NCBI RefSeq assembly: GCF_013122565.1
Contig: NZ_CP053258.1
Source of the DNA: Escherichia coli
Lineage (GTDB): Bacteria; Pseudomonadota; Gammaproteobacteria; Enterobacterales; Enterobacteriaceae
Strand: one strand, 5' to 3'
Length of the DNA: 64,000 nt
The notes under the pieces are model-generated. The model searched no databases. It was given only the letters and a program-made list of their open reading frames with translations, and was not told the DNA's origin. Position 1 is the stretch's first letter; each line of letters starts with the position of its first letter. Positions 1 through 64,000 of the stretch are shown here, piece by piece. The translations under genes and the position numbers were made by a program.

Positions 1-177
1 TTGCGTGTTATTGGTCACGCTGAATCCACCCAGACTTCCTAACGTACCACCAGCACCTTCTGTTGGACGTACGGTTGCAGACCCTGCACGCATAAAAAAT
101 TCGCCTGCTTCATGCGCATAGGCACTGCCAGAGAGAAGAGTTGTTACTGCCAAAGCCGCCACTGTTAACTTTTTCAT
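1..177 (-). CDS. ompW: Outer membrane protein W, N-terminal portion (gene runs off the window start)
   Basis: Reverse-strand ATG at 175-177; translation begins MKKLTVAALAV, a signal peptide matching OmpW; synteny next to yciC. Confidence 0.85.
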   Translation of the reverse strand, partial: MKKLTVAALAVTTLLSGSAYAHEAGEFFMRAGSATVRPTEGAGGTLGSLGGFSVTNNTQ

Positions 178-533
178 ATCCGCTCCGTCGTTATGGTTAT
201 AAAAACGTGACGAATATACCTACATTGGAGTAACAAATGATCCTACATAGATCACATTACATATGATAATTCACCCTTTATTGATCTGGATTAATTTAGA
301 AGTTGTATTGAAAATCCTGGTTAATGTGATTTAAATCAATTTTTAAATATTTTCGCTACGCAAATATTAACTCGCTCGCCACTTGCCGCGGTTCGCCCAC
401 GCCTGAAGGCCAGCAATTACCTCCGCTTTACAAAGATATGCTTTTCCATACAAGACCTGATGCTGCCACCCGAGGCTTAACCAGGGTACAATTGCCCGCT
501 AATTAACACCTGCATAAAACTCAAGGAGAGTGC

Positions 534-1277
534 ATGTCTATCACGGCGCAGTCCGTATACCGTGACACCGGAAATTTCTTCCGTAATCAATTTATGACCA
601 TTCTGTTGGTATCGTTGCTATGTGCGTTTATCACAGTGGTGTTAGGGCATGTTTTCTCACCCAGTGATGCACAGCTTGCGCAGCTCAATGACGGCGTGCC
701 CGTTAGCGGCAGTAGTGGGTTGTTCGACCTGGTTCAGAATATGTCACCGGAACAGCAACAAATTTTGCTGCAGGCTTCAGCGGCGTCCACTTTTTCAGGA
801 TTAATCGGTAACGCCATTCTCGCCGGAGGCGTAATATTAATTATCCAGCTGGTGTCTGCGGGTCAGAGAGTCAGTGCGCTGCGAGCTATTGGTGCCAGTG
901 CGCCGATATTGCCAAAGTTATTTATTCTGATTTTTCTGACTACCCTTTTAGTACAGATTGGCATCATGCTGGTGGTCGTTCCGGGAATTATCATGGCCAT
1001 TTTACTGGCTCTGGCACCGGTGATGTTGGTACAGGACAAAATGGGCATTTTTGCCTCGATGCGTAGCAGTATGCGACTGACATGGGCGAATATGCGTCTG
1101 GTGGCGCCCGCAGTACTGAGCTGGTTGCTGGCAAAAACACTGTTGCTGCTTTTTGCCTCTTCTTTTGCCGCATTAACCCCGGAAATTGGTGCCGTACTGG
1201 CGAACACCTTGAGCAACCTGATCTCAGCCGTATTGCTCATCTATCTGTTCCGTCTGTATATGTTGATTCGCCAATAA
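534..1277 (+). CDS. yciC: UPF0259 inner membrane protein YciC
   Basis: 247-aa ORF from track, multi-TM hydrophobic protein, recognised sequence and synteny. Confidence 0.93.
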
Positions 1278-1306
1278 CCTTAAGCATTTGATTACGGAAT
1301 CGTAAA

Positions 1307-1846
1307 ATGAAGCAGTTTCTTGATTTTTTACCGCTGGTTGTCTTTTTCGCGTTTTACAAAATTTATGACATCTATGCGGCTACTGCGGCGCTGATCGTCG
1401 CCACGGCGATTGTGCTTATCTATAGCTGGGTTCGCTTTCGTAAGGTTGAGAAGATGGCCCTGATCACTTTTGTTCTGGTGGTCGTCTTCGGTGGCTTGAC
1501 GCTGTTCTTCCACAATGATGAGTTTATTAAATGGAAGGTTACAGTCATTTATGCTCTGTTTGCGGGAGCCCTGTTAGTCAGCCAATGGGTGATGAAAAAG
1601 CCGCTAATTCAGCGGATGCTGGGTAAAGAACTCACGCTGCCGCAACCGGTATGGTCGAAGCTAAATCTGGCCTGGGCTGTTTTCTTTATCCTTTGCGGTC
1701 TGGCAAACATCTACATCGCATTCTGGCTGCCGCAAAATATTTGGGTCAACTTTAAAGTCTTTGGCCTGACCGCCCTTACCTTAATCTTCACATTGTTAAG
1801 CGGTATCTATATCTACCGCCACATGCCGCAGGAAGATAAATCCTAA
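1307..1846 (+). CDS. yciB: Inner membrane protein YciB (intracellular septation protein A family)
   Basis: 179-aa [24 protein letters not shown], recognised YciB; synteny. Confidence 0.94.
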
Positions 1847-1950
1847 CCAGACTGCCAGTCCTTCGGGGCTGGCGCTGTATCTCCTCTGTTCTCCTCAGGA
1901 AAATCATAGTAGCATCGCGCCTGTGATTTTCCTTTTAAGTCGGTTTTACC

Positions 1951-2349
1951 ATGTCTACAACACATAACGTCCCTCAGGGCGATCTTGTTTTACGTACTTT
2001 AGCCATGCCCGCCGATACCAATGCCAATGGTGACATCTTTGGTGGTTGGTTAATGTCACAAATGGATATTGGCGGCGCTATTCTGGCGAAAGAAATTGCC
2101 CACGGTCGCGTAGTGACTGTGCGGGTTGAAGGAATGACTTTCTTACGGCCGGTTGCGGTCGGCGATGTGGTGTGCTGCTATGCACGCTGTGTCCAGAAAG
2201 GGACGACATCGGTCAGCATTAATATTGAAGTGTGGGTGAAAAAAGTAGCGTCTGAACCAATCGGGCAACGCTATAAAGCGACAGAAGCATTATTTAAGTA
2301 TGTCGCGGTTGATCCTGAAGGAAAACCTCGCGCCTTACCTGTTGAGTAA
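1951..2349 (+). CDS. yciA: Acyl-CoA thioesterase YciA (hotdog fold)
   Basis: 132-aa ORF, recognised YciA sequence; synteny. Confidence 0.93.
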   Translation: MSTTHNVPQGDLVLRTLAMPADTNANGDIFGGWLMSQMDIGGAILAKEIAHGRVVTVRVEGMTFLRPVAVGDVVCCYARCVQKGTTSVSINIEVWVKKVASEPIGQRYKATEALFKYVAVDPEGKPRALPVE

Positions 2350-2354
2350 TAATC

Positions 2355-2378
2355 AAAAGCCTCCGGTCGGAGGCTTTT
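2355..2378. terminator. Bidirectional Rho-independent terminator between convergent yciA and tonB
   Basis: Perfect hairpin aaaagcctccg-gtc-ggaggctttt with A-run on one side and T-run on the other, lying between the two stop codons. Confidence 0.8.
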
Positions 2379-2388
2379 GACTTTCTGC

Positions 2389-3108
2389 TTACTGAATTTC
2401 GGTGGTGCCGTTAATTTTAAACAGGATATTCACCACAATCCCACTGCCTGGCTTACCCGGCTCATAACGCCATCTGCGCATCGCATTTTTCACCTCACGC
2501 TCAAACATGTTCGCAGGCTTGGCTGAGAGGATTTGCACGTTATCCACGCGACCATCCGGCGTGACATCAAATTTAACTTTAACCTGCCCTTCAATGCGCA
2601 ATGCCTGTGCTCGTGCCGGATACTGCGGCTGATTACGGCTTAATGCGCGTGGTCCTGAAGCCACACTGGTAACCGGCTTGCTGGTTGCAGCCGTTGCCGT
2701 ACTTGATGTAGGGCGCGCGGGTGCCGTATTTTCAAACGGTGATGCCGGACGCGACTCTACGGGTTTGACATCGCGTTTTGGCTGCTCCTGTACCTTTTTC
2801 ACCGGCTTCGGTTTTGGCTTAGGTTTCGGCTTCGGCTTTTCAATGACCACCGGTGCTTCTTTTGGCGGTTCAGGAATCGGCTCAGGTTCCGGTTCTGGCT
2901 CTACCACCGGCTCCGGTGGCGGCTGAACGGCTTGTGGCGGTTCGAGATCAGCAGGCGCAACCATCGTAACAGAAATCGGCTGCGCAGGCGCAGGTAGTTC
3001 AATAACCTGATGTACCGAGGTATAGAGCAGACCCGCCACAACAGCACCATGAATGCAGACCGAAAGTAACGTCGGCCAGGGGAAGCGGCGAGGTAAATCA
3101 AGGGTCAT
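2389..3108 (-). CDS. tonB: TonB energy transducer (239 aa; internal start used, track ORF extends to 3159)
   Basis: [18 protein letters not shown]-terminus, (EP)n and (KP)n proline-rich repeats, C-terminal TonB domain. Confidence 0.95.
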
Positions 3109-3331
3109 TGAAGTCATAATCATTTCAGCAGAAAAACCAGGCCTCGATTTTAAATGCAAATAGCAATCATATTCAATAAGGCAAGACGATCAGGATCAGT
3201 GAAAATGTCATTTTTGGCGTAATTGACCTTACTTTATGCATGGTCTTAACAAAGACATCATCTTTCCGTTGCAGATCTTCGCCCTTTCAAATAACGTACT
3301 TTACAACTTTCCCGAACAAGGAGTTGTGCCC

Positions 3332-3628
3332 GTGTTGTATGTTATTTACGCTCAAGACAAAGCTGATAGCCTCGAAAAACGCCTTTCCGTTCGTCCGGCA
3401 CATTTAGCACGTTTACAGTTACTGCATGATGAAGGTCGTTTGTTGACAGCTGGTCCAATGCCAGCGGTAGACAGTAACGATCCAGGGGCTGCGGGATTTA
3501 CTGGCTCAACCGTTATTGCTGAATTTGAATCGCTGGAAGCAGCTCAGGCCTGGGCCGATGCTGACCCGTACGTAGCGGCAGGTGTCTATGAACACGTTTC
3601 AGTGAAACCATTTAAGAAAGTGTTCTGA
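3332..3628 (+). CDS. yciI: YciI-family protein (98 aa, GTG start preceded by AAGGAG)
   Basis: [18 protein letters not shown] sequence recognised as YciI; SD aaggag 9 nt upstream of GTG at 3332. Confidence 0.9.
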
Positions 3629-3650
3629 GTAGAGATCCAATATTTAAGGG

Positions 3651-3678
3651 CACGGTTTTTGCAACCGTGTTCTTGTTT
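3651..3678 (+). terminator. Rho-independent terminator after yciI
   Basis: Hairpin cacggtt-tttgc-aaccgtg followed by ttcttgttt. Confidence 0.7.
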
Positions 3679-3927
3679 GGCCTTTCCTTATAGCCGGTCA
3701 GTGCATTCACCACCACAAGCAGATAATAACTTTATCTGTATTTCTTTATATGATGTGAGCATATTCAGGAAAAATGACCTTTCCTGAGGTACAGTTGCTC
3801 GCTCAAAACCTTTGATTACTGCGGATAAAGTCATCTACTATTGTTTAACACATTCACGCGCTGCATGTATGTTCGGAAAATGTGCACGCTAAGATAATTA
3901 AACAAAATTGTGGTTACAGAGGTATCA

Positions 3928-5181
3928 GTGAGTCACTGGGCTACATTCAAACAAACAGCAACAAATTTATGGGTGACCCTACGGCACGACATGCTCGCGC
4001 TGGCCGTCTTTTTAAATGGATTGCTTATTTTTAAAACAATCTATGGTATGTCGGTCAATTTGCTTGATATTTTCCATATTAAAGCATTTTCAGAGCTGGA
4101 TCTCTCCTTGCTGGCAAACGCCCCACTATTTATGCTCGGCGTATTTCTTGTCCTGAACTCCATTGGCTTACTGTTCCGGGCAAAGCTCGCATGGGCAATC
4201 AGTATCATTTTGTTGTTGATAGCGCTAATTTACACCCTGCATTTTTATCCGTGGCTGAAATTCAGTATTGGATTTTGCATTTTTACGCTGGTGTTTTTGC
4301 TGATACTGCGCAAAGACTTCTCCCACAGTAGCGCCGCAGCCGGGACAATTTTCGCATTTATTAGTTTCACGACGTTACTGTTTTACTCCACCTACGGTGC
4401 GCTTTATTTAAGCGAAGGTTTTAATCCGCGAATAGAAAGTTTGATGACCGCGTTCTATTTTTCAATAGAAACCATGTCAACCGTCGGCTATGGCGATATT
4501 GTCCCTGTTTCTGAGTCAGCACGATTGTTCACTATTTCGGTCATTATTTCCGGCATTACCGTTTTTGCCACCTCTATGACCTCAATTTTTGGTCCGCTTA
4601 TCCGCGGGGGATTCAACAAACTTGTAAAAGGAAACAATCATACAATGCATCGTAAAGATCATTTTATTGTTTGCGGGCATTCGATTCTCGCCATCAATAC
4701 GATTCTGCAACTGAATCAACGCGGACAAAACGTAACGGTTATCAGCAACTTGCCTGAAGATGATATCAAGCAACTTGAGCAACGCTTAGGCGATAACGCT
4801 GATGTTATCCCCGGTGACAGTAATGACAGTTCAGTATTAAAGAAAGCGGGAATCGATCGTTGCCGGGCCATTCTGGCGCTGAGTGATAACGATGCAGATA
4901 ACGCGTTTGTTGTACTCTCGGCAAAAGATATGAGCAGTGATGTTAAAACAGTTCTCGCCGTCAGTGATAGCAAAAACCTGAATAAGATTAAGATGGTACA
5001 TCCGGATATCATTCTCTCACCGCAACTGTTTGGCAGCGAAATTCTGGCGCGAGTTTTAAATGGTGAAGAGATTAATAATGATATGCTCGTTTCAATGTTG
5101 TTGAACTCCGGTCATGGCATTTTCAGCGATAACGATGAACAAGAAACGAAAGCTGACAGTAAAGAATCGGCGCAAAAATAG
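3928..5181 (+). CDS. kch: Kch potassium channel homologue (417 aa, GTG start; track ORF begins at 3910)
   Basis: TM core with pore signature TVGYGD and C-terminal RCK/TrkA-like domain; sequence recognised as Kch. Confidence 0.93.
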   Translation: MSHWATFKQTATNLWVTLRHDMLALAVFLNGLLIFKTIYGMSVNLLDIFHIKAFSELDLSLLANAPLFMLGVFLVLNSIGLLFRAKLAWAISIILLLIALIYTLHFYPWLKFSIGFCIFTLVFLLILRKDFSHSSAAAGTIFAFISFTTLLFYSTYGALYLSEGFNPRIESLMTAFYFSIETMSTVGYGDIVPVSESARLFTISVIISGITVFATSMTSIFGPLIRGGFNKLVKGNNHTMHRKDHFIVCGHSILAINTILQLNQRGQNVTVISNLPEDDIKQLEQRLGDNADVIPGDSNDSSVLKKAGIDRCRAILALSDNDADNAFVVLSAKDMSSDVKTVLAVSDSKNLNKIKMVHPDIILSPQLFGSEILARVLNGEEINNDMLVSMLLNSGHGIFSDNDEQETKADSKESAQK

Positions 5182-5235
5182 AGTTTAAAGACGGAAGAGT
5201 AAACTTATTGGGCACCGCAATGGTGCCCAGTACAT

Positions 5236-5409
5236 TTAGATATTGTAGATCGCAAACAATAACGAGTTACGCTGTTTGTTTAGAATGCACTTCCTGATGC
5301 TGTGGATACGCATATTTCGGCGCGATTGCCCCTCAAGCCAACGCGATTTACGTCGGCTAGCCTGACGCTGCATGCGCCAGCGCCCCACTTCCGTTCTACT
5401 CCGCTTCAT
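5236..5409 (-). CDS. yciY: Small basic protein (57 aa), YciY-like
   Basis: ATG at 5409; MKRSRTEVGRWRMQRQASRRK arginine-rich product; I recall a small annotated gene at this position between cls and kch in K-12 but cannot verify. Confidence 0.4.
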   Translation of the reverse strand: MKRSRTEVGRWRMQRQASRRKSRWLEGQSRRNMRIHSIRKCILNKQRNSLLFAIYNI

Positions 5410-5551
5410 GTTAACTACTCTATGCAATAACAGAATGGTCATTATACCCCCGCCCCCGACGCTGACCAGTGCTTTTCCCGCGTTTTTATTTGCCAGATGA
5501 ATCCATATGCGTAAACTCATAACAATGCGCTTTCAAAAGGATTTCTAATCT

Positions 5552-7376
<1,825 letters not shown>

Positions 7377-7405
7377 CGCTTGCAATCGGATGTGACGCAG
7401 CTGCG

Positions 7406-8275
7406 TCACATCCGCTCTTCATTTTCCACATCTACCTTTTCCCTCCCCAGTTCATTGCCACAAATACGACAATACTTCGCATCCTGTGCATGATTTTGGG
7501 TATTGCATTTAGGACAACAGAGAAGTTTTTTAGTCTGTTCAAGTTCGCTGGTGAGTTGCGCAGTAATAATCCCCGTCGGAATTGCAATGACTGAGTAGCC
7601 AATTAAGATTAATACTGAGGCCACCATCCTTCCTGCCTCTGTATGCGGCGTAATATCCCCATATCCAACGGTAGTCACAGTCACTATCGCCCAGTAAACC
7701 GCTGTACCCAACGAGTTAAATCCGTTTGATGCGCCTTCTATAGCGTACATTAACGCCCCAGCGACGATCATCACAATTGCAATAAATGCATAAAAAAGAA
7801 TCAACTGATGTCGGGCATTTTTTATCGCCCGCCATAAACTGTTTAAGGCAGGCATAAAGCGAAGCAGGCGCAAAATTCGCAACGCGCGAATAGCTCTCAT
7901 CGCTCGCCAGGCAAATAAATAAGTAAAACCAATTTCAGGCCATAGCCACATAACATACAGCGGCAAAATGGTGGTCAGATCGATAATTCCCCAAAAGCTA
8001 AAAACATAACTTACCGGATTCGGCCAGCTTAATATCCGCAGGAAATACTCGATGGTGAAAATTAAGGTAAAGAAGAGTTCCACCCAGACAAAGATATGCC
8101 ATTCGTCGTAGGTTAACTGAAATTGCGATCCAATACCGGATTCTATGAAAACAACGCCAACACTTAACAATGCGAGAAAACCAAACAGCGCCTCGCATCG
8201 TCTACCGGTTTTTGTATGCCGATCAAAAAGAAAATGATAAAACCGCTGACGATAGCCTGAAAGTTGTCCTGTCAC
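7406..8275 (-). CDS. Kv-type voltage-gated potassium channel (6 TM, charged S4, TVGYGD pore) with C-terminal zinc-ribbon tail
   Basis: 289-aa ORF; S4 motif RAMRAIRALRILRLLR with R every third residue; selectivity filter TVGYGD; C-terminal CPKC-x12-CRIC; GGGAGG SD 5 nt upstream of GTG start. Confidence 0.8.
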   Translation of the reverse strand: MTGQLSGYRQRFYHFLFDRHTKTGRRCEALFGFLALLSVGVVFIESGIGSQFQLTYDEWHIFVWVELFFTLIFTIEYFLRILSWPNPVSYVFSFWGIIDLTTILPLYVMWLWPEIGFTYLFAWRAMRAIRALRILRLLRFMPALNSLWRAIKNARHQLILFYAFIAIVMIVAGALMYAIEGASNGFNSLGTAVYWAIVTVTTVGYGDITPHTEAGRMVASVLILIGYSVIAIPTGIITAQLTSELEQTKKLLCCPKCNTQNHAQDAKYCRICGNELGREKVDVENEERM

Positions 8276-8290
8276 CTGCGCCTCCCATGA

Positions 8291-8317
8291 AAAAGGGCCG
8301 GCAATTGACCAGCCCTT
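8291..8317 (-). terminator. Rho-independent terminator of the opp operon
   Basis: On minus strand GGGCUGG-ucaauug-CCGGCCC stem-loop followed by UUUUU, beginning 8 nt after the oppF stop. Confidence 0.7.
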
Positions 8318-8324
8318 AACCGCT

Positions 8325-9329
8325 TTATAACGGATCGACTTTCAGGCAAGAAACGGCGTGTCTGAAACTCCCCTCCAGCACAGGACGTGTTTTGGCACAC
8401 TCCGGACCGGCAATCGGGCAACGGGTACGGAAAACACAACCGGAAGGCGGGTTGATCGGCGACGGTAATTCCCCTTCCAGTAACTGGATGGTTTTGTTCT
8501 TCTCCAGATCCGGATCAGGTATGGGGACTGCCGACATCAATGCCCGGGTGTAAGGATGTAGTGGATTGTGGTAGACCTCATCATAGGTCCCCAGTTCTAC
8601 CGCATGGCCGAGATACATCACTAACACACGATCGGAAATGTGTTTTACCACGGCCAGGTCGTGAGCGATAAAAATTAATGACAATCCCATCTCACGTTGC
8701 AACTGCTGGAGCAGGTTGACCACCTGCGCCTGAATTGACACGTCCAGCGCCGACACCGGCTCATCACAGATAATCAGCTTCGGTTCAAGAATAAGAGCAC
8801 GAGCAATCCCGATACGCTGGCACTGCCCACCGGAAAATTCATGCGGATAGCGGTTAATCAGGTTAGGCAATAACCCGACTTTCAGCATCATCGCCTTCAC
8901 GCGCTCGCGAACTTCCTGGCGTGACATTTTCGGATGATAGGTACGCAGCGGTTCAGCGATAATCTCACCGATGGTCATACGCGGGTTTAGTGATGCTAAC
9001 GGATCCTGGAAAATCATCTGAATATCACTGCGAACGGCACGCCATTCATCGGGCTTCATGCCCAGCAACTCTTTACCTAACCAAGCAACATGACCGTCGG
9101 TCGCCTTGACCAAACCGATGATGGCGCGAGCAAAGGTGGACTTACCGCATCCCGATTCCCCTACCACACCTAATGTTTCCCCTTCATACAGGCGAAGAGT
9201 GACACCATCGACGGCTTTGAGCGTTTTCGGCGGTTGCCAGAACCACTGCTTGCCATCTTTGATTTCAAAGTGCACTTTTAGATCGGCGATTTCGAGGAGG
9301 ACTTTTCTTCCTTCGGTTACAGCATTCAT
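8325..9329 (-). CDS. oppF: Oligopeptide ABC transporter ATP-binding protein OppF
   Basis: 334-aa ORF with Walker A GESGCGKST and ABC signature LSGGQCQR. Confidence 0.96.
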   Translation of the reverse strand: MNAVTEGRKVLLEIADLKVHFEIKDGKQWFWQPPKTLKAVDGVTLRLYEGETLGVVGESGCGKSTFARAIIGLVKATDGHVAWLGKELLGMKPDEWRAVRSDIQMIFQDPLASLNPRMTIGEIIAEPLRTYHPKMSRQEVRERVKAMMLKVGLLPNLINRYPHEFSGGQCQRIGIARALILEPKLIICDEPVSALDVSIQAQVVNLLQQLQREMGLSLIFIAHDLAVVKHISDRVLVMYLGHAVELGTYDEVYHNPLHPYTRALMSAVPIPDPDLEKNKTIQLLEGELPSPINPPSGCVFRTRCPIAGPECAKTRPVLEGSFRHAVSCLKVDPL

Positions 9330-10339
9330 AACAGTTCCTCCACCGGTTTAAAGCAAGCACGCAGACGGCCAGGCGTAAACTCTTCCAGTGGCGGTGCGCT
9401 ACTACAAATTTCCATCGCATGTGGACAACGTGGCTGGAACGGGCAACCTTTCGGTAATCGCAGCAAGTTTGGTGGATTACCCGGGATGGTCAACATTGTT
9501 TCACCTTCCGCATCGAGACGCGGCACCGCGTTGAGCAAACCGATAGAATAAGGATGAACGGGTTGATAAAAGACATCGCGCGCGTTGCCATATTCCATCG
9601 TGCGCCCGGCATACATTACCAGCACTTTGTCGCAGATCCCCGCCACCACGCCAAGATCGTGGGTGATCATTATGATGGCGGTATTAAATTCCCGCTTCAG
9701 TTCATTCAATAGCGTCATGATCTGCGCCTGTACGGTGACGTCCAGCGCAGTAGTGGGTTCATCCGCAATCAGCAGCTTAGGTCGACATAGCAATGCCATC
9801 GCAATCATGACTCGCTGACGCATGCCGCCAGAAAATTCGTGCGGGTACATTTTCATGCGTTTACGCGCTTCCGGCATTTTTACCGCATCGAGCATCCGCA
9901 CCGACTCTTCAAACGCCTCAGCTTTGCTCATGTTCTTATGCAGCATCAGCACTTCCATTAACTGCTCACCGACACGCATATAGGGATTCAACGAAGTCAT
10001 TGGGTCCTGAAAAATCATTGAGATTTGTTCAGCGCGCAGTTTATTGAGTTCATGCTCTGGCAAATTGAGGATTTCACGCCCATTGAAGGTTGCCGAACCG
10101 CCAATACGTCCGTTGGCAGCCAACAGGCCCATCAACGCAAATGCAGTTTGCGATTTACCCGAACCAGACTCACCTACAATGCCCAACGTTTCTCCGGCTC
10201 GTAGGGAAAAATTCAAATCATTGACCGCCGTGACGTCGCCGTCCGGGGTACTAAAGGTGACACGCAAATCTTTCACGTTCAGCAGTGCGTCAGCCTGTTG
10301 TTGTGCGAGCGGCACAGTTGCAGTTTCAATTACGCTCAT
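9326..10339 (-). CDS. oppD: Oligopeptide ABC transporter ATP-binding protein OppD
   Basis: 337-aa ORF with Walker A GESGSGKSQ and ABC signature FSGGMRQR; 4-bp overlap with oppF. Confidence 0.96.
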   Translation of the reverse strand: MSVIETATVPLAQQQADALLNVKDLRVTFSTPDGDVTAVNDLNFSLRAGETLGIVGESGSGKSQTAFALMGLLAANGRIGGSATFNGREILNLPEHELNKLRAEQISMIFQDPMTSLNPYMRVGEQLMEVLMLHKNMSKAEAFEESVRMLDAVKMPEARKRMKMYPHEFSGGMRQRVMIAMALLCRPKLLIADEPTTALDVTVQAQIMTLLNELKREFNTAIIMITHDLGVVAGICDKVLVMYAGRTMEYGNARDVFYQPVHPYSIGLLNAVPRLDAEGETMLTIPGNPPNLLRLPKGCPFQPRCPHAMEICSSAPPLEEFTPGRLRACFKPVEELL

Positions 10340-10350
10340 GGCTGCACTCC

Positions 10351-11259
10351 TTAACGATCTTTCGGGTCGAGGGCATCACGCAAGCCATCGCCGATAAAGT
10401 TGAAACAAAACAGCGTCACCACGAGGAATCCCGCTGGGAACAACAGTAACCATGGAGAGACTTCCATCGAGTTCGCGCCATCACTCAGCAATGCACCCCA
10501 GCTGCTTAACGGCTCTTGCGTACCCAACCCCAGAAAGCTAAGGAAAGATTCAAAGAGGATCATGCTGGGCACCAGAAGTGATGCGTAGACCACCACCACA
10601 CCGAGTACATTCGGCACAATGTGGCGAATAACAATGCCCGACGTCGATACACCGCCAACTTGTGCCGCCTCAATAAACTCTTTGCGCTTCAGACTCAGGG
10701 TTTGCCCACGCACAATACGAGCCATATCCAGCCAGGAAACCATGCCTATCGCCACGAAAATCAGCAGGATGTTTTGACCGAAAAAGGTCACCAGCAAAAT
10801 GACGAAGAACATGAATGGGAAGGAGTTGAGGATTTCCAGCAGACGCATCATTACCGAATCCACTTTACCGCCCAGATAACCGGAAAGCGAACCATAAAGT
10901 GTCCCGACGACCACTGCCACCAGTGCCGCAGCAACACCAACCATGAGTGAGATACGCCCGCCAATCGCAACGCGCACAAGCAGGTCGCGACCGGATGAGT
11001 CAGTACCAAAGTAGTGACCGGACTCCATATCCGGGGCGCTGGACATCATCGCCCAGTCAGTATCATCATAGGCAAACTGCGAAAGCATCGGTGCCAGGAT
11101 TACAAATAACGCGATCAGCACCAGCACTATCAGACTGGCAACGGCCGCACGGTTATGCATAAAACGTCGACGTGCGTCCTGCCACAAGCTGCGCCCTTCG
11201 ACCTCCAGCTTTTCACTGAAATTTTCCAGCGTCTCGCTGTTTTTCTTACTTAACATCAT
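10351..11259 (-). CDS. oppC: Oligopeptide ABC transporter permease OppC
   Basis: 302-aa multi-TM permease; operon context. Confidence 0.95.
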   Translation of the reverse strand: MMLSKKNSETLENFSEKLEVEGRSLWQDARRRFMHNRAAVASLIVLVLIALFVILAPMLSQFAYDDTDWAMMSSAPDMESGHYFGTDSSGRDLLVRVAIGGRISLMVGVAAALVAVVVGTLYGSLSGYLGGKVDSVMMRLLEILNSFPFMFFVILLVTFFGQNILLIFVAIGMVSWLDMARIVRGQTLSLKRKEFIEAAQVGGVSTSGIVIRHIVPNVLGVVVVYASLLVPSMILFESFLSFLGLGTQEPLSSWGALLSDGANSMEVSPWLLLFPAGFLVVTLFCFNFIGDGLRDALDPKDR

Positions 11260-11273
11260 CGCGAGCTCCAGTA

Positions 11274-12194
11274 TCAGTAACGGATTTTCGGGTCGATAAC
11301 CGCATATAGCACATCGACAATGGCATTAAACAAAATGGTTAACGCGCCAACCAGAATGGTCAGACTTAACACTAAGGAATAGTCACGGTTCAATGCGCCA
11401 TTAACGAACAATTGTCCAATCCCCGGCAAACCATAAATGGTTTCGATGACCATAGAACCGGTAATAATGCCGACAAATGCGGGGCCCATATAGGAGAGCA
11501 CGGGTAACAGAGCAGGTTTTAAAGCGTGGCGTAAAATGATCCGCCGCATAGGTAACCCTTTCGCCCGGGCAGTGCGAATAAAGTTGGAGTGCAATACTTC
11601 AATCATAGAGCCACGGGTAATACGCGCAATACTGGCGATATAGGCGAGTGACAACGCCACCATTGGCAGTATCATGAATTTAAGCGCACCACCATTCCAG
11701 CCACCGCCCGGCAGCCAATGCAAAATGATCGCAAATATCATGACTAATAATGGCGCAACCACAAAACTGGGGATAACAACCCCGGTCATTGCCAGCCCCA
11801 TCACGGTATAGTCCCATTTGGTGTTTTGTTTTAATGCGGCAATAACGCCAGCACTAACACCCAGTATTACCGCAAGGAAAAATGCTGCGGCTCCCAGTTT
11901 GGCAGAAACGGGAAAACTGGATGCAACCAGGTCATTGACCGAATAATCTTTATATTTAAACGATGGACCGAAATCGCCATGCGCCAGTTGTTTCAGGTAG
12001 CTGAAATACTGTGTCATGATCGGATCATTAAGATGATATTTCGCTTCGATATTGGCCATTACTTCCGGTGGTAAAGTACGTTCGCCGGTAAAAGGGCTTC
12101 CCGGCGCGAGGCGCATCATAAAGAACGAAATAGTAATAAGAATAAATAGCGTCGGAATCGCTTCCAGACAGCGACGTAGAATAAATTTTAACAT
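11274..12194 (-). CDS. oppB: Oligopeptide ABC transporter permease OppB
   Basis: 306-aa multi-TM permease; operon context. Confidence 0.95.
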   Translation of the reverse strand: MLKFILRRCLEAIPTLFILITISFFMMRLAPGSPFTGERTLPPEVMANIEAKYHLNDPIMTQYFSYLKQLAHGDFGPSFKYKDYSVNDLVASSFPVSAKLGAAAFFLAVILGVSAGVIAALKQNTKWDYTVMGLAMTGVVIPSFVVAPLLVMIFAIILHWLPGGGWNGGALKFMILPMVALSLAYIASIARITRGSMIEVLHSNFIRTARAKGLPMRRIILRHALKPALLPVLSYMGPAFVGIITGSMVIETIYGLPGIGQLFVNGALNRDYSLVLSLTILVGALTILFNAIVDVLYAVIDPKIRY

Positions 12195-12279
12195 TGCCCT
12201 ACCTTCTGGCCTGTGCCTTCTGTAATGCGATAAAAATCAGACACCGTGGAGCAGGACACTCCTGCCCCACGTATTGCCA

Positions 12280-13911
12280 TTAGTGCTTCACAATGTACAT
12301 ATTCCGGGTGTAGGTATTATCCAGCGGATCTTTGCCGGTATAGCCACCAACCCACGGTTTCACCAGACGCGCATTCACGTAGTAATAAACAGGAACAATG
12401 GCCGAATCCTTATCCAGCTGTTGTTCTGCTTTAGTGTACAGAGCTGTGCGCTGCGCCTCGTCAGTCACTTTCAGCGTTTCCGCCATAATGCTGTCAAAGG
12501 CCGGGCTCTTATAATGCGCGGTATTCATCGAGCTGTTCGACAGCATGGTGTTCAGGAAGGAAGTTGGTTCGTTATAGTCTGCACACCAGCCTGCACGGGC
12601 CACATCAAAAGTGCCCTGATGACGGGTGTCGAGGAACGTTTTCCACTCCTGGTTAACCAGTTTGACGTTTACACCAATGTTTTTCTTCCACAATGAAGAG
12701 GCAGCAATCGCCAGCTTTTTATGCAGATCGGAGGTGTTATACAACAGGTTGATGGTCAACGGTTTGTCTGCGGTATAACCCGCTTCAGCCAGCAGTTTTT
12801 TTGCTTCTTCGTTACGTTTTTCCTGGCTCCAGCCAAACCATTCCGGCTGAGTCAATTTTGCGCCATCAGTATACGGTGGAGTGTAACCATAGGCGGGCAT
12901 GTCGCCCTGTGCTTTCACTTTATTAACAATGATATCGCGGTCCATACCCAGTTTCAGTGCGGTACGCACACGCACATCGTTGAATGGCGGTTTCTGGTTG
13001 TTAATTTCGTAATAGTAAGTGCACAGGTATGGATCAACGTGAACTTCGTCCGGGATCTCTTTTTTCAGCTTCTGGAACAATTCGATCGGCATATTGTTAT
13101 ACGTCATGTCGATTTCACCACTACGGTAGCGGTTGACATCAGTAACTTCAGAAGCAATAGGCAAATAGGTTACCTGGTTAATAACGGTTTTCGCGTTGTT
13201 CCAGTAGGTCGGGCTGCGTTCAAGAACGATTCGTTCGTTTACGACCCAATCTTTTAAGGTATAGGCACCGTTGGTGACGATATTACCAGGCTGGGTCCAT
13301 TTTTCGCCGAATTTCTCGATAGCGGCTTTTGGCACCGGTGAAGTTGATGGGTGAACAAGTAATTTATAGAAGTACGGAACGGGTTCACTTAAGGTGACTT
13401 CTAATGTGTGATCATCAATAGCTTTCACGCCGAGATCGGTAATCGGTTTTTTCCCTTCAAGAATTTCATCAATACCGGCGATATGCCCATATTGCAGATA
13501 ACTGGCATACGGAGAAGCGGTGTTTGGATCAACAGAACGTTGCCAGCTATACACAAAGTCTTGTGCTGTGACTGGCGTGCCATCAGACCATTTCGCATCT
13601 TTACGCAAATGGAAGGTCCAGACTTTCGCGTCTTTATTATCCCAGGATTCAGCGACGCCAGGTGCCGGATGACCGTCAAGGTCGCTGACCAGTAAGCCTT
13701 CAAACAGGTCCCGGCTGATATTAGACTCCGGCACACCTTCAATTTTGTGCGGATCTAATGACTGAACTTCTGAACCATTGTTACGTACCAGCGTTTGTTT
13801 TTCCGCCAGTGTGACGCCTGCGGGTACATCAGCTGCCAGCGCGACATTCCCTGCCATTAGCGCAGCCAGAACGCCAGCTGCTACTAAACTTCTCTTGGTG
13901 ATGTTGGTCAT
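12280..13911 (-). CDS. oppA: Periplasmic oligopeptide-binding protein OppA (543-aa precursor)
   Basis: MTNITKRSLVAAGVLAALMAGNVALA signal peptide then family 5 solute-binding domain; track ORF extends 15 codons upstream. Confidence 0.95.
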   Translation of the reverse strand: MTNITKRSLVAAGVLAALMAGNVALAADVPAGVTLAEKQTLVRNNGSEVQSLDPHKIEGVPESNISRDLFEGLLVSDLDGHPAPGVAESWDNKDAKVWTFHLRKDAKWSDGTPVTAQDFVYSWQRSVDPNTASPYASYLQYGHIAGIDEILEGKKPITDLGVKAIDDHTLEVTLSEPVPYFYKLLVHPSTSPVPKAAIEKFGEKWTQPGNIVTNGAYTLKDWVVNERIVLERSPTYWNNAKTVINQVTYLPIASEVTDVNRYRSGEIDMTYNNMPIELFQKLKKEIPDEVHVDPYLCTYYYEINNQKPPFNDVRVRTALKLGMDRDIIVNKVKAQGDMPAYGYTPPYTDGAKLTQPEWFGWSQEKRNEEAKKLLAEAGYTADKPLTINLLYNTSDLHKKLAIAASSLWKKNIGVNVKLVNQEWKTFLDTRHQGTFDVARAGWCADYNEPTSFLNTMLSNSSMNTAHYKSPAFDSIMAETLKVTDEAQRTALYTKAEQQLDKDSAIVPVYYYVNARLVKPWVGGYTGKDPLDNTYTRNMYIVKH

Positions 13912-14647
13912 TGTTTTTTGGACTCCCTCATTATAATTACTGGTAGTAACCAGCATGTGTAATCCCGGATTGGGACCCTGTACAGGCTCGGAGACTTTCT
14001 GCTGTCAGGTTACTTTATCGTTACGGATTGCTATCACCGACTTTATTTATTCTGGTGATTCAGACGATCACCTTATGTCGATTCGTACTGTGTCTCCCCT
14101 GTCGAGACACATTATTCTTTCGCGACGCTCTTTAATTGTTAATTATTCTCATTACCAATAAAAATCGTCTGGCGGTTGCCCGGAAAGTACCAAATGCGCT
14201 TCTTGCTCGCCAATACATTTTGCAAAATTGTTAAGCAATTCTCTTTTATTGACCGCAGCAGAATCTATAGCTTGCATCCATGTCTTAACAAACATCTTTC
14301 AATTCAATCAAATAGAGATTGGTTAAGCATGTCTATCTTTTCTGATTACAGTTCCCGTAGTGAAATGCACAATAATTTAACAATTGATTATTATTTAGCA
14401 CTTTCCTCTGCCAAAGGCAGTGGAATTACTAATATCATTTCAATTATTCTTCAGCAAGCCCAGGATTATGATGTGGTGAAAATAACATGATGGTGAGGAG
14501 AAGCAGTTAAGGAAATCCTTATAACTAACTGTAATTTGAGAAGAATATTTTTACCTATTCCTTTTGCTTTTGATAACTGCGTAGGAACAAAGTAAAAATA
14601 ATGACGAAGTAAACGGAGCATGGCGGCTCCGTTTCATTTGAAAGGAA

Positions 14648-15295
14648 TTAATTAAGCAGGCCGGGGAAAATCCCCTTAATACCAGTAACGATAAATTCAA
14701 TCCCCAATGCCATCAGCAATAGCCCCATAATACGCGTAATCACGTTGATGCCGGTCTGGCGTAAAACCCGTACCAGCCACGGTGCCATGCGGAACAATCC
14801 CCAGCAACATAAAGCGAACAACGCAATAGCCACAAAGAAACCAAACAGATAGCTAATGCTGTGATAACGCGTACCCCAGACGATGGTAGAACTGATCGCC
14901 CCTGGCCCCGCCATCAACGGCAACGCCAATGGCACCACACCAATGCTTTCACGTACCGCGGTTTCTGATTTTTCTTGCTTGTTCTGTTTATCCTCACCAA
15001 GCTTGCCGCTGATCATCGACATCGCTATTGTCACCACCAGGATGCCACCGGCGATACGGAATGAATCAATTGATATACCAAAAAGTTGTAGAATCGTGTC
15101 GCCGAGAAAAAGCGAGATCCACAAGATAATGGCCACAGACAGGTTGGCTGTAAGGTTAGTTTTGTTTCGCGCTGCCGCTGTCTGATAACTGGTCATGCTG
15201 ATAAAGACGGGAATAATCCCTACCGGGTTGACCAGCGCAAATAACCCGATGAAAAATTTGAAGTAAACGGGAAAATCAAAAAGGGTCTGAATCAC
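14648..15295 (-). CDS. ychE: MarC-family (UPF0056) inner membrane protein YchE
   Basis: 215-aa multi-TM ORF, recognised; synteny. Confidence 0.9.
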   Translation of the reverse strand: MIQTLFDFPVYFKFFIGLFALVNPVGIIPVFISMTSYQTAAARNKTNLTANLSVAIILWISLFLGDTILQLFGISIDSFRIAGGILVVTIAMSMISGKLGEDKQNKQEKSETAVRESIGVVPLALPLMAGPGAISSTIVWGTRYHSISYLFGFFVAIALFALCCWGLFRMAPWLVRVLRQTGINVITRIMGLLLMALGIEFIVTGIKGIFPGLLN

Positions 15296-15772
15296 GGTTA
15301 GCTCCGAAGCAAAAGCCGGATAATGTTAGCCATAAATAAGGTTGAAAAGACGCGCTGACAATACGCCTTTTGACGGCATTTTTCACCTCCTAACTACTTA
15401 AAATTGCTATCATTCGTTATTGTTATCTGGTTGTGCAAAACATGCTAATGTAGCCACCAAATCATACTACAATTTATTAACTGTTAGCTATAATGGCGAA
15501 AAGCGATGCTGAAAGGTGTCAGCTTTGCAAAAATTTGATTTGGATCACGTAATAAGTACCCAGAAGTGAGTAATCTTGCTTACGCCACCAGGAAGTGACG
15601 CATTAGAGATAAATAGCTCTAATGTTTAAACTCTTTTAGTAAATCACAGCGAGTGTGAGCGCGAGTAAGCTTTTGATTTTCATTGGTTAAGCAAATCATC
15701 ACCGCACTGACTATACTCTCGTATTCGAGCAGATGATTTACTAAAAAAGTTTAACATTATCAGGAGAGCATT

Positions 15773-18448
15773 ATGGCTGTTACTAATGTCGCTGAACTTA
15801 ACGCACTCGTAGAGCGTGTAAAAAAAGCCCAGCGTGAATATGCCAGTTTCACTCAAGAGCAAGTAGACAAAATCTTCCGCGCCGCCGCTCTGGCTGCTGC
15901 AGATGCTCGAATCCCACTCGCGAAAATGGCCGTTGCCGAATCCGGCATGGGTATCGTCGAAGATAAAGTGATCAAAAACCACTTTGCTTCTGAATATATC
16001 TACAACGCCTATAAAGATGAAAAAACCTGTGGTGTTCTGTCTGAAGACGACACTTTTGGTACCATCACTATCGCTGAACCAATCGGTATTATTTGCGGTA
16101 TCGTTCCGACCACTAACCCGACTTCAACTGCTATCTTCAAATCGCTGATCAGCCTGAAGACCCGTAACGCCATTATCTTCTCCCCGCACCCGCGTGCAAA
16201 AGATGCAACCAACAAAGCGGCTGATATCGTTCTGCAGGCTGCTATCGCTGCCGGTGCTCCGAAAGATCTGATCGGCTGGATCGATCAACCTTCTGTTGAA
16301 CTGTCTAACGCACTGATGCACCACCCAGACATCAACCTGATCCTCGCGACTGGTGGTCCGGGCATGGTTAAAGCCGCATACAGCTCCGGTAAACCAGCTA
16401 TCGGCGTAGGCGCGGGTAACACTCCGGTTGTTATCGATGAAACTGCTGATATCAAACGTGCAGTTGCATCTGTACTGATGTCCAAAACCTTCGACAACGG
16501 CGTAATCTGTGCTTCTGAACAGTCTGTTGTTGTTGTTGACTCTGTTTATGACGCAGTACGTGAACGTTTTGCAACCCACGGCGGCTATCTGTTGCAGGGT
16601 AAAGAGCTGAAAGCTGTTCAGGATGTTATCCTGAAAAACGGTGCGCTGAACGCGGCTATCGTTGGTCAGCCAGCCTATAAAATTGCTGAACTGGCAGGCT
16701 TCTCTGTACCAGAAAACACCAAGATTCTGATCGGTGAAGTGACCGTTGTTGATGAAAGCGAACCGTTCGCACATGAAAAACTGTCCCCGACTCTGGCAAT
16801 GTACCGTGCTAAAGATTTCGAAGACGCGGTAGAAAAAGCAGAGAAACTGGTTGCTATGGGTGGTATCGGTCATACCTCTTGCCTGTACACTGACCAGGAT
16901 AACCAACCGGCTCGCGTTTCTTACTTCGGTCAGAAAATGAAAACGGCTCGTATCCTGATTAACACCCCGGCTTCTCAGGGTGGTATCGGTGACCTGTATA
17001 ACTTCAAACTCGCACCTTCCCTGACTCTGGGTTGTGGTTCTTGGGGTGGTAACTCCATCTCTGAAAACGTTGGTCCGAAACACCTGATCAACAAGAAAAC
17101 CGTTGCTAAGCGAGCTGAAAACATGTTGTGGCACAAACTTCCGAAATCTATCTACTTCCGCCGTGGCTCCCTGCCAATCGCGCTGGATGAAGTGATTACT
17201 GATGGCCACAAACGTGCGCTCATCGTGACTGACCGCTTCCTGTTCAACAATGGTTATGCTGATCAGATCACTTCCGTACTGAAAGCAGCAGGCGTTGAAA
17301 CTGAAGTCTTCTTCGAAGTAGAAGCGGACCCGACCCTGAGCATCGTTCGTAAAGGTGCAGAACTGGCAAACTCCTTCAAACCAGACGTGATTATCGCGCT
17401 GGGTGGTGGTTCCCCGATGGACGCCGCGAAGATCATGTGGGTTATGTACGAACATCCGGAAACTCACTTCGAAGAGCTGGCGCTGCGCTTTATGGATATC
17501 CGTAAACGTATCTACAAGTTCCCGAAAATGGGCGTGAAAGCGAAAATGATCGCTGTCACCACCACTTCTGGTACAGGTTCTGAAGTCACTCCGTTTGCGG
17601 TTGTAACTGACGACGCTACTGGTCAGAAATATCCGCTGGCAGACTATGCGCTGACTCCGGATATGGCGATTGTCGACGCCAACCTGGTTATGGACATGCC
17701 GAAGTCCCTGTGTGCTTTCGGTGGTCTGGACGCAGTAACTCACGCCATGGAAGCTTATGTTTCTGTACTGGCATCTGAGTTCTCTGATGGTCAGGCTCTG
17801 CAGGCACTGAAACTGCTGAAAGAATATCTGCCAGCGTCCTACCACGAAGGGTCTAAAAATCCGGTAGCGCGTGAACGTGTTCACAGTGCAGCGACTATCG
17901 CGGGTATCGCGTTTGCGAACGCCTTCCTGGGTGTATGTCACTCAATGGCGCACAAACTGGGTTCCCAGTTCCATATTCCGCACGGTCTGGCAAACGCCCT
18001 GCTGATTTGTAACGTTATTCGCTACAACGCGAACGACAACCCGACCAAGCAGACTGCATTCAGCCAGTATGACCGTCCGCAGGCTCGCCGTCGTTATGCT
18101 GAAATTGCTGACCACCTGGGTCTGAGCGCACCGGGCGACCGTACTGCTGCTAAGATCGAGAAACTGCTGGCATGGCTGGAAACGCTGAAAGCTGAACTGG
18201 GTATTCCGAAATCTATCCGTGAAGCTGGCGTTCAGGAAGCAGACTTCCTGGCGAATGTGGATAAACTGTCTGAAGATGCATTCGATGACCAGTGCACTGG
18301 CGCTAACCCGCGTTACCCGCTGATCTCCGAGCTGAAACAGATTCTGCTGGATACCTACTACGGTCGTGATTATGTAGAAGGCGAAACTGCAGCGAAGAAA
18401 GAAGCTGCTCCGGCTAAAGCTGAGAAAAAAGCGAAAAAATCCGCTTAA
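15773..18448 (+). CDS. adhE: Bifunctional acetaldehyde-CoA / alcohol dehydrogenase AdhE
   Basis: 891-aa [29 protein letters not shown]; N-terminal ALDH and C-terminal Fe-ADH domains. Confidence 0.98.
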
Positions 18449-18543
18449 TCAGTAACGCTGTCTGGCAACATAAACGGCCACTTCTGGGCAATGCCGATCA
18501 GTTAAGGATTAGTTGACCGATCCTTAAACTGCGGCACTATAAC

Positions 18544-18570
18544 GGCTTCCACAACAGGGAGCCGTTTTCT
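18544..18570 (+). terminator. Rho-independent terminator downstream of adhE
   Basis: Hairpin ggcttcc-acaaca-gggagcc followed by gttttctt. Confidence 0.65.
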
Positions 18571-18571
18571 T

Positions 18572-19468
18572 ATGCCACTTCTCAATGATCTGCTCGATTT
18601 CAGTGACCATCCGCTTATGCCTCCGCCCTCTGCACAACTGTTTGCAGAACACCTTCCCACCGAGTGGATACAACACTGCCTGACGCTTTCTGCTCATGCG
18701 ACCGTTCGCCGCCGTCGTTTACCGGGGGACATGGTTATCTGGATGGTGGTGCAATGAGCCAATTACCGATGTTGTTCGCCGTCTGAACCTGAGCGCGGAT
18801 GGCGAAGCGGGGATGAACCTGCTGGTCCGCAGCGCTGTCACCCAGGCGCGTCAGCGCGTGGGGGCCGCCCCGGTGGAATGGCTCTTCCGCCAGACCGCAC
18901 AGACAGGGGCGCGGAACGTTACCTGAAGGATGACTGGCACGGCCTGCAACTTTTTGCCATTGATGGCGCACAGTTCAGGACACCTGATGAACCCGAGCTG
19001 CGTGAATATTATGGGTCTGCCAACACATCCACTAAGCGGCAGAGCGCCTACCCGGTTATGCGTCTGGTGGCCTTAATGAACCTGGGAAGTCACATTCTGC
19101 TGAATGCCGTGACCGCACCTTACCGGCAGAGCGAAACTGTGCTGGCCCACTCCATGCTCGCCACCATCCCGGATAACTCTATTACGTTGTTTGATAAGCT
19201 TTTTTACAGCGAAGACCTGCTGCTGACGCTGAACCAGAAGGGTTGTAACCGCCACTGGCTACTGCCTGCGTGGAAGAATATCGCATCAGAAATGATAGTG
19301 CTGGGAAACACGGCGTCACCAGGGACCATCCCGAAACGACTGGAGCATCTTCGGGGTGCTCTGGAAGTGGTGTTCATAACAAAACGCCCCCGACCATCAA
19401 GGCCGAGGGCGGTTAAGATATCAAAAACCCGTTATCCTGTGAAACATAGTGCCGCTCCTCTTAAGTGA
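18572..19468 (+). pseudogene. insZ: Degenerate IS4-family transposase remnant (insZ-like), split over three reading frames
   Basis: Three consecutive plus-strand ORFs (61, 76 and 196 aa) in different frames whose products read as transposase fragments; position between adhE and tdk matches the K-12 insZ pseudogene as I recall it. Confidence 0.65.
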
Positions 19469-19747
19469 ACGGCATTGCCCTTCTGGGACCGTTTTTTGTT
19501 TACCCAAAGCAACTTTTCCATAAACCGACAGCATTAGCCTTCATCATATTTGCGACGATGTATAACGCCTACACACAGCGATATTGTACTTTACAGGTCA
19601 CAAGTCAATGTCGGTGTATAAGCGCTCTGGGAGGCGTATAGCGGCGTTAAAAAACTGCCGAGAAGGGTGTATAGCCCGGAAGAAGTGCGTAAAACGAACT
19701 GACAGGATAAAAGCGCCCTGCTCACCCTGTCAGTAAAAAAATTCTTA

Positions 19748-20365
19748 TTAATCGTGGCGATGCCTTTCCTGAATAGCCGTTAATGAGCCGACTTCTAACG
19801 CCTCTTTATAGTGTTTACGGCATACAGAAACGTAGCGTTCATTACCACCAATAACCACCTGCTCACCTTCGTTATAAGGTCTGCCTGCTTGATCAAGACG
19901 CAGCACCATGCTTGCTTTACGGCCACAAAAACAGATGGTTTTTAATTCAACCAGTTTGTCGGACCATGCCAGTAAGTATTGGCTGCCAATAAATAATTCA
20001 CCTCGAAAATCGGTACGTAAACCATAACAAAGTACGGGTATATCGAGTTGATCGACAACCTCCGATAATTCATATACTTGTTGTCTGGTTAAAAACTGGC
20101 ATTCATCAACCAGTACGCAATGAATTGCCTGCTGTTCATGTTCCGCACGAATCTCATCAAATAATGATGAATTTTGGTTAAATAATTTTGCAGGCGATGA
20201 CAAACCTATACGCGAGCTGACTTTCCCGGCACCAAAGCGATCATCAATTTCTGCCGTATATACGACAGTGCTCATGCCGCGTTCCTGGTAATTGTATGAA
20301 GATTGCAACAATGCTGTAGACTTACCCGCATTCATTGCGGAATAGTAGAAATATAGCTGTGCCAT
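19748..20365 (-). CDS. tdk: Thymidine kinase
   Basis: 205-aa [20 protein letters not shown] with P-loop and C-terminal zinc-binding cysteines. Confidence 0.96.
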
Positions 20366-20968
20366 CAGCCACAGGCCCTCAATGATATGAAATAAAGTTG
20401 GCTGGAGTTTATCATAATTCGTCAGTTTTTCAGCTCAACAGTATGCACAGAAGTGGTATATGCGTTCTCCCTTACGAAGCCTTGCATAATCCTTCTGAGC
20501 TATCATTACAACTGCCTCGCTTGTTATAAGCGGGTAAATGACTGCTGGTAACTATTCACAATCTTTAACCTGTTGCGCAAGTAATAGCCCTCTGTTGATC
20601 TCCAGGAGATAGTGCAATACTAAGTCCCTGCTCTTATTGCGACTGTTCTACTTTTCATCATTCGCTTAATAGGGAATTCTCGTAAACACGACTAATACAG
20701 AAGACTGAAAGGTCGTCAGTCTACGATAATCTCCCCATAAAATGTGACATGAATCAGGAAGTTTTAACCTCACGAGCTGCGAAATCATCGGTGCAAATAG
20801 GGCTATATGCCGCGTCTTTTCTGGCTAATTTTATGAAAAGATATTTATTGGCGGCACAAAATAAAGAACAATTTTGAATTCCTTACATTCCTGGCTATTG
20901 CACAACTGAATTTAAGGCTCTATTATTACCTCAACAAACCACCCCAATATAAGTTTGAGATTACTACA

Positions 20969-21382
20969 ATGAGCGAAGCACTTAAAATTCTGAACAACAT
21001 CCGTACTCTTCGTGCGCAGGCAAGAGAATGTACACTTGAAACGCTGGAAGAAATGCTGGAAAAATTAGAAGTTGTTGTTAACGAACGTCGCGAAGAAGAA
21101 AGCGCGGCTGCTGCTGAAGTTGAAGAGCGCACTCGTAAACTGCAGCAATATCGCGAAATGCTGATCGCTGACGGTATTGACCCGAACGAACTGCTGAATA
21201 GCCTTGCTGCCGTTAAATCTGGCACCAAAGCTAAACGTGCTCAGCGTCCGGCAAAATATAGCTACGTTGACGAAAACGGCGAAACTAAAACCTGGACTGG
21301 CCAGGGCCGTACTCCAGCTGTAATCAAAAAAGCAATGGATGAGCAAGGTAAATCCCTCGACGATTTCCTGATCAAGCAATAA
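20969..21382 (+). CDS. hns: Nucleoid-associated protein H-NS
   Basis: 137-aa [44 protein letters not shown], unmistakable H-NS. Confidence 0.98.
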
Positions 21383-21406
21383 TCTTTTGTAGATTGCACT
21401 TGCTTA

Positions 21407-21432
21407 AAATCCCGCCATCGGCGGGATTTTTT
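21407..21432 (+). terminator. Rho-independent terminator of hns
   Basis: Hairpin aaaatcccgcc-atcg-gcgggatttttt 25 nt after the stop codon. Confidence 0.85.
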
Positions 21433-21469
21433 ATTGTCCGGTTTAAGACAATTTAATAAGAATAAGCTA

Positions 21470-21500
21470 TAAAAAAACGGCGTCGATTGCTCAACGCCGT
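21470..21500 (-). terminator. Rho-independent terminator of galU
   Basis: Minus-strand hairpin ACGGCGU-ugagcaaucg-ACGCCGU followed by U7. Confidence 0.8.
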
Positions 21501-21525
21501 TTCGTGGATAACACCGATATGGATG

Positions 21526-22434
21526 TTACTTCTTAATGCCCATCTCTTCTTCAAGCCAGGCTTTAAATTCCGTGCCAAGGGTGTTATGACGAATACCGTA
21601 TTCAACGAAGGCCTGCATGTAACCTAATTTATTACCGCAGTCATGGCTCTTCCCTTTCATATGATAGGCTTCAACCGTTTCTTTTTCGATCAGCATATCA
21701 ATTGCGTCGGTGAGCTGAATTTCATCACCAGCTCCCGGAGGTGTTTTTGCCAGCAACGGCCAAATATCCGCGCTAAGTACGTAACGACCCACGATAGCGA
21801 GATTAGACGGCGCAACATCCGCTTTTGGTTTTTCAACCACGCCAACCATAGGTACGCTTTCACCCGGCGCTAATTCAACGCCTTTGCAATCCACAACGCC
21901 ATATGCGGTCACATCAGCAACCGGTTCAACCATGATCTGGCTATGACCCGTTTCATCAAAGCGGCGGATCATCTCTGCCAGGTTATCCTGTGACAAATCG
22001 GATTCATATTCATCCAGAATAACGTCAGGCAAAATAACAGCCACAGGTTCATCACCCACTACCGGGTGAGCACACAATACCGCGTGTCCCAGGCCTTTCG
22101 CCAGCCCCTGACGAACTTGCATAATAGTCACGTGCGGCGGACAAATAGACTGCACTTCATCAAGCAGTTGACGTTTTACACGTTTTTCCAGCATTGCTTC
22201 CAGTTCAAAACTGGTATCAAAGTGGTTTTCAATCGAGTTTTTAGATGAGTGCGTAACCAGCACAATTTCAGTAATGCCAGCCGCAATACATTCATTCACG
22301 ACGTATTGAATTAATGGCTTATCGACAAGTGGCAGCATCTCTTTCGGGATGGCTTTCGTCGCCGGCAACATCCTGGTTCCTAATCCCGCAACGGGGATAA
22401 CGGCTTTTTTGACTTTCGTATTAATGGCAGCCAT
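21526..22434 (-). CDS. galU: UTP--glucose-1-phosphate uridylyltransferase GalU
   Basis: 302-aa [38 protein letters not shown] recognised. Confidence 0.97.
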
Positions 22435-22635
22435 TTAAATTCTCCTGGACTGTTCGTGTTTTGAACGTGTTCATATTTCTGTATCGCATCCCAGTATATC
22501 AGCACCCCGAAGGGGCTAAGTTCTGAAAAGGATGCGAGTTAGCATAATTAAGACAATTACTTATACGAATGGCGACGATAGTACCACCAGCCGACATTAG
22601 CAGGTAATGCAAATTTAGCCCGCGTTATCGTTTGC

Positions 22636-23649
22636 TCATTCTGCAGACAACATCAAGCGCAGCCGACCACCGGTTCCCCATATTTGGCATTGCCAGGCAT
22701 CGCATCGCTGGCTAAATTGATTCAAATAAGCGTTACCTAAAGTGCCTAACGGAACACCATTACTGATTTGCACCTGGTGTTCGCCGGTATTTAACGTCGC
22801 ATTCAGACCCGCAGAAACCAGAATGAGATTTTTCAGTTCGCGATGATAATAGCCAACTAATAGCGGAAACTGCCCCGGCAGATTGGCCTGACGGAGTAAA
22901 TGGTTTACCTGCTTCAATAACGCGCCCAACTCTGGCAACCGTTGATTTTGGTGTGCAAGCTGTTCCTGTAATAATCCGTTAAACAATGCGCGTAATAACA
23001 AGGCAGCAAGTACGCCATTATGTCCAGCTCGGGTGACATCAAGGCAATAAAATGCCAGATCGTTTTCCGAAAGTGCGGCAATATCAAGCACCAGGCCGGG
23101 TTTGTCCGCGGCAACCAATTGACGATAATTAACCCGGCAATGGGAAATCACCTGCTGAACCGGCGGTTGTAGTTCCTGTAATAATTTCGCCGCTGCGGCA
23201 GGGTTATCAACCATTGCATCCCAGTCGCGAAAAAGTCTTTCCTCTTCCTCAACGCGGGAATTAAACATACTGGGATAGAGACAGGCAAAAACCATCTCGC
23301 GCAAGCGATTCAGATCTTTAACTGGTTTCAGCAAAACATCTTCAACGCCCAGACGTAACGCTTTGGCAATATCTGCCATATTTTCGGTGGCAGATATCAC
23401 CAGAACCGGTGTCTGGTCACCTCTGTTGCGTATATGTTCCAGCAGTTTAAGCCCGTTCATTCGTGGCATCGCGATATCACATATCATCAGGTCTGGAGTG
23501 AAACCTCCCAGCAACTCAAGGGCATCCACCCCATCAGCCGCCAGTACCGTTGTCGCTCCCAATGAGGAAAACCACGAATCCAGAAGCGAGCGAAATACCT
23601 GCTCATCTTCAACAATGAGAATCTGTTTTCCGACCAATGGCTGCGTCAT
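22636..23649 (-). CDS. rssB: RpoS-proteolysis adaptor response regulator RssB
   Basis: 337-aa ORF with N-terminal receiver domain (ILIVEDEQVFRSLL, conserved Asp) and PP2C-like C-terminus. Confidence 0.95.
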   Translation of the reverse strand: MTQPLVGKQILIVEDEQVFRSLLDSWFSSLGATTVLAADGVDALELLGGFTPDLMICDIAMPRMNGLKLLEHIRNRGDQTPVLVISATENMADIAKALRLGVEDVLLKPVKDLNRLREMVFACLYPSMFNSRVEEEERLFRDWDAMVDNPAAAAKLLQELQPPVQQVISHCRVNYRQLVAADKPGLVLDIAALSENDLAFYCLDVTRAGHNGVLAALLLRALFNGLLQEQLAHQNQRLPELGALLKQVNHLLRQANLPGQFPLLVGYYHRELKNLILVSAGLNATLNTGEHQVQISNGVPLGTLGNAYLNQFSQRCDAWQCQIWGTGGRLRLMLSAE

Positions 23650-23740
23650 GTTCTCTCCCCTGACTGGCTTTACTCAATAGTGGCATGCTATTGCCACCTG
23701 CGCCTGTCAGAATTAACTTAAGTGTAGATAAAAATTCTGG

Positions 23741-24646
23741 TCAAATGTTGGTGCGTACCAACGGCAAAAGTTCGTCTATTTTCTTTTCCACTGCCAGCTG
23801 CCCGGCCGCAATGGCAGCGTGCGCGCGATGGAAATCAAGCGTAGATATTTGCGGGCAAACAGGTTGAATCAGAATATCGGGCGGATCACCTGCCATGCGG
23901 TTCCTTTTAAGGCGGTTCTCCAGCACCTGGATAGAAGTGGTCATAATCTCTGTTGCCGTTGGCGCTGTCACCGCCCGACGTGTTGTTATGCTGCCTAACC
24001 TTTCTTTCAGACGCGCATGCCACGGCAAAGATTCACCATTCTCGCTATTTTCTTCACTGACATTAAAGGAGAGCAAATCTTGTTGCATCAAATGAGCATC
24101 GTGCTGCAGGTCGACCGCTATCACAATATCAGCCCCCAATGCACGCGTGAGGGAAATAGGAATTGGGTTAACTACTGCTCCATCAACCAGCCAGTAGCCG
24201 TTATGTGCAACAGGTGCCATGAGTCCTGGAATACTGCATGATGCGCGAATAGCAAGATGGAGATCGCCTTCAGTAAACCATAATTCACGTCCCGTACTTA
24301 AATTGGTGGCAACAGCCGCAAAGCGACGGGAACAATTTTCGATCTCTGTTTCCGGCATTATTTCGCGGTATTGATTGAAGACACGCTCGCCGCGCAGTAA
24401 CCCACCGCGCTGCCAGGAGAGATCCATCAGGCGTAAAACATCCCAATAACTGAAAGAGGTCACCCAATCTTCCAGCGCAGATAATCGATCGCATGCATAG
24501 GCAGCGCCCACCAGCGAACCAATTGAACATCCTGCAACGATATCAATTTCAATACCCACTTTTTTTAGCGCATTAATAACGCCAATATGCGACCAACCTC
24601 TTGCCGCGCCAGATCCCAGCGCCAGCCCTATTTTTATCTTTCTCAT
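23741..24646 (-). CDS. rssA: Patatin-like phospholipase RssA (301 aa; track ORF extends to 24685)
   Basis: GxGxxRG oxyanion motif GSGAARGWSHIG and GxSxG lipase motif GCSIGS. Confidence 0.92.
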   Translation of the reverse strand: MRKIKIGLALGSGAARGWSHIGVINALKKVGIEIDIVAGCSIGSLVGAAYACDRLSALEDWVTSFSYWDVLRLMDLSWQRGGLLRGERVFNQYREIMPETEIENCSRRFAAVATNLSTGRELWFTEGDLHLAIRASCSIPGLMAPVAHNGYWLVDGAVVNPIPISLTRALGADIVIAVDLQHDAHLMQQDLLSFNVSEENSENGESLPWHARLKERLGSITTRRAVTAPTATEIMTTSIQVLENRLKRNRMAGDPPDILIQPVCPQISTLDFHRAHAAIAAGQLAVEKKIDELLPLVRTNI

Positions 24647-24758
24647 TATTCCCGCAAGATTCCCCTGGAATGCAATCGTAGCCACATCGCTACTGCTCGG
24701 TTAACATAGTGCTACTCAGGCGGTTAATACGCCGTTATTGTTTCCAGGGAGATTATTT

Positions 24759-25217
24759 GTGTCTCAGCTTTGTCCCTGTGGTAGTGCTGTCGAGTATAGC
24801 CTATGTTGCCACCCTTATGTGTCTGGTGAAAAGGTTGCACCTGATCCAGAACATCTCATGCGTTCGCGTTACTGCGCTTTTGTGATGCAAGACGCAGATT
24901 ATTTAATAAAGACCTGGCATCCATCTTGTGGAGCAGCGGCGTTACGTGCCGAATTGATTGCCGGATTTGCGCATACTGAATGGTTGGGATTGACCGTATT
25001 TGAACATTGTTGGCAGGACGCCGACAATATCGGATTTGTCAGTTTTGTTGCTCGATTTACCGAAGGTGGCAAAACAGGTGCAATAATTGAACGTTCGCGA
25101 TTTTTGAAAGAAAACGGTCAATGGTACTATATTGACGGTACACGTCCGCAGTTTGGCCGCAACGATCCCTGCCCTTGTGGTTCAGGTAAAAAATTTAAAA
25201 AGTGCTGCGGCCAATAA
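24759..25217 (+). CDS. ychJ: UPF0225 protein YchJ (SEC-C metal-binding motifs, 152 aa, GTG start)
   Basis: CPCGS motifs at both ends (N-terminal [14 protein letters not shown]-terminal [13 protein letters not shown]). Confidence 0.9.
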
Positions 25218-25266
25218 TGGTTGACGGTACGGTTTAGCAAACACTCTCAACAAGGTTTTTCCAGCA

Positions 25267-26109
25267 ATGCATTCACTCCAACGTAAAGTTCTGCGTACTA
25301 TTTGTCCGGACCAAAAAGGTCTGATCGCACGTATTACCAATATTTGCTACAAGCACGAGTTAAATATCGTACAGAACAATGAATTTGTTGATCACCGTAC
25401 CGGGCGCTTTTTTATGCGCACGGAACTGGAAGGGATTTTTAATGATTCCACCCTGCTGGCGGATCTCGATAGCGCATTGCCAGAAGGCTCCGTGCGTGAG
25501 CTGAATCCTGCCGGTCGTCGCCGGATAGTGATTCTGGTCACTAAAGAAGCGCATTGCCTTGGCGATTTGTTGATGAAAGCCAATTATGGCGGCCTGGATG
25601 TCGAAATCGCGGCAGTGATTGGTAACCACGATACTTTACGTTCTCTGGTTGAGCGTTTTGATATACCGTTTGAGCTGGTAAGCCATGAAGGGTTAAGCCG
25701 CAACGAGCACGATCAAAAGATGGCGGATGCCATTGATGCTTATCAACCTGACTACGTGGTGCTGGCGAAGTATATGCGGGTATTAACACCGGAATTTGTG
25801 TCACGCTTCCCGAATAAAATCATCAATATTCACCATTCCTTCCTGCCAGCGTTTATCGGCGCACGTCCTTATCACCAGGCCTATGAACGTGGCGTGAAGA
25901 TTATTGGCGCAACCGCTCACTATGTGAATGACAATCTGGACGAAGGCCCAATCATCATGCAGGACGTTATTCATGTCGATCATACCTACACAGCTGAAGA
26001 TATGATGCGCGCAGGTCGTGACGTCGAGAAAAACGTCTTAAGTCGTGCGCTTTACAAAGTACTGGCGCAGCGCGTCTTTGTTTACGGTAATCGCACGATT
26101 ATTCTTTAA
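25267..26109 (+). CDS. purU: Formyltetrahydrofolate deformylase PurU
   Basis: 280-aa ORF with N-terminal ACT domain and formyltransferase core. Confidence 0.95.
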   Translation: MHSLQRKVLRTICPDQKGLIARITNICYKHELNIVQNNEFVDHRTGRFFMRTELEGIFNDSTLLADLDSALPEGSVRELNPAGRRRIVILVTKEAHCLGDLLMKANYGGLDVEIAAVIGNHDTLRSLVERFDIPFELVSHEGLSRNEHDQKMADAIDAYQPDYVVLAKYMRVLTPEFVSRFPNKIINIHHSFLPAFIGARPYHQAYERGVKIIGATAHYVNDNLDEGPIIMQDVIHVDHTYTAEDMMRAGRDVEKNVLSRALYKVLAQRVFVYGNRTIIL

Positions 26110-26190
26110 TCACCAGCAAAAATAACTGGTTACCTTTAATCCGTTACGGCTGAAAATTACGCAACCAGTTCATTTTTCTCAACGTAACAC

Positions 26191-26218
26191 TTTACAGCGG
26201 CGCGTCATTTGATATGAT
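26191..26218 (+). promoter_or_regulatory. tyrT-type tRNA promoter (-35 TTTACA, 16-bp spacer, -10 TATGAT, GC-rich discriminator)
   Basis: tttacagcggcgcgtcatttgatatgat followed by gcgccccgcttcccg; about 45 nt upstream of the mature tRNA 5' end. Confidence 0.85.
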
Positions 26219-26268
26219 GCGCCCCGCTTCCCGATAAGGGAGCAGGCCAGTAAAAAGCATTACCCCGT

Positions 26269-26353
<85 letters not shown>

Positions 26354-26530
26354 TCACTTTCAAAAGTTCCTGAACTCTCAAGCGAATCCGCAATTAAATA
26401 TTCTGCCCAAGCGGTGAAGGATGAGAAGATTCGACCAAGGTTCGACTCGAGCGTCAGCGAGAGAGCGTTGCCGCAGGCAACGACCCGAAGGGCGAAGCGC
26501 GCAGCGCTAGTAATCCTTCCCCCACCACCA
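26354..26530 (+). repeat. rtT-type repeat unit downstream of tRNA-Tyr, ending in a copy of the tRNA 3' end
   Basis: Unit ends with aatccttcccccaccacca, identical to the last 19 nt of the tRNA; the following ~50 bp re-start the unit in degenerate form. Confidence 0.75.
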
Positions 26531-26668
26531 TTACTTCCTGAAATACTCAAACCCTGTTACTCCGAGCTAATTCTGCCCGATGGCACCGCGTTTACCGGAC
26601 CTAAAATATCCTCCCCTGAAGTTCGGATAAGCGAAGCGCATCCGACAACTCACCCCGCACCGTGCCCA

Positions 26669-26694
26669 TAAAAAAACCCCGCCGAAGCAGGGTC
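26669..26694 (-). terminator. Rho-independent terminator of the narGHJI operon
   Basis: Minus-strand hairpin CCCUGC-uucg-GCGGGG followed by U7, 20 nt after the narI stop. Confidence 0.7.
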
Positions 26695-26713
26695 TATGTG
26701 AACTAAAATTCGC

Positions 26714-27391
26714 TTAGTGACGGGCGCGCACCAGCTGATACTTACGTGTCAGATACTCCACCGGGACGCTCCAGATGTGCACCAGACGCGAGAACGGGAA
26801 CAGCAGGAATAACGTCATCCCCAGCACCAGGTGCAGACGGAAGATAAACGCCACGCCATCAAGATGTTGAGAAGCACCACCGTGGAAGGTCACTACCGAC
26901 TGCGCCCAGCCAACCAGTTTCATCATCTCGCTACCGTCCATATGTTGGGCGGAGAACGGAATGGTCAACAGGCCCAGCGCGCACTGGATAACGAGCAGCG
27001 ACAGGATCAGGATATCCGCTCCGGTAGTGGTTGCACGCACGCGTGGGCTGAACAGACGACGCTTCAGCAACAGCACGCCGCCAATCAGACACAGCACACC
27101 GCTGGCACCACCAGCAAACATCGCCATTTTCTGTTTCACTTCAATCGGCAGCCAGGCTTCATACATCCAGTGCGGCGTCAGCATACCGAAGAAGTGACCA
27201 ACAAAAATCCCCAGAATCCCGATATGGAACAGGTTCGACGCCAGGTTCATCCCTTTGCGATCCAGCATCTGGCTGGACGCCGCGCGCCAGGTGTACTGCC
27301 CGTAGTCATAACGCAGCCAGCTACCAATCAGGAAGACCGCTCCGGCTATGTACGGGTAGATATCAAAGAAGAACATATTCAGGAATTGCAT
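26714..27391 (-). CDS. narI: Respiratory nitrate reductase gamma subunit (cytochrome b) NarI
   Basis: 225-aa multi-TM ORF, recognised; operon context. Confidence 0.96.
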
Positions 27392-28101
27392 TAGTGCTGT
27401 CCTCCGGTGGTGATATTCAGATATTGCGGCGCGACGGCACCGGCAAAGCGACGCTGATGAGCAGTGATTGCTGAATCACCGCAGCCTTTGTCAGCAAAGA
27501 ATTTAACCTGCTCTTCTTCCCAGACGGCATCCAGCGCCTGCGGCGTATCGTCGCGTGCTTCGTCGGCAATTTTTTCCGCCACTTTGTCGCTGTCGATAGC
27601 GGTATTCGCCAGTTTCAGCAGCAGATCAAACAGCACGGCATAACGGCTTTCACGCTGTTGCAGACGCGCACTCAGCAATGCCAGAATCGGCGCAATATCT
27701 TTCAAACCCTCCACGGCTTCGCTTTGCGGCAGCTGCGCCAGGTACTCCAGATACAGCGGCAGATGGTCCGGCAATTCGCGGCTGTTTAACTGCAAGCCGT
27801 GCTGCTCATACTGCGCCAGCAGGTCCACCATCGCCTGACCGCGGTCGCGGGATTCGCCGTGCACATGTTCAAACAGCAACAACGACGTGGCGCGGCCACG
27901 GTCGAACAGTTCGCTGTACTGCGCCTGGGCATCGAGCGGATCCATCGTCGTTAAATCGCGCAGGAAAATGCCCAGCGCATGGGCATCCTCTTTTGGCAGA
28001 TTTTTCGACGCGGCAATCGCCTCAAACATCTCTTGTTGATGCTGCCATAAGGCAGCATCCGGATATTCAAGGAGACGCGATACAATCACGAGTTCGATCA
28101 T
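27391..28101 (-). CDS. narJ: Nitrate reductase molybdenum cofactor assembly chaperone NarJ
   Basis: 236-aa [23 protein letters not shown]; operon context. Confidence 0.95.
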
Positions 28102-29636
28102 GGATGCGGCTCCGTTTTGCTGGTCACATCGATGGCATCGATACGACGGCTGTTGAACAGATTGAATTTGGTATCTGAACCGTGGCAGCCATCACCAAAG
28201 GTAAAGCCGCAGCCATTTTTCTCCGGGAAGGCTTCCCGTGCCAGTTCACGATGACTACTCGGCACCACAAAGCGATCTTCGTAGTTAGCAATCGCCAGAT
28301 AACGGTACATCTCCTGTGCCTGGGCTTCGGTCAGACCGACCTCTTCCAGCGCACGGGTATCAACTTTACCGTCAACGGTTTCAGCACGTTTGTAATGACG
28401 CATCGCCAGCATACGTTTCAGCGCGCGCAGTACCGGTTTGGTATCACCGGCGGTCAGCAGATTCGCCAGATACTGTACCGGAATACGCAGGCTTTCGACG
28501 TCTGGCAGAATGCCGTTGCTGCCCAGCTCACCCGCATCTGCTGCAGACTGAATCGGAGACAGAGGCGGCACGTACCAGACCATCGGCAGTGTGCGATATT
28601 CTGGATGCAGCGGCAGCGCCAGTTTCCATTCCATTGCCATTTTATAAACCGGCGACTGCTGTGCGGCTTCAATAACGCTCAGCGGAATACCGTCTTTAAT
28701 CGCCTGCTCGATGACTTTCGGATCGTTCGGATCGAGGAACACGTCCAGCTGACGCTGGTAAAGATCTTTCTCGTTCTCGGTGCTGGCTGCACGTTCAATC
28801 GCGTCGGCATCGTATAACAGCACGCCGAGATAACGGATACGACCGACACAGGTTTCTGAGCACACGGTCGGCTGACCCGCTTCAATACGCGGATAGCAGA
28901 AGATGCACTTCTCAGACTTACCGCTCTTCCAGTTGAAGTAGATTTTTTTGTACGGGCATCCAGTGATGCACATACGCCAGCCACGGCATTTATCCTGGTC
29001 GATCAGGACGATGCCATCTTCTTCACGCTTGTAAATCGCACCGCTCGGGCAGGTCGCCACACATGCCGGGTTCAGGCAGTGTTCGCACAGGCGCGGCAAA
29101 TACATCATGAAGGTGTTTTCGAACTGGCTATACATCGCCTTCTGGATGTTGTCGAAGTTCTTGTCTTTCGCCAGTTTGTCAAACTCACCGCCCAGGTCAT
29201 CTTCCCAGTTCGGCCCTTTTTCGATTTTTGCCATCCGTTCGCCGGTAATCAGCGAACGCGGACGGGCAATCGGCTGCGCTTTGCTGCCTTCCGGCGCGGT
29301 ATGCAGGTTCTGATAATCAAAATCGAACGGCTCGTAATAATCGTCGATCCCCGGCAGATGCGGGTTAGCAAAGATTTTACCCAGCAGCATGGCTCGGTTA
29401 CCCATGCGCGGTTGCAGTTTGCCATTGATTTTACGGATCCAGCCGCCTTTGTATTTTTCCTGGTTTTCCCAGTCAGTCGGGAAGCCCTGGCCCGGCTTGG
29501 TTTCCACGTTGTTGAACCACGCGTATTCCACGCCTTCACGGCTGGTCCAGACGTTTTTACAGGTAACTGAACAGGTGTGGCAGCCGATGCACTTATCGAG
29601 ATTCAGCACCATGCCGACTTGTGAACGAATTTTCAT
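28098..29636 (-). CDS. narH: Respiratory nitrate reductase beta subunit (Fe-S) NarH
   Basis: 512-aa ORF with multiple CxxCxxCxxxC ferredoxin-type clusters. Confidence 0.97.
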   Translation of the reverse strand: MKIRSQVGMVLNLDKCIGCHTCSVTCKNVWTSREGVEYAWFNNVETKPGQGFPTDWENQEKYKGGWIRKINGKLQPRMGNRAMLLGKIFANPHLPGIDDYYEPFDFDYQNLHTAPEGSKAQPIARPRSLITGERMAKIEKGPNWEDDLGGEFDKLAKDKNFDNIQKAMYSQFENTFMMYLPRLCEHCLNPACVATCPSGAIYKREEDGIVLIDQDKCRGWRMCITGCPYKKIYFNWKSGKSEKCIFCYPRIEAGQPTVCSETCVGRIRYLGVLLYDADAIERAASTENEKDLYQRQLDVFLDPNDPKVIEQAIKDGIPLSVIEAAQQSPVYKMAMEWKLALPLHPEYRTLPMVWYVPPLSPIQSAADAGELGSNGILPDVESLRIPVQYLANLLTAGDTKPVLRALKRMLAMRHYKRAETVDGKVDTRALEEVGLTEAQAQEMYRYLAIANYEDRFVVPSSHRELAREAFPEKNGCGFTFGDGCHGSDTKFNLFNSRRIDAIDVTSKTEPHP

Positions 29637-32600
29637 TTTACGCTCTCCTGTACCTGGTCATTGCCTTCGCCATCTAACCAGTCAATGTTCTTCATCTTAC
29701 GCACTACAACAAACTCATCGCGGTTAGAACCTACGGTGCCGTAGTAGTTAAAGCCGTATGCCAGATGGGCATAGCCGCCGATCATATGCGTCGGTTTCGG
29801 CGTGATACGGGTGACCGAGTTATGGATACCACCACGCTGTTGGGTAATTTCCGAACCAGGCAGGTTAACGATACGTTCCTGCGCGTGGTACATCATGGTC
29901 ATCCCTGCCGGAACACGCTGGCTGACAACCGCACGGGCAGTCAGAGCACCGTTGCTGTTGAATACTTCAATCCAGTCGTTATCGGCGATACCCAGATCTT
30001 TGGCATCGGCTTCACTCAACCAGACCACCGGACCACCGCGACCTAAAGTTAGCATCAGCAGGTTGTCGCTGTAGGTGGAGTGGATACCCCACTTCTGGTG
30101 CGGCGTCAGGAAGTTGAGCGCTTTTTCCGGGTTGCCGTTGGATTTCTGGCCCATCACTTCTTTCACCGAACGGGTGTCGATCGGCGGACGATAAACCAGC
30201 AAGCTTTCACCGAAATCACGCATCCACTGGTGATCCTGATACAGTTGCTGACGGCCCGAGAGCGTACGCCACGGGATCAGCTCGTGAACGTTGGTGTAAC
30301 CGGCGTTGTAAGAAACGTGTTCATCTTCAAGGCCAGACCAGGTCGGGCTGGAGATAATTTTGCGCGGCTGTGCCTGAATATCGCGGAAGCGAATCTTCTC
30401 GTCTTCTTTATTCAGCGCCAGATGCGTATGGTCACGACCGGTAAACTCGCTCAGGGCAGCCCAGGCTTTCACGGCTACCTGACCGTTGGTTTCCGGTGCC
30501 AGCGTCAGGATCATGTCTGCCGCATCAATTGCGGTGTTCAGCATGGGCTGGCCTTTTGCCGGACCTTCCGCTTTGGTGTAGTTGAGCTTACGCAGCAGAT
30601 CCATCTCGCTCTGGGTGTTCCAGGCAATCCCTTTACCGCCATTACCTATTTTCTCCATCAGCGGGCCGATAGAGGTAAAGCGTTCGTAAGTCGCCGGATA
30701 ATCGCGCTCTACGACCATAATGTGTGGCGCGGTTTTACCTGGGATCAGGTCGCACTCGCCTTTTTTCCAGTCTTTCACATCCAGCGGCTGCGCCAGTTCA
30801 GCGGCAGAGTCGTGCTGGATAGGCAGCGTGACGATGTCGGTTTCTTTACCCAGATGACCGACGCACACTTCGGAGAATTTCCTGGCAATGGCTTTGTAGA
30901 TTTCCCAGTCGCTTTTCGCTTCCCAGGCCGGATCGACCGCCGCAGACAGCGGGTGAATAAACGGATGCATATCCGAAGTATTCATGTCGTCTTTTTCGTA
31001 CCAGGTCGCCGTCGGCAAAATGATGTCGGAATAGAGACAGGTGCTCGACAGACGGAAGTCCAGCGTCACCACCAGATCCAGCTTGCCTTCCAAACCATTG
31101 TCCTGCCAGTCCACTTCTTCCGGCTTCACGCCGCCCTGCTGCCCCAGATCTTTACCCTGGATACCGTGCTCCGTCCCCAGCAGGTACTTGAGCATAAACT
31201 CATGACCTTTACCGGAAGAACCGAGCAGGTTAGAACGCCAGATGAACAGGTTGCGCGGGTGGTTTTTACCGTTTTCTGGTTGTTCTGCCGCAAAACGGAT
31301 GGAACCCTCTTTCAGGGATTTCACCGTATAGTCCACCGGATTCATCCCGGCTTTTTCCGCTTCTCCAGCGATAGTCAGCGGGTTAGTGCCTAACTGCGGT
31401 GCAGACGGCAGCCAGCCCATGCGTTCTGCACGGACGTTAAAGTCGATCAGGTGTCCGGTATAACGGGATTTATCCGCCATCGGCGACAGCAACTCTTCCG
31501 CAGTCACGGTTTCATAACGCCACTGGCTGGAGTGGTTATAGAAATAAGAAGTGCTGTTCATGTGACGCGCCGGACGCTGCCAGTCAAGGGCAAACGCCAG
31601 CGGCTGCCAGCCGGTTTGCGGACGCAGTTTTTCCTGACCTACATAGTGCGCCCAGCCGCCCCCGCTCTGACCGACACAGCCGCAGAAAATCAGCATGTTG
31701 ATCAGACCACGATAGTTCATATCGAGGTGATACCAGTGGTTCAGCCCCGCACCGACGATAATCATCGAACGACCGTGCGTTTTATCAGCGTTATCGGCAA
31801 ATTCACGGGCGATGCGAATAATCTGGCTGCGAGAAACGCCGGTAATCTGCTCGGCCCAGGCCGGGGTATAAGCTTTCACATCGTCATAGCTGGTTGCACA
31901 GTTAACGTCGTTCAGGCCACGTTCCAGACCATAGTTTGCCAGCGTCAGATCATAAACGGTGGTCACCAGGGCGGTGCTGCCATCAGCCAGTTGCAGGCGT
32001 TTAACCGGCAGTTTGTGTAGCAGAATGTTTTCCAGTTCCACTTTGTTGAAGTGTTCCGTGCCGTCGCCACCAAAGTACGGGAAGCCCACCTCAGCGATCT
32101 CATCCTGGCTACCCAGCAGGCTCAGTTGCAGCTCGGTTTCTTCGCCAGTTTTGCCGTCGCGCTGCTCAAGATTCCATTTGCCCTTCTCGCCCCAGCGGAA
32201 GCCAATAGAACCGTTCGGCGCAACCATTTCGCCATTGGTATTAAAGGCGACAGTTTTCCATTCCGGATTGTTTTCCTGGCCCAGCGCATCAACCAGATCA
32301 GCTGCGCGCAGCATACGACCTGCAGCGTAGTAACCGTCGCGTTCTTCCAGCATCACCAGCATCGGCATGTCGGTATAGCGACGCACATAGTCGGTGAAAT
32401 ACTGGCTTGGGTTGTCGAGGTGGAATTCACGCAGCATTACGTGGCCCATCGCCAGCGCCATTGCCGCATCGGTGCCTTGTTTTGGGGCCAGCCATAGATC
32501 GCACAGTTTGGCGATTTCAGCGTAGTCTGGTGTGACGGCAACAGTCTTGGTGCCTTTGTAACGCACTTCAGTAAAGAAGTGAGCATCCGGGGTTCGCGTC

Positions 32601-33376
32601 TGCGGCACGTTTGAACCCCAGGCGATGATGTAGCTGGAGTTGTACCAGTCAGCAGATTCCGGTACGTCAGTTTGCTCGCCCCAGGTTTGCGGAGACGCAG
32701 GAGGCAGGTCGCAGTACCAGTCGTAGAAGCTTAAGCAAGTACCGCCAATCAGCGAGAGATAGCGCGCACCCGACGCGTAAGAAACCATCGACATTGCCGG
32801 AATTGGCGAGAAACCAGCGACACGGTCCGGGCCGTAGTTTTTGATGGTGTAAACGTTAGATGCGGCGATCAGTTCGTTCACTTCCTGCCAGGAAGAACGA
32901 ACAAAACCACCGCGTCCACGCGCCTGCTTAAAGCTTTTCGCTTTATCGGCGTCTTCAATGATAGAAGCCCATGCCTCAACCGGATCGCTATGCAGCGCCT
33001 TCGCTTCACGCCACATTTTCATCAGGCGTTTGCGCATCATCGGGTATTTCAGGCGGTTGGCACTGTAAAGATACCAGGAGTAGCTGGCACCGCGCGGGCA
33101 GCCGCGAGGTTCATGGTTTGGCAGATCCGGACGGGTACGCGGATAGTCAGTCTGCTGGGTTTCCCAGGTGACCAGACCGTTTTTGACGTAGATTTTCCAG
33201 CTGCAGGAGCCGGTGCAGTTTACCCCGTGGGTAGAGCGGACGATTTTGTCATGCTGCCAACGCTGGCGATATCCATCCTCCCAGTCACGGTTGGTATTGA
33301 GAAGCTGGCCATGCCCATCGGCAAAGGTTTCACCCTTCTGTTTGAAGTAGCGAAACCGGTCCAGGAATTTACTCAT
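29633..33376 (-). CDS. narG: Respiratory nitrate reductase alpha subunit NarG
   Basis: 1247-aa ORF MSKFLDRFRYFKQKGETFADGHGQ, molybdopterin oxidoreductase. Confidence 0.98.
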   Translation of the reverse strand: MSKFLDRFRYFKQKGETFADGHGQLLNTNRDWEDGYRQRWQHDKIVRSTHGVNCTGSCSWKIYVKNGLVTWETQQTDYPRTRPDLPNHEPRGCPRGASYSWYLYSANRLKYPMMRKRLMKMWREAKALHSDPVEAWASIIEDADKAKSFKQARGRGGFVRSSWQEVNELIAASNVYTIKNYGPDRVAGFSPIPAMSMVSYASGARYLSLIGGTCLSFYDWYCDLPPASPQTWGEQTDVPESADWYNSSYIIAWGSNVPQTRTPDAHFFTEVRYKGTKTVAVTPDYAEIAKLCDLWLAPKQGTDAAMALAMGHVMLREFHLDNPSQYFTDYVRRYTDMPMLVMLEERDGYYAAGRMLRAADLVDALGQENNPEWKTVAFNTNGEMVAPNGSIGFRWGEKGKWNLEQRDGKTGEETELQLSLLGSQDEIAEVGFPYFGGDGTEHFNKVELENILLHKLPVKRLQLADGSTALVTTVYDLTLANYGLERGLNDVNCATSYDDVKAYTPAWAEQITGVSRSQIIRIAREFADNADKTHGRSMIIVGAGLNHWYHLDMNYRGLINMLIFCGCVGQSGGGWAHYVGQEKLRPQTGWQPLAFALDWQRPARHMNSTSYFYNHSSQWRYETVTAEELLSPMADKSRYTGHLIDFNVRAERMGWLPSAPQLGTNPLTIAGEAEKAGMNPVDYTVKSLKEGSIRFAAEQPENGKNHPRNLFIWRSNLLGSSGKGHEFMLKYLLGTEHGIQGKDLGQQGGVKPEEVDWQDNGLEGKLDLVVTLDFRLSSTCLYSDIILPTATWYEKDDMNTSDMHPFIHPLSAAVDPAWEAKSDWEIYKAIARKFSEVCVGHLGKETDIVTLPIQHDSAAELAQPLDVKDWKKGECDLIPGKTAPHIMVVERDYPATYERFTSIGPLMEKIGNGGKGIAWNTQSEMDLLRKLNYTKAEGPAKGQPMLNTAIDAADMILTLAPETNGQVAVKAWAALSEFTGRDHTHLALNKEDEKIRFRDIQAQPRKIISSPTWSGLEDEHVSYNAGYTNVHELIPWRTLSGRQQLYQDHQWMRDFGESLLVYRPPIDTRSVKEVMGQKSNGNPEKALNFLTPHQKWGIHSTYSDNLLMLTLGRGGPVVWLSEADAKDLGIADNDWIEVFNSNGALTARAVVSQRVPAGMTMMYHAQERIVNLPGSEITQQRGGIHNSVTRITPKPTHMIGGYAHLAYGFNYYGTVGSNRDEFVVVRKMKNIDWLDGEGNDQVQESVK

Positions 33377-33467
33377 CGGTTTTCTCCTGTGGGAGCCTGT
33401 CGGCCCTCTGATAAATCGACATTGCTAATGTTTAAGGGCAAGGTAACGCTCTGAAACAGCGTGGGAA

Positions 33468-33481
33468 TTGATAACGATCAA
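33468..33481. promoter_or_regulatory. FNR box (TTGAT-N4-ATCAA) in the narG promoter
   Basis: Perfect ttgataacgatcaa about 90 bp upstream of the narG start codon. Confidence 0.8.
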
Positions 33482-33891
33482 GAGTGATGGGGATGAAAAA
33501 TAAAGTAAATTCCTAAGATACCCCTTTAGGATAATTAACAGCCACAACATAACAGACTGTAAATTAAGACATTTTATACCTGTAGTTATTTAAACTATTG
33601 AGATTTTTATGCAGATGGGTATTAAGGAGTATTCCCCATGGGTAACATATTAATGGCTCTTAATGAAATCCGGCGAAATAAACCATATAACATTAGTATG
33701 TTGTAACTAAATAACGCATAAAAAAAGCGCGACATCATGCCGCGCAAAGGATAATCAAATATTTTACTCTATATAATTCGGTTTACAGGAAGGCGGCAAG
33801 TGAATGAATCCCAGGAGCTTACTAAAGTAAGTGACTGGGGTGAATGAACGCAGCCGCAGCACATGTAACCCGAAGTATGACGAGTAACGGT

Positions 33892-35283
33892 TTATTTTTT
33901 AGAATGCCGACCATATACCGCCCAGGTAATCACTACGCAGGCGATATAGAAAATCAAAAATACCTTCATTGCGCCGACTGGCGAACCCGTTAATGCCAGC
34001 GAGCTACCAAACGCTTTCGGGATAAAGAAGCCACCAATCGCGCCAATCGCAGAGATGAAACCCAGCGCCGCCGCCGTGTCGGTTGCCGCTTCACGCATCG
34101 CACGTTCGTCAGAACCCCCTTCTGCTTTCACGCGATCCATTGTCAGTTTACGGAAGATCACTGAAATCATCTGGAAAGTGGAACCACTACCCAGCCCAGC
34201 TGTCAGGAACAGCGCCAGGAAGACCGCGAAGAACGCCATGAAGCTTCCGCCCTGCCCGTCAGTCGGTAAGGTCAGGAACAGCAGGCCGCTGAAAATCGCC
34301 ATCAGAATAAAGTTCACCAGCGTGACACGAGTTCCGCCCAGACGGTCAGATAATGCACCACCTGCAGAACGCGCCAGCGCACCAATAAACGGCCCGAAGA
34401 AAGCGTATTGCAGAATCTGAACATCCGGGAACTGCGTTTTTGACAGCATCGCAAAGCCCGCGGAGAAGCCGATAAAGGAGCCGAAGGTTGCCAGATACAG
34501 CAGGCTCATAATCCACAGATGACCCCGTTTGAGTACCGGCAACTGCTCCTTGATGGAGGCTTTCGAGGTAGCAAGATCGTTCATGCCAAACCACGCCGCA
34601 ATGGTGAAGATGGCAAGGAACGGCACCCATATCCAGGACGCATTCGCCAGATACAGCTCAGTCCCATCCGGCTGTTTGACGCCCTGGCTACCAAATACTG
34701 CGAAAATCGACAGTGATACCACCAGCGGAGCAACCAACTGCATGACGCTGACGCCCATATTTCCCAGACCACCATTCAGACCCAGCGCGCCACCCTGCTT
34801 CTGTTTCGGAAAGAAGAAGCTGATGTTTGCCATACTGGATGCGAAGTTCGCGCCAGCAAAGCCGCACAGCAGAGAGATGATGATGAAGACGCTATAAGGC
34901 GTGGAGGTATCCTGCACGGCAAAACCCAGCCAGACGCAAGGAATAATCAGAATACCGGTGCTGAACGCCGTCCAGCGACGACCACCGAAGATAGGAACCA
35001 TAAAAGAGTATGGAACACGTAATAACGCGCCAGAAACCGAAGGCAGCGCAGTCAACATAAATAGCTGATCGGTCGTAAAATTAAAACCGACTTTCGGTAA
35101 GTTCACCGCAACAGCGCTGAACAACATCCATACGCAAAACGCCAGCAGCAGACAGGGAACGGAAATCCACAGGTTGCGGCTGGCAATACGTTGACCGCGT
35201 TGTTGCCAGAACGCAGGATCTTCCGGTCGCCAATCTGTAATGACAGCTCCAGTAGCCCTTTCGGGGGCGGATGAGTGACTCAT
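33892..35283 (-). CDS. narK: Nitrate/nitrite antiporter NarK (MFS, 463 aa)
   Basis: MSHSSAPERATGAVITDWRPEDPAFWQ, 12-TM MFS; track ORF starts 2 codons upstream. Confidence 0.96.
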   Translation of the reverse strand: MSHSSAPERATGAVITDWRPEDPAFWQQRGQRIASRNLWISVPCLLLAFCVWMLFSAVAVNLPKVGFNFTTDQLFMLTALPSVSGALLRVPYSFMVPIFGGRRWTAFSTGILIIPCVWLGFAVQDTSTPYSVFIIISLLCGFAGANFASSMANISFFFPKQKQGGALGLNGGLGNMGVSVMQLVAPLVVSLSIFAVFGSQGVKQPDGTELYLANASWIWVPFLAIFTIAAWFGMNDLATSKASIKEQLPVLKRGHLWIMSLLYLATFGSFIGFSAGFAMLSKTQFPDVQILQYAFFGPFIGALARSAGGALSDRLGGTRVTLVNFILMAIFSGLLFLTLPTDGQGGSFMAFFAVFLALFLTAGLGSGSTFQMISVIFRKLTMDRVKAEGGSDERAMREAATDTAAALGFISAIGAIGGFFIPKAFGSSLALTGSPVGAMKVFLIFYIACVVITWAVYGRHSKK

Positions 35284-35342
35284 AGACACCTCTGATACTC
35301 GTTTCGATGTCTGCCACCTTAGTGTCTGTAGCTAAAGGCAAT

Positions 35343-35356
35343 TTGATGTAAATCAA
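35343..35356. promoter_or_regulatory. FNR box 1 of narK promoter (TTGAT-GTAA-ATCAA)
   Basis: Perfect inverted repeat tttgatgtaaatcaaa ~65 bp upstream of the narK start. Confidence 0.8.
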
Positions 35357-35380
35357 ACGATAAGATAACTTTATCTATCA

Positions 35381-35394
35381 TTGATATTTATCAT
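35381..35394. promoter_or_regulatory. FNR box 2 of narK promoter (TTGAT-ATTT-ATCAT)
   Basis: Near-consensus site centred 38 bp upstream of box 1, the spacing expected for tandem -41.5/-79.5 FNR sites. Confidence 0.7.
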
Positions 35395-35621
35395 TACCCA
35401 TAGTGAGTACAGTGATTTCATAAAAATTATGAGATTTTTCACGGTGCTGTAAAATCCCTACCCTTACCGATGTAAAGCGACTAACCACACGGCAAATAAG
35501 GAGTAACTCTTTCCGGGTATGGGTATACTTCAGCCAATAGCCGAGAATACTGCCATTCCAGAATGCATCGTCACATTCATTAAGGTTATTGCTCATTTAA
35601 AGCCTGAAGGAAGAGGTTTAC

Positions 35622-37418
35622 ATGCTTAAACGTTGTCTCTCTCCGCTCACCCTGGTTAATCAGGTTGCGCTTATTGTGTTGCTTTCTACTGCTATTGGAC
35701 TGGCAGGGATGGCGGTTTCTGGCTGGCTGGTGCAAGGCGTTCAGGGCAGCGCCCATGCGATCAACAAAGCGGGATCGCTGCGCATGCAAAGTTACCGTCT
35801 GTTGGCGGCAGTGCCATTAAGCGAGAAAGACAAACCCTTAATTAAAGAGATGGAACAAACGGCATTTAGCGCCGAGTTGACTCGAGCAGCAGAACGAGAC
35901 GGACAACTGGCGCAATTACAGGGTTTACAAGATTACTGGCGTAATGAACTGATCCCTGCGCTGATACGTGCACAAAACCGCGAAACGGTGTCAGCGGATG
36001 TCAGCCAGTTTGTTGCCGGGCTTGATCAGCTGGTATCTGGTTTTGACCGCACCACGGAAATGCGCATTGAGACAGTGGTACTAGTCCATCGGGTAATGGC
36101 GGTATTTATGGCACTTTTACTGGTGTTCACTATTATTTGGTTGCGGGCGCGACTGCTACAACCGTGGCGGCAACTGCTGGCAATGGCGAGTGCCGTCAGC
36201 CATCGCGATTTTACCCAACGCGCGAACATCAGCGGGCGCAACGAAATGGCGATGCTTGGAACTGCATTGAACAATATGTCTGCAGAACTGGCCGAAAGTT
36301 ATGCCGTACTTGAGCAGCGGGTTCAGGAGAAAACCGCCGGGCTGGAGCATAAAAATCAGATCCTCTCTTTTTTATGGCAGGCCAACCGCCGATTGCATTC
36401 CCGCGCCCCGCTGTGTGAACGCCTGTCACCTGTACTCAACGGCTTACAGAATTTAACCCTGCTACGTGATATCGAACTGCGGGTGTATGACACTGATGAT
36501 GAAGAGAATCATCAGGAGTTTACCTGCCAGCCAGATATGACTTGTGATGATAAAGGCTGCCAGCTCTGCCCGCGCGGCGTATTACCCGTTGGTGATCGCG
36601 GCACGACCCTGAAGTGGCGGCTGGCTGACTCTCATACGCAGTACGGTATTTTGCTGGCGACCCTGCCGCAGGGGCGTCATCTTAGCCATGATCAACAACA
36701 ACTGGTGGATACCCTGGTTGAACAACTCACCGCCACGCTGGCGCTGGATCGCCATCAGGAACGTCAGCAACAGTTGATCGTGATGGAAGAGCGTGCCACC
36801 ATTGCGCGCGAACTGCATGATTCTATTGCCCAATCTCTCTCTTGCATGAAGATGCAGGTGAGTTGTTTACAGATGCAGGGCGATGCGCTGCCAGAAAGCA
36901 GCCGCGAACTGTTAAGTCAGATCCGTAACGAACTGAATGCATCCTGGGCGCAGTTGCGTGAATTGCTCACCACATTCCGCTTGCAGCTCACCGAGCCTGG
37001 ATTACGTCCGGCGCTGGAGGCGAGTTGCGAAGAGTACAGCGCCAAATTTGGCTTCCCGGTGAAGCTGGATTATCAATTGCCGCCTCGCCTGGTGCCTTCG
37101 CATCAGGCAATCCACTTGTTGCAAATTGCCCGTGAGGCATTAAGTAACGCCCTCAAACATTCGCAAGCGAGTGAAGTCGTGGTGACGGTGGCGCAAAACG
37201 ATAATCAGGTCAAACTGACCGTCCAGGATAACGGCTGCGGCGTGCCTGAAAATGCCATCCGCAGCAATCACTACGGCATGATAATAATGCGCGACCGTGC
37301 GCAAAGTTTACGAGGCGATTGCCGCGTCCGCCGTCGTGAATCAGGTGGCACCGAAGTGGTGGTCACCTTTATTCCCGAAAAAACTTTCACAGACGTCCAA
37401 GGAGATACCCATGAGTAA
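35622..37418 (+). CDS. narX: Nitrate/nitrite sensor histidine kinase NarX
   Basis: 598-aa ORF with two TM helices flanking a periplasmic domain, HAMP, and HisKA_3/HATPase ([11 protein letters not shown]). Confidence 0.97.
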
Positions 37419-38061
37419 TCAGGAACCGGCTACTATCCTGCTGATTGACGATCACCCGATGCTGCGAACTGGCGTAAAACAGCTTATCAGTATGGCACCA
37501 GATATCACCGTGGTTGGCGAAGCGAGTAATGGCGAACAGGGTATTGAACTGGCGGAATCTCTTGATCCCGATCTGATCCTGTTAGATCTCAATATGCCCG
37601 GCATGAACGGTCTGGAAACGCTGGATAAACTGCGCGAAAAGTCCCTCTCAGGGCGCATTGTGGTATTCAGCGTCTCTAACCATGAAGAAGATGTGGTCAC
37701 CGCACTGAAACGCGGCGCGGATGGTTATCTGTTAAAAGATATGGAACCGGAAGATCTGCTGAAAGCATTGCATCAGGCAGCTGCTGGCGAAATGGTATTA
37801 AGCGAAGCATTAACGCCTGTTCTGGCCGCCAGCTTGCGCGCTAACCGTGCCACTACTGAGCGCGATGTTAACCAGTTAACCCCACGCGAGCGCGATATTC
37901 TCAAGCTGATTGCCCAGGGTTTGCCGAACAAGATGATTGCCCGCCGCCTGGATATCACCGAAAGCACAGTAAAAGTGCACGTCAAGCACATGCTGAAGAA
38001 AATGAAGCTCAAGTCTCGCGTGGAAGCAGCGGTATGGGTGCATCAGGAGCGCATTTTCTGA
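37411..38061 (+). CDS. narL: Nitrate/nitrite response regulator NarL (216 aa)
   Basis: [24 protein letters not shown] receiver domain plus LuxR-type HTH; start overlaps narX end by 8 bp. Confidence 0.97.
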
Positions 38062-39456
38062 TTACGGTTCCCAGCGCAGTTCGTCGTTTGACAATGCATC
38101 GAACGGTTCGACAAGCGTTAGCGTGATCTCATTGGAGGAGACACGCTGCCCCTGGTTATCTTCCACCACCACCGACAATCGCCAGTGATTGCTCGCCCCT
38201 TCCCCGTTCTGCCAGTCAGGCATGATCAGCGTCCAGCCCTCCGCGCTGTTGGCTTGTGCGCCCGGCGTCAAACTTAATATCTGCGTATCGCCCTGCCAAA
38301 TCAGTTGCCGAATACCGTAACGACTGCGGATTTGTAATTTCAGCGGCACTGTTTCGCCAGGTTTTAGATCCCACGGCGGTGTCGCCAGAAACACCGTTAA
38401 CGTTTTTCGCTGTCGGTACTCAAGAGTCGGTAGATTATTTCGCTGCGGATTATCATAGCGACTACCACGTAACGACTGACTTTCGGCAACCTCGCCCGCA
38501 GAAAGTTGTTTTTTGAGCGGTACACCAAAGCGGTAATTAAGATTCAGTCCGAGGTTATTTTGATTTTCGCCACTTTCACCCTGTTTATGCTGGGCCGTCA
38601 CAGTGACTAATGGCACAGGGGTGTAATTTAATCCCAGACTCAACGCGACGGGATTGTGATAACCCGTACCAGAGTTAAACAAATCAACACGCTCACCAAA
38701 ATACTGTTCTACCCTGACACTGGTATTGAGGTGTTGATAGAACGGCATGCGCATCCGGGCTGTCAGGTCATACCCGCGCGCCATCCGTTGTTCCTGCGTG
38801 GCTGTCTGTTCATGCCATGCAGCAAACGGCTGATAAAAGTTTGCCGATAGTCGCAAATATTCGCCCCACGCTTCGGCACCAAAGCCCGCTCGCTGAAGAT
38901 TTTCGTCCAGCAAGTTGTCATAAAAAGTGTTATAACCCACCAGCCAGTTGCCGCGCGCCCAGCGTTGCCCAACGCCCACATTGCTCACCAACCCATCATC
39001 CTGCTGAGTAAGACCAAGCTGGCTCCAGGTGAGATAACGATCATTATCTTGTAACGGCACAAACCAGCTTCCACGACTGCCGGTGAAATGTCCTTCGTTA
39101 TCCACTTTGACGTCAACACTGGCATTTCCCCACGGTGATAGCCAGGACTCTACGTGCTGATTAACCTGTTGACTAAGCGCGTCGCGGACTTTTCCCAATG
39201 CGAAAGCTTTTGCCTGCTCGCCAGTATCCAGCCCGTTATCATTCATACTGGTTTCGCCGAAATCTTTCACAATTTCAGCAAAGTGTTTTTCCCCATCATG
39301 ATTTTCGGGAGCCATGCCTAAATCCGGCAGACCATCATTGTTATTATCAAAGGGATTTGCCGCTTTTTGCTCGAAGGTAGATTGTGCGTTAGCTGTACCG
39401 CCTGCTACAAGCAAGAGTAAATAAAACGGGATAATGCGAGGAACGAAACGGCTCAA
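38062..39456 (-). CDS. ychO: Invasin/intimin-family outer membrane protein YchO
   Basis: 464-aa ORF with signal peptide and intimin/invasin-like beta-barrel region; synteny. Confidence 0.85.
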   Translation of the reverse strand: MSRFVPRIIPFYLLLLVAGGTANAQSTFEQKAANPFDNNNDGLPDLGMAPENHDGEKHFAEIVKDFGETSMNDNGLDTGEQAKAFALGKVRDALSQQVNQHVESWLSPWGNASVDVKVDNEGHFTGSRGSWFVPLQDNDRYLTWSQLGLTQQDDGLVSNVGVGQRWARGNWLVGYNTFYDNLLDENLQRAGFGAEAWGEYLRLSANFYQPFAAWHEQTATQEQRMARGYDLTARMRMPFYQHLNTSVRVEQYFGERVDLFNSGTGYHNPVALSLGLNYTPVPLVTVTAQHKQGESGENQNNLGLNLNYRFGVPLKKQLSAGEVAESQSLRGSRYDNPQRNNLPTLEYRQRKTLTVFLATPPWDLKPGETVPLKLQIRSRYGIRQLIWQGDTQILSLTPGAQANSAEGWTLIMPDWQNGEGASNHWRLSVVVEDNQGQRVSSNEITLTLVEPFDALSNDELRWEP

Positions 39457-39478
39457 AACGTCGGTAACTTCCGGTAAT

Positions 39479-39518
<40 letters not shown>

Positions 39519-39519
39519 A

Positions 39520-39623
<104 letters not shown>

Positions 39624-39640
39624 GAATACAGGAGTAAATA

Positions 39641-39994
39641 ATGCAAAAAATCGTGATCGTTGCCAATGGCGCACCTTACGGGAGCGAATCCTTGTTTAAC
39701 AGCTTGCGGCTGGCCATTGCGTTACGAGAGCAGGAGAGCAATCTGGATCTGCGTCTGTTCCTCATGTCTGATGCGGTCACAGCCGGGTTGCGCGGGCAAA
39801 AACCAGGGGAAGGCTACAACATTCAGCAAATGCTGGAGATCCTTACCGCTCAGAATGTACCGGTGAAATTGTGCAAAACCTGTACCGACGGGCGCGGGAT
39901 TAGCACACTTCCTCTTATTGATGGGGTGGAAATCGGTACTCTTGTGGAACTGGCGCAATGGACGCTGTCAGCCGATAAAGTGCTCACATTTTAA
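39641..39994 (+). CDS. ychN: DsrE/DsrF-like protein YchN
   Basis: 117-aa ORF MQKIVIVANGAPYGSESLFNSLRLAIAL recognised. Confidence 0.9.
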   Translation: MQKIVIVANGAPYGSESLFNSLRLAIALREQESNLDLRLFLMSDAVTAGLRGQKPGEGYNIQQMLEILTAQNVPVKLCKTCTDGRGISTLPLIDGVEIGTLVELAQWTLSADKVLTF

Positions 39995-40037
39995 TGTTTG
40001 AGGGGGCGTCTGACGCCCCACTATGAGGGAAGTTTAC

Positions 40038-40733
40038 TCAGGCGAATCCCGGCCGTAACACACCATCCGGATAATTCTCCGCCAGCAGTTTTTTTACCGA
40101 TACCAGCAAATCATTCAGCCCATCGTCCTGCATTCCCAGTTTGATAAGCTCCTGTTCCAGTGAAAACAGGTATTGTGCGTTGGTTCCCAGCGGACCGCTC
40201 GCCGCCGCAATCAACGGCGCGATGACCTGAGCGCGAGTGTCAGATTCATATTCTGGATGTCGCGGGTCCATAATAAACACAATGGCGTTTACTGTGCGTC
40301 CATCATCAAGATCAAGCTGACACCAGGTTGGCAGATAACAGCCGGTAATCATCTCGCGCTTCCACAACAGGGTTAGTTCCTGCTCCAGCGTCTCTTCTGG
40401 CAGTCGATAGGCGACGCCTGTGGTGCGTCCGCCCTCTTTCAGTGCAAGCATCCGTCCCGGCTGGTGCGCAGTCCCGCGCCCGGCGGTCAGGCGCAGGCAA
40501 AACGCGCGATGCCATCCAACCAGTGTACCGGTGCACGACTCGGTAAACTCCAGTGCCGGATTCCACATCAACGATCCATAACCGAAGATCCACACCGGTC
40601 CCTCATCAGGTCGACAAGCCAGCGTCGCCGCCAGCGAAGCCGCCCGTTGTTCTGCTGACCATAAGAGTGATTCTTCAATGGCACCAAATGCCGTTTTACA
40701 ATCGGCATTCATCAAGAAATCACGCGTTATCAC
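40038..40733 (-). CDS. chaC: Glutathione-specific gamma-glutamylcyclotransferase ChaC (231 aa, GTG start)
   Basis: YGSLMWNP motif and recognised ChaC sequence. Confidence 0.9.
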   Translation of the reverse strand: MITRDFLMNADCKTAFGAIEESLLWSAEQRAASLAATLACRPDEGPVWIFGYGSLMWNPALEFTESCTGTLVGWHRAFCLRLTAGRGTAHQPGRMLALKEGGRTTGVAYRLPEETLEQELTLLWKREMITGCYLPTWCQLDLDDGRTVNAIVFIMDPRHPEYESDTRAQVIAPLIAAASGPLGTNAQYLFSLEQELIKLGMQDDGLNDLLVSVKKLLAENYPDGVLRPGFA

Positions 40734-40890
40734 CTTACACCTCCGCCACTGCATGCTTCCCTGCGACAACTTTTTGGTGTCTTCCGGACATTTTTACTGC
40801 TCATTTTGAAACCACTAACGCGACAATATGCAATCCGCGGACCACTTGCAAGGCAACACCGCACAAATAGCTTTAACTAAGCTACCGGTT

Positions 40891-41121
40891 TTACGATTTT
40901 TTATGCCATTTATCATCATCCCCTTTGGCATATTCATGCTTCACAGCAGCCCAGGCCACTTTATGCGCGGTTTCTTCGCGACTGGCGTCATCACGCCGAT
41001 CTTCTTTATCTTTATATTGATCCCATGCGCTGTTGAACGCTTCTTTATAGATATCCTGGGCATGAGACGGTAGAACGTGCTTTACGCTTTCCGGCAGGTC
41101 GCTTTTCGTTTTATACGGCAT
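40891..41121 (-). CDS. chaB: Cation transport regulator ChaB
   Basis: 76-aa ORF MPYKTKSDLPESVKHVLPSHAQDIYKEAFNSAWDQYKDK recognised. Confidence 0.93.
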   Translation of the reverse strand: MPYKTKSDLPESVKHVLPSHAQDIYKEAFNSAWDQYKDKEDRRDDASREETAHKVAWAAVKHEYAKGDDDKWHKKS

Positions 41122-41390
41122 CGTTGACTCCTTTTACAAAGTTGAACACTAAGTGTGGTCAACAATATCTACTCTTGCCAAAACATAAGAATTTTCATGT
41201 CAGACTGTTCTTAAGAAACGCTAAAACAAACATTGTCTAAACGTATTACTTATTTTTATGCCCAAATGAGTAAAAAATCGACAGCGCGGTAAAAATTCGT
41301 AAAATGTTACCGATATCCAGACACTTTCTGTTATTTTTCCTACCTATTTTTTACATTTTCGATAAATTCATCTGCAAAGGGATAACCATA

Positions 41391-42491
41391 ATGTCAAATG
41401 CTCAAGAGGCGGTAAAAACCCGCCACAAGGAGACTTCGCTTATTTTCCCGGTTCTGGCGCTGGTAGTGCTGTTCCTGTGGGGAAGCAGCCAGACACTACC
41501 AGTGGTCATTGCCATCAATCTTCTTGCGCTTATTGGTATTTTAAGTAGCGCCTTTAGTGTTGTCCGTCATGCGGACGTATTAGCCCATCGCCTGGGAGAA
41601 CCTTACGGTTCGCTTATTCTTAGCCTTTCAGTGGTTATTCTTGAAGTCAGTTTGATTTCAGCTTTAATGGCAACCGGCGACGCCGCGCCAACGCTAATGC
41701 GTGATACGCTCTATTCGATCATTATGATTGTTACCGGTGGGCTGGTCGGCTTTTCATTATTGTTGGGCGGTCGTAAGTTTGCCACCCAATATATGAATCT
41801 GTTTGGTATCAAGCAGTATTTAATTGCGCTGTTCCCCTTGGCGATAATCGTACTGGTATTTCCAATGGCTCTGCCTGCGGCGAATTTTTCAACCGGTCAG
41901 GCGTTACTGGTAGCATTAATTTCTGCGGCAATGTATGGCGTATTTTTGCTGATCCAGACCAAAACGCATCAAAGTTTGTTTGTCTACGAGCACGAAGATG
42001 ACAGTGATGACGACGACCCGCATCACGGTAAACCGTCTGCCCATAGCAGCCTGTGGCATGCTATCTGGTTGATTGTCCATCTGATTGCTGTTATTGCAGT
42101 CACCAAAATGAACGCCAGCCCGCTGGAGACTTTGCTCGACAGCATGAATGCCCCTGTCGCCTTTACTGGCTTCCTGGTGGCACTGTTGATTCTGTCGCCG
42201 GAAGGTTTAGGTGCGTTAAAAGCAGTGTTGAACAACCAGGTTCAGCGCGCGATGAATCTGTTCTTTGGTTCAGTGTTAGCAACCATTTCGCTTACCGTAC
42301 CTGTCGTGACGCTAATTGCCTTTATGACGGGTAACGAATTGCAGTTTGCACTTGGTGCGCCAGAAATGGTGGTGATGGTGGCCTCTTTAGTGCTGTGCCA
42401 TATCTCCTTCTCCACCGGACGTACTAACGTGCTCAATGGCGCAGCGCATCTGGCACTGTTTGCCGCCTATTTGATGACGATATTTGCCTGA
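41391..42491 (+). CDS. chaA: Ca2+/H+ (Na+/H+) antiporter ChaA (366 aa)
   Basis: MSNAQEAVKTRHKETSLIFPVLALVVLF; multi-TM with acidic HEDDSDDDDPHH loop; ATG at 41391. Confidence 0.95.
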   Translation: MSNAQEAVKTRHKETSLIFPVLALVVLFLWGSSQTLPVVIAINLLALIGILSSAFSVVRHADVLAHRLGEPYGSLILSLSVVILEVSLISALMATGDAAPTLMRDTLYSIIMIVTGGLVGFSLLLGGRKFATQYMNLFGIKQYLIALFPLAIIVLVFPMALPAANFSTGQALLVALISAAMYGVFLLIQTKTHQSLFVYEHEDDSDDDDPHHGKPSAHSSLWHAIWLIVHLIAVIAVTKMNASPLETLLDSMNAPVAFTGFLVALLILSPEGLGALKAVLNNQVQRAMNLFFGSVLATISLTVPVVTLIAFMTGNELQFALGAPEMVVMVASLVLCHISFSTGRTNVLNGAAHLALFAAYLMTIFA

Positions 42492-42780
42492 CAGTTATAT
42501 CTCCTCCGATGACGAAAATCGGGGGAGATAATGTAAATTCCTGCTTATTTTATTTCTTCATACTACCTGGACAGGTCGTTAATCAGAATTGCGAGCCTGT
42601 ACCACAACCTGCACGAAAACACTGCAACAGCTGTTGAAAAACCGGAATGTACTCTTTATTGCAAACATTTCAGGAATGAAGTGAAGATGAATTGAGACGT
42701 AGTATCCACACCAAGCCGGCGTTATCCGGTGAGGCGCAATGTTGCGGGGGCTTTATCCCTGGTGGCATTGGTTGCTGGAA

Positions 42781-42848
42781 AGAGAAAACCCCCGCACGTT
42801 GAGAGGTACAACCTGACAACAGAACGGGGGCTAATCTTGAACCAGAAC
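42781..42848 (-). ncRNA. rdl: Candidate Rdl-type antisense RNA (antitoxin of Ldr), ~66 nt; ends approximate
   Basis: Minus strand has -35 TTGTAA / 17 bp / -10 TATTCT, then a ~66-nt unit ending in CCCCCG...CGGGGG hairpin plus UUUUCUCUUU, placed antisense in the ldr leader. Confidence 0.45.
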
Positions 42849-42895
42849 AATTCAAGAATAGCCGCAAAATGTTGTCATTACAACAAGGCGGCTAT

Positions 42896-43003
42896 ATGAC
42901 GCTCGCGCAGTTTGCCATGATTTTCTGGCACGACCTGGCAGCACCGATCCTGGCGGGAATTATTACCGCAGCGATTGTCGGCTGGTGGCGTAACCGGAAG
43001 TAA
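42896..43003 (+). CDS. ldr: Ldr-family type I toxin peptide (35 aa)
   Basis: ATG at 42896; translation MTLAQFAMIFWHDLAAPILAGIITAAIVGWWRNRK, a single TM helix with basic tail; below the ORF-track length cutoff. Confidence 0.85.
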   Translation: MTLAQFAMIFWHDLAAPILAGIITAAIVGWWRNRK

Positions 43004-43151
43004 GGTGAAAACGGGCGTCAGGCTGCCGTGATGGCAATATGCGCCCGAAACCGGCCGCAGGGGTAACAGCCTGCGGCCTTTTTTGTATCCGGCACCCATG
43101 AAAAAAGTCTTAACGCAGAACGCTAATACTTTATTTTTCAAGCAAAAAAAA

Positions 43152-44015
<864 letters not shown>

Positions 44016-44041
44016 TTAATCTTGAGTAAAATGTCGATTAA

Positions 44042-44851
44042 TTAATGCAGCACAATATGTTTATGCGCGATGTTATTTATTTGCGCACGGATCATTTCGC
44101 TGATCGGGTCTTCCGGACACTGTTCAACGAAATAACTTAAATCGTTCAACGCAACGTGTTCGCAATCCAGTTGCGCATAAATCAACCCGCGATCGCGAAT
44201 TTCATAGGGATCTTCAGGGTTGAATTGTAATAAAGCTTCGCTGGTGCGTAACGCCAGCTCCATCTGATTTTCTTCCATCAACGAGGCTTTGAGTGTATCC
44301 AGCAATTTGCGGATTACCTCAATGTTATCAGCTTCATCAAGGTCTTCATAAAACAGTTCCGCTGACGGGCTGATATTTCCCTTTAACCATACGTCCAGCA
44401 TATGTTCGCTTAACGATTCACCGTTAAAAGGATTAATCAGCCAAATTTCGCCATCCGGACATTCAATGCGCAATATCAGCTGCGTAGGAAAAATCACCGG
44501 CAGCAGCGGCAAATCAAGACGATTCGCGACCCATAATAAAACGGCACCTAATGATACCGCACTGCCCTGTCGATTCTTTAACACCTGGTCCAGCCATAAC
44601 GCATCGGAAAGACGATAAACGCCGCGTGAGGCTTTAAATCCCCAGTCGCCGTAAAATAGCGCGATCAGTTTTTCCAGCTGCTCTTCTAAAGGCAGAAGCT
44701 GGCTGATTTCTTCCTTCGCCAGACTAACGAGACGCTCCAGTTCGTCGTAAACATCTTGCGAGGGAAAATCGCGGCGGATTGCTTCGCAAGCCAGGATCAT
44801 GCCTTCGCACAATGGCGCTTTATTAAATTCGAAATCAGCTAACGATCTCAT
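44042..44851 (-). CDS. ychA: Transglutaminase-like/TPR protein YchA (SirB1)
   Basis: 269-aa ORF recognised; synteny in prfA-prmC-ychQ-ychA-kdsA cluster. Confidence 0.88.
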   Translation of the reverse strand: MRSLADFEFNKAPLCEGMILACEAIRRDFPSQDVYDELERLVSLAKEEISQLLPLEEQLEKLIALFYGDWGFKASRGVYRLSDALWLDQVLKNRQGSAVSLGAVLLWVANRLDLPLLPVIFPTQLILRIECPDGEIWLINPFNGESLSEHMLDVWLKGNISPSAELFYEDLDEADNIEVIRKLLDTLKASLMEENQMELALRTSEALLQFNPEDPYEIRDRGLIYAQLDCEHVALNDLSYFVEQCPEDPISEMIRAQINNIAHKHIVLH

Positions 44852-44854
44852 GAC

Positions 44855-45247
44855 TTACCCCAGTAACGGTACTTTTGTGGTGGCGAGTTTAATGATGATG
44901 TACAGCACCACCAACGCCAGCGGGAAGGCAATAATGCGCGCCTGCTGACTGTGCATACGACGATAATCGAGTGCAATAAAACCCAAAACGATATAAATGA
45001 TAACTCCAAACAGCTTTTCAGTCAGCCACTGTGCCTGCCCGGAAAATGGCAGGATGTGCGCTTTAGCCATCAACGCAATGCCGCTTAACAATAACAGCGT
45101 ATCGACAACCGGCGGCACAATGCGCGTCCAGCGAGCAAATGCCTGTGGATGCTTCTGATAACGTAGCCAGAAACGTAAGGTTAATAGCCCAACAGAAAGC
45201 GCGATACTAATAAGATGAACACTAAGCAGTGTAGAAAAACTTGTCAT
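44855..45247 (-). CDS. ychQ: Inner membrane protein YchQ (SirB2)
   Basis: 130-aa four-TM ORF; synteny. Confidence 0.88.
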   Translation of the reverse strand: MTSFSTLLSVHLISIALSVGLLTLRFWLRYQKHPQAFARWTRIVPPVVDTLLLLSGIALMAKAHILPFSGQAQWLTEKLFGVIIYIVLGFIALDYRRMHSQQARIIAFPLALVVLYIIIKLATTKVPLLG

Positions 45248-46077
45248 TGATAATAGCGGCCGAGCGTTACGCGCTCGTTATCACCATAGTCACGGCAGGT
45301 TTCGACGTCATGATACCCCGCGAGGATAAATGCTTGTCGCACCGCTTCGCCCTGCTGCCAGCCATGTTCCAGAAGCAGAAAGCCGCCGGATACCAGCGCG
45401 TTACGCGACTGTTCGATGATATGCACGATGTCTGCCATTCCACTGTCTGCCGCAACCAGCGCAGTGAGCGGCTCAAAGCGGACATCGCCTTGTTGAAGAT
45501 GAGGATCCTGCTCGTCAATATACGGCGGGTTACTGACAATCATCGCAAACTGCTGCCCGGCTAGCGCGCTAAACCAGTCGCTTTGCAGAATGTGGATATT
45601 TTTGATCGCCAGATGCTGGGCATTACGTTGTGCCAGGGCGACAGCATCGGGCATACGATCTACAGCGGTAATTTCGCAGTCCGGGCGCTCGCTAGCCAGC
45701 GCAAGCGCAATCGCCCCGGTACCCGTCCCGAGATCGAGAATACGGCAAGGTTGTTCAGGCAACCGCGCCAGTGCCTGCTCCACCAGACACTCCGTATCCG
45801 GGCGCGGAATTAAGGTCGCTGGCGAAACAAATAACGGCAACGACCAAAACTCTCGCACCCCGGTTAAATGAGCAATGGGTTCACCATCGCGACGACGTGT
45901 CAGTAGCGCATCAAGTTGCTGACATTGTTCGTCAGTCAGCTGCGTTTCACCAAAGGCGAGAATAAAAGTACGTCCTCTGCCGGTAACATGCTCCAGCAGG
46001 ATTTCAGCATCACGCCGCGGGCTTTCGCTCGCCTGAAGTTGGCTTATTGCTTCACGTAACCAGTGTTGATATTCCAT
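45244..46077 (-). CDS. prmC: Release factor glutamine N5-methyltransferase PrmC (HemK)
   Basis: 277-aa ORF with SAM-binding LDLGTGTGAIALA and catalytic NPPY motif. Confidence 0.96.
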   Translation of the reverse strand: MEYQHWLREAISQLQASESPRRDAEILLEHVTGRGRTFILAFGETQLTDEQCQQLDALLTRRRDGEPIAHLTGVREFWSLPLFVSPATLIPRPDTECLVEQALARLPEQPCRILDLGTGTGAIALALASERPDCEITAVDRMPDAVALAQRNAQHLAIKNIHILQSDWFSALAGQQFAMIVSNPPYIDEQDPHLQQGDVRFEPLTALVAADSGMADIVHIIEQSRNALVSGGFLLLEHGWQQGEAVRQAFILAGYHDVETCRDYGDNERVTLGRYYQ

Positions 46078-47159
46078 TATTCCTGCTCGGACAACGCCGC
46101 CAGTTGGTCGGCCTGATGTTCCTGGATAATCGGTTCAATCAGCATATCCAGCTTACCTTCCATCACTTCATCCAGACGGTAGAGCGTAAGGTTGATGCGG
46201 TGATCGGTAACGCGCCCCTGCGGGAAGTTGTAAGTCCGGTTACGGTCGCTGCGATCGCCACTCCCCAGCAGGTTACGACGGGTAGACGCTTCGGCCTGTT
46301 GGCGTTTTGCCATTTCAGCAGCGTGGATGCGAGCACCGAGTACAGAAAGTGCTTTAGCTTTGTTTTTATGTTGTGAACGTTCGTCCTGACATTCAACAAC
46401 AATCCCGGTCGGCAAGTGAGTAATACGAATTGCCGAATCGGTGGTGTTAACGTGCTGACCACCCGCCCCTGACGAGCGGAAAGTATCAATGCGTAAATCT
46501 GCTGGGTTGATGTCCGGCAGTTCTGCGTCAGGCAGTTCTGGCATTACCGCAACGGTACAAGCAGAAGTATGAATACGACCCTGCGATTCCGTAGCAGGAA
46601 CACGCTGCACGCGATGACCGCCAGATTCAAATTTCAGACGACCATACACACCATCACCGCTAATTTTGGCGATGATCTCTTTATAACCACCATGTTCACC
46701 CTCGCTGGCGCTCATGATTTCTACACGCCAGCGGCGGGCTTCGGCGTAACGGCTGTACATACGGAACAGATCGCCAGCGAACAGCGCTGCTTCGTCGCCG
46801 CCGGTTCCGGCACGGACTTCGAGGAAGGCGTTACGTTCGTCATCAGGATCTTTTGGTAGTAATAGAACCTGTAATTGCTGTTCCAGTTGCTCGCTTTTTT
46901 CTTTAGCTTCGCGCAGTTCATCCTGCGCCATCTCACGCATTTCAGGATCGTCGAGCATCATCTGTGCGGTTTCGATATCTTCCTGAACCTGTTGCCAGTC
47001 GGTAAAACAGCGCGAAACATCACTTAACTGCGCATATTCGCGTGATAATGCGCGAAAACGTTCCTGGTCGGCGATAGTTTGCGCGTCACCCAGCAACGCC
47101 TGAACTTCTTCATGGCGTTCATGCAGGGCTTCCAGTTTGGCAACGATAGAAGGCTTCAT
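46077..47159 (-). CDS. prfA: Peptide chain release factor 1
   Basis: 360-aa ORF with GGQ motif ([11 protein letters not shown]) and PxT-type codon-recognition region. Confidence 0.98.
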
Positions 47160-47200
47160 AGGCGTAAATGCACCCTGTAAAAAAAGAAAATGATGTACTG

Positions 47201-48457
47201 CTACTCCAGCCCGAGGCTGTCGCGCAGAATATTCAGGCGTTCGTTATCCCCGTCACGGGCGGCCTGTTGAAGTGATTTCGTTGGCGCATGGATCAAGCGG
47301 TTAGTCAGTTTCCATGCCAGATCCTGCATAATGGCTTGTGCGTCGCCGCCCTGCTCAAGGGCCGCTAACGCTTTGGCGGTTAACTCATCGCGAACTTGCT
47401 CTGCCTGGCTGCGATACTCGCGAATGGTTTCGCTGGCGCTTTGTGCACGCAGCCACGCCATAAATTCGCTGGTTTCCTGAGCGACAATAGTTTCCGCCTC
47501 AACTGCTGCGGCTTTACGCTGGGCAAGGTTATGCGAAATGATGCTTTGCAGATCGTCCACGCTATAAAGATAAGCATTCGCCAGTTTGCCAACTTCCGGC
47601 TCAACATCGCGCGGAACGGCAATATCCACCAACAGCATTGGTTGGTTGCGACGGCTTTTTAATGCGCGCTCCACCATGCCTTTCCCGATAATCGGTAACG
47701 GGCTGGCGGTGGAACTGATGATGATATCGGCTTCGCGCAGACGTTCGTCGATATCACTCAGGGCAATCACTTCCGCGCCGACTTCATCTGCCAGAATTTG
47801 GGCACGTTCGCGAGTGCGGTTGGCGATAATCATCTTCTGTACTTTGTGTTCGCGCAGATGACGCGCTACCAGCTCGATGGTTTCGCCCGCGCCTACCAGC
47901 AACACTGTGACCGTAGAGAGCGATTCAAAGATCTGCCGCGCCAGCGTACAAGCCGCAAAAGCGACAGACACAGCGCTGGCACCGATATCTGTTTCAGTGC
48001 GAACGCGTTTCGCTACAGAGAAAGATTTCTGGAACATGCGTTCCAGTTCGCTGGCCTTCATATGACCTTTTTGCGAATCGGCAAACGCTTTTTTAACCTG
48101 ACCGAGGATCTGCGGCTCCCCAAGAACCAGTGAATCCAGGCCGCTGGCAACACGCATTAAATGGCTAACCGCGTCGTTATCCTGATGCCAGTAAAGGCTT
48201 TTACGCAGATCTTCTTCATTAAGATTGTGATAATCGCAAAGCCAGCGGATTAACGCCTCTTGCAGGTTGTCCTGCTCTTCAACGCTAAGATAAAGTTCCG
48301 TGCGATTGCACGTCGACAGCACCACGCCGCCCTGCACCATCGGCTGCGCAAGCAGGCTGTCAAGCGCCTGATCGAGCTTATCCGGCGAAAACGATACACG
48401 TTCTCGCAGCGATACAGGTGCCGTTTTATGGTTGATACCGAGTGCTAAAAGGGTCAT
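47201..48457 (-). CDS. hemA: Glutamyl-tRNA reductase HemA (418 aa; track ORF extends to 48655)
   Basis: [21 protein letters not shown] with catalytic Cys in [10 protein letters not shown]. Confidence 0.96.
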
Positions 48458-48601
48458 GTCTGCGGGAAATAATACCAACGTTGATAGGGTTAGTCTGCTT
48501 GCATCATACAGGATGCGTAAGATCAATAAAAGAGAGCGCCCCCTTTTGGAGTAATTGCCGAAAGCCGTTAGATTCTGGCAATTAAGACAACTTGAACATA
48601 G

Positions 48602-49293
<692 letters not shown>

Positions 49294-49294
<1 letters not shown>

Positions 49295-50145
49295 TGCGGA
49301 CACAGTGGCCCTCTCCGGCAAAACTTAATCTGTTTTTATACATTACCGGTCAGCGTGCGGATGGTTACCACACGCTGCAAACGCTGTTTCAGTTTCTTGA
49401 TTACGGCGACACCATCAGCATTGAGCTTCGTGACGATGGGGATATTCGTCTGTTAACGCCCGTTGAAGGCGTGGAACATGAAGATAACCTGATCGTTCGC
49501 GCAGCGCGGTTGTTGATGAAAACTGCGGCAGACAGCGGGCGTCTTCCGACGGGAAGCGGTGCGGATATCAGCATTGACAAGCGTTTGCCGATGGGCGGCG
49601 GTCTCGGCGGTGGTTCATCCAATGCCGCGACGGTCCTGGTGGCATTAAATCATCTCTGGCAATGCGGGCTAAGCATGGATGAGCTGGCGGAAATGGGGCT
49701 GACGCTGGGCGCAGATGTTCCTGTCTTTGTTCGGGGGCATGCCGCGTTTGCCGAAGGCGTTGGTGAAATACTCACGCCGGTGGATCCGCCAGAGAAGTGG
49801 TATCTGGTGGCACACCCTGGTGTAAGTATTCCGACTCCGGTGATTTTTAAAGATCCTGAACTCCCGCGCAATACGCCAAAAAGGTCAATAGAAACGTTGC
49901 TAAAATGTGAATTCAGCAATGATTGCGAGGTTATCGCAAGAAAACGTTTTCGCGAGGTTGATGCGGTGCTTTCCTGGCTGTTAGAATACGCCCCGTCGCG
50001 CCTGACTGGGACAGGGGCCTGTGTCTTTGCTGAATTTGATACAGAGTCTGAAGCCCGCCAGGTGCTAGAGCAAGCCCCGGAATGGCTCAATGGCTTTGTG
50101 GCGAAAGGCGTTAATCTTTCCCCATTGCACAGAGCCATGCTTTAA
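49294..50145 (+). CDS. ispE: 4-diphosphocytidyl-2-C-methyl-D-erythritol kinase IspE
   Basis: 283-aa GHMP kinase with [14 protein letters not shown] motif; start overlaps lolB stop. Confidence 0.96.
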
Positions 50146-50169
50146 GCCGGGCAAGCTGAGTTTCGGTGA

Positions 50170-51243
<1,074 letters not shown>

Positions 51244-51261
51244 TCGAACCCGGCTCAAAGA

Positions 51262-51282
51262 CCCGCTGCGGCGGGTTTTTTT
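51262..51282 (+). terminator. Rho-independent terminator of prs
   Basis: Hairpin cccgc-tgcg-gcggg followed by T7, 19 nt after stop. Confidence 0.85.
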
Positions 51283-51367
51283 GTCTGTAATATCCATTTG
51301 TATGACCTATGCCTCCTTCACCTGCCATTTAGTTGACAGATGATGCGCTCACGGATGAAACATTATT

Positions 51368-53047
51368 GTGAACAAAATATTTTCCTCACATGTGATGCCT
51401 TTCCGCGCTCTGATCGACGCTTGCTGGAAAGAAAAATATACTGCCGCACGGTTTACCCGTGACCTCATTGCCGGGATAACCGTCGGGATTATTGCTATCC
51501 CGCTGGCGATGGCGTTGGCTATTGGTAGTGGTGTGGCACCCCAGTACGGTTTATATACCGCAGCTGTTGCGGGGATTGTCATTGCTCTGACGGGGGGGTC
51601 ACGCTTTAGCGTTTCCGGTCCGACTGCGGCATTTGTGGTAATTCTCTATCCCGTTTCGCAACAGTTTGGACTGGCAGGACTGCTGGTTGCGACCTTGCTG
51701 TCGGGGATCTTTTTGATTCTGATGGGTCTGGCACGCTTTGGTCGCCTGATTGAGTATATTCCGGTTTCCGTTACCTTAGGTTTCACCTCGGGTATCGGGA
51801 TCACCATCGGTACCATGCAGATTAAAGATTTTCTCGGTCTGCAAATGGCCCATGTCCCGGAACATTATCTACAAAAAGTCGGCGCATTATTTATGGCGCT
51901 GCCGACCATTAATTTGGGTGATGCTGCCATTGGCATTGTGACGCTTGGCATTCTGGTTTTCTGGCCGCGTCTGGGCATTCGTTTACCCGGCCACCTTCCG
52001 GCCTTGCTGGCTGGTTGCGCGGTGATGGGGATTGTTAATCTGCTCGGCGGACATGTTGCTACCATCGGTTCGCAATTCCACTACGTGCTGGCCGATGGTT
52101 CTCAGGGTAACGGTATTCCGCAACTGCTGCCGCAACTGGTGCTGCCGTGGGATCTGCCTGATTCAGAATTCACGCTAACCTGGGATTCTATTCGCACACT
52201 GCTGCCTGCGGCATTCTCAATGGCAATGCTCGGCGCAATCGAATCTCTGCTCTGCGCCGTGGTGCTGGATGGTATGACCGGGACGAAACACAAGGCGAAT
52301 AGCGAACTGGTTGGACAGGGACTGGGGAATATCATCGCTCCGTTCTTTGGTGGTATTACCGCTACAGCTGCCATCGCGCGTTCTGCCGCTAACGTCCGTG
52401 CCGGGGCAACGTCCCCTATCTCGGCGGTGATCCACTCTATTCTGGTTATTCTTGCCCTGCTGGTACTGGCACCGCTGCTCTCCTGGCTGCCGCTTTCCGC
52501 TATGGCAGCCCTGCTGTTGATGGTGGCGTGGAACATGAGTGAAGCGCATAAAGTGGTCGACTTGCTGCGTCATGCGCCGAAAGATGACATCATTGTCATG
52601 CTGTTGTGCATGTCGCTGACCGTGCTGTTTGATATGGTTATTGCCATCAGCGTGGGGATCGTGCTGGCATCGCTGCTGTTTATGCGTCGTATCGCACGTA
52701 TGACTCGCCTGGCACCGGTAGTCGTAGATGTTCCAGACGATGTTCTGGTACTGCGCGTTATTGGCCCGCTGTTTTTTGCTGCTGCTGAAGGCTTATTCAC
52801 AGACCTGGAGTCACGTCTTGAAGGCAAACGGATTGTGATTCTGAAGTGGGATGCCGTTCCGGTACTTGATGCTGGTGGTCTTGATGCGTTCCAGCGTTTT
52901 GTGAAGCGTCTGCCCGAAGGATGTGAACTGCGCGTGTGCAACGTGGAATTCCAGCCACTGCGCACTATGGCTCGCGCAGGCATTCAACCGATCCCGGGAC
53001 GCCTGGCGTTCTTCCCGAATCGTCGCGCGGCGATGGCGGATTTATAA
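51368..53047 (+). CDS. dauA: SulP-family C4-dicarboxylate transporter DauA (YchM) with C-terminal STAS domain
   Basis: 559-aa [36 protein letters not shown] recognised. Confidence 0.95.
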
Positions 53048-53101
53048 GTACGAGATTGACCAGTCAGCGCAAACTGACTGGTCAGCAAACTGCAGTATTT
53101 G

Positions 53102-53380
53102 TTAGCTATGACGGCGATTATCGCTACGGCGGCAACGTTTGTCATAGTGGCGAACCCACCAGTAACGGTCGCACACCTGTTCATGCCCGCCAACACGGGC
53201 ACCCGCCAGCCAGAGAATGGCACCGACGAAAATACTTAGCACTGCACCATGTGCGAAATACTGGGGCATATTAAACTGTGGTAACTGGTTGAGGATTGAA
53301 TACCCCACGCCGACCACCATTACCACCAGACCCAACCCCATGAGCACGTTACCGAGTAACGAAGCGTTTTTGCGTTTCAT
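53102..53380 (-). CDS. ychH: Small inner membrane protein YchH
   Basis: 92-aa ORF MKRKNASLLGNVLMGLGLVVMVVGVGYSIL recognised. Confidence 0.9.
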   Translation of the reverse strand: MKRKNASLLGNVLMGLGLVVMVVGVGYSILNQLPQFNMPQYFAHGAVLSIFVGAILWLAGARVGGHEQVCDRYWWVRHYDKRCRRSDNRRHS

Positions 53381-53658
53381 ATGTCACCTCCGGAACTTTC
53401 TGGGTTGTAACAGGGAATACCCCTCTTCCTTATGTGTAAAGTATAGACAACACCCTGTGGGTTATGTGCGGGCGTGATCACAATTACAACCCTTATTTCA
53501 ACAAAACTTTACAAATAAACGTCTGAACACCTTGACTTTCTAATAGTCCACTCAGGCAATTATTACGTTATCTGCATTTGATACGCAGTTTTTTGTCAAG
53601 CGGGGCCGCAACCAGTAAACTACGCGCCAGTTATGTACACACTCAGGACAAAAAAAAC

Positions 53659-54243
53659 GTGACGATTAAATTGATTGTCGGCCTGGCGAACCCCGGTGCT
53701 GAATACGCCGCAACGCGACATAATGCTGGTGCCTGGTTCGTTGACTTACTGGCAGAGCGTTTGCGCGCTCCGCTGCGCGAAGAGGCTAAATTCTTTGGTT
53801 ATACTTCGCGAGTCACCCTTGGAGGTGAAGATGTCCGCCTGTTAGTCCCGACTACATTTATGAATCTCAGCGGCAAAGCCGTTGCGGCGATGGCCAGTTT
53901 TTTCCGCATTAATCCGGACGAAATTCTGGTGGCCCACGACGAACTGGATCTGCCTCCTGGCGTCGCCAAATTTAAGTTGGGCGGTGGCCATGGTGGTCAC
54001 AATGGACTGAAAGACATCATCAGTAAATTGGGTAATAACCCTAACTTTCACCGTTTACGCATCGGAATTGGTCATCCAGGCGATAAAAATAAAGTTGTCG
54101 GTTTTGTGTTAGGCAAACCGCCTGTTAGTGAACAGAAGTTAATTGATGAAGCCATCGACGAAGCGGCACGTTGTACTGAAATATGGTTTACAGATGGCTT
54201 GACCAAAGCAACGAACCGATTGCACGCCTTTAAAGCGCAATAA
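53659..54243 (+). CDS. pth: Peptidyl-tRNA hydrolase (194 aa, GTG start)
   Basis: [33 protein letters not shown] recognised. Confidence 0.96.
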
Positions 54244-54359
54244 GTCGTTGTCTGCGGCATTTTTGCCGAGTGCCGTGTATAATAGGCAAAGTTATTTCCA
54301 TTTCTGCAATCTGTTAGCAATAACAGGTTGATTATTAAGATATTAAGGTGATTTAAATC

Positions 54360-55451
54360 ATGGGATTCAAATGCGGTATCGTCGGTTTGCCCAACGTCGG
54401 GAAATCTACCCTGTTCAACGCGCTGACCAAAGCCGGTATTGAAGCGGCCAACTTTCCATTCTGCACCATTGAGCCAAACACAGGCGTCGTACCAATGCCT
54501 GATCCTCGCCTGGATCAACTGGCTGAAATCGTAAAACCGCAACGTACGCTTCCCACGACCATGGAATTTGTCGATATCGCCGGTCTGGTAAAAGGCGCAT
54601 CGAAAGGCGAAGGTCTGGGTAACCAGTTCCTGACTAACATCCGTGAAACCGAAGCGATCGGTCACGTTGTTCGCTGCTTTGAAAATGACAACATCATTCA
54701 CGTTTCCGGCAAAGTTAACCCAGCGGACGATATTGAAGTTATCAACACCGAACTGGCGCTGGCAGACCTCGACACCTGCGAACGTGCGATTCATCGCGTA
54801 CAGAAGAAAGCCAAAGGTGGCGATAAAGACGCGAAAGCTGAGCTGGCGGTACTGGAAAAATGCCTGCCGCAGCTGGAAAACGCAGGTATGCTGCGCGCGC
54901 TGGATTTAAGCGCTGAAGAGAAAGCGGCTATTCGTTACCTGAGCTTCCTGACGCTGAAACCAACAATGTACATCGCCAACGTTAACGAAGACGGTTTTGA
55001 AAACAACCCGTATCTTGACCAGGTGCGTGAAATCGCGGCGAAAGAAGGTTCTGTTGTGGTTCCGGTTTGTGCTGCTGTTGAAGCAGACATTGCCGAACTG
55101 GACGACGAAGAACGTGACGAGTTTATGCAGGAGCTTGGGCTGGAAGAGCCGGGCCTGAACCGTGTGATCCGTGCCGGTTATAAGCTGCTGAACCTGCAAA
55201 CTTACTTCACCGCTGGAGTGAAAGAAGTGCGTGCATGGACAATTCCGGTTGGTGCAACCGCGCCGCAGGCAGCGGGCAAAATCCATACTGATTTTGAAAA
55301 AGGCTTTATCCGTGCACAAACCATCTCGTTTGAAGATTTCATCACTTACAAAGGTGAACAAGGCGCGAAAGAAGCAGGCAAAATGCGTGCAGAAGGTAAA
55401 GATTACATCGTTAAAGATGGCGATGTGATGAACTTCCTTTTCAACGTCTAA
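54360..55451 (+). CDS. ychF: Ribosome-binding ATPase YchF (Obg-family)
   Basis: 363-aa [26 protein letters not shown] with P-loop and C-terminal TGS domain. Confidence 0.97.
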
Positions 55452-55507
55452 TTAATTTGTTGTCTCATGAGGTTTCGCTAAATCTCATGAAGAGCGCAAA
55501 AGTATAT

Positions 55508-55536
55508 AAAATCCACGCAATTGCGTGGATTTTTCA
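55508..55536 (+). terminator. Rho-independent terminator of pth-ychF
   Basis: Perfect palindrome atccacgcaattgcgtggat followed by ttttt. Confidence 0.85.
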
Positions 55537-56295
55537 TTTCACCGAGTCCTAACCATTCTTGTAACATCCTACACTTTTGTGCTTATTGCCTACAGTGACC
55601 ACGAGAATAATTAAAGACATAAGTGTTCAGATGACGGATATCTCATTAGCAGTGGATATAACGTAAGTTTGTGTTCCACTACACATCAGCCCTCTTCACA
55701 GCTGATCAATATTGATCACGCTCCAATATGCTGGCGAGAAAAGGACTTACCTGAAGGGTAATATCCCGCAGATAAAGTCCCCGAATAACGAGATTACGTG
55801 CGATCCTGGCAAGATGAAAATGATAACCAATAGCACGATAATAACGATATGCCAGAAAATCCATTGATCAAAAATGAATATCGATGTTTTTTGCTTTTTC
55901 TTATTAGTAATGCAAAAATGGCGCATATTGTTTTTGTTATGCAGATACATCAAGCGAAAATCCCATAACTAATTAGGATTATTACCAAAAAATATTCACC
56001 AAATTATTTAACCGCTGTTTGTTGTAATGTTTTTGTCATATTCATAGTAACGAATTGGAATAAGTAACGACAACTTAGGGAATAACTCGATCTAAACTCA
56101 CCTTTGTAAGGGGGATGTTAAATATATATTAATTCCTGTGTTCCTGATTTTGCCCGGTAATAGAGAATTATTCTCAGAGAAGCTCATCATGATTGCACCA
56201 TACAAATATCATGATGATAAGAGGATATTATTCATTGACTTAAACAAAATGACAAAATCCATAGACCCATAGCCTGGGTACTATATAGGAGTGGT

Positions 56296-59181
56296 ATGGG
56301 CATCAAACAACACAATGGGAATACCAAAGCCGATCGTCTCGCTGAATTAAAAATCCGTTCGCCCTCAATTCAACTGATAAAATTTGGCGCTATTGGTTTG
56401 AATGCAATTATCTTTTCCCCCCTGCTGATAGCTGCTGATACAGGAAGTCAATATGGCACCAATATTACTATTAATGATGGTGACAGAATTACAGGAGATA
56501 CCGCCGATCCATCAGGAAACCTCTATGGTGTAATGACCCCAGCAGGAAACACGCCTGGCAATATCAACCTGGGTAATGATGTCACCGTCAATGTCAACGA
56601 CGCCTCTGGATATGCAAAAGGAATCATTATTCAGGGCAAAAACAGCTCCCTGACAGCTAACCGACTCACAGTAGATGTTGTTGGTCAAACCTCTGCCATC
56701 GGCATTAATTTAATTGGTGACTATACCCATGCTGACTTAGGCACAGGCAGCACCATTAAGAGTAACGATGACGGCATCATTATTGGGCATAGCTCAACAC
56801 TAACAGCCACTCAATTCACCATTGAAAACTCGAACGGTATAGGCCTAACCATCAATGACTATGGCACCAGTGTCGATCTTGGAAGCGGAAGTAAAATCAA
56901 GACCGATGGAAGTACAGGTGTTTATATCGGTGGTCTCAACGGCAATAACGCCAATGGTGCTGCGCGTTTTACGGCGACAGACCTGACAATCGATGTTCAG
57001 GGCTACAGCGCCATGGGGATAAACGTACAGAAAAACTCTGTTGTCGATCTCGGAACAAACAGTTCCATTAAAACCAGTGGCGATAATGCACACGGCCTCT
57101 GGAGCTTTGGCCAGGTTAGCGCGAATGCACTCACTGTTGATGTAACTGGAGCCGCGGCCAATGGCATCGAAGTTCGTGGTGGTACAACCACTATCGGTGC
57201 AGATAGCCATATTTCTTCCGCGCAGGGCGGTGGTCTCGTAGCCAGTGGTTCAGACGCGACAATCAATTTTTCTGGCACGGCAGCGCAACGAAACAGCATC
57301 TTTTCCGGCGGTTCTTATGGTGCATCAGCCCAGACGGCAACGGCTGTTATCAACATGCAAAATACCGATATTACGGTTGATCGTAATGGCAGTCTGGCGC
57401 TGGGGTTGTGGGCGCTCAGCGGCGGTAGAATAACCGGAGACAGTTTGGCTATCACCGGCGCGGCAGGAGCCAGGGGGATTTATGCCATGACCAACAGCCA
57501 GATCGATCTCACGAGCGATCTGGTCATTGATATGAGTACACCCGACCAGATGGCCATCGCAACGCAACATGACGATGGTTATGCCGCCAGCCGCATCAAC
57601 GCCTCGGGTCGTATGCTTATCAACGGTAGCGTTCTCTCCAAAGGTGGGCTAATCAATCTGGATATGCACCCTGGGTCGGTTTGGACAGGTTCCTCCCTCA
57701 GCGATAATGTCAATGGCGGGAAACTGGACGTTGCAATGAATAACAGCGTCTGGAACGTAACAAGTAATTCTAATCTCGACACGCTGGCGCTGAGCCATTC
57801 AACTGTCGATTTTGCCAGCCACGGGTCAACTGCCGGCACATTTACCACATTAAACGTAGAGAACCTGAGCGGTAACAGTACCTTTATTATGCGTGCTGAT
57901 GTTGTTGGCGAGGGTAATGGCGTTAATAATAAAGGGGATTTATTGAATATCAGCGGGAGTAGTGCTGGTAATCACGTATTGGCTATCCGCAACCAGGGCA
58001 GCGAGGCCACTACGGGAAATGAAGTTCTGACAGTGGTAAAAACCACTGACGGTGCGGCCTCGTTCAGCGCGTCTTCTCAGGTTGAGTTGGGAGGATATCT
58101 GTACGATGTGCGTAAAAATGGCACTAACTGGGAGCTTTACGCTTCCGGGACAATTCCGGAGCCGACTCCAAATCCTGAACCAACGCCGGCTCCCGCTCAG
58201 CCTCCCATAGTCAACCCCGATCCTACGCCTGAACCCGATCCTACGCCTACCCCCACTCCCACACCTAAACCCACCACGACCGCAGATGCTGGCGGCAATT
58301 ATCTCAATGTCGGTTATTTATTGAACTATGTTGAAAACCGTACGCTGATGCAACGGATGGGTGACCTGCGAAATCAGAGTAAAGACGGTAATATCTGGCT
58401 GCGCAGTTATGGGGGAAGCCTGGACTCCTTCGCCAGTGGCAAACTTAGCGGCTTTGACATGGGTTACAGCGGTATCCAGTTTGGTGGGGATAAACGTCTC
58501 TCTGATGTAATGCCGTTGTATGTCGGTCTGTATATTGGCTCAACACATGCATCGCCGGACTATAGCGGAGGCGACGGTACCGCACGTTCAGACTACATGG
58601 GAATGTACGCCAGTTACATGGCACACAACGGTTTTTACAGCGATCTCGTTGTAAAAGCATCGCGCCAGAAAAATAGCTTCCACGTACTGGACAGTCAGAA
58701 CAACGGCGTTAACGCCAACGGCACTGCGAATGGATTGAGCATCTCCCTGGAAGCCGGGCAGAGGTTCAACCTGACCCCTACTGGTTATGGGTTCTATATA
58801 GAGCCGCAAACCCAGCTCACATACAGCCACCAGAATGAGATGGCTATGAAGGCGAGTAATGGTCTCAATATACATCTGAATCACTACGAATCGCTGCTGG
58901 GGCGTGCCAGTATGATACTGGGATATGACATCACCGCAGGCAACAGCCAGCTGAATATGTATGTGAAGACTGGCGCTATCCGCGAGTTTTCAGGGGATAC
59001 AGAATATCTGTTGAACAACTCCCGGGAGAAGTACAGTTTCAAAGGTAATGGCTGGAATAACGGCGTGGGAGTCAGTGCACAGTATAACAAACAGCACACA
59101 TTCTACCTCGAAGCGGATTACACGCAGGGTAACCTCTTTGATCAGAAGCAAGTCAACGGAGGATATCGCTTCAGCTTTTAA
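56296..59181 (+). CDS. ycgV: Type Va autotransporter adhesin (YcgV-like): passenger beta-helix, Pro/Thr linker, C-terminal beta-barrel
   Basis: 961-aa ORF with repetitive G/T/N/S-rich passenger, PEPTPNPEPTP...TPTPTPTPKP linker, and barrel ending in aromatic-terminal GGYRFSF. Confidence 0.9.
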   Translation: MGIKQHNGNTKADRLAELKIRSPSIQLIKFGAIGLNAIIFSPLLIAADTGSQYGTNITINDGDRITGDTADPSGNLYGVMTPAGNTPGNINLGNDVTVNVNDASGYAKGIIIQGKNSSLTANRLTVDVVGQTSAIGINLIGDYTHADLGTGSTIKSNDDGIIIGHSSTLTATQFTIENSNGIGLTINDYGTSVDLGSGSKIKTDGSTGVYIGGLNGNNANGAARFTATDLTIDVQGYSAMGINVQKNSVVDLGTNSSIKTSGDNAHGLWSFGQVSANALTVDVTGAAANGIEVRGGTTTIGADSHISSAQGGGLVASGSDATINFSGTAAQRNSIFSGGSYGASAQTATAVINMQNTDITVDRNGSLALGLWALSGGRITGDSLAITGAAGARGIYAMTNSQIDLTSDLVIDMSTPDQMAIATQHDDGYAASRINASGRMLINGSVLSKGGLINLDMHPGSVWTGSSLSDNVNGGKLDVAMNNSVWNVTSNSNLDTLALSHSTVDFASHGSTAGTFTTLNVENLSGNSTFIMRADVVGEGNGVNNKGDLLNISGSSAGNHVLAIRNQGSEATTGNEVLTVVKTTDGAASFSASSQVELGGYLYDVRKNGTNWELYASGTIPEPTPNPEPTPAPAQPPIVNPDPTPEPDPTPTPTPTPKPTTTADAGGNYLNVGYLLNYVENRTLMQRMGDLRNQSKDGNIWLRSYGGSLDSFASGKLSGFDMGYSGIQFGGDKRLSDVMPLYVGLYIGSTHASPDYSGGDGTARSDYMGMYASYMAHNGFYSDLVVKASRQKNSFHVLDSQNNGVNANGTANGLSISLEAGQRFNLTPTGYGFYIEPQTQLTYSHQNEMAMKASNGLNIHLNHYESLLGRASMILGYDITAGNSQLNMYVKTGAIREFSGDTEYLLNNSREKYSFKGNGWNNGVGVSAQYNKQHTFYLEADYTQGNLFDQKQVNGGYRFSF

Positions 59182-59394
59182 GTACGGGGTAGACAAGCCC
59201 TTAAACGATGCTGAAAAATGTTAGCGTGCGCCGGAATGAAATATAGATCATCCTGGTGTAATTAAGATCATGCGGAGGTGCGTCAACGCCTCCGCGCCTT
59301 TCACCAAAAAGTCATTGATGGAGGGGCAGGGTGATTACTCAGTCTCATTGGAATAATCTTTGTAAATTAACAAACTTGATCGTAAGGATATCAG

Positions 59395-59688
59395 ATGGCT
59401 ATTACCTATATCGTTGTTTTAACCTATGTAAAACCACTCAGCGAAGTCGATGAGCAAATTCCGGCTCATATCGAATGGTTAAAAAAAGGTTATTCAGATG
59501 GTGTTTTTCTCGCATCTGGAAGAAGAGTACCCCGCAATGGGGGCATCATTCTAGCTCAATGCAATGATATTCATGCTTTAGAACAACGCCTGAGTCAGGA
59601 TCCATTCCGAAAGAGTGGGATCGCGGAGTCAGTAATTATTCCGTTTGAAGCCAGTATGAAATCAGAAGCATTACAGGATATTTTTTAG
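59395..59688 (+). CDS. YciI-family (Dabb-like) small protein, 97 aa
   Basis: ATG at 59395 preceded by aaggatatcag; product ITYIVVLTYVKPLSEVDEQIPAHIEWLKKGY...DPFRKSGIAESVIIPFEA parallels yciI motifs (PAHxxxL, DPY/F, VxPF). Confidence 0.7.
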   Translation: MAITYIVVLTYVKPLSEVDEQIPAHIEWLKKGYSDGVFLASGRRVPRNGGIILAQCNDIHALEQRLSQDPFRKSGIAESVIIPFEASMKSEALQDIF

Positions 59689-59949
59689 TTATCACATGGA
59701 TGAGGTGAACCATCGATTTGGTTCAACTCACCGAAATAATTACACCTATTACGTGGTGGGTAAATGCGAACGTTATCGTGCCACAGAACCGGCCTGTATA
59801 ACTATTTTCAGATAAGCTCCTGCCGATAATTCTGCGGATCATGATATTCTTGACTATCTATCGTCAGTTATCACCCGTGATTTACTGCTTAGATACCGGT
59901 GAGGACTAAAAAACTATTATGTGGCGCACATAATGATTTTTTCTATCTT

Positions 59950-61869
59950 TCATACCCGGCGCTTAAACTGCCCTGCATCAATGCCATGTTGCTTCATTTT
60001 CCGCCACAGCGTAGTGCGGCCGATTCCAAGTAAAGCCGACATTTCCTGAATGCGACCGCCTGTGACCTGGGCTGCGTTAATAATTGCCTCTTTTTCAACT
60101 TCCGCAAATGACAGACTGGTGGAAAGGCGTGTGGCGCTGACATCATCTGTCGCCTGCTCGGTAAACAGATGTTCCGGCAAATCACTGACGCGAATGCGCC
60201 CATTATCACTACTCAGAGCAAGATTCTCGATGACGCTGTAAAGTTCAAAATCGTTGCCTGGCCATGCACAAGAAACCAGGCGAGCGAGGGCATCGTCATC
60301 AATTTTCAGCCGCGTAGAGAAGCGTTTTTCAAGACTGAGTAATTTGTTATTCACCAACGCCGGAATGCTGCCACGCCGCATACGCAGAGGCGGGATGGTA
60401 ATTTCAAATGCATGCAACGCGTAATACAGCTGGCGACTAAAACGATTTTGTTCCACCAGCATTGCGAGGTCCGCGGTCGTTGTGGCAATCACTTTGACAT
60501 CAATTGGTATTAAACGCCGCGCATCCAGTCGCGTGATAACACCCTGCTTGATAACCTGAAGCAAAGCAGACTGTAACTCCACCGCCAGATATTCAATCTT
60601 TTCAAGAAACAGCGTGCCGCCGTGCGCCAGTTCCAGCCGACTCAGACGGCCATTTTCATTGTCCGTGCGATCGCCACCAATAAATTCTTCCACCAGCGCC
60701 GCATCACCATATAACTCACAATTGACGGCGATATAAGGACCTGCAGCACGCTCGCTTTCATTATGAATTGCCTGACTTAGCAGTGCCTTTCCCACGCCCT
60801 CTTCTCCACAAAGCAGGACAGGAAAGCTACTGCGCGCCGCCTGGCGACCAAAATGAATCAAGCGGCGGGTTTGCGGATCGTCCTGTGGCATATGAGCGAA
60901 GGTATGGCTGACTTTTCCTAATTGACTGGTCATTAACTGCCGCATCTGTTCCACAGGATGGAGCAACAAAATAAAGCTGGTTCCCTGCGTTTCTATTATC
61001 GGTTTAAGGGTTATCACCGCATCAATAAACTGGTGCTGGCTTTCAAAGGTTGCTTCTACGTGTTTGAGCGGATGTGCCTGTTTTATTGCTTGTTGCAATA
61101 CGGCGGGTAACGTTAAGAGTTCAGTGATTGCCCTTCCCTGACTTGCCGTCGCGTCAAGGCGCAAGACCCGCGCCGCCTGGGCATTGATAAATTGCAAATT
61201 ACCCTGCTCGTCCCAGCTAATCACGCCATCATCCATACTTTCTAACAGGGCATTAAGTTGATTTAAATGACGGTTAGTTTCAGCGAGCAAACTGTCCGTC
61301 AGCAGTAAATTTCCGACCTCGCGGGCGATTGCCAACGTCAACGGCAAATCAGCTGCGGTAGTTTGCTCAACCGGACACGCCAGCGCTATTGTTCCCGTCA
61401 ATCGGCCCTTGCTGTCAAACAACGGCGTTGCACAAAAGGCCCAGTTCCAGAGTGCCTGTTTGAAATGTTGATCGGCCATCGTTTTCACGGCCTGACCAGA
61501 GATAGCCGCTAACGATAGCGCACAAGTACCAATAATTCCCTCGGCGCAATACGTGCCGTCATTGAATCCCAGTGCACTTAGCTGCTGCAAGGTTTGCGGA
61601 TCGCCATTACGGCTGAGAATGCAGGCGGTTTCATCGAGAATAAACAGCGCACACTCTCGCGGTGCCATATATTCCCAGGCATCTTCCAGCGCAGCCTGCC
61701 CGAGCGTCAGCATCGCTTTCTTACGCCGATAAATAGAAGCAAATGTCACGCCCTGGGCCTGATGTGGTACGTTCCATGTCTCCCGTTTCATCAGTTTATT
61801 GCATCGCTCCCAGGAGGTTGCAATTAAGGGTGATATGCCCCGACCATCGTTGTTAAAAGCGCCACTCAT
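59950..61869 (-). CDS. dhaR: Dihydroxyacetone kinase operon activator DhaR (639 aa; alternative ATG 3 codons upstream at 61878)
   Basis: GAF/PAS N-terminus, AAA+ central domain (GEEGVGK), C-terminal HTH; recognised sequence. Confidence 0.93.
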   Translation of the reverse strand: MSGAFNNDGRGISPLIATSWERCNKLMKRETWNVPHQAQGVTFASIYRRKKAMLTLGQAALEDAWEYMAPRECALFILDETACILSRNGDPQTLQQLSALGFNDGTYCAEGIIGTCALSLAAISGQAVKTMADQHFKQALWNWAFCATPLFDSKGRLTGTIALACPVEQTTAADLPLTLAIAREVGNLLLTDSLLAETNRHLNQLNALLESMDDGVISWDEQGNLQFINAQAARVLRLDATASQGRAITELLTLPAVLQQAIKQAHPLKHVEATFESQHQFIDAVITLKPIIETQGTSFILLLHPVEQMRQLMTSQLGKVSHTFAHMPQDDPQTRRLIHFGRQAARSSFPVLLCGEEGVGKALLSQAIHNESERAAGPYIAVNCELYGDAALVEEFIGGDRTDNENGRLSRLELAHGGTLFLEKIEYLAVELQSALLQVIKQGVITRLDARRLIPIDVKVIATTTADLAMLVEQNRFSRQLYYALHAFEITIPPLRMRRGSIPALVNNKLLSLEKRFSTRLKIDDDALARLVSCAWPGNDFELYSVIENLALSSDNGRIRVSDLPEHLFTEQATDDVSATRLSTSLSFAEVEKEAIINAAQVTGGRIQEMSALLGIGRTTLWRKMKQHGIDAGQFKRRV

Positions 61870-62096
61870 ATCCCGCATCCCTTATGACAAAAGGTGTTCC
61901 GGCTCGCAATTTTAAGTATTAATACACGTATAAGTTTCAATATGGAACATTCATTAAAGCATATGTTTCACTATGAAACATAATTTGGGCTAATTTTCTT
62001 TTCCCTTGCCTGATGCACAATGGATTCATCGGCAGTCAGTGGTCGCCGTGTCGTTGAACATCATCCATGCCCTACCGTAATTGCTGGAGCAAAATA

Positions 62097-63167
62097 ATGA
62101 AAAAATTGATCAATGATGTGCAAGACGTACTGGACGAACAACTGGCAGGACTGGCGAAAGCGCATCCATCGCTGACACTGCATCAGGATCCGGTGTATGT
62201 CACCCGAGCTGATGCCCCCGTGGCAGGAAAAGTCGCCCTGCTGTCGGGCGGCGGCAGCGGACACGAGCCGATGCACTGTGGTTATATTGGTCAGGGGATG
62301 CTTTCGGGGGCCTGTCCGGGCGAAATTTTCACCTCACCGACGCCCGATAAAATCTTTGAATGCGCCATGCAAATTGATGGCGGCGAAGGTGTACTGTTGA
62401 TTATCAAAAATTACACCGGAGATATTCTTAACTTCGAAACAGCAACCGAGTTACTGCACGATAGCGGCGTAAAAGTGACCACTGTGGTCATTGATGACGA
62501 CGTTGCAGTAAAAGACAGTCTTTATACCGCCGGGCGACGCGGCGTTGCCAACACCGTATTAATTGAAAAACTCGTAGGCGCAGCGGCGGAACGTGGCGAC
62601 TCACTGGACGCCTGTGCGGAACTGGGGCGTAAGTTGAATAATCAAGGCCACTCAATAGGTATCGCTCTCGGTGCCTGTACCGTTCCTGCCGCGGGCAAAC
62701 CTTCTTTTACCCTTGCGGATAATGAGATGGAGTTTGGCGTCGGCATTCATGGTGAGCCGGGTATTGACCGCCGTCCCTTCTCTTCCCTTGATCAAACCGT
62801 CGATGAAATGTTCGACACCCTGCTGGAAAATGGCTCATACCATCGCACTTTGCGTTTCTGGGATTATCAACAAGGCAGCTGGCAGGAAGAACCACAAACC
62901 AAACAACCGCTCCAGTCTGGCGATCGGGTGATTGCGCTGGTTAACAATCTTGGCGCAACTCCGCTTTCTGAGCTGTACGGCGTCTATAACCGCCTGACCA
63001 CACGTTGCCAGCAAGCAGGATTGACTATCGAACGTAATTTAATTGGCGCGTACTGCACCTCACTGGATATGACCGGTTTCTCAATCACCTTACTGAAAGT
63101 TGATGACGAAACGCTGGCACTCTGGGACGCCCCGGTCCACACCCCGGCCCTTAACTGGGGTAAATAA
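62097..63167 (+). CDS. dhaK: PTS-dependent dihydroxyacetone kinase, DHA-binding subunit DhaK (356 aa)
   Basis: MKKLINDVQDVLDEQLAGLAKAHPSLTL recognised; ATG at 62097. Confidence 0.95.
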   Translation: MKKLINDVQDVLDEQLAGLAKAHPSLTLHQDPVYVTRADAPVAGKVALLSGGGSGHEPMHCGYIGQGMLSGACPGEIFTSPTPDKIFECAMQIDGGEGVLLIIKNYTGDILNFETATELLHDSGVKVTTVVIDDDVAVKDSLYTAGRRGVANTVLIEKLVGAAAERGDSLDACAELGRKLNNQGHSIGIALGACTVPAAGKPSFTLADNEMEFGVGIHGEPGIDRRPFSSLDQTVDEMFDTLLENGSYHRTLRFWDYQQGSWQEEPQTKQPLQSGDRVIALVNNLGATPLSELYGVYNRLTTRCQQAGLTIERNLIGAYCTSLDMTGFSITLLKVDDETLALWDAPVHTPALNWGK

Positions 63168-63177
63168 GGAGAAAGCA

Positions 63178-63810
63178 ATGTCACTGAGCAGAACTCAAAT
63201 TGTTAACTGGCTCACTCGTTGTGGCGATATTTTCAGCACCGAGAGCGAGTATCTTACCGGACTGGATCGCGAGATTGGCGACGCTGACCACGGGCTAAAT
63301 ATGAACCGAGGCTTTAGCAAAGTGGTGGAAAAACTCCCTGCTATCGCAGATAAAGATATCGGTTTCATTCTCAAGAATACTGGTATGACGCTGCTTTCCA
63401 GCGTCGGTGGTGCCAGTGGTCCGCTGTTCGGTACCTTCTTTATCCGCGCCTCACAGGCGACCCAGGCACGGCAAGGCCTGACGCTGGAAGAGCTTTATCA
63501 GATGTTCCGCGATGGTGCGGACGGCGTAATTAGTCGCGGGAAAGCCGAACCTGGCGATAAAACCATGTGTGATGTGTGGGTGCCGGTGGTGGAATCGTTA
63601 CGTCAGTCCAGCGAGCAAAATCTCTCTGTTCCGGCGGCGCTCGAAGCTGCCAGTAGCATCGCCGAATCCGCTGCACAAAGTACGATTACGATGCAAGCCC
63701 GCAAAGGCCGCGCCAGTTATCTCGGTGAACGCAGTATTGGTCACCAGGATCCCGGCGCGACCTCGGTGATGTTTATGATGCAAATGTTGGCGTTAGCCGC
63801 AAAAGAGTAA
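63178..63810 (+). CDS. dhaL: PTS-dependent dihydroxyacetone kinase, ADP-binding subunit DhaL (210 aa)
   Basis: MSLSRTQIVNWLTRCGDIFSTESEYLTGLDREIGDADHG recognised; ATG at 63178. Confidence 0.95.
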   Translation: MSLSRTQIVNWLTRCGDIFSTESEYLTGLDREIGDADHGLNMNRGFSKVVEKLPAIADKDIGFILKNTGMTLLSSVGGASGPLFGTFFIRASQATQARQGLTLEELYQMFRDGADGVISRGKAEPGDKTMCDVWVPVVESLRQSSEQNLSVPAALEAASSIAESAAQSTITMQARKGRASYLGERSIGHQDPGATSVMFMMQMLALAAKE

Positions 63811-63820
63811 GGAATTGGTG

Positions 63821-64000
63821 ATGGTAAACCTGGTCATAGTTTCACATAGCAGCCGACTGGGAGAAGGTGTCGGTGAATTAGCCCGTCAGATGTTAATGAG
63901 TGATAGTTGTAAAATCGCCATTGCTGCGGGAATTGACGATCCACAAAATCCCATTGGTACCGATGCCGTCAAAGTGATGGAGGCCATAGAATCTGTTGCC
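63821..64000 (+). CDS. dhaM: PTS phosphotransferase subunit DhaM, N-terminal portion (runs off window end)
   Basis: ATG at 63821; MVNLVIVSHSSRLGEGVGELARQM EIIA-Man-like start; operon context. Confidence 0.88.
   Translation, partial: MVNLVIVSHSSRLGEGVGELARQMLMSDSCKIAIAAGIDDPQNPIGTDAVKVMEAIESVA

Follow-up and report, generated by a model that had tools for sequence, protein, structure and literature searches.

The locus between ycgV and dhaR raises the question of what the extra DNA found there in this Escherichia coli strain is and how it came to its present place. We examined it within a stretch of 64,000 nucleotides, which is called the window below. The left flank is the autotransporter gene ycgV (56296..59181, plus strand), a 961-aa ORF with about 98.8% identity to the annotated E. 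coli ycgV, and the right flank is an ORF at 59950..61878 on the minus strand, which is matched by the dhaR annotation in E. coli. The two genes are convergent. The spacer between them comprises 768 bp in the window, while it comprises 99 bp in K-12 and in strain ST866, and the belief expressed in the original prediction that K-12 has a much shorter gap here was thus correct. When we aligned the window with short-spacer E. coli, the extra DNA was delimited to 59273..59941, a 669-bp segment that is missing from K-12, from ST866 and from 5,426 complete E. coli genomes. The ycgV-proximal part of the spacer (59182..59272) is common to ordinary E. coli in the alignments; 59182..59251 is identical to ST866, and 59252..59272 is homologous but strongly diverged. 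The G+C content is 0.414 for the segment as for the whole spacer (59182..59949), against 0.499 for ycgV, 0.511 for dhaR and 0.496 for the whole window, in agreement with the earlier description of this DNA as AT-rich compared with the two genes, and only 4.6% of the 669-bp windows in the G+C scan of the window were as AT-rich as the segment. No known RNA families were detected in 59100..60050 at E <= 1.

The segment is rare. Among the 5,426 complete E. coli genomes, 3,937 match the ycgV-proximal part of the spacer only (its first ~79 bp, 59182..~59260), and no match to 59260..59949 was obtained in any of them, sensitive blastn included. The flanks of the segment match E. coli at ~98.8% identity, and chaA-kdsA, another 4-kb piece of the window, showed at most 98.9% identity to any complete E. 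coli genome; the lineage of the host strain is unusual, with a divergence of about 1.1-1.2% from all complete E. coli genomes. The 97-aa protein encoded in the segment is identical to WP_171459468.1/QJU24472.1; the known sources of this exact protein are one E. coli genome of 4.82 Mb and one SRA run with the same locus. Since no homologue above 72% identity was found among the GTDB species representatives, which include other Escherichia species, the segment is rare everywhere. Searches for a phage origin gave no match in 50,697 phage records, and those for a plasmid origin gave only YciI genes of 68% identity, in Serratia and Klebsiella plasmid records. Two pattern scans of JGI metagenome contigs recovered no further copies of the Escherichia-type flanks. 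The segment is rare but fairly ordinary accessory DNA. Its absence from all 5,426 complete genomes, the occurrence of the exact protein in a single genome and a single SRA run, and its low G+C content would fit a recent acquisition, by which a small islet was put into a K-12-like empty ycgV-dhaR spacer in the strain or its close ancestors; we return to this explanation after the evidence on the age of the segment.

The segment contains one intact gene of 97 codons (59395..59688, plus strand, ATG start). Its assignment to the YciI family in the original prediction was supported by the HMM search, in which the protein matched the Pfam YCII profile PF03795 with 51.8 bits (cut-off 24 bits; E = 1.2e-13), the match extending over positions 3-92 of the 95 in the profile; the bona fide yciI of the window (3332..3628) scores 114 bits on the same profile. 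Aligned with each other, the two proteins show about 21-23% identity, and pairwise BLASTP gave no meaningful alignment between them. The earlier wording that the ORF is clearly divergent from yciI holds, because the proteins appear to be related at the profile and fold level only. The protein scored 18.6 and 17.2 bits on the NCBIfam YciI equivalogs NF009504 and NF009507, below their cut-offs of 134 and 149 bits, and it therefore belongs to a paralogous subfamily and is not a second yciI. The AF2 model, which was built on 53 homologues and is confident (pLDDT 95.9, pTM 0.86), predicts the secondary-structure order beta-alpha-beta-beta-alpha-beta in an alpha+beta fold of the ferredoxin-like type, and the top Foldseek matches in the PDB were HI0828/YciI (1MWQ, TM 0.76), TftG (4LBP, TM 0.75) and ClcF (TM 0.72). 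His25 and Asp69 are invariant across the 53 aligned homologues, with the bona fide YciI of the window among them, and this His/Asp pair is the proposed catalytic pair of the YCII family according to literature cited in PMC7641849. PADLOC and PHROGs gave no defence or phage family match for the protein. Upstream of the gene, a 58-bp module (59337..59394, plus strand) accompanies it in every context and contains a Shine-Dalgarno sequence, AAGGA, 7 nt before the ATG. The DNA homology to all close copies, whether IS-borne, in relics or in the second Escherichia lineage described below, begins at 59337. A consensus scan found no sigma-70 promoter match for the gene in 59337..59394.

The subfamily of 97-aa proteins occurs in mobile settings, namely within insertion sequences, beside a MobA relaxase, on plasmids and in islets. 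Its distant members, which are 55-73% identical, have varied settings: one lies beside the MobA relaxase in a chromosomal element, one in a Citrobacter islet inside potABCD, one after a type II secretion operon, one beside arsRBC, SOD and oxidoreductase genes in K. pneumoniae, and one beside ABM-monooxygenase, GNAT and DoxX genes on a Serratia plasmid. The neighbours of these distant members hint at redox or detoxification settings.

The closest proteins, 86-93% identical, form one 90% cluster, and their genes lie inside a mobile element or its remains in all examined contexts except that of the second Escherichia lineage (L034/L035, 93%). The gene of a 91% homologue, P0105, is located within a unit of 1,902 bp, copies of which, 99.6-100% identical, were found in at least six different contexts, including Rep3, MobA and IncFII plasmid backgrounds and chromosomal sites beside igaA and hipA. 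This unit encodes a 457-aa transposase that matches NF033594, 'ISNCY family transposase', with E = 1e-148, and the same YciI gene is present in two other variants, whose transposases have 452 aa; the IS-borne YciI passengers are 86-91% identical to the window protein. The intact elements have TGT...ACA ends and repeated GTGACAT motifs, with two GTGACAT-type repeats at each end, and are flanked by 5-bp duplications (ATGTA in L005 and ACGGG in L036). Next to their transposase-proximal end there is a dif-like site, whose XerC arm is 5 bp away, as seen at TGTGCGCTTAA-GCATGT-TTATGTTAAAT and at GGTGCGGATAA-TCTATC-TTATGTAAGAT. The YciI and transposase genes meet tail to tail, their stops overlapping, and the YciI gene occupies the stretch between the 3' end of the transposase gene and the right inverted repeat. 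The ISAba32/ISAjo2 subgroup of the IS1202 family has been described with the same end, duplication and dif-site behaviour (PMC10132070; bioRxiv 10.1101/2022.12.17.520857). When we compared the YciI-carrying elements L005-L010 and L036-L043 with this subgroup in transposase family, TGT/ACA ends, 5-bp duplication and insertion 5 bp from the XerC arm, they agreed with it in each of these features. A few elements of the subgroup, namely ISKpn21, ISKpn63, ISKpn65 and ISRel10, carry one passenger ORF and are known as 'transporter IS' (tIS) (PMC10132070; bioRxiv 10.1101/2022.12.17.520857), and their passengers have been called hypothetical only, without a Pfam function (PMC10132070, Harmer and Hall group; Siguier et al., bioRxiv 10.1101/2022.12.17.520857).

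An integron or another site-specific cassette was also considered, since a 356-bp module recurs in several contexts, and was rejected because these contexts are tIS or tIS relics with IS ends. Several copies are damaged. A relic between purF and ubiX (L017-20) has kept the full right IS end, the YciI gene and 46 bp of the transposase gene, the YciI copies in Morganella are cut by IS21, and that on an IncFII plasmid is cut by an IS6-family (IS26-like) element. From these three cases, survival of the YciI gene beyond that of the transposase appears to be a recurrent outcome.

We then found a relic of the transposase gene in the window itself, at 59686..59795 on the minus strand, which consists of the last codons and an internal piece (about aa 116-150). 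The last codons, PCDN*, overlap the YciI stop and are joined in frame to the internal piece ...RIYPPRNRCNYFGELNQIDGSPH. When the three tIS transposase variants were used as tblastn queries, RIYPPRNRCNYFGELNQIDGSPH, encoded on the minus strand by 59768..59700, showed 78% identity to transposase aa 128-150 (E about 5e-8), with weaker similarity back to about 59795; the relic is thus short, with 23 aa that are solid and about 35 aa that are arguable. About 300 transposase codons have been deleted and ~110 bp are left. In blastn against the tIS, the identity was 88-89% over 59337..59699 and 72-74% over 59700..59768, and the latter stretch corresponds to transposase-gene DNA that lies about 910 bp deeper inside. 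The intact tIS transposases end in PFNN* where the window has PCDN*, and in both cases the end overlaps the YciI stop, tail to tail. Since the relic is in frame and the stops overlap as in the intact tIS, a transposase gene must once have stood here in the tIS arrangement. A hairpin across the internal deletion junction of the relic (59698..59732, plus strand, dG -17.4 kcal/mol, z = -3.6) is probably incidental. The DNA from the relic to the right hairpin (59796..59907) is non-coding.

The remaining hallmarks of an IS were not detected in the segment, which encodes only this fragment of an IS1202-type DDE transposase. The outer parts, 59273..59336 and 59843..59941, have no significant similarity to the tIS ends (z 0.6-1.3), and local and global alignments of 59240..59340 and 59769..59949 to the ends of two tIS variants and of the purF-ubiX relic were no better than shuffles. 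Neither inverted repeats nor TGT/ACA termini were found at the segment edges, and no target duplication is apparent as a repeat common to the junctions ...GATCAT|GCGGAGG and ...GATTTTTT|CTATC. As for a dif-like target beside the segment, one XerC-arm-like 11-mer, GGCGCACATAA (59923..59933), was examined and rejected: it matches the XerC arm at 9 of 11 positions by eye, with an estimated chance expectation of about 0.2 in the segment, and has no XerD arm. The demonstrably IS-related part of the segment is accordingly 59337..59795 only, and the segment appears to be a relic and not an IS. Based on these observations, we suggest that the extra DNA is probably a decayed remnant of a tIS of the IS1202 family, ISAba32/ISAjo2 subgroup, with a YciI-family passenger gene.

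The same arrangement was found in a second Escherichia lineage, which is represented by two contigs, L034 and L035, of only about 1.2 kb each (from SRR26188678 and SRR26188679). Both contain, in this order, the ychF 3' end, an IS-scarred 3' remnant of ycgV, the spacer, the YciI gene and the dhaR 3' end, and their ychF 3' end is about 95% identical to that of E. coli. They lack 59693..59842, which includes the transposase relic, and they share 59843..59907 with the window. When we compared the window with L034, the YciI gene showed 93.9% identity (dS 0.18, dN/dS 0.20), the non-coding DNA inside the segment 72-78% identity and the outside flanks 81-87% identity. Since the gene and its flanks are similarly diverged, the insertion is old, and the segment has probably been at this site for about as long as the flanks of the window and L034 have been diverging.

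The L034 copy also bears on a different origin, namely that an old chromosomal YciI gene was picked up by an IS1202-family element that landed alongside it, with a trace still kept in the window, and so founded the YciI-carrying tIS. Such a capture would accommodate the YciI gene of L034, which has no trace of a transposase, as well as the outer parts of the segment that are unlike IS ends, the module boundaries (59337..~59692) that are the same in all contexts, and the existence of related IS without YciI, whose homology starts just past the YciI gene. However, an IS that had plainly landed there should have left its right inverted repeat between the relic and the gene, and the window instead shows the finished tIS junction with overlapping stops. 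In addition, the dS to the tIS copies is 0.33-0.49 for the purF-ubiX relic, which has a full IS end, against 0.31-0.46 for the window; since this relic is as far from the tIS as the window is, the tIS architecture is no younger than the split. The GTDB species representatives, other Escherichia species included, also contain no close homologue. Based on these results, we regard the capture of a native gene as unlikely and retain delivery of the passenger by a tIS as the preferred explanation.

The two edges of the segment are each marked by a hairpin. The left one, GCGGAGG-N10-CCTCCGC (59271..59296, plus strand), had been noticed in the original prediction, and its stem-loop lies exactly at the reported 59272..59295, with a dG of -18.3 kcal/mol (z = -3.8, 0/200 shuffles as good) and as the only occurrence of this motif in the window. 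It has no U-run, is followed by GCCUUUCACC, and does not qualify as an intrinsic terminator. Since its 5' arm (16 nt) is missing in L034 and L035, it is not conserved as part of the unit. The right one is a palindrome that consists of an A-tract, a 9-bp stem and a T-tract, AAAAAACTATTATGTGGCGCACATAATGATTTTTT (59908..59942), and folds on both strands with a dG of -10 to -12 kcal/mol (z -1.9 and -3.1); its stem is AT-rich, and it was not listed by the consensus terminator scan. In L034 the corresponding hairpin is far more stable (-26.8 kcal/mol, z -5.5). The motif ATTATGTG-N3-6-CACATAAT of this hairpin occurs once in the window and once per ychF-dhaR spacer elsewhere, in L034/L035, in L052-56 and in E. 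albertii (L057-59), and it is absent from the K-12 and ST866 loci. E. albertii has no ycgV, and its 160-bp ychF-dhaR spacer contains a single copy of the hairpin. The L052 lineage, whose DhaR is 94% identical, has a small lipoprotein-like ORF in the place of ycgV and the hairpin once. The stem is the same 12 bp in E. albertii, the L052 lineage and L034, with 10 of the 12 bp present in the window, and some of the flank is also shared. The 59908..59942 palindrome resembles a bidirectional terminator and is orthologous to the hairpin that other Escherichia have between ychF and dhaR.

The right hairpin allows the polarity of the change to be considered. Since the right hairpin is common to E. albertii, the L052 lineage and L034, it is taken as ancestral, and ycgV and the YciI relic lie between ychF and this ancestral hairpin. 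K-12 does not have the right hairpin, so that its short spacer is probably a deletion scar; a single deletion of ~666 bp, from 59273 into the T-tract, yields the K-12 sequence. We therefore consider it fairly likely, on comparative grounds, that the K-12 spacer represents the derived, deleted state. Alternatively, the hairpin may have been lost separately and the relic inserted later at the same point, and this order of events agrees less well with the divergence data. On the other hand, a poor alignment of the final 29 nt of the K-12 spacer to the hairpin region is also possible, which weakens the reading as a single deletion. As to whether the strain kept the segment or re-imported it, the flank haplotypes are balanced, as four informative sites that distinguish the K-12-like from the ST866-like haplotype split 2:2 against the L034 outgroup, and the window has one mismatch in 152 nt to ST866, about as predicted by a divergence of 1.2%.

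The recent acquisition mentioned above can now be weighed. Besides the rarity and low G+C content of the segment, it would be favoured by the close YciI homologues that ride active IS, but several observations are in conflict with it. First, the segment has no IS ends and no target duplication. Second, all that is left of the transposase is a fragment of 72-78% identity, whereas the gene shares 88-89% identity with its IS-borne copies. Third, a lineage with flanks that have diverged by ~15% shows the same arrangement, and the divergence inside the segment matches this. Finally, what would have to be the insert includes a hairpin orthologous to that of E. albertii, and K-12 is without this hairpin. 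Based on these observations, we suggest that a recent acquisition is quite improbable. The original prediction of a small acquired islet is thereby upheld with regard to a foreign, mobile-element origin, to which the transposase relic and the IS-borne homologues point, and it is revised with regard to the manner of arrival, since a simple recent insertion does not agree with the lack of ends and duplication, the old copy in the second lineage and the ancestral hairpin.

We next consider whether the gene itself matters to its host. It might be a decaying, functionless leftover that persists only because little time has passed, and the lack of a promoter consensus, its position in a decayed element and its presence in very few genomes would all be compatible with that. 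However, the ORF is intact while the neighbouring transposase gene has lost about 300 codons, comparison with L034 gives a dN/dS of 0.20 and comparison with the IS-borne copies one of 0.12-0.16, with dS values of up to 0.45, the His/Asp pair and the core residues are invariant, and the Shine-Dalgarno sequence and the 58-bp leader are conserved. A functionless leftover is therefore very unlikely. The dN/dS values of 0.12-0.20 show that the gene is under purifying selection, and in Escherichia this selection seems to have acted over a span comparable to the divergence of species.

With regard to function, the product would most likely be a cofactor-independent small-molecule enzyme, of isomerase type or dehalogenase type, that benefits the host and not transposition, as judged by analogy with its family (TftG, ClcF) and from genomic neighbours. 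At least three variants of a dif-targeting IS carry the 97-aa protein as a conserved passenger, and the YciI gene is intact in at least four independent cases of transposase loss, namely the window locus, purF-ubiX, the IS21-cut Morganella copies and the plasmid copy cut by an IS26-like element. We raise as a tentative idea that the YciI-like protein may be the selected part of the element and not inert cargo, either as a domesticated enzyme beneficial to the host or as a transposition factor linked to Xer/dif. Because the passenger repeatedly outlives the transposase, its function is a testable question.

The order of events that we infer is as follows. In an ancestral Escherichia, a tIS or DNA derived from one would have come between ycgV and the old ychF/dhaR terminator hairpin. 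Deletions would then have destroyed the transposase gene, of which about 110 bp were left in the host strain and nothing in the second lineage, and the recognisable IS ends would have been lost, while the passenger gene and its 58-bp leader would have been preserved intact by purifying selection. Later, most E. coli, among them K-12, would have lost the relic together with the hairpin stem through a ~666-bp deletion that resulted in the 99-bp spacer, and the lineage of the host strain would either have kept the old state or regained the segment by homologous recombination. The YciI-like gene could be translated from its own Shine-Dalgarno sequence, and its transcript could be terminated at the 59908..59942 hairpin.

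For the genomics of E. coli, these results mean that the 99-bp ycgV-dhaR spacer of K-12 is probably a deletion scar and that a rare lineage may keep the older state with the hairpin. For the study of mobile elements, the passenger of a dif-targeting IS1202-family group gains a name and a predicted fold (YciI family, His/Asp pair). No major picture is changed; the locus would be a tidy case of IS-mediated gene delivery followed by domestication and loss.

Both kinds of system to which the locus is related, the YCII family and the tIS of the IS1202 family, are already known, and the window contains a member of the former and a relic of the latter. Compared with E. coli YciI, H. influenzae HI0828 (1MWQ) and the dehydrochlorinase TftG (4LBH/4LBP), the window protein is alike in profile, in fold with TM values of 0.74-0.76, and in the His/Asp pair, but it is only about 12-23% identical to them, and, unlike YciI, it belongs to a separate 97-aa Enterobacterales subfamily that is largely located on mobile DNA. 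The tIS of the ISAba32/ISAjo2 subgroup provide the second comparison. The elements L005-L010, L036-L043 and L065 share with them the NF033594 transposase, the ends, the duplications, the dif-site placement and a single passenger ORF; the ends of ISKpn63 given in the supplement of bioRxiv 10.1101/2022.12.17.520857 resemble those of the YciI-carrying tIS, and ISKpn65 is listed at 1980 bp against about 1901 bp for the latter, which occupy 2500..4401 of L007 and 2066..3966 of L036. While the published passengers have been described as hypothetical only, that of the YciI-carrying tIS clearly belongs to the YciI family. In the window, the passenger gene and a piece of the transposase gene are still arranged tail to tail as in these tIS, but there are neither ends nor duplication, dif-like site or whole transposase. 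Finally, the segment resembles the small indel islets in the spacers between E. coli core genes in being sub-kilobase and AT-rich, in lying between convergent genes and in bearing traces of mobile DNA. Unlike in the usual spacer islets, however, the common allele is seemingly the deleted one, and it is the rare allele that appears to keep the ancestral terminator hairpin.

The gene cargo between ychF and dhaR was found to vary among Escherichia when positions 55452..59949 of the window were compared with loci L052-L059 and L034. In E. albertii (L057-L059), the interval consists only of a 160-bp spacer and a hairpin, the palindrome orthologous to window 59908..59942, and in the lineage with 94% DhaR (L052-L056) the hairpin is accompanied by a small ORF that is lipoprotein-like and rich in His (MKKTFIFSLLAIVFASLLSAC...). 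At this position, E. coli carries ycgV, and the ~1.2-kb contig L034, from a second Escherichia lineage, retains an IS-scarred ycgV remnant. The ychF-dhaR interval looks like a spot of repeated integration and deletion. The 844-bp ychF-ycgV intergenic region (55452..56295) has a G+C content of 0.355 with a local minimum of 0.30, and is more AT-rich than the YciI segment (59273..59941). Very AT-rich DNA is typical for adhesin loci acquired horizontally. When positions 40000..44000 and 58000..61500 of the window were both tested against 5,426 complete E. coli genomes, the best identity to any of them was 98.8-98.9%, and the lineage of the host strain is absent among these genomes.

A strong hairpin (59698..59732; -17.4 kcal/mol, z = -3.6) lies directly 3' of the YciI stop codon, across the junction that an internal deletion left in the transposase relic (59686..59795, minus strand). 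It could be incidental or a transcript-end structure.

More distant YciI homologues, 71% identical, were observed in two other settings. In Citrobacter (L021-L025, 3124..5964), the homologue resides in an islet of ~2.8 kb together with an 85-aa ORF, a DinI-like gene and DUF1440, and the islet interrupts a potABCD-like operon between its two permease genes. The other homologue (L026-L033, 5001..5294), found on 440 contigs of Enterobacteriaceae, always follows a MobA/MobL relaxase gene, at 76 bp on its downstream side, apparently within a mobilisable element integrated in the chromosome.

Among copies of tIS, the IS1202-family 'transporter' IS with a YciI passenger gene, the IS flanks are exchanged between L005, L007 and L009: L007 and L005 have the left flank in common and differ in the right one, and 'tcagt' adjoins different IS ends in L007 and L009. 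Based on these exchanged flanks, comparison of the copies suggests that YciI-tIS copies at different dif-like sites have recombined with each other. In one tIS variant (L063 and L064, 4306..5664), a frameshift or stop breaks the transposase gene into 118-aa and 333-aa ORFs, although the YciI gene is intact. A related ISNCY/IS1202-family transposase gene (~74% nucleotide identity) is present on the K. pneumoniae plasmid NZ_CP094480.1 (L060, 634..2843), and is followed, roughly at the position of the YciI gene in tIS, by a TIR-domain protein gene as a candidate passenger. Relatives may carry other passengers, possibly of defence type.
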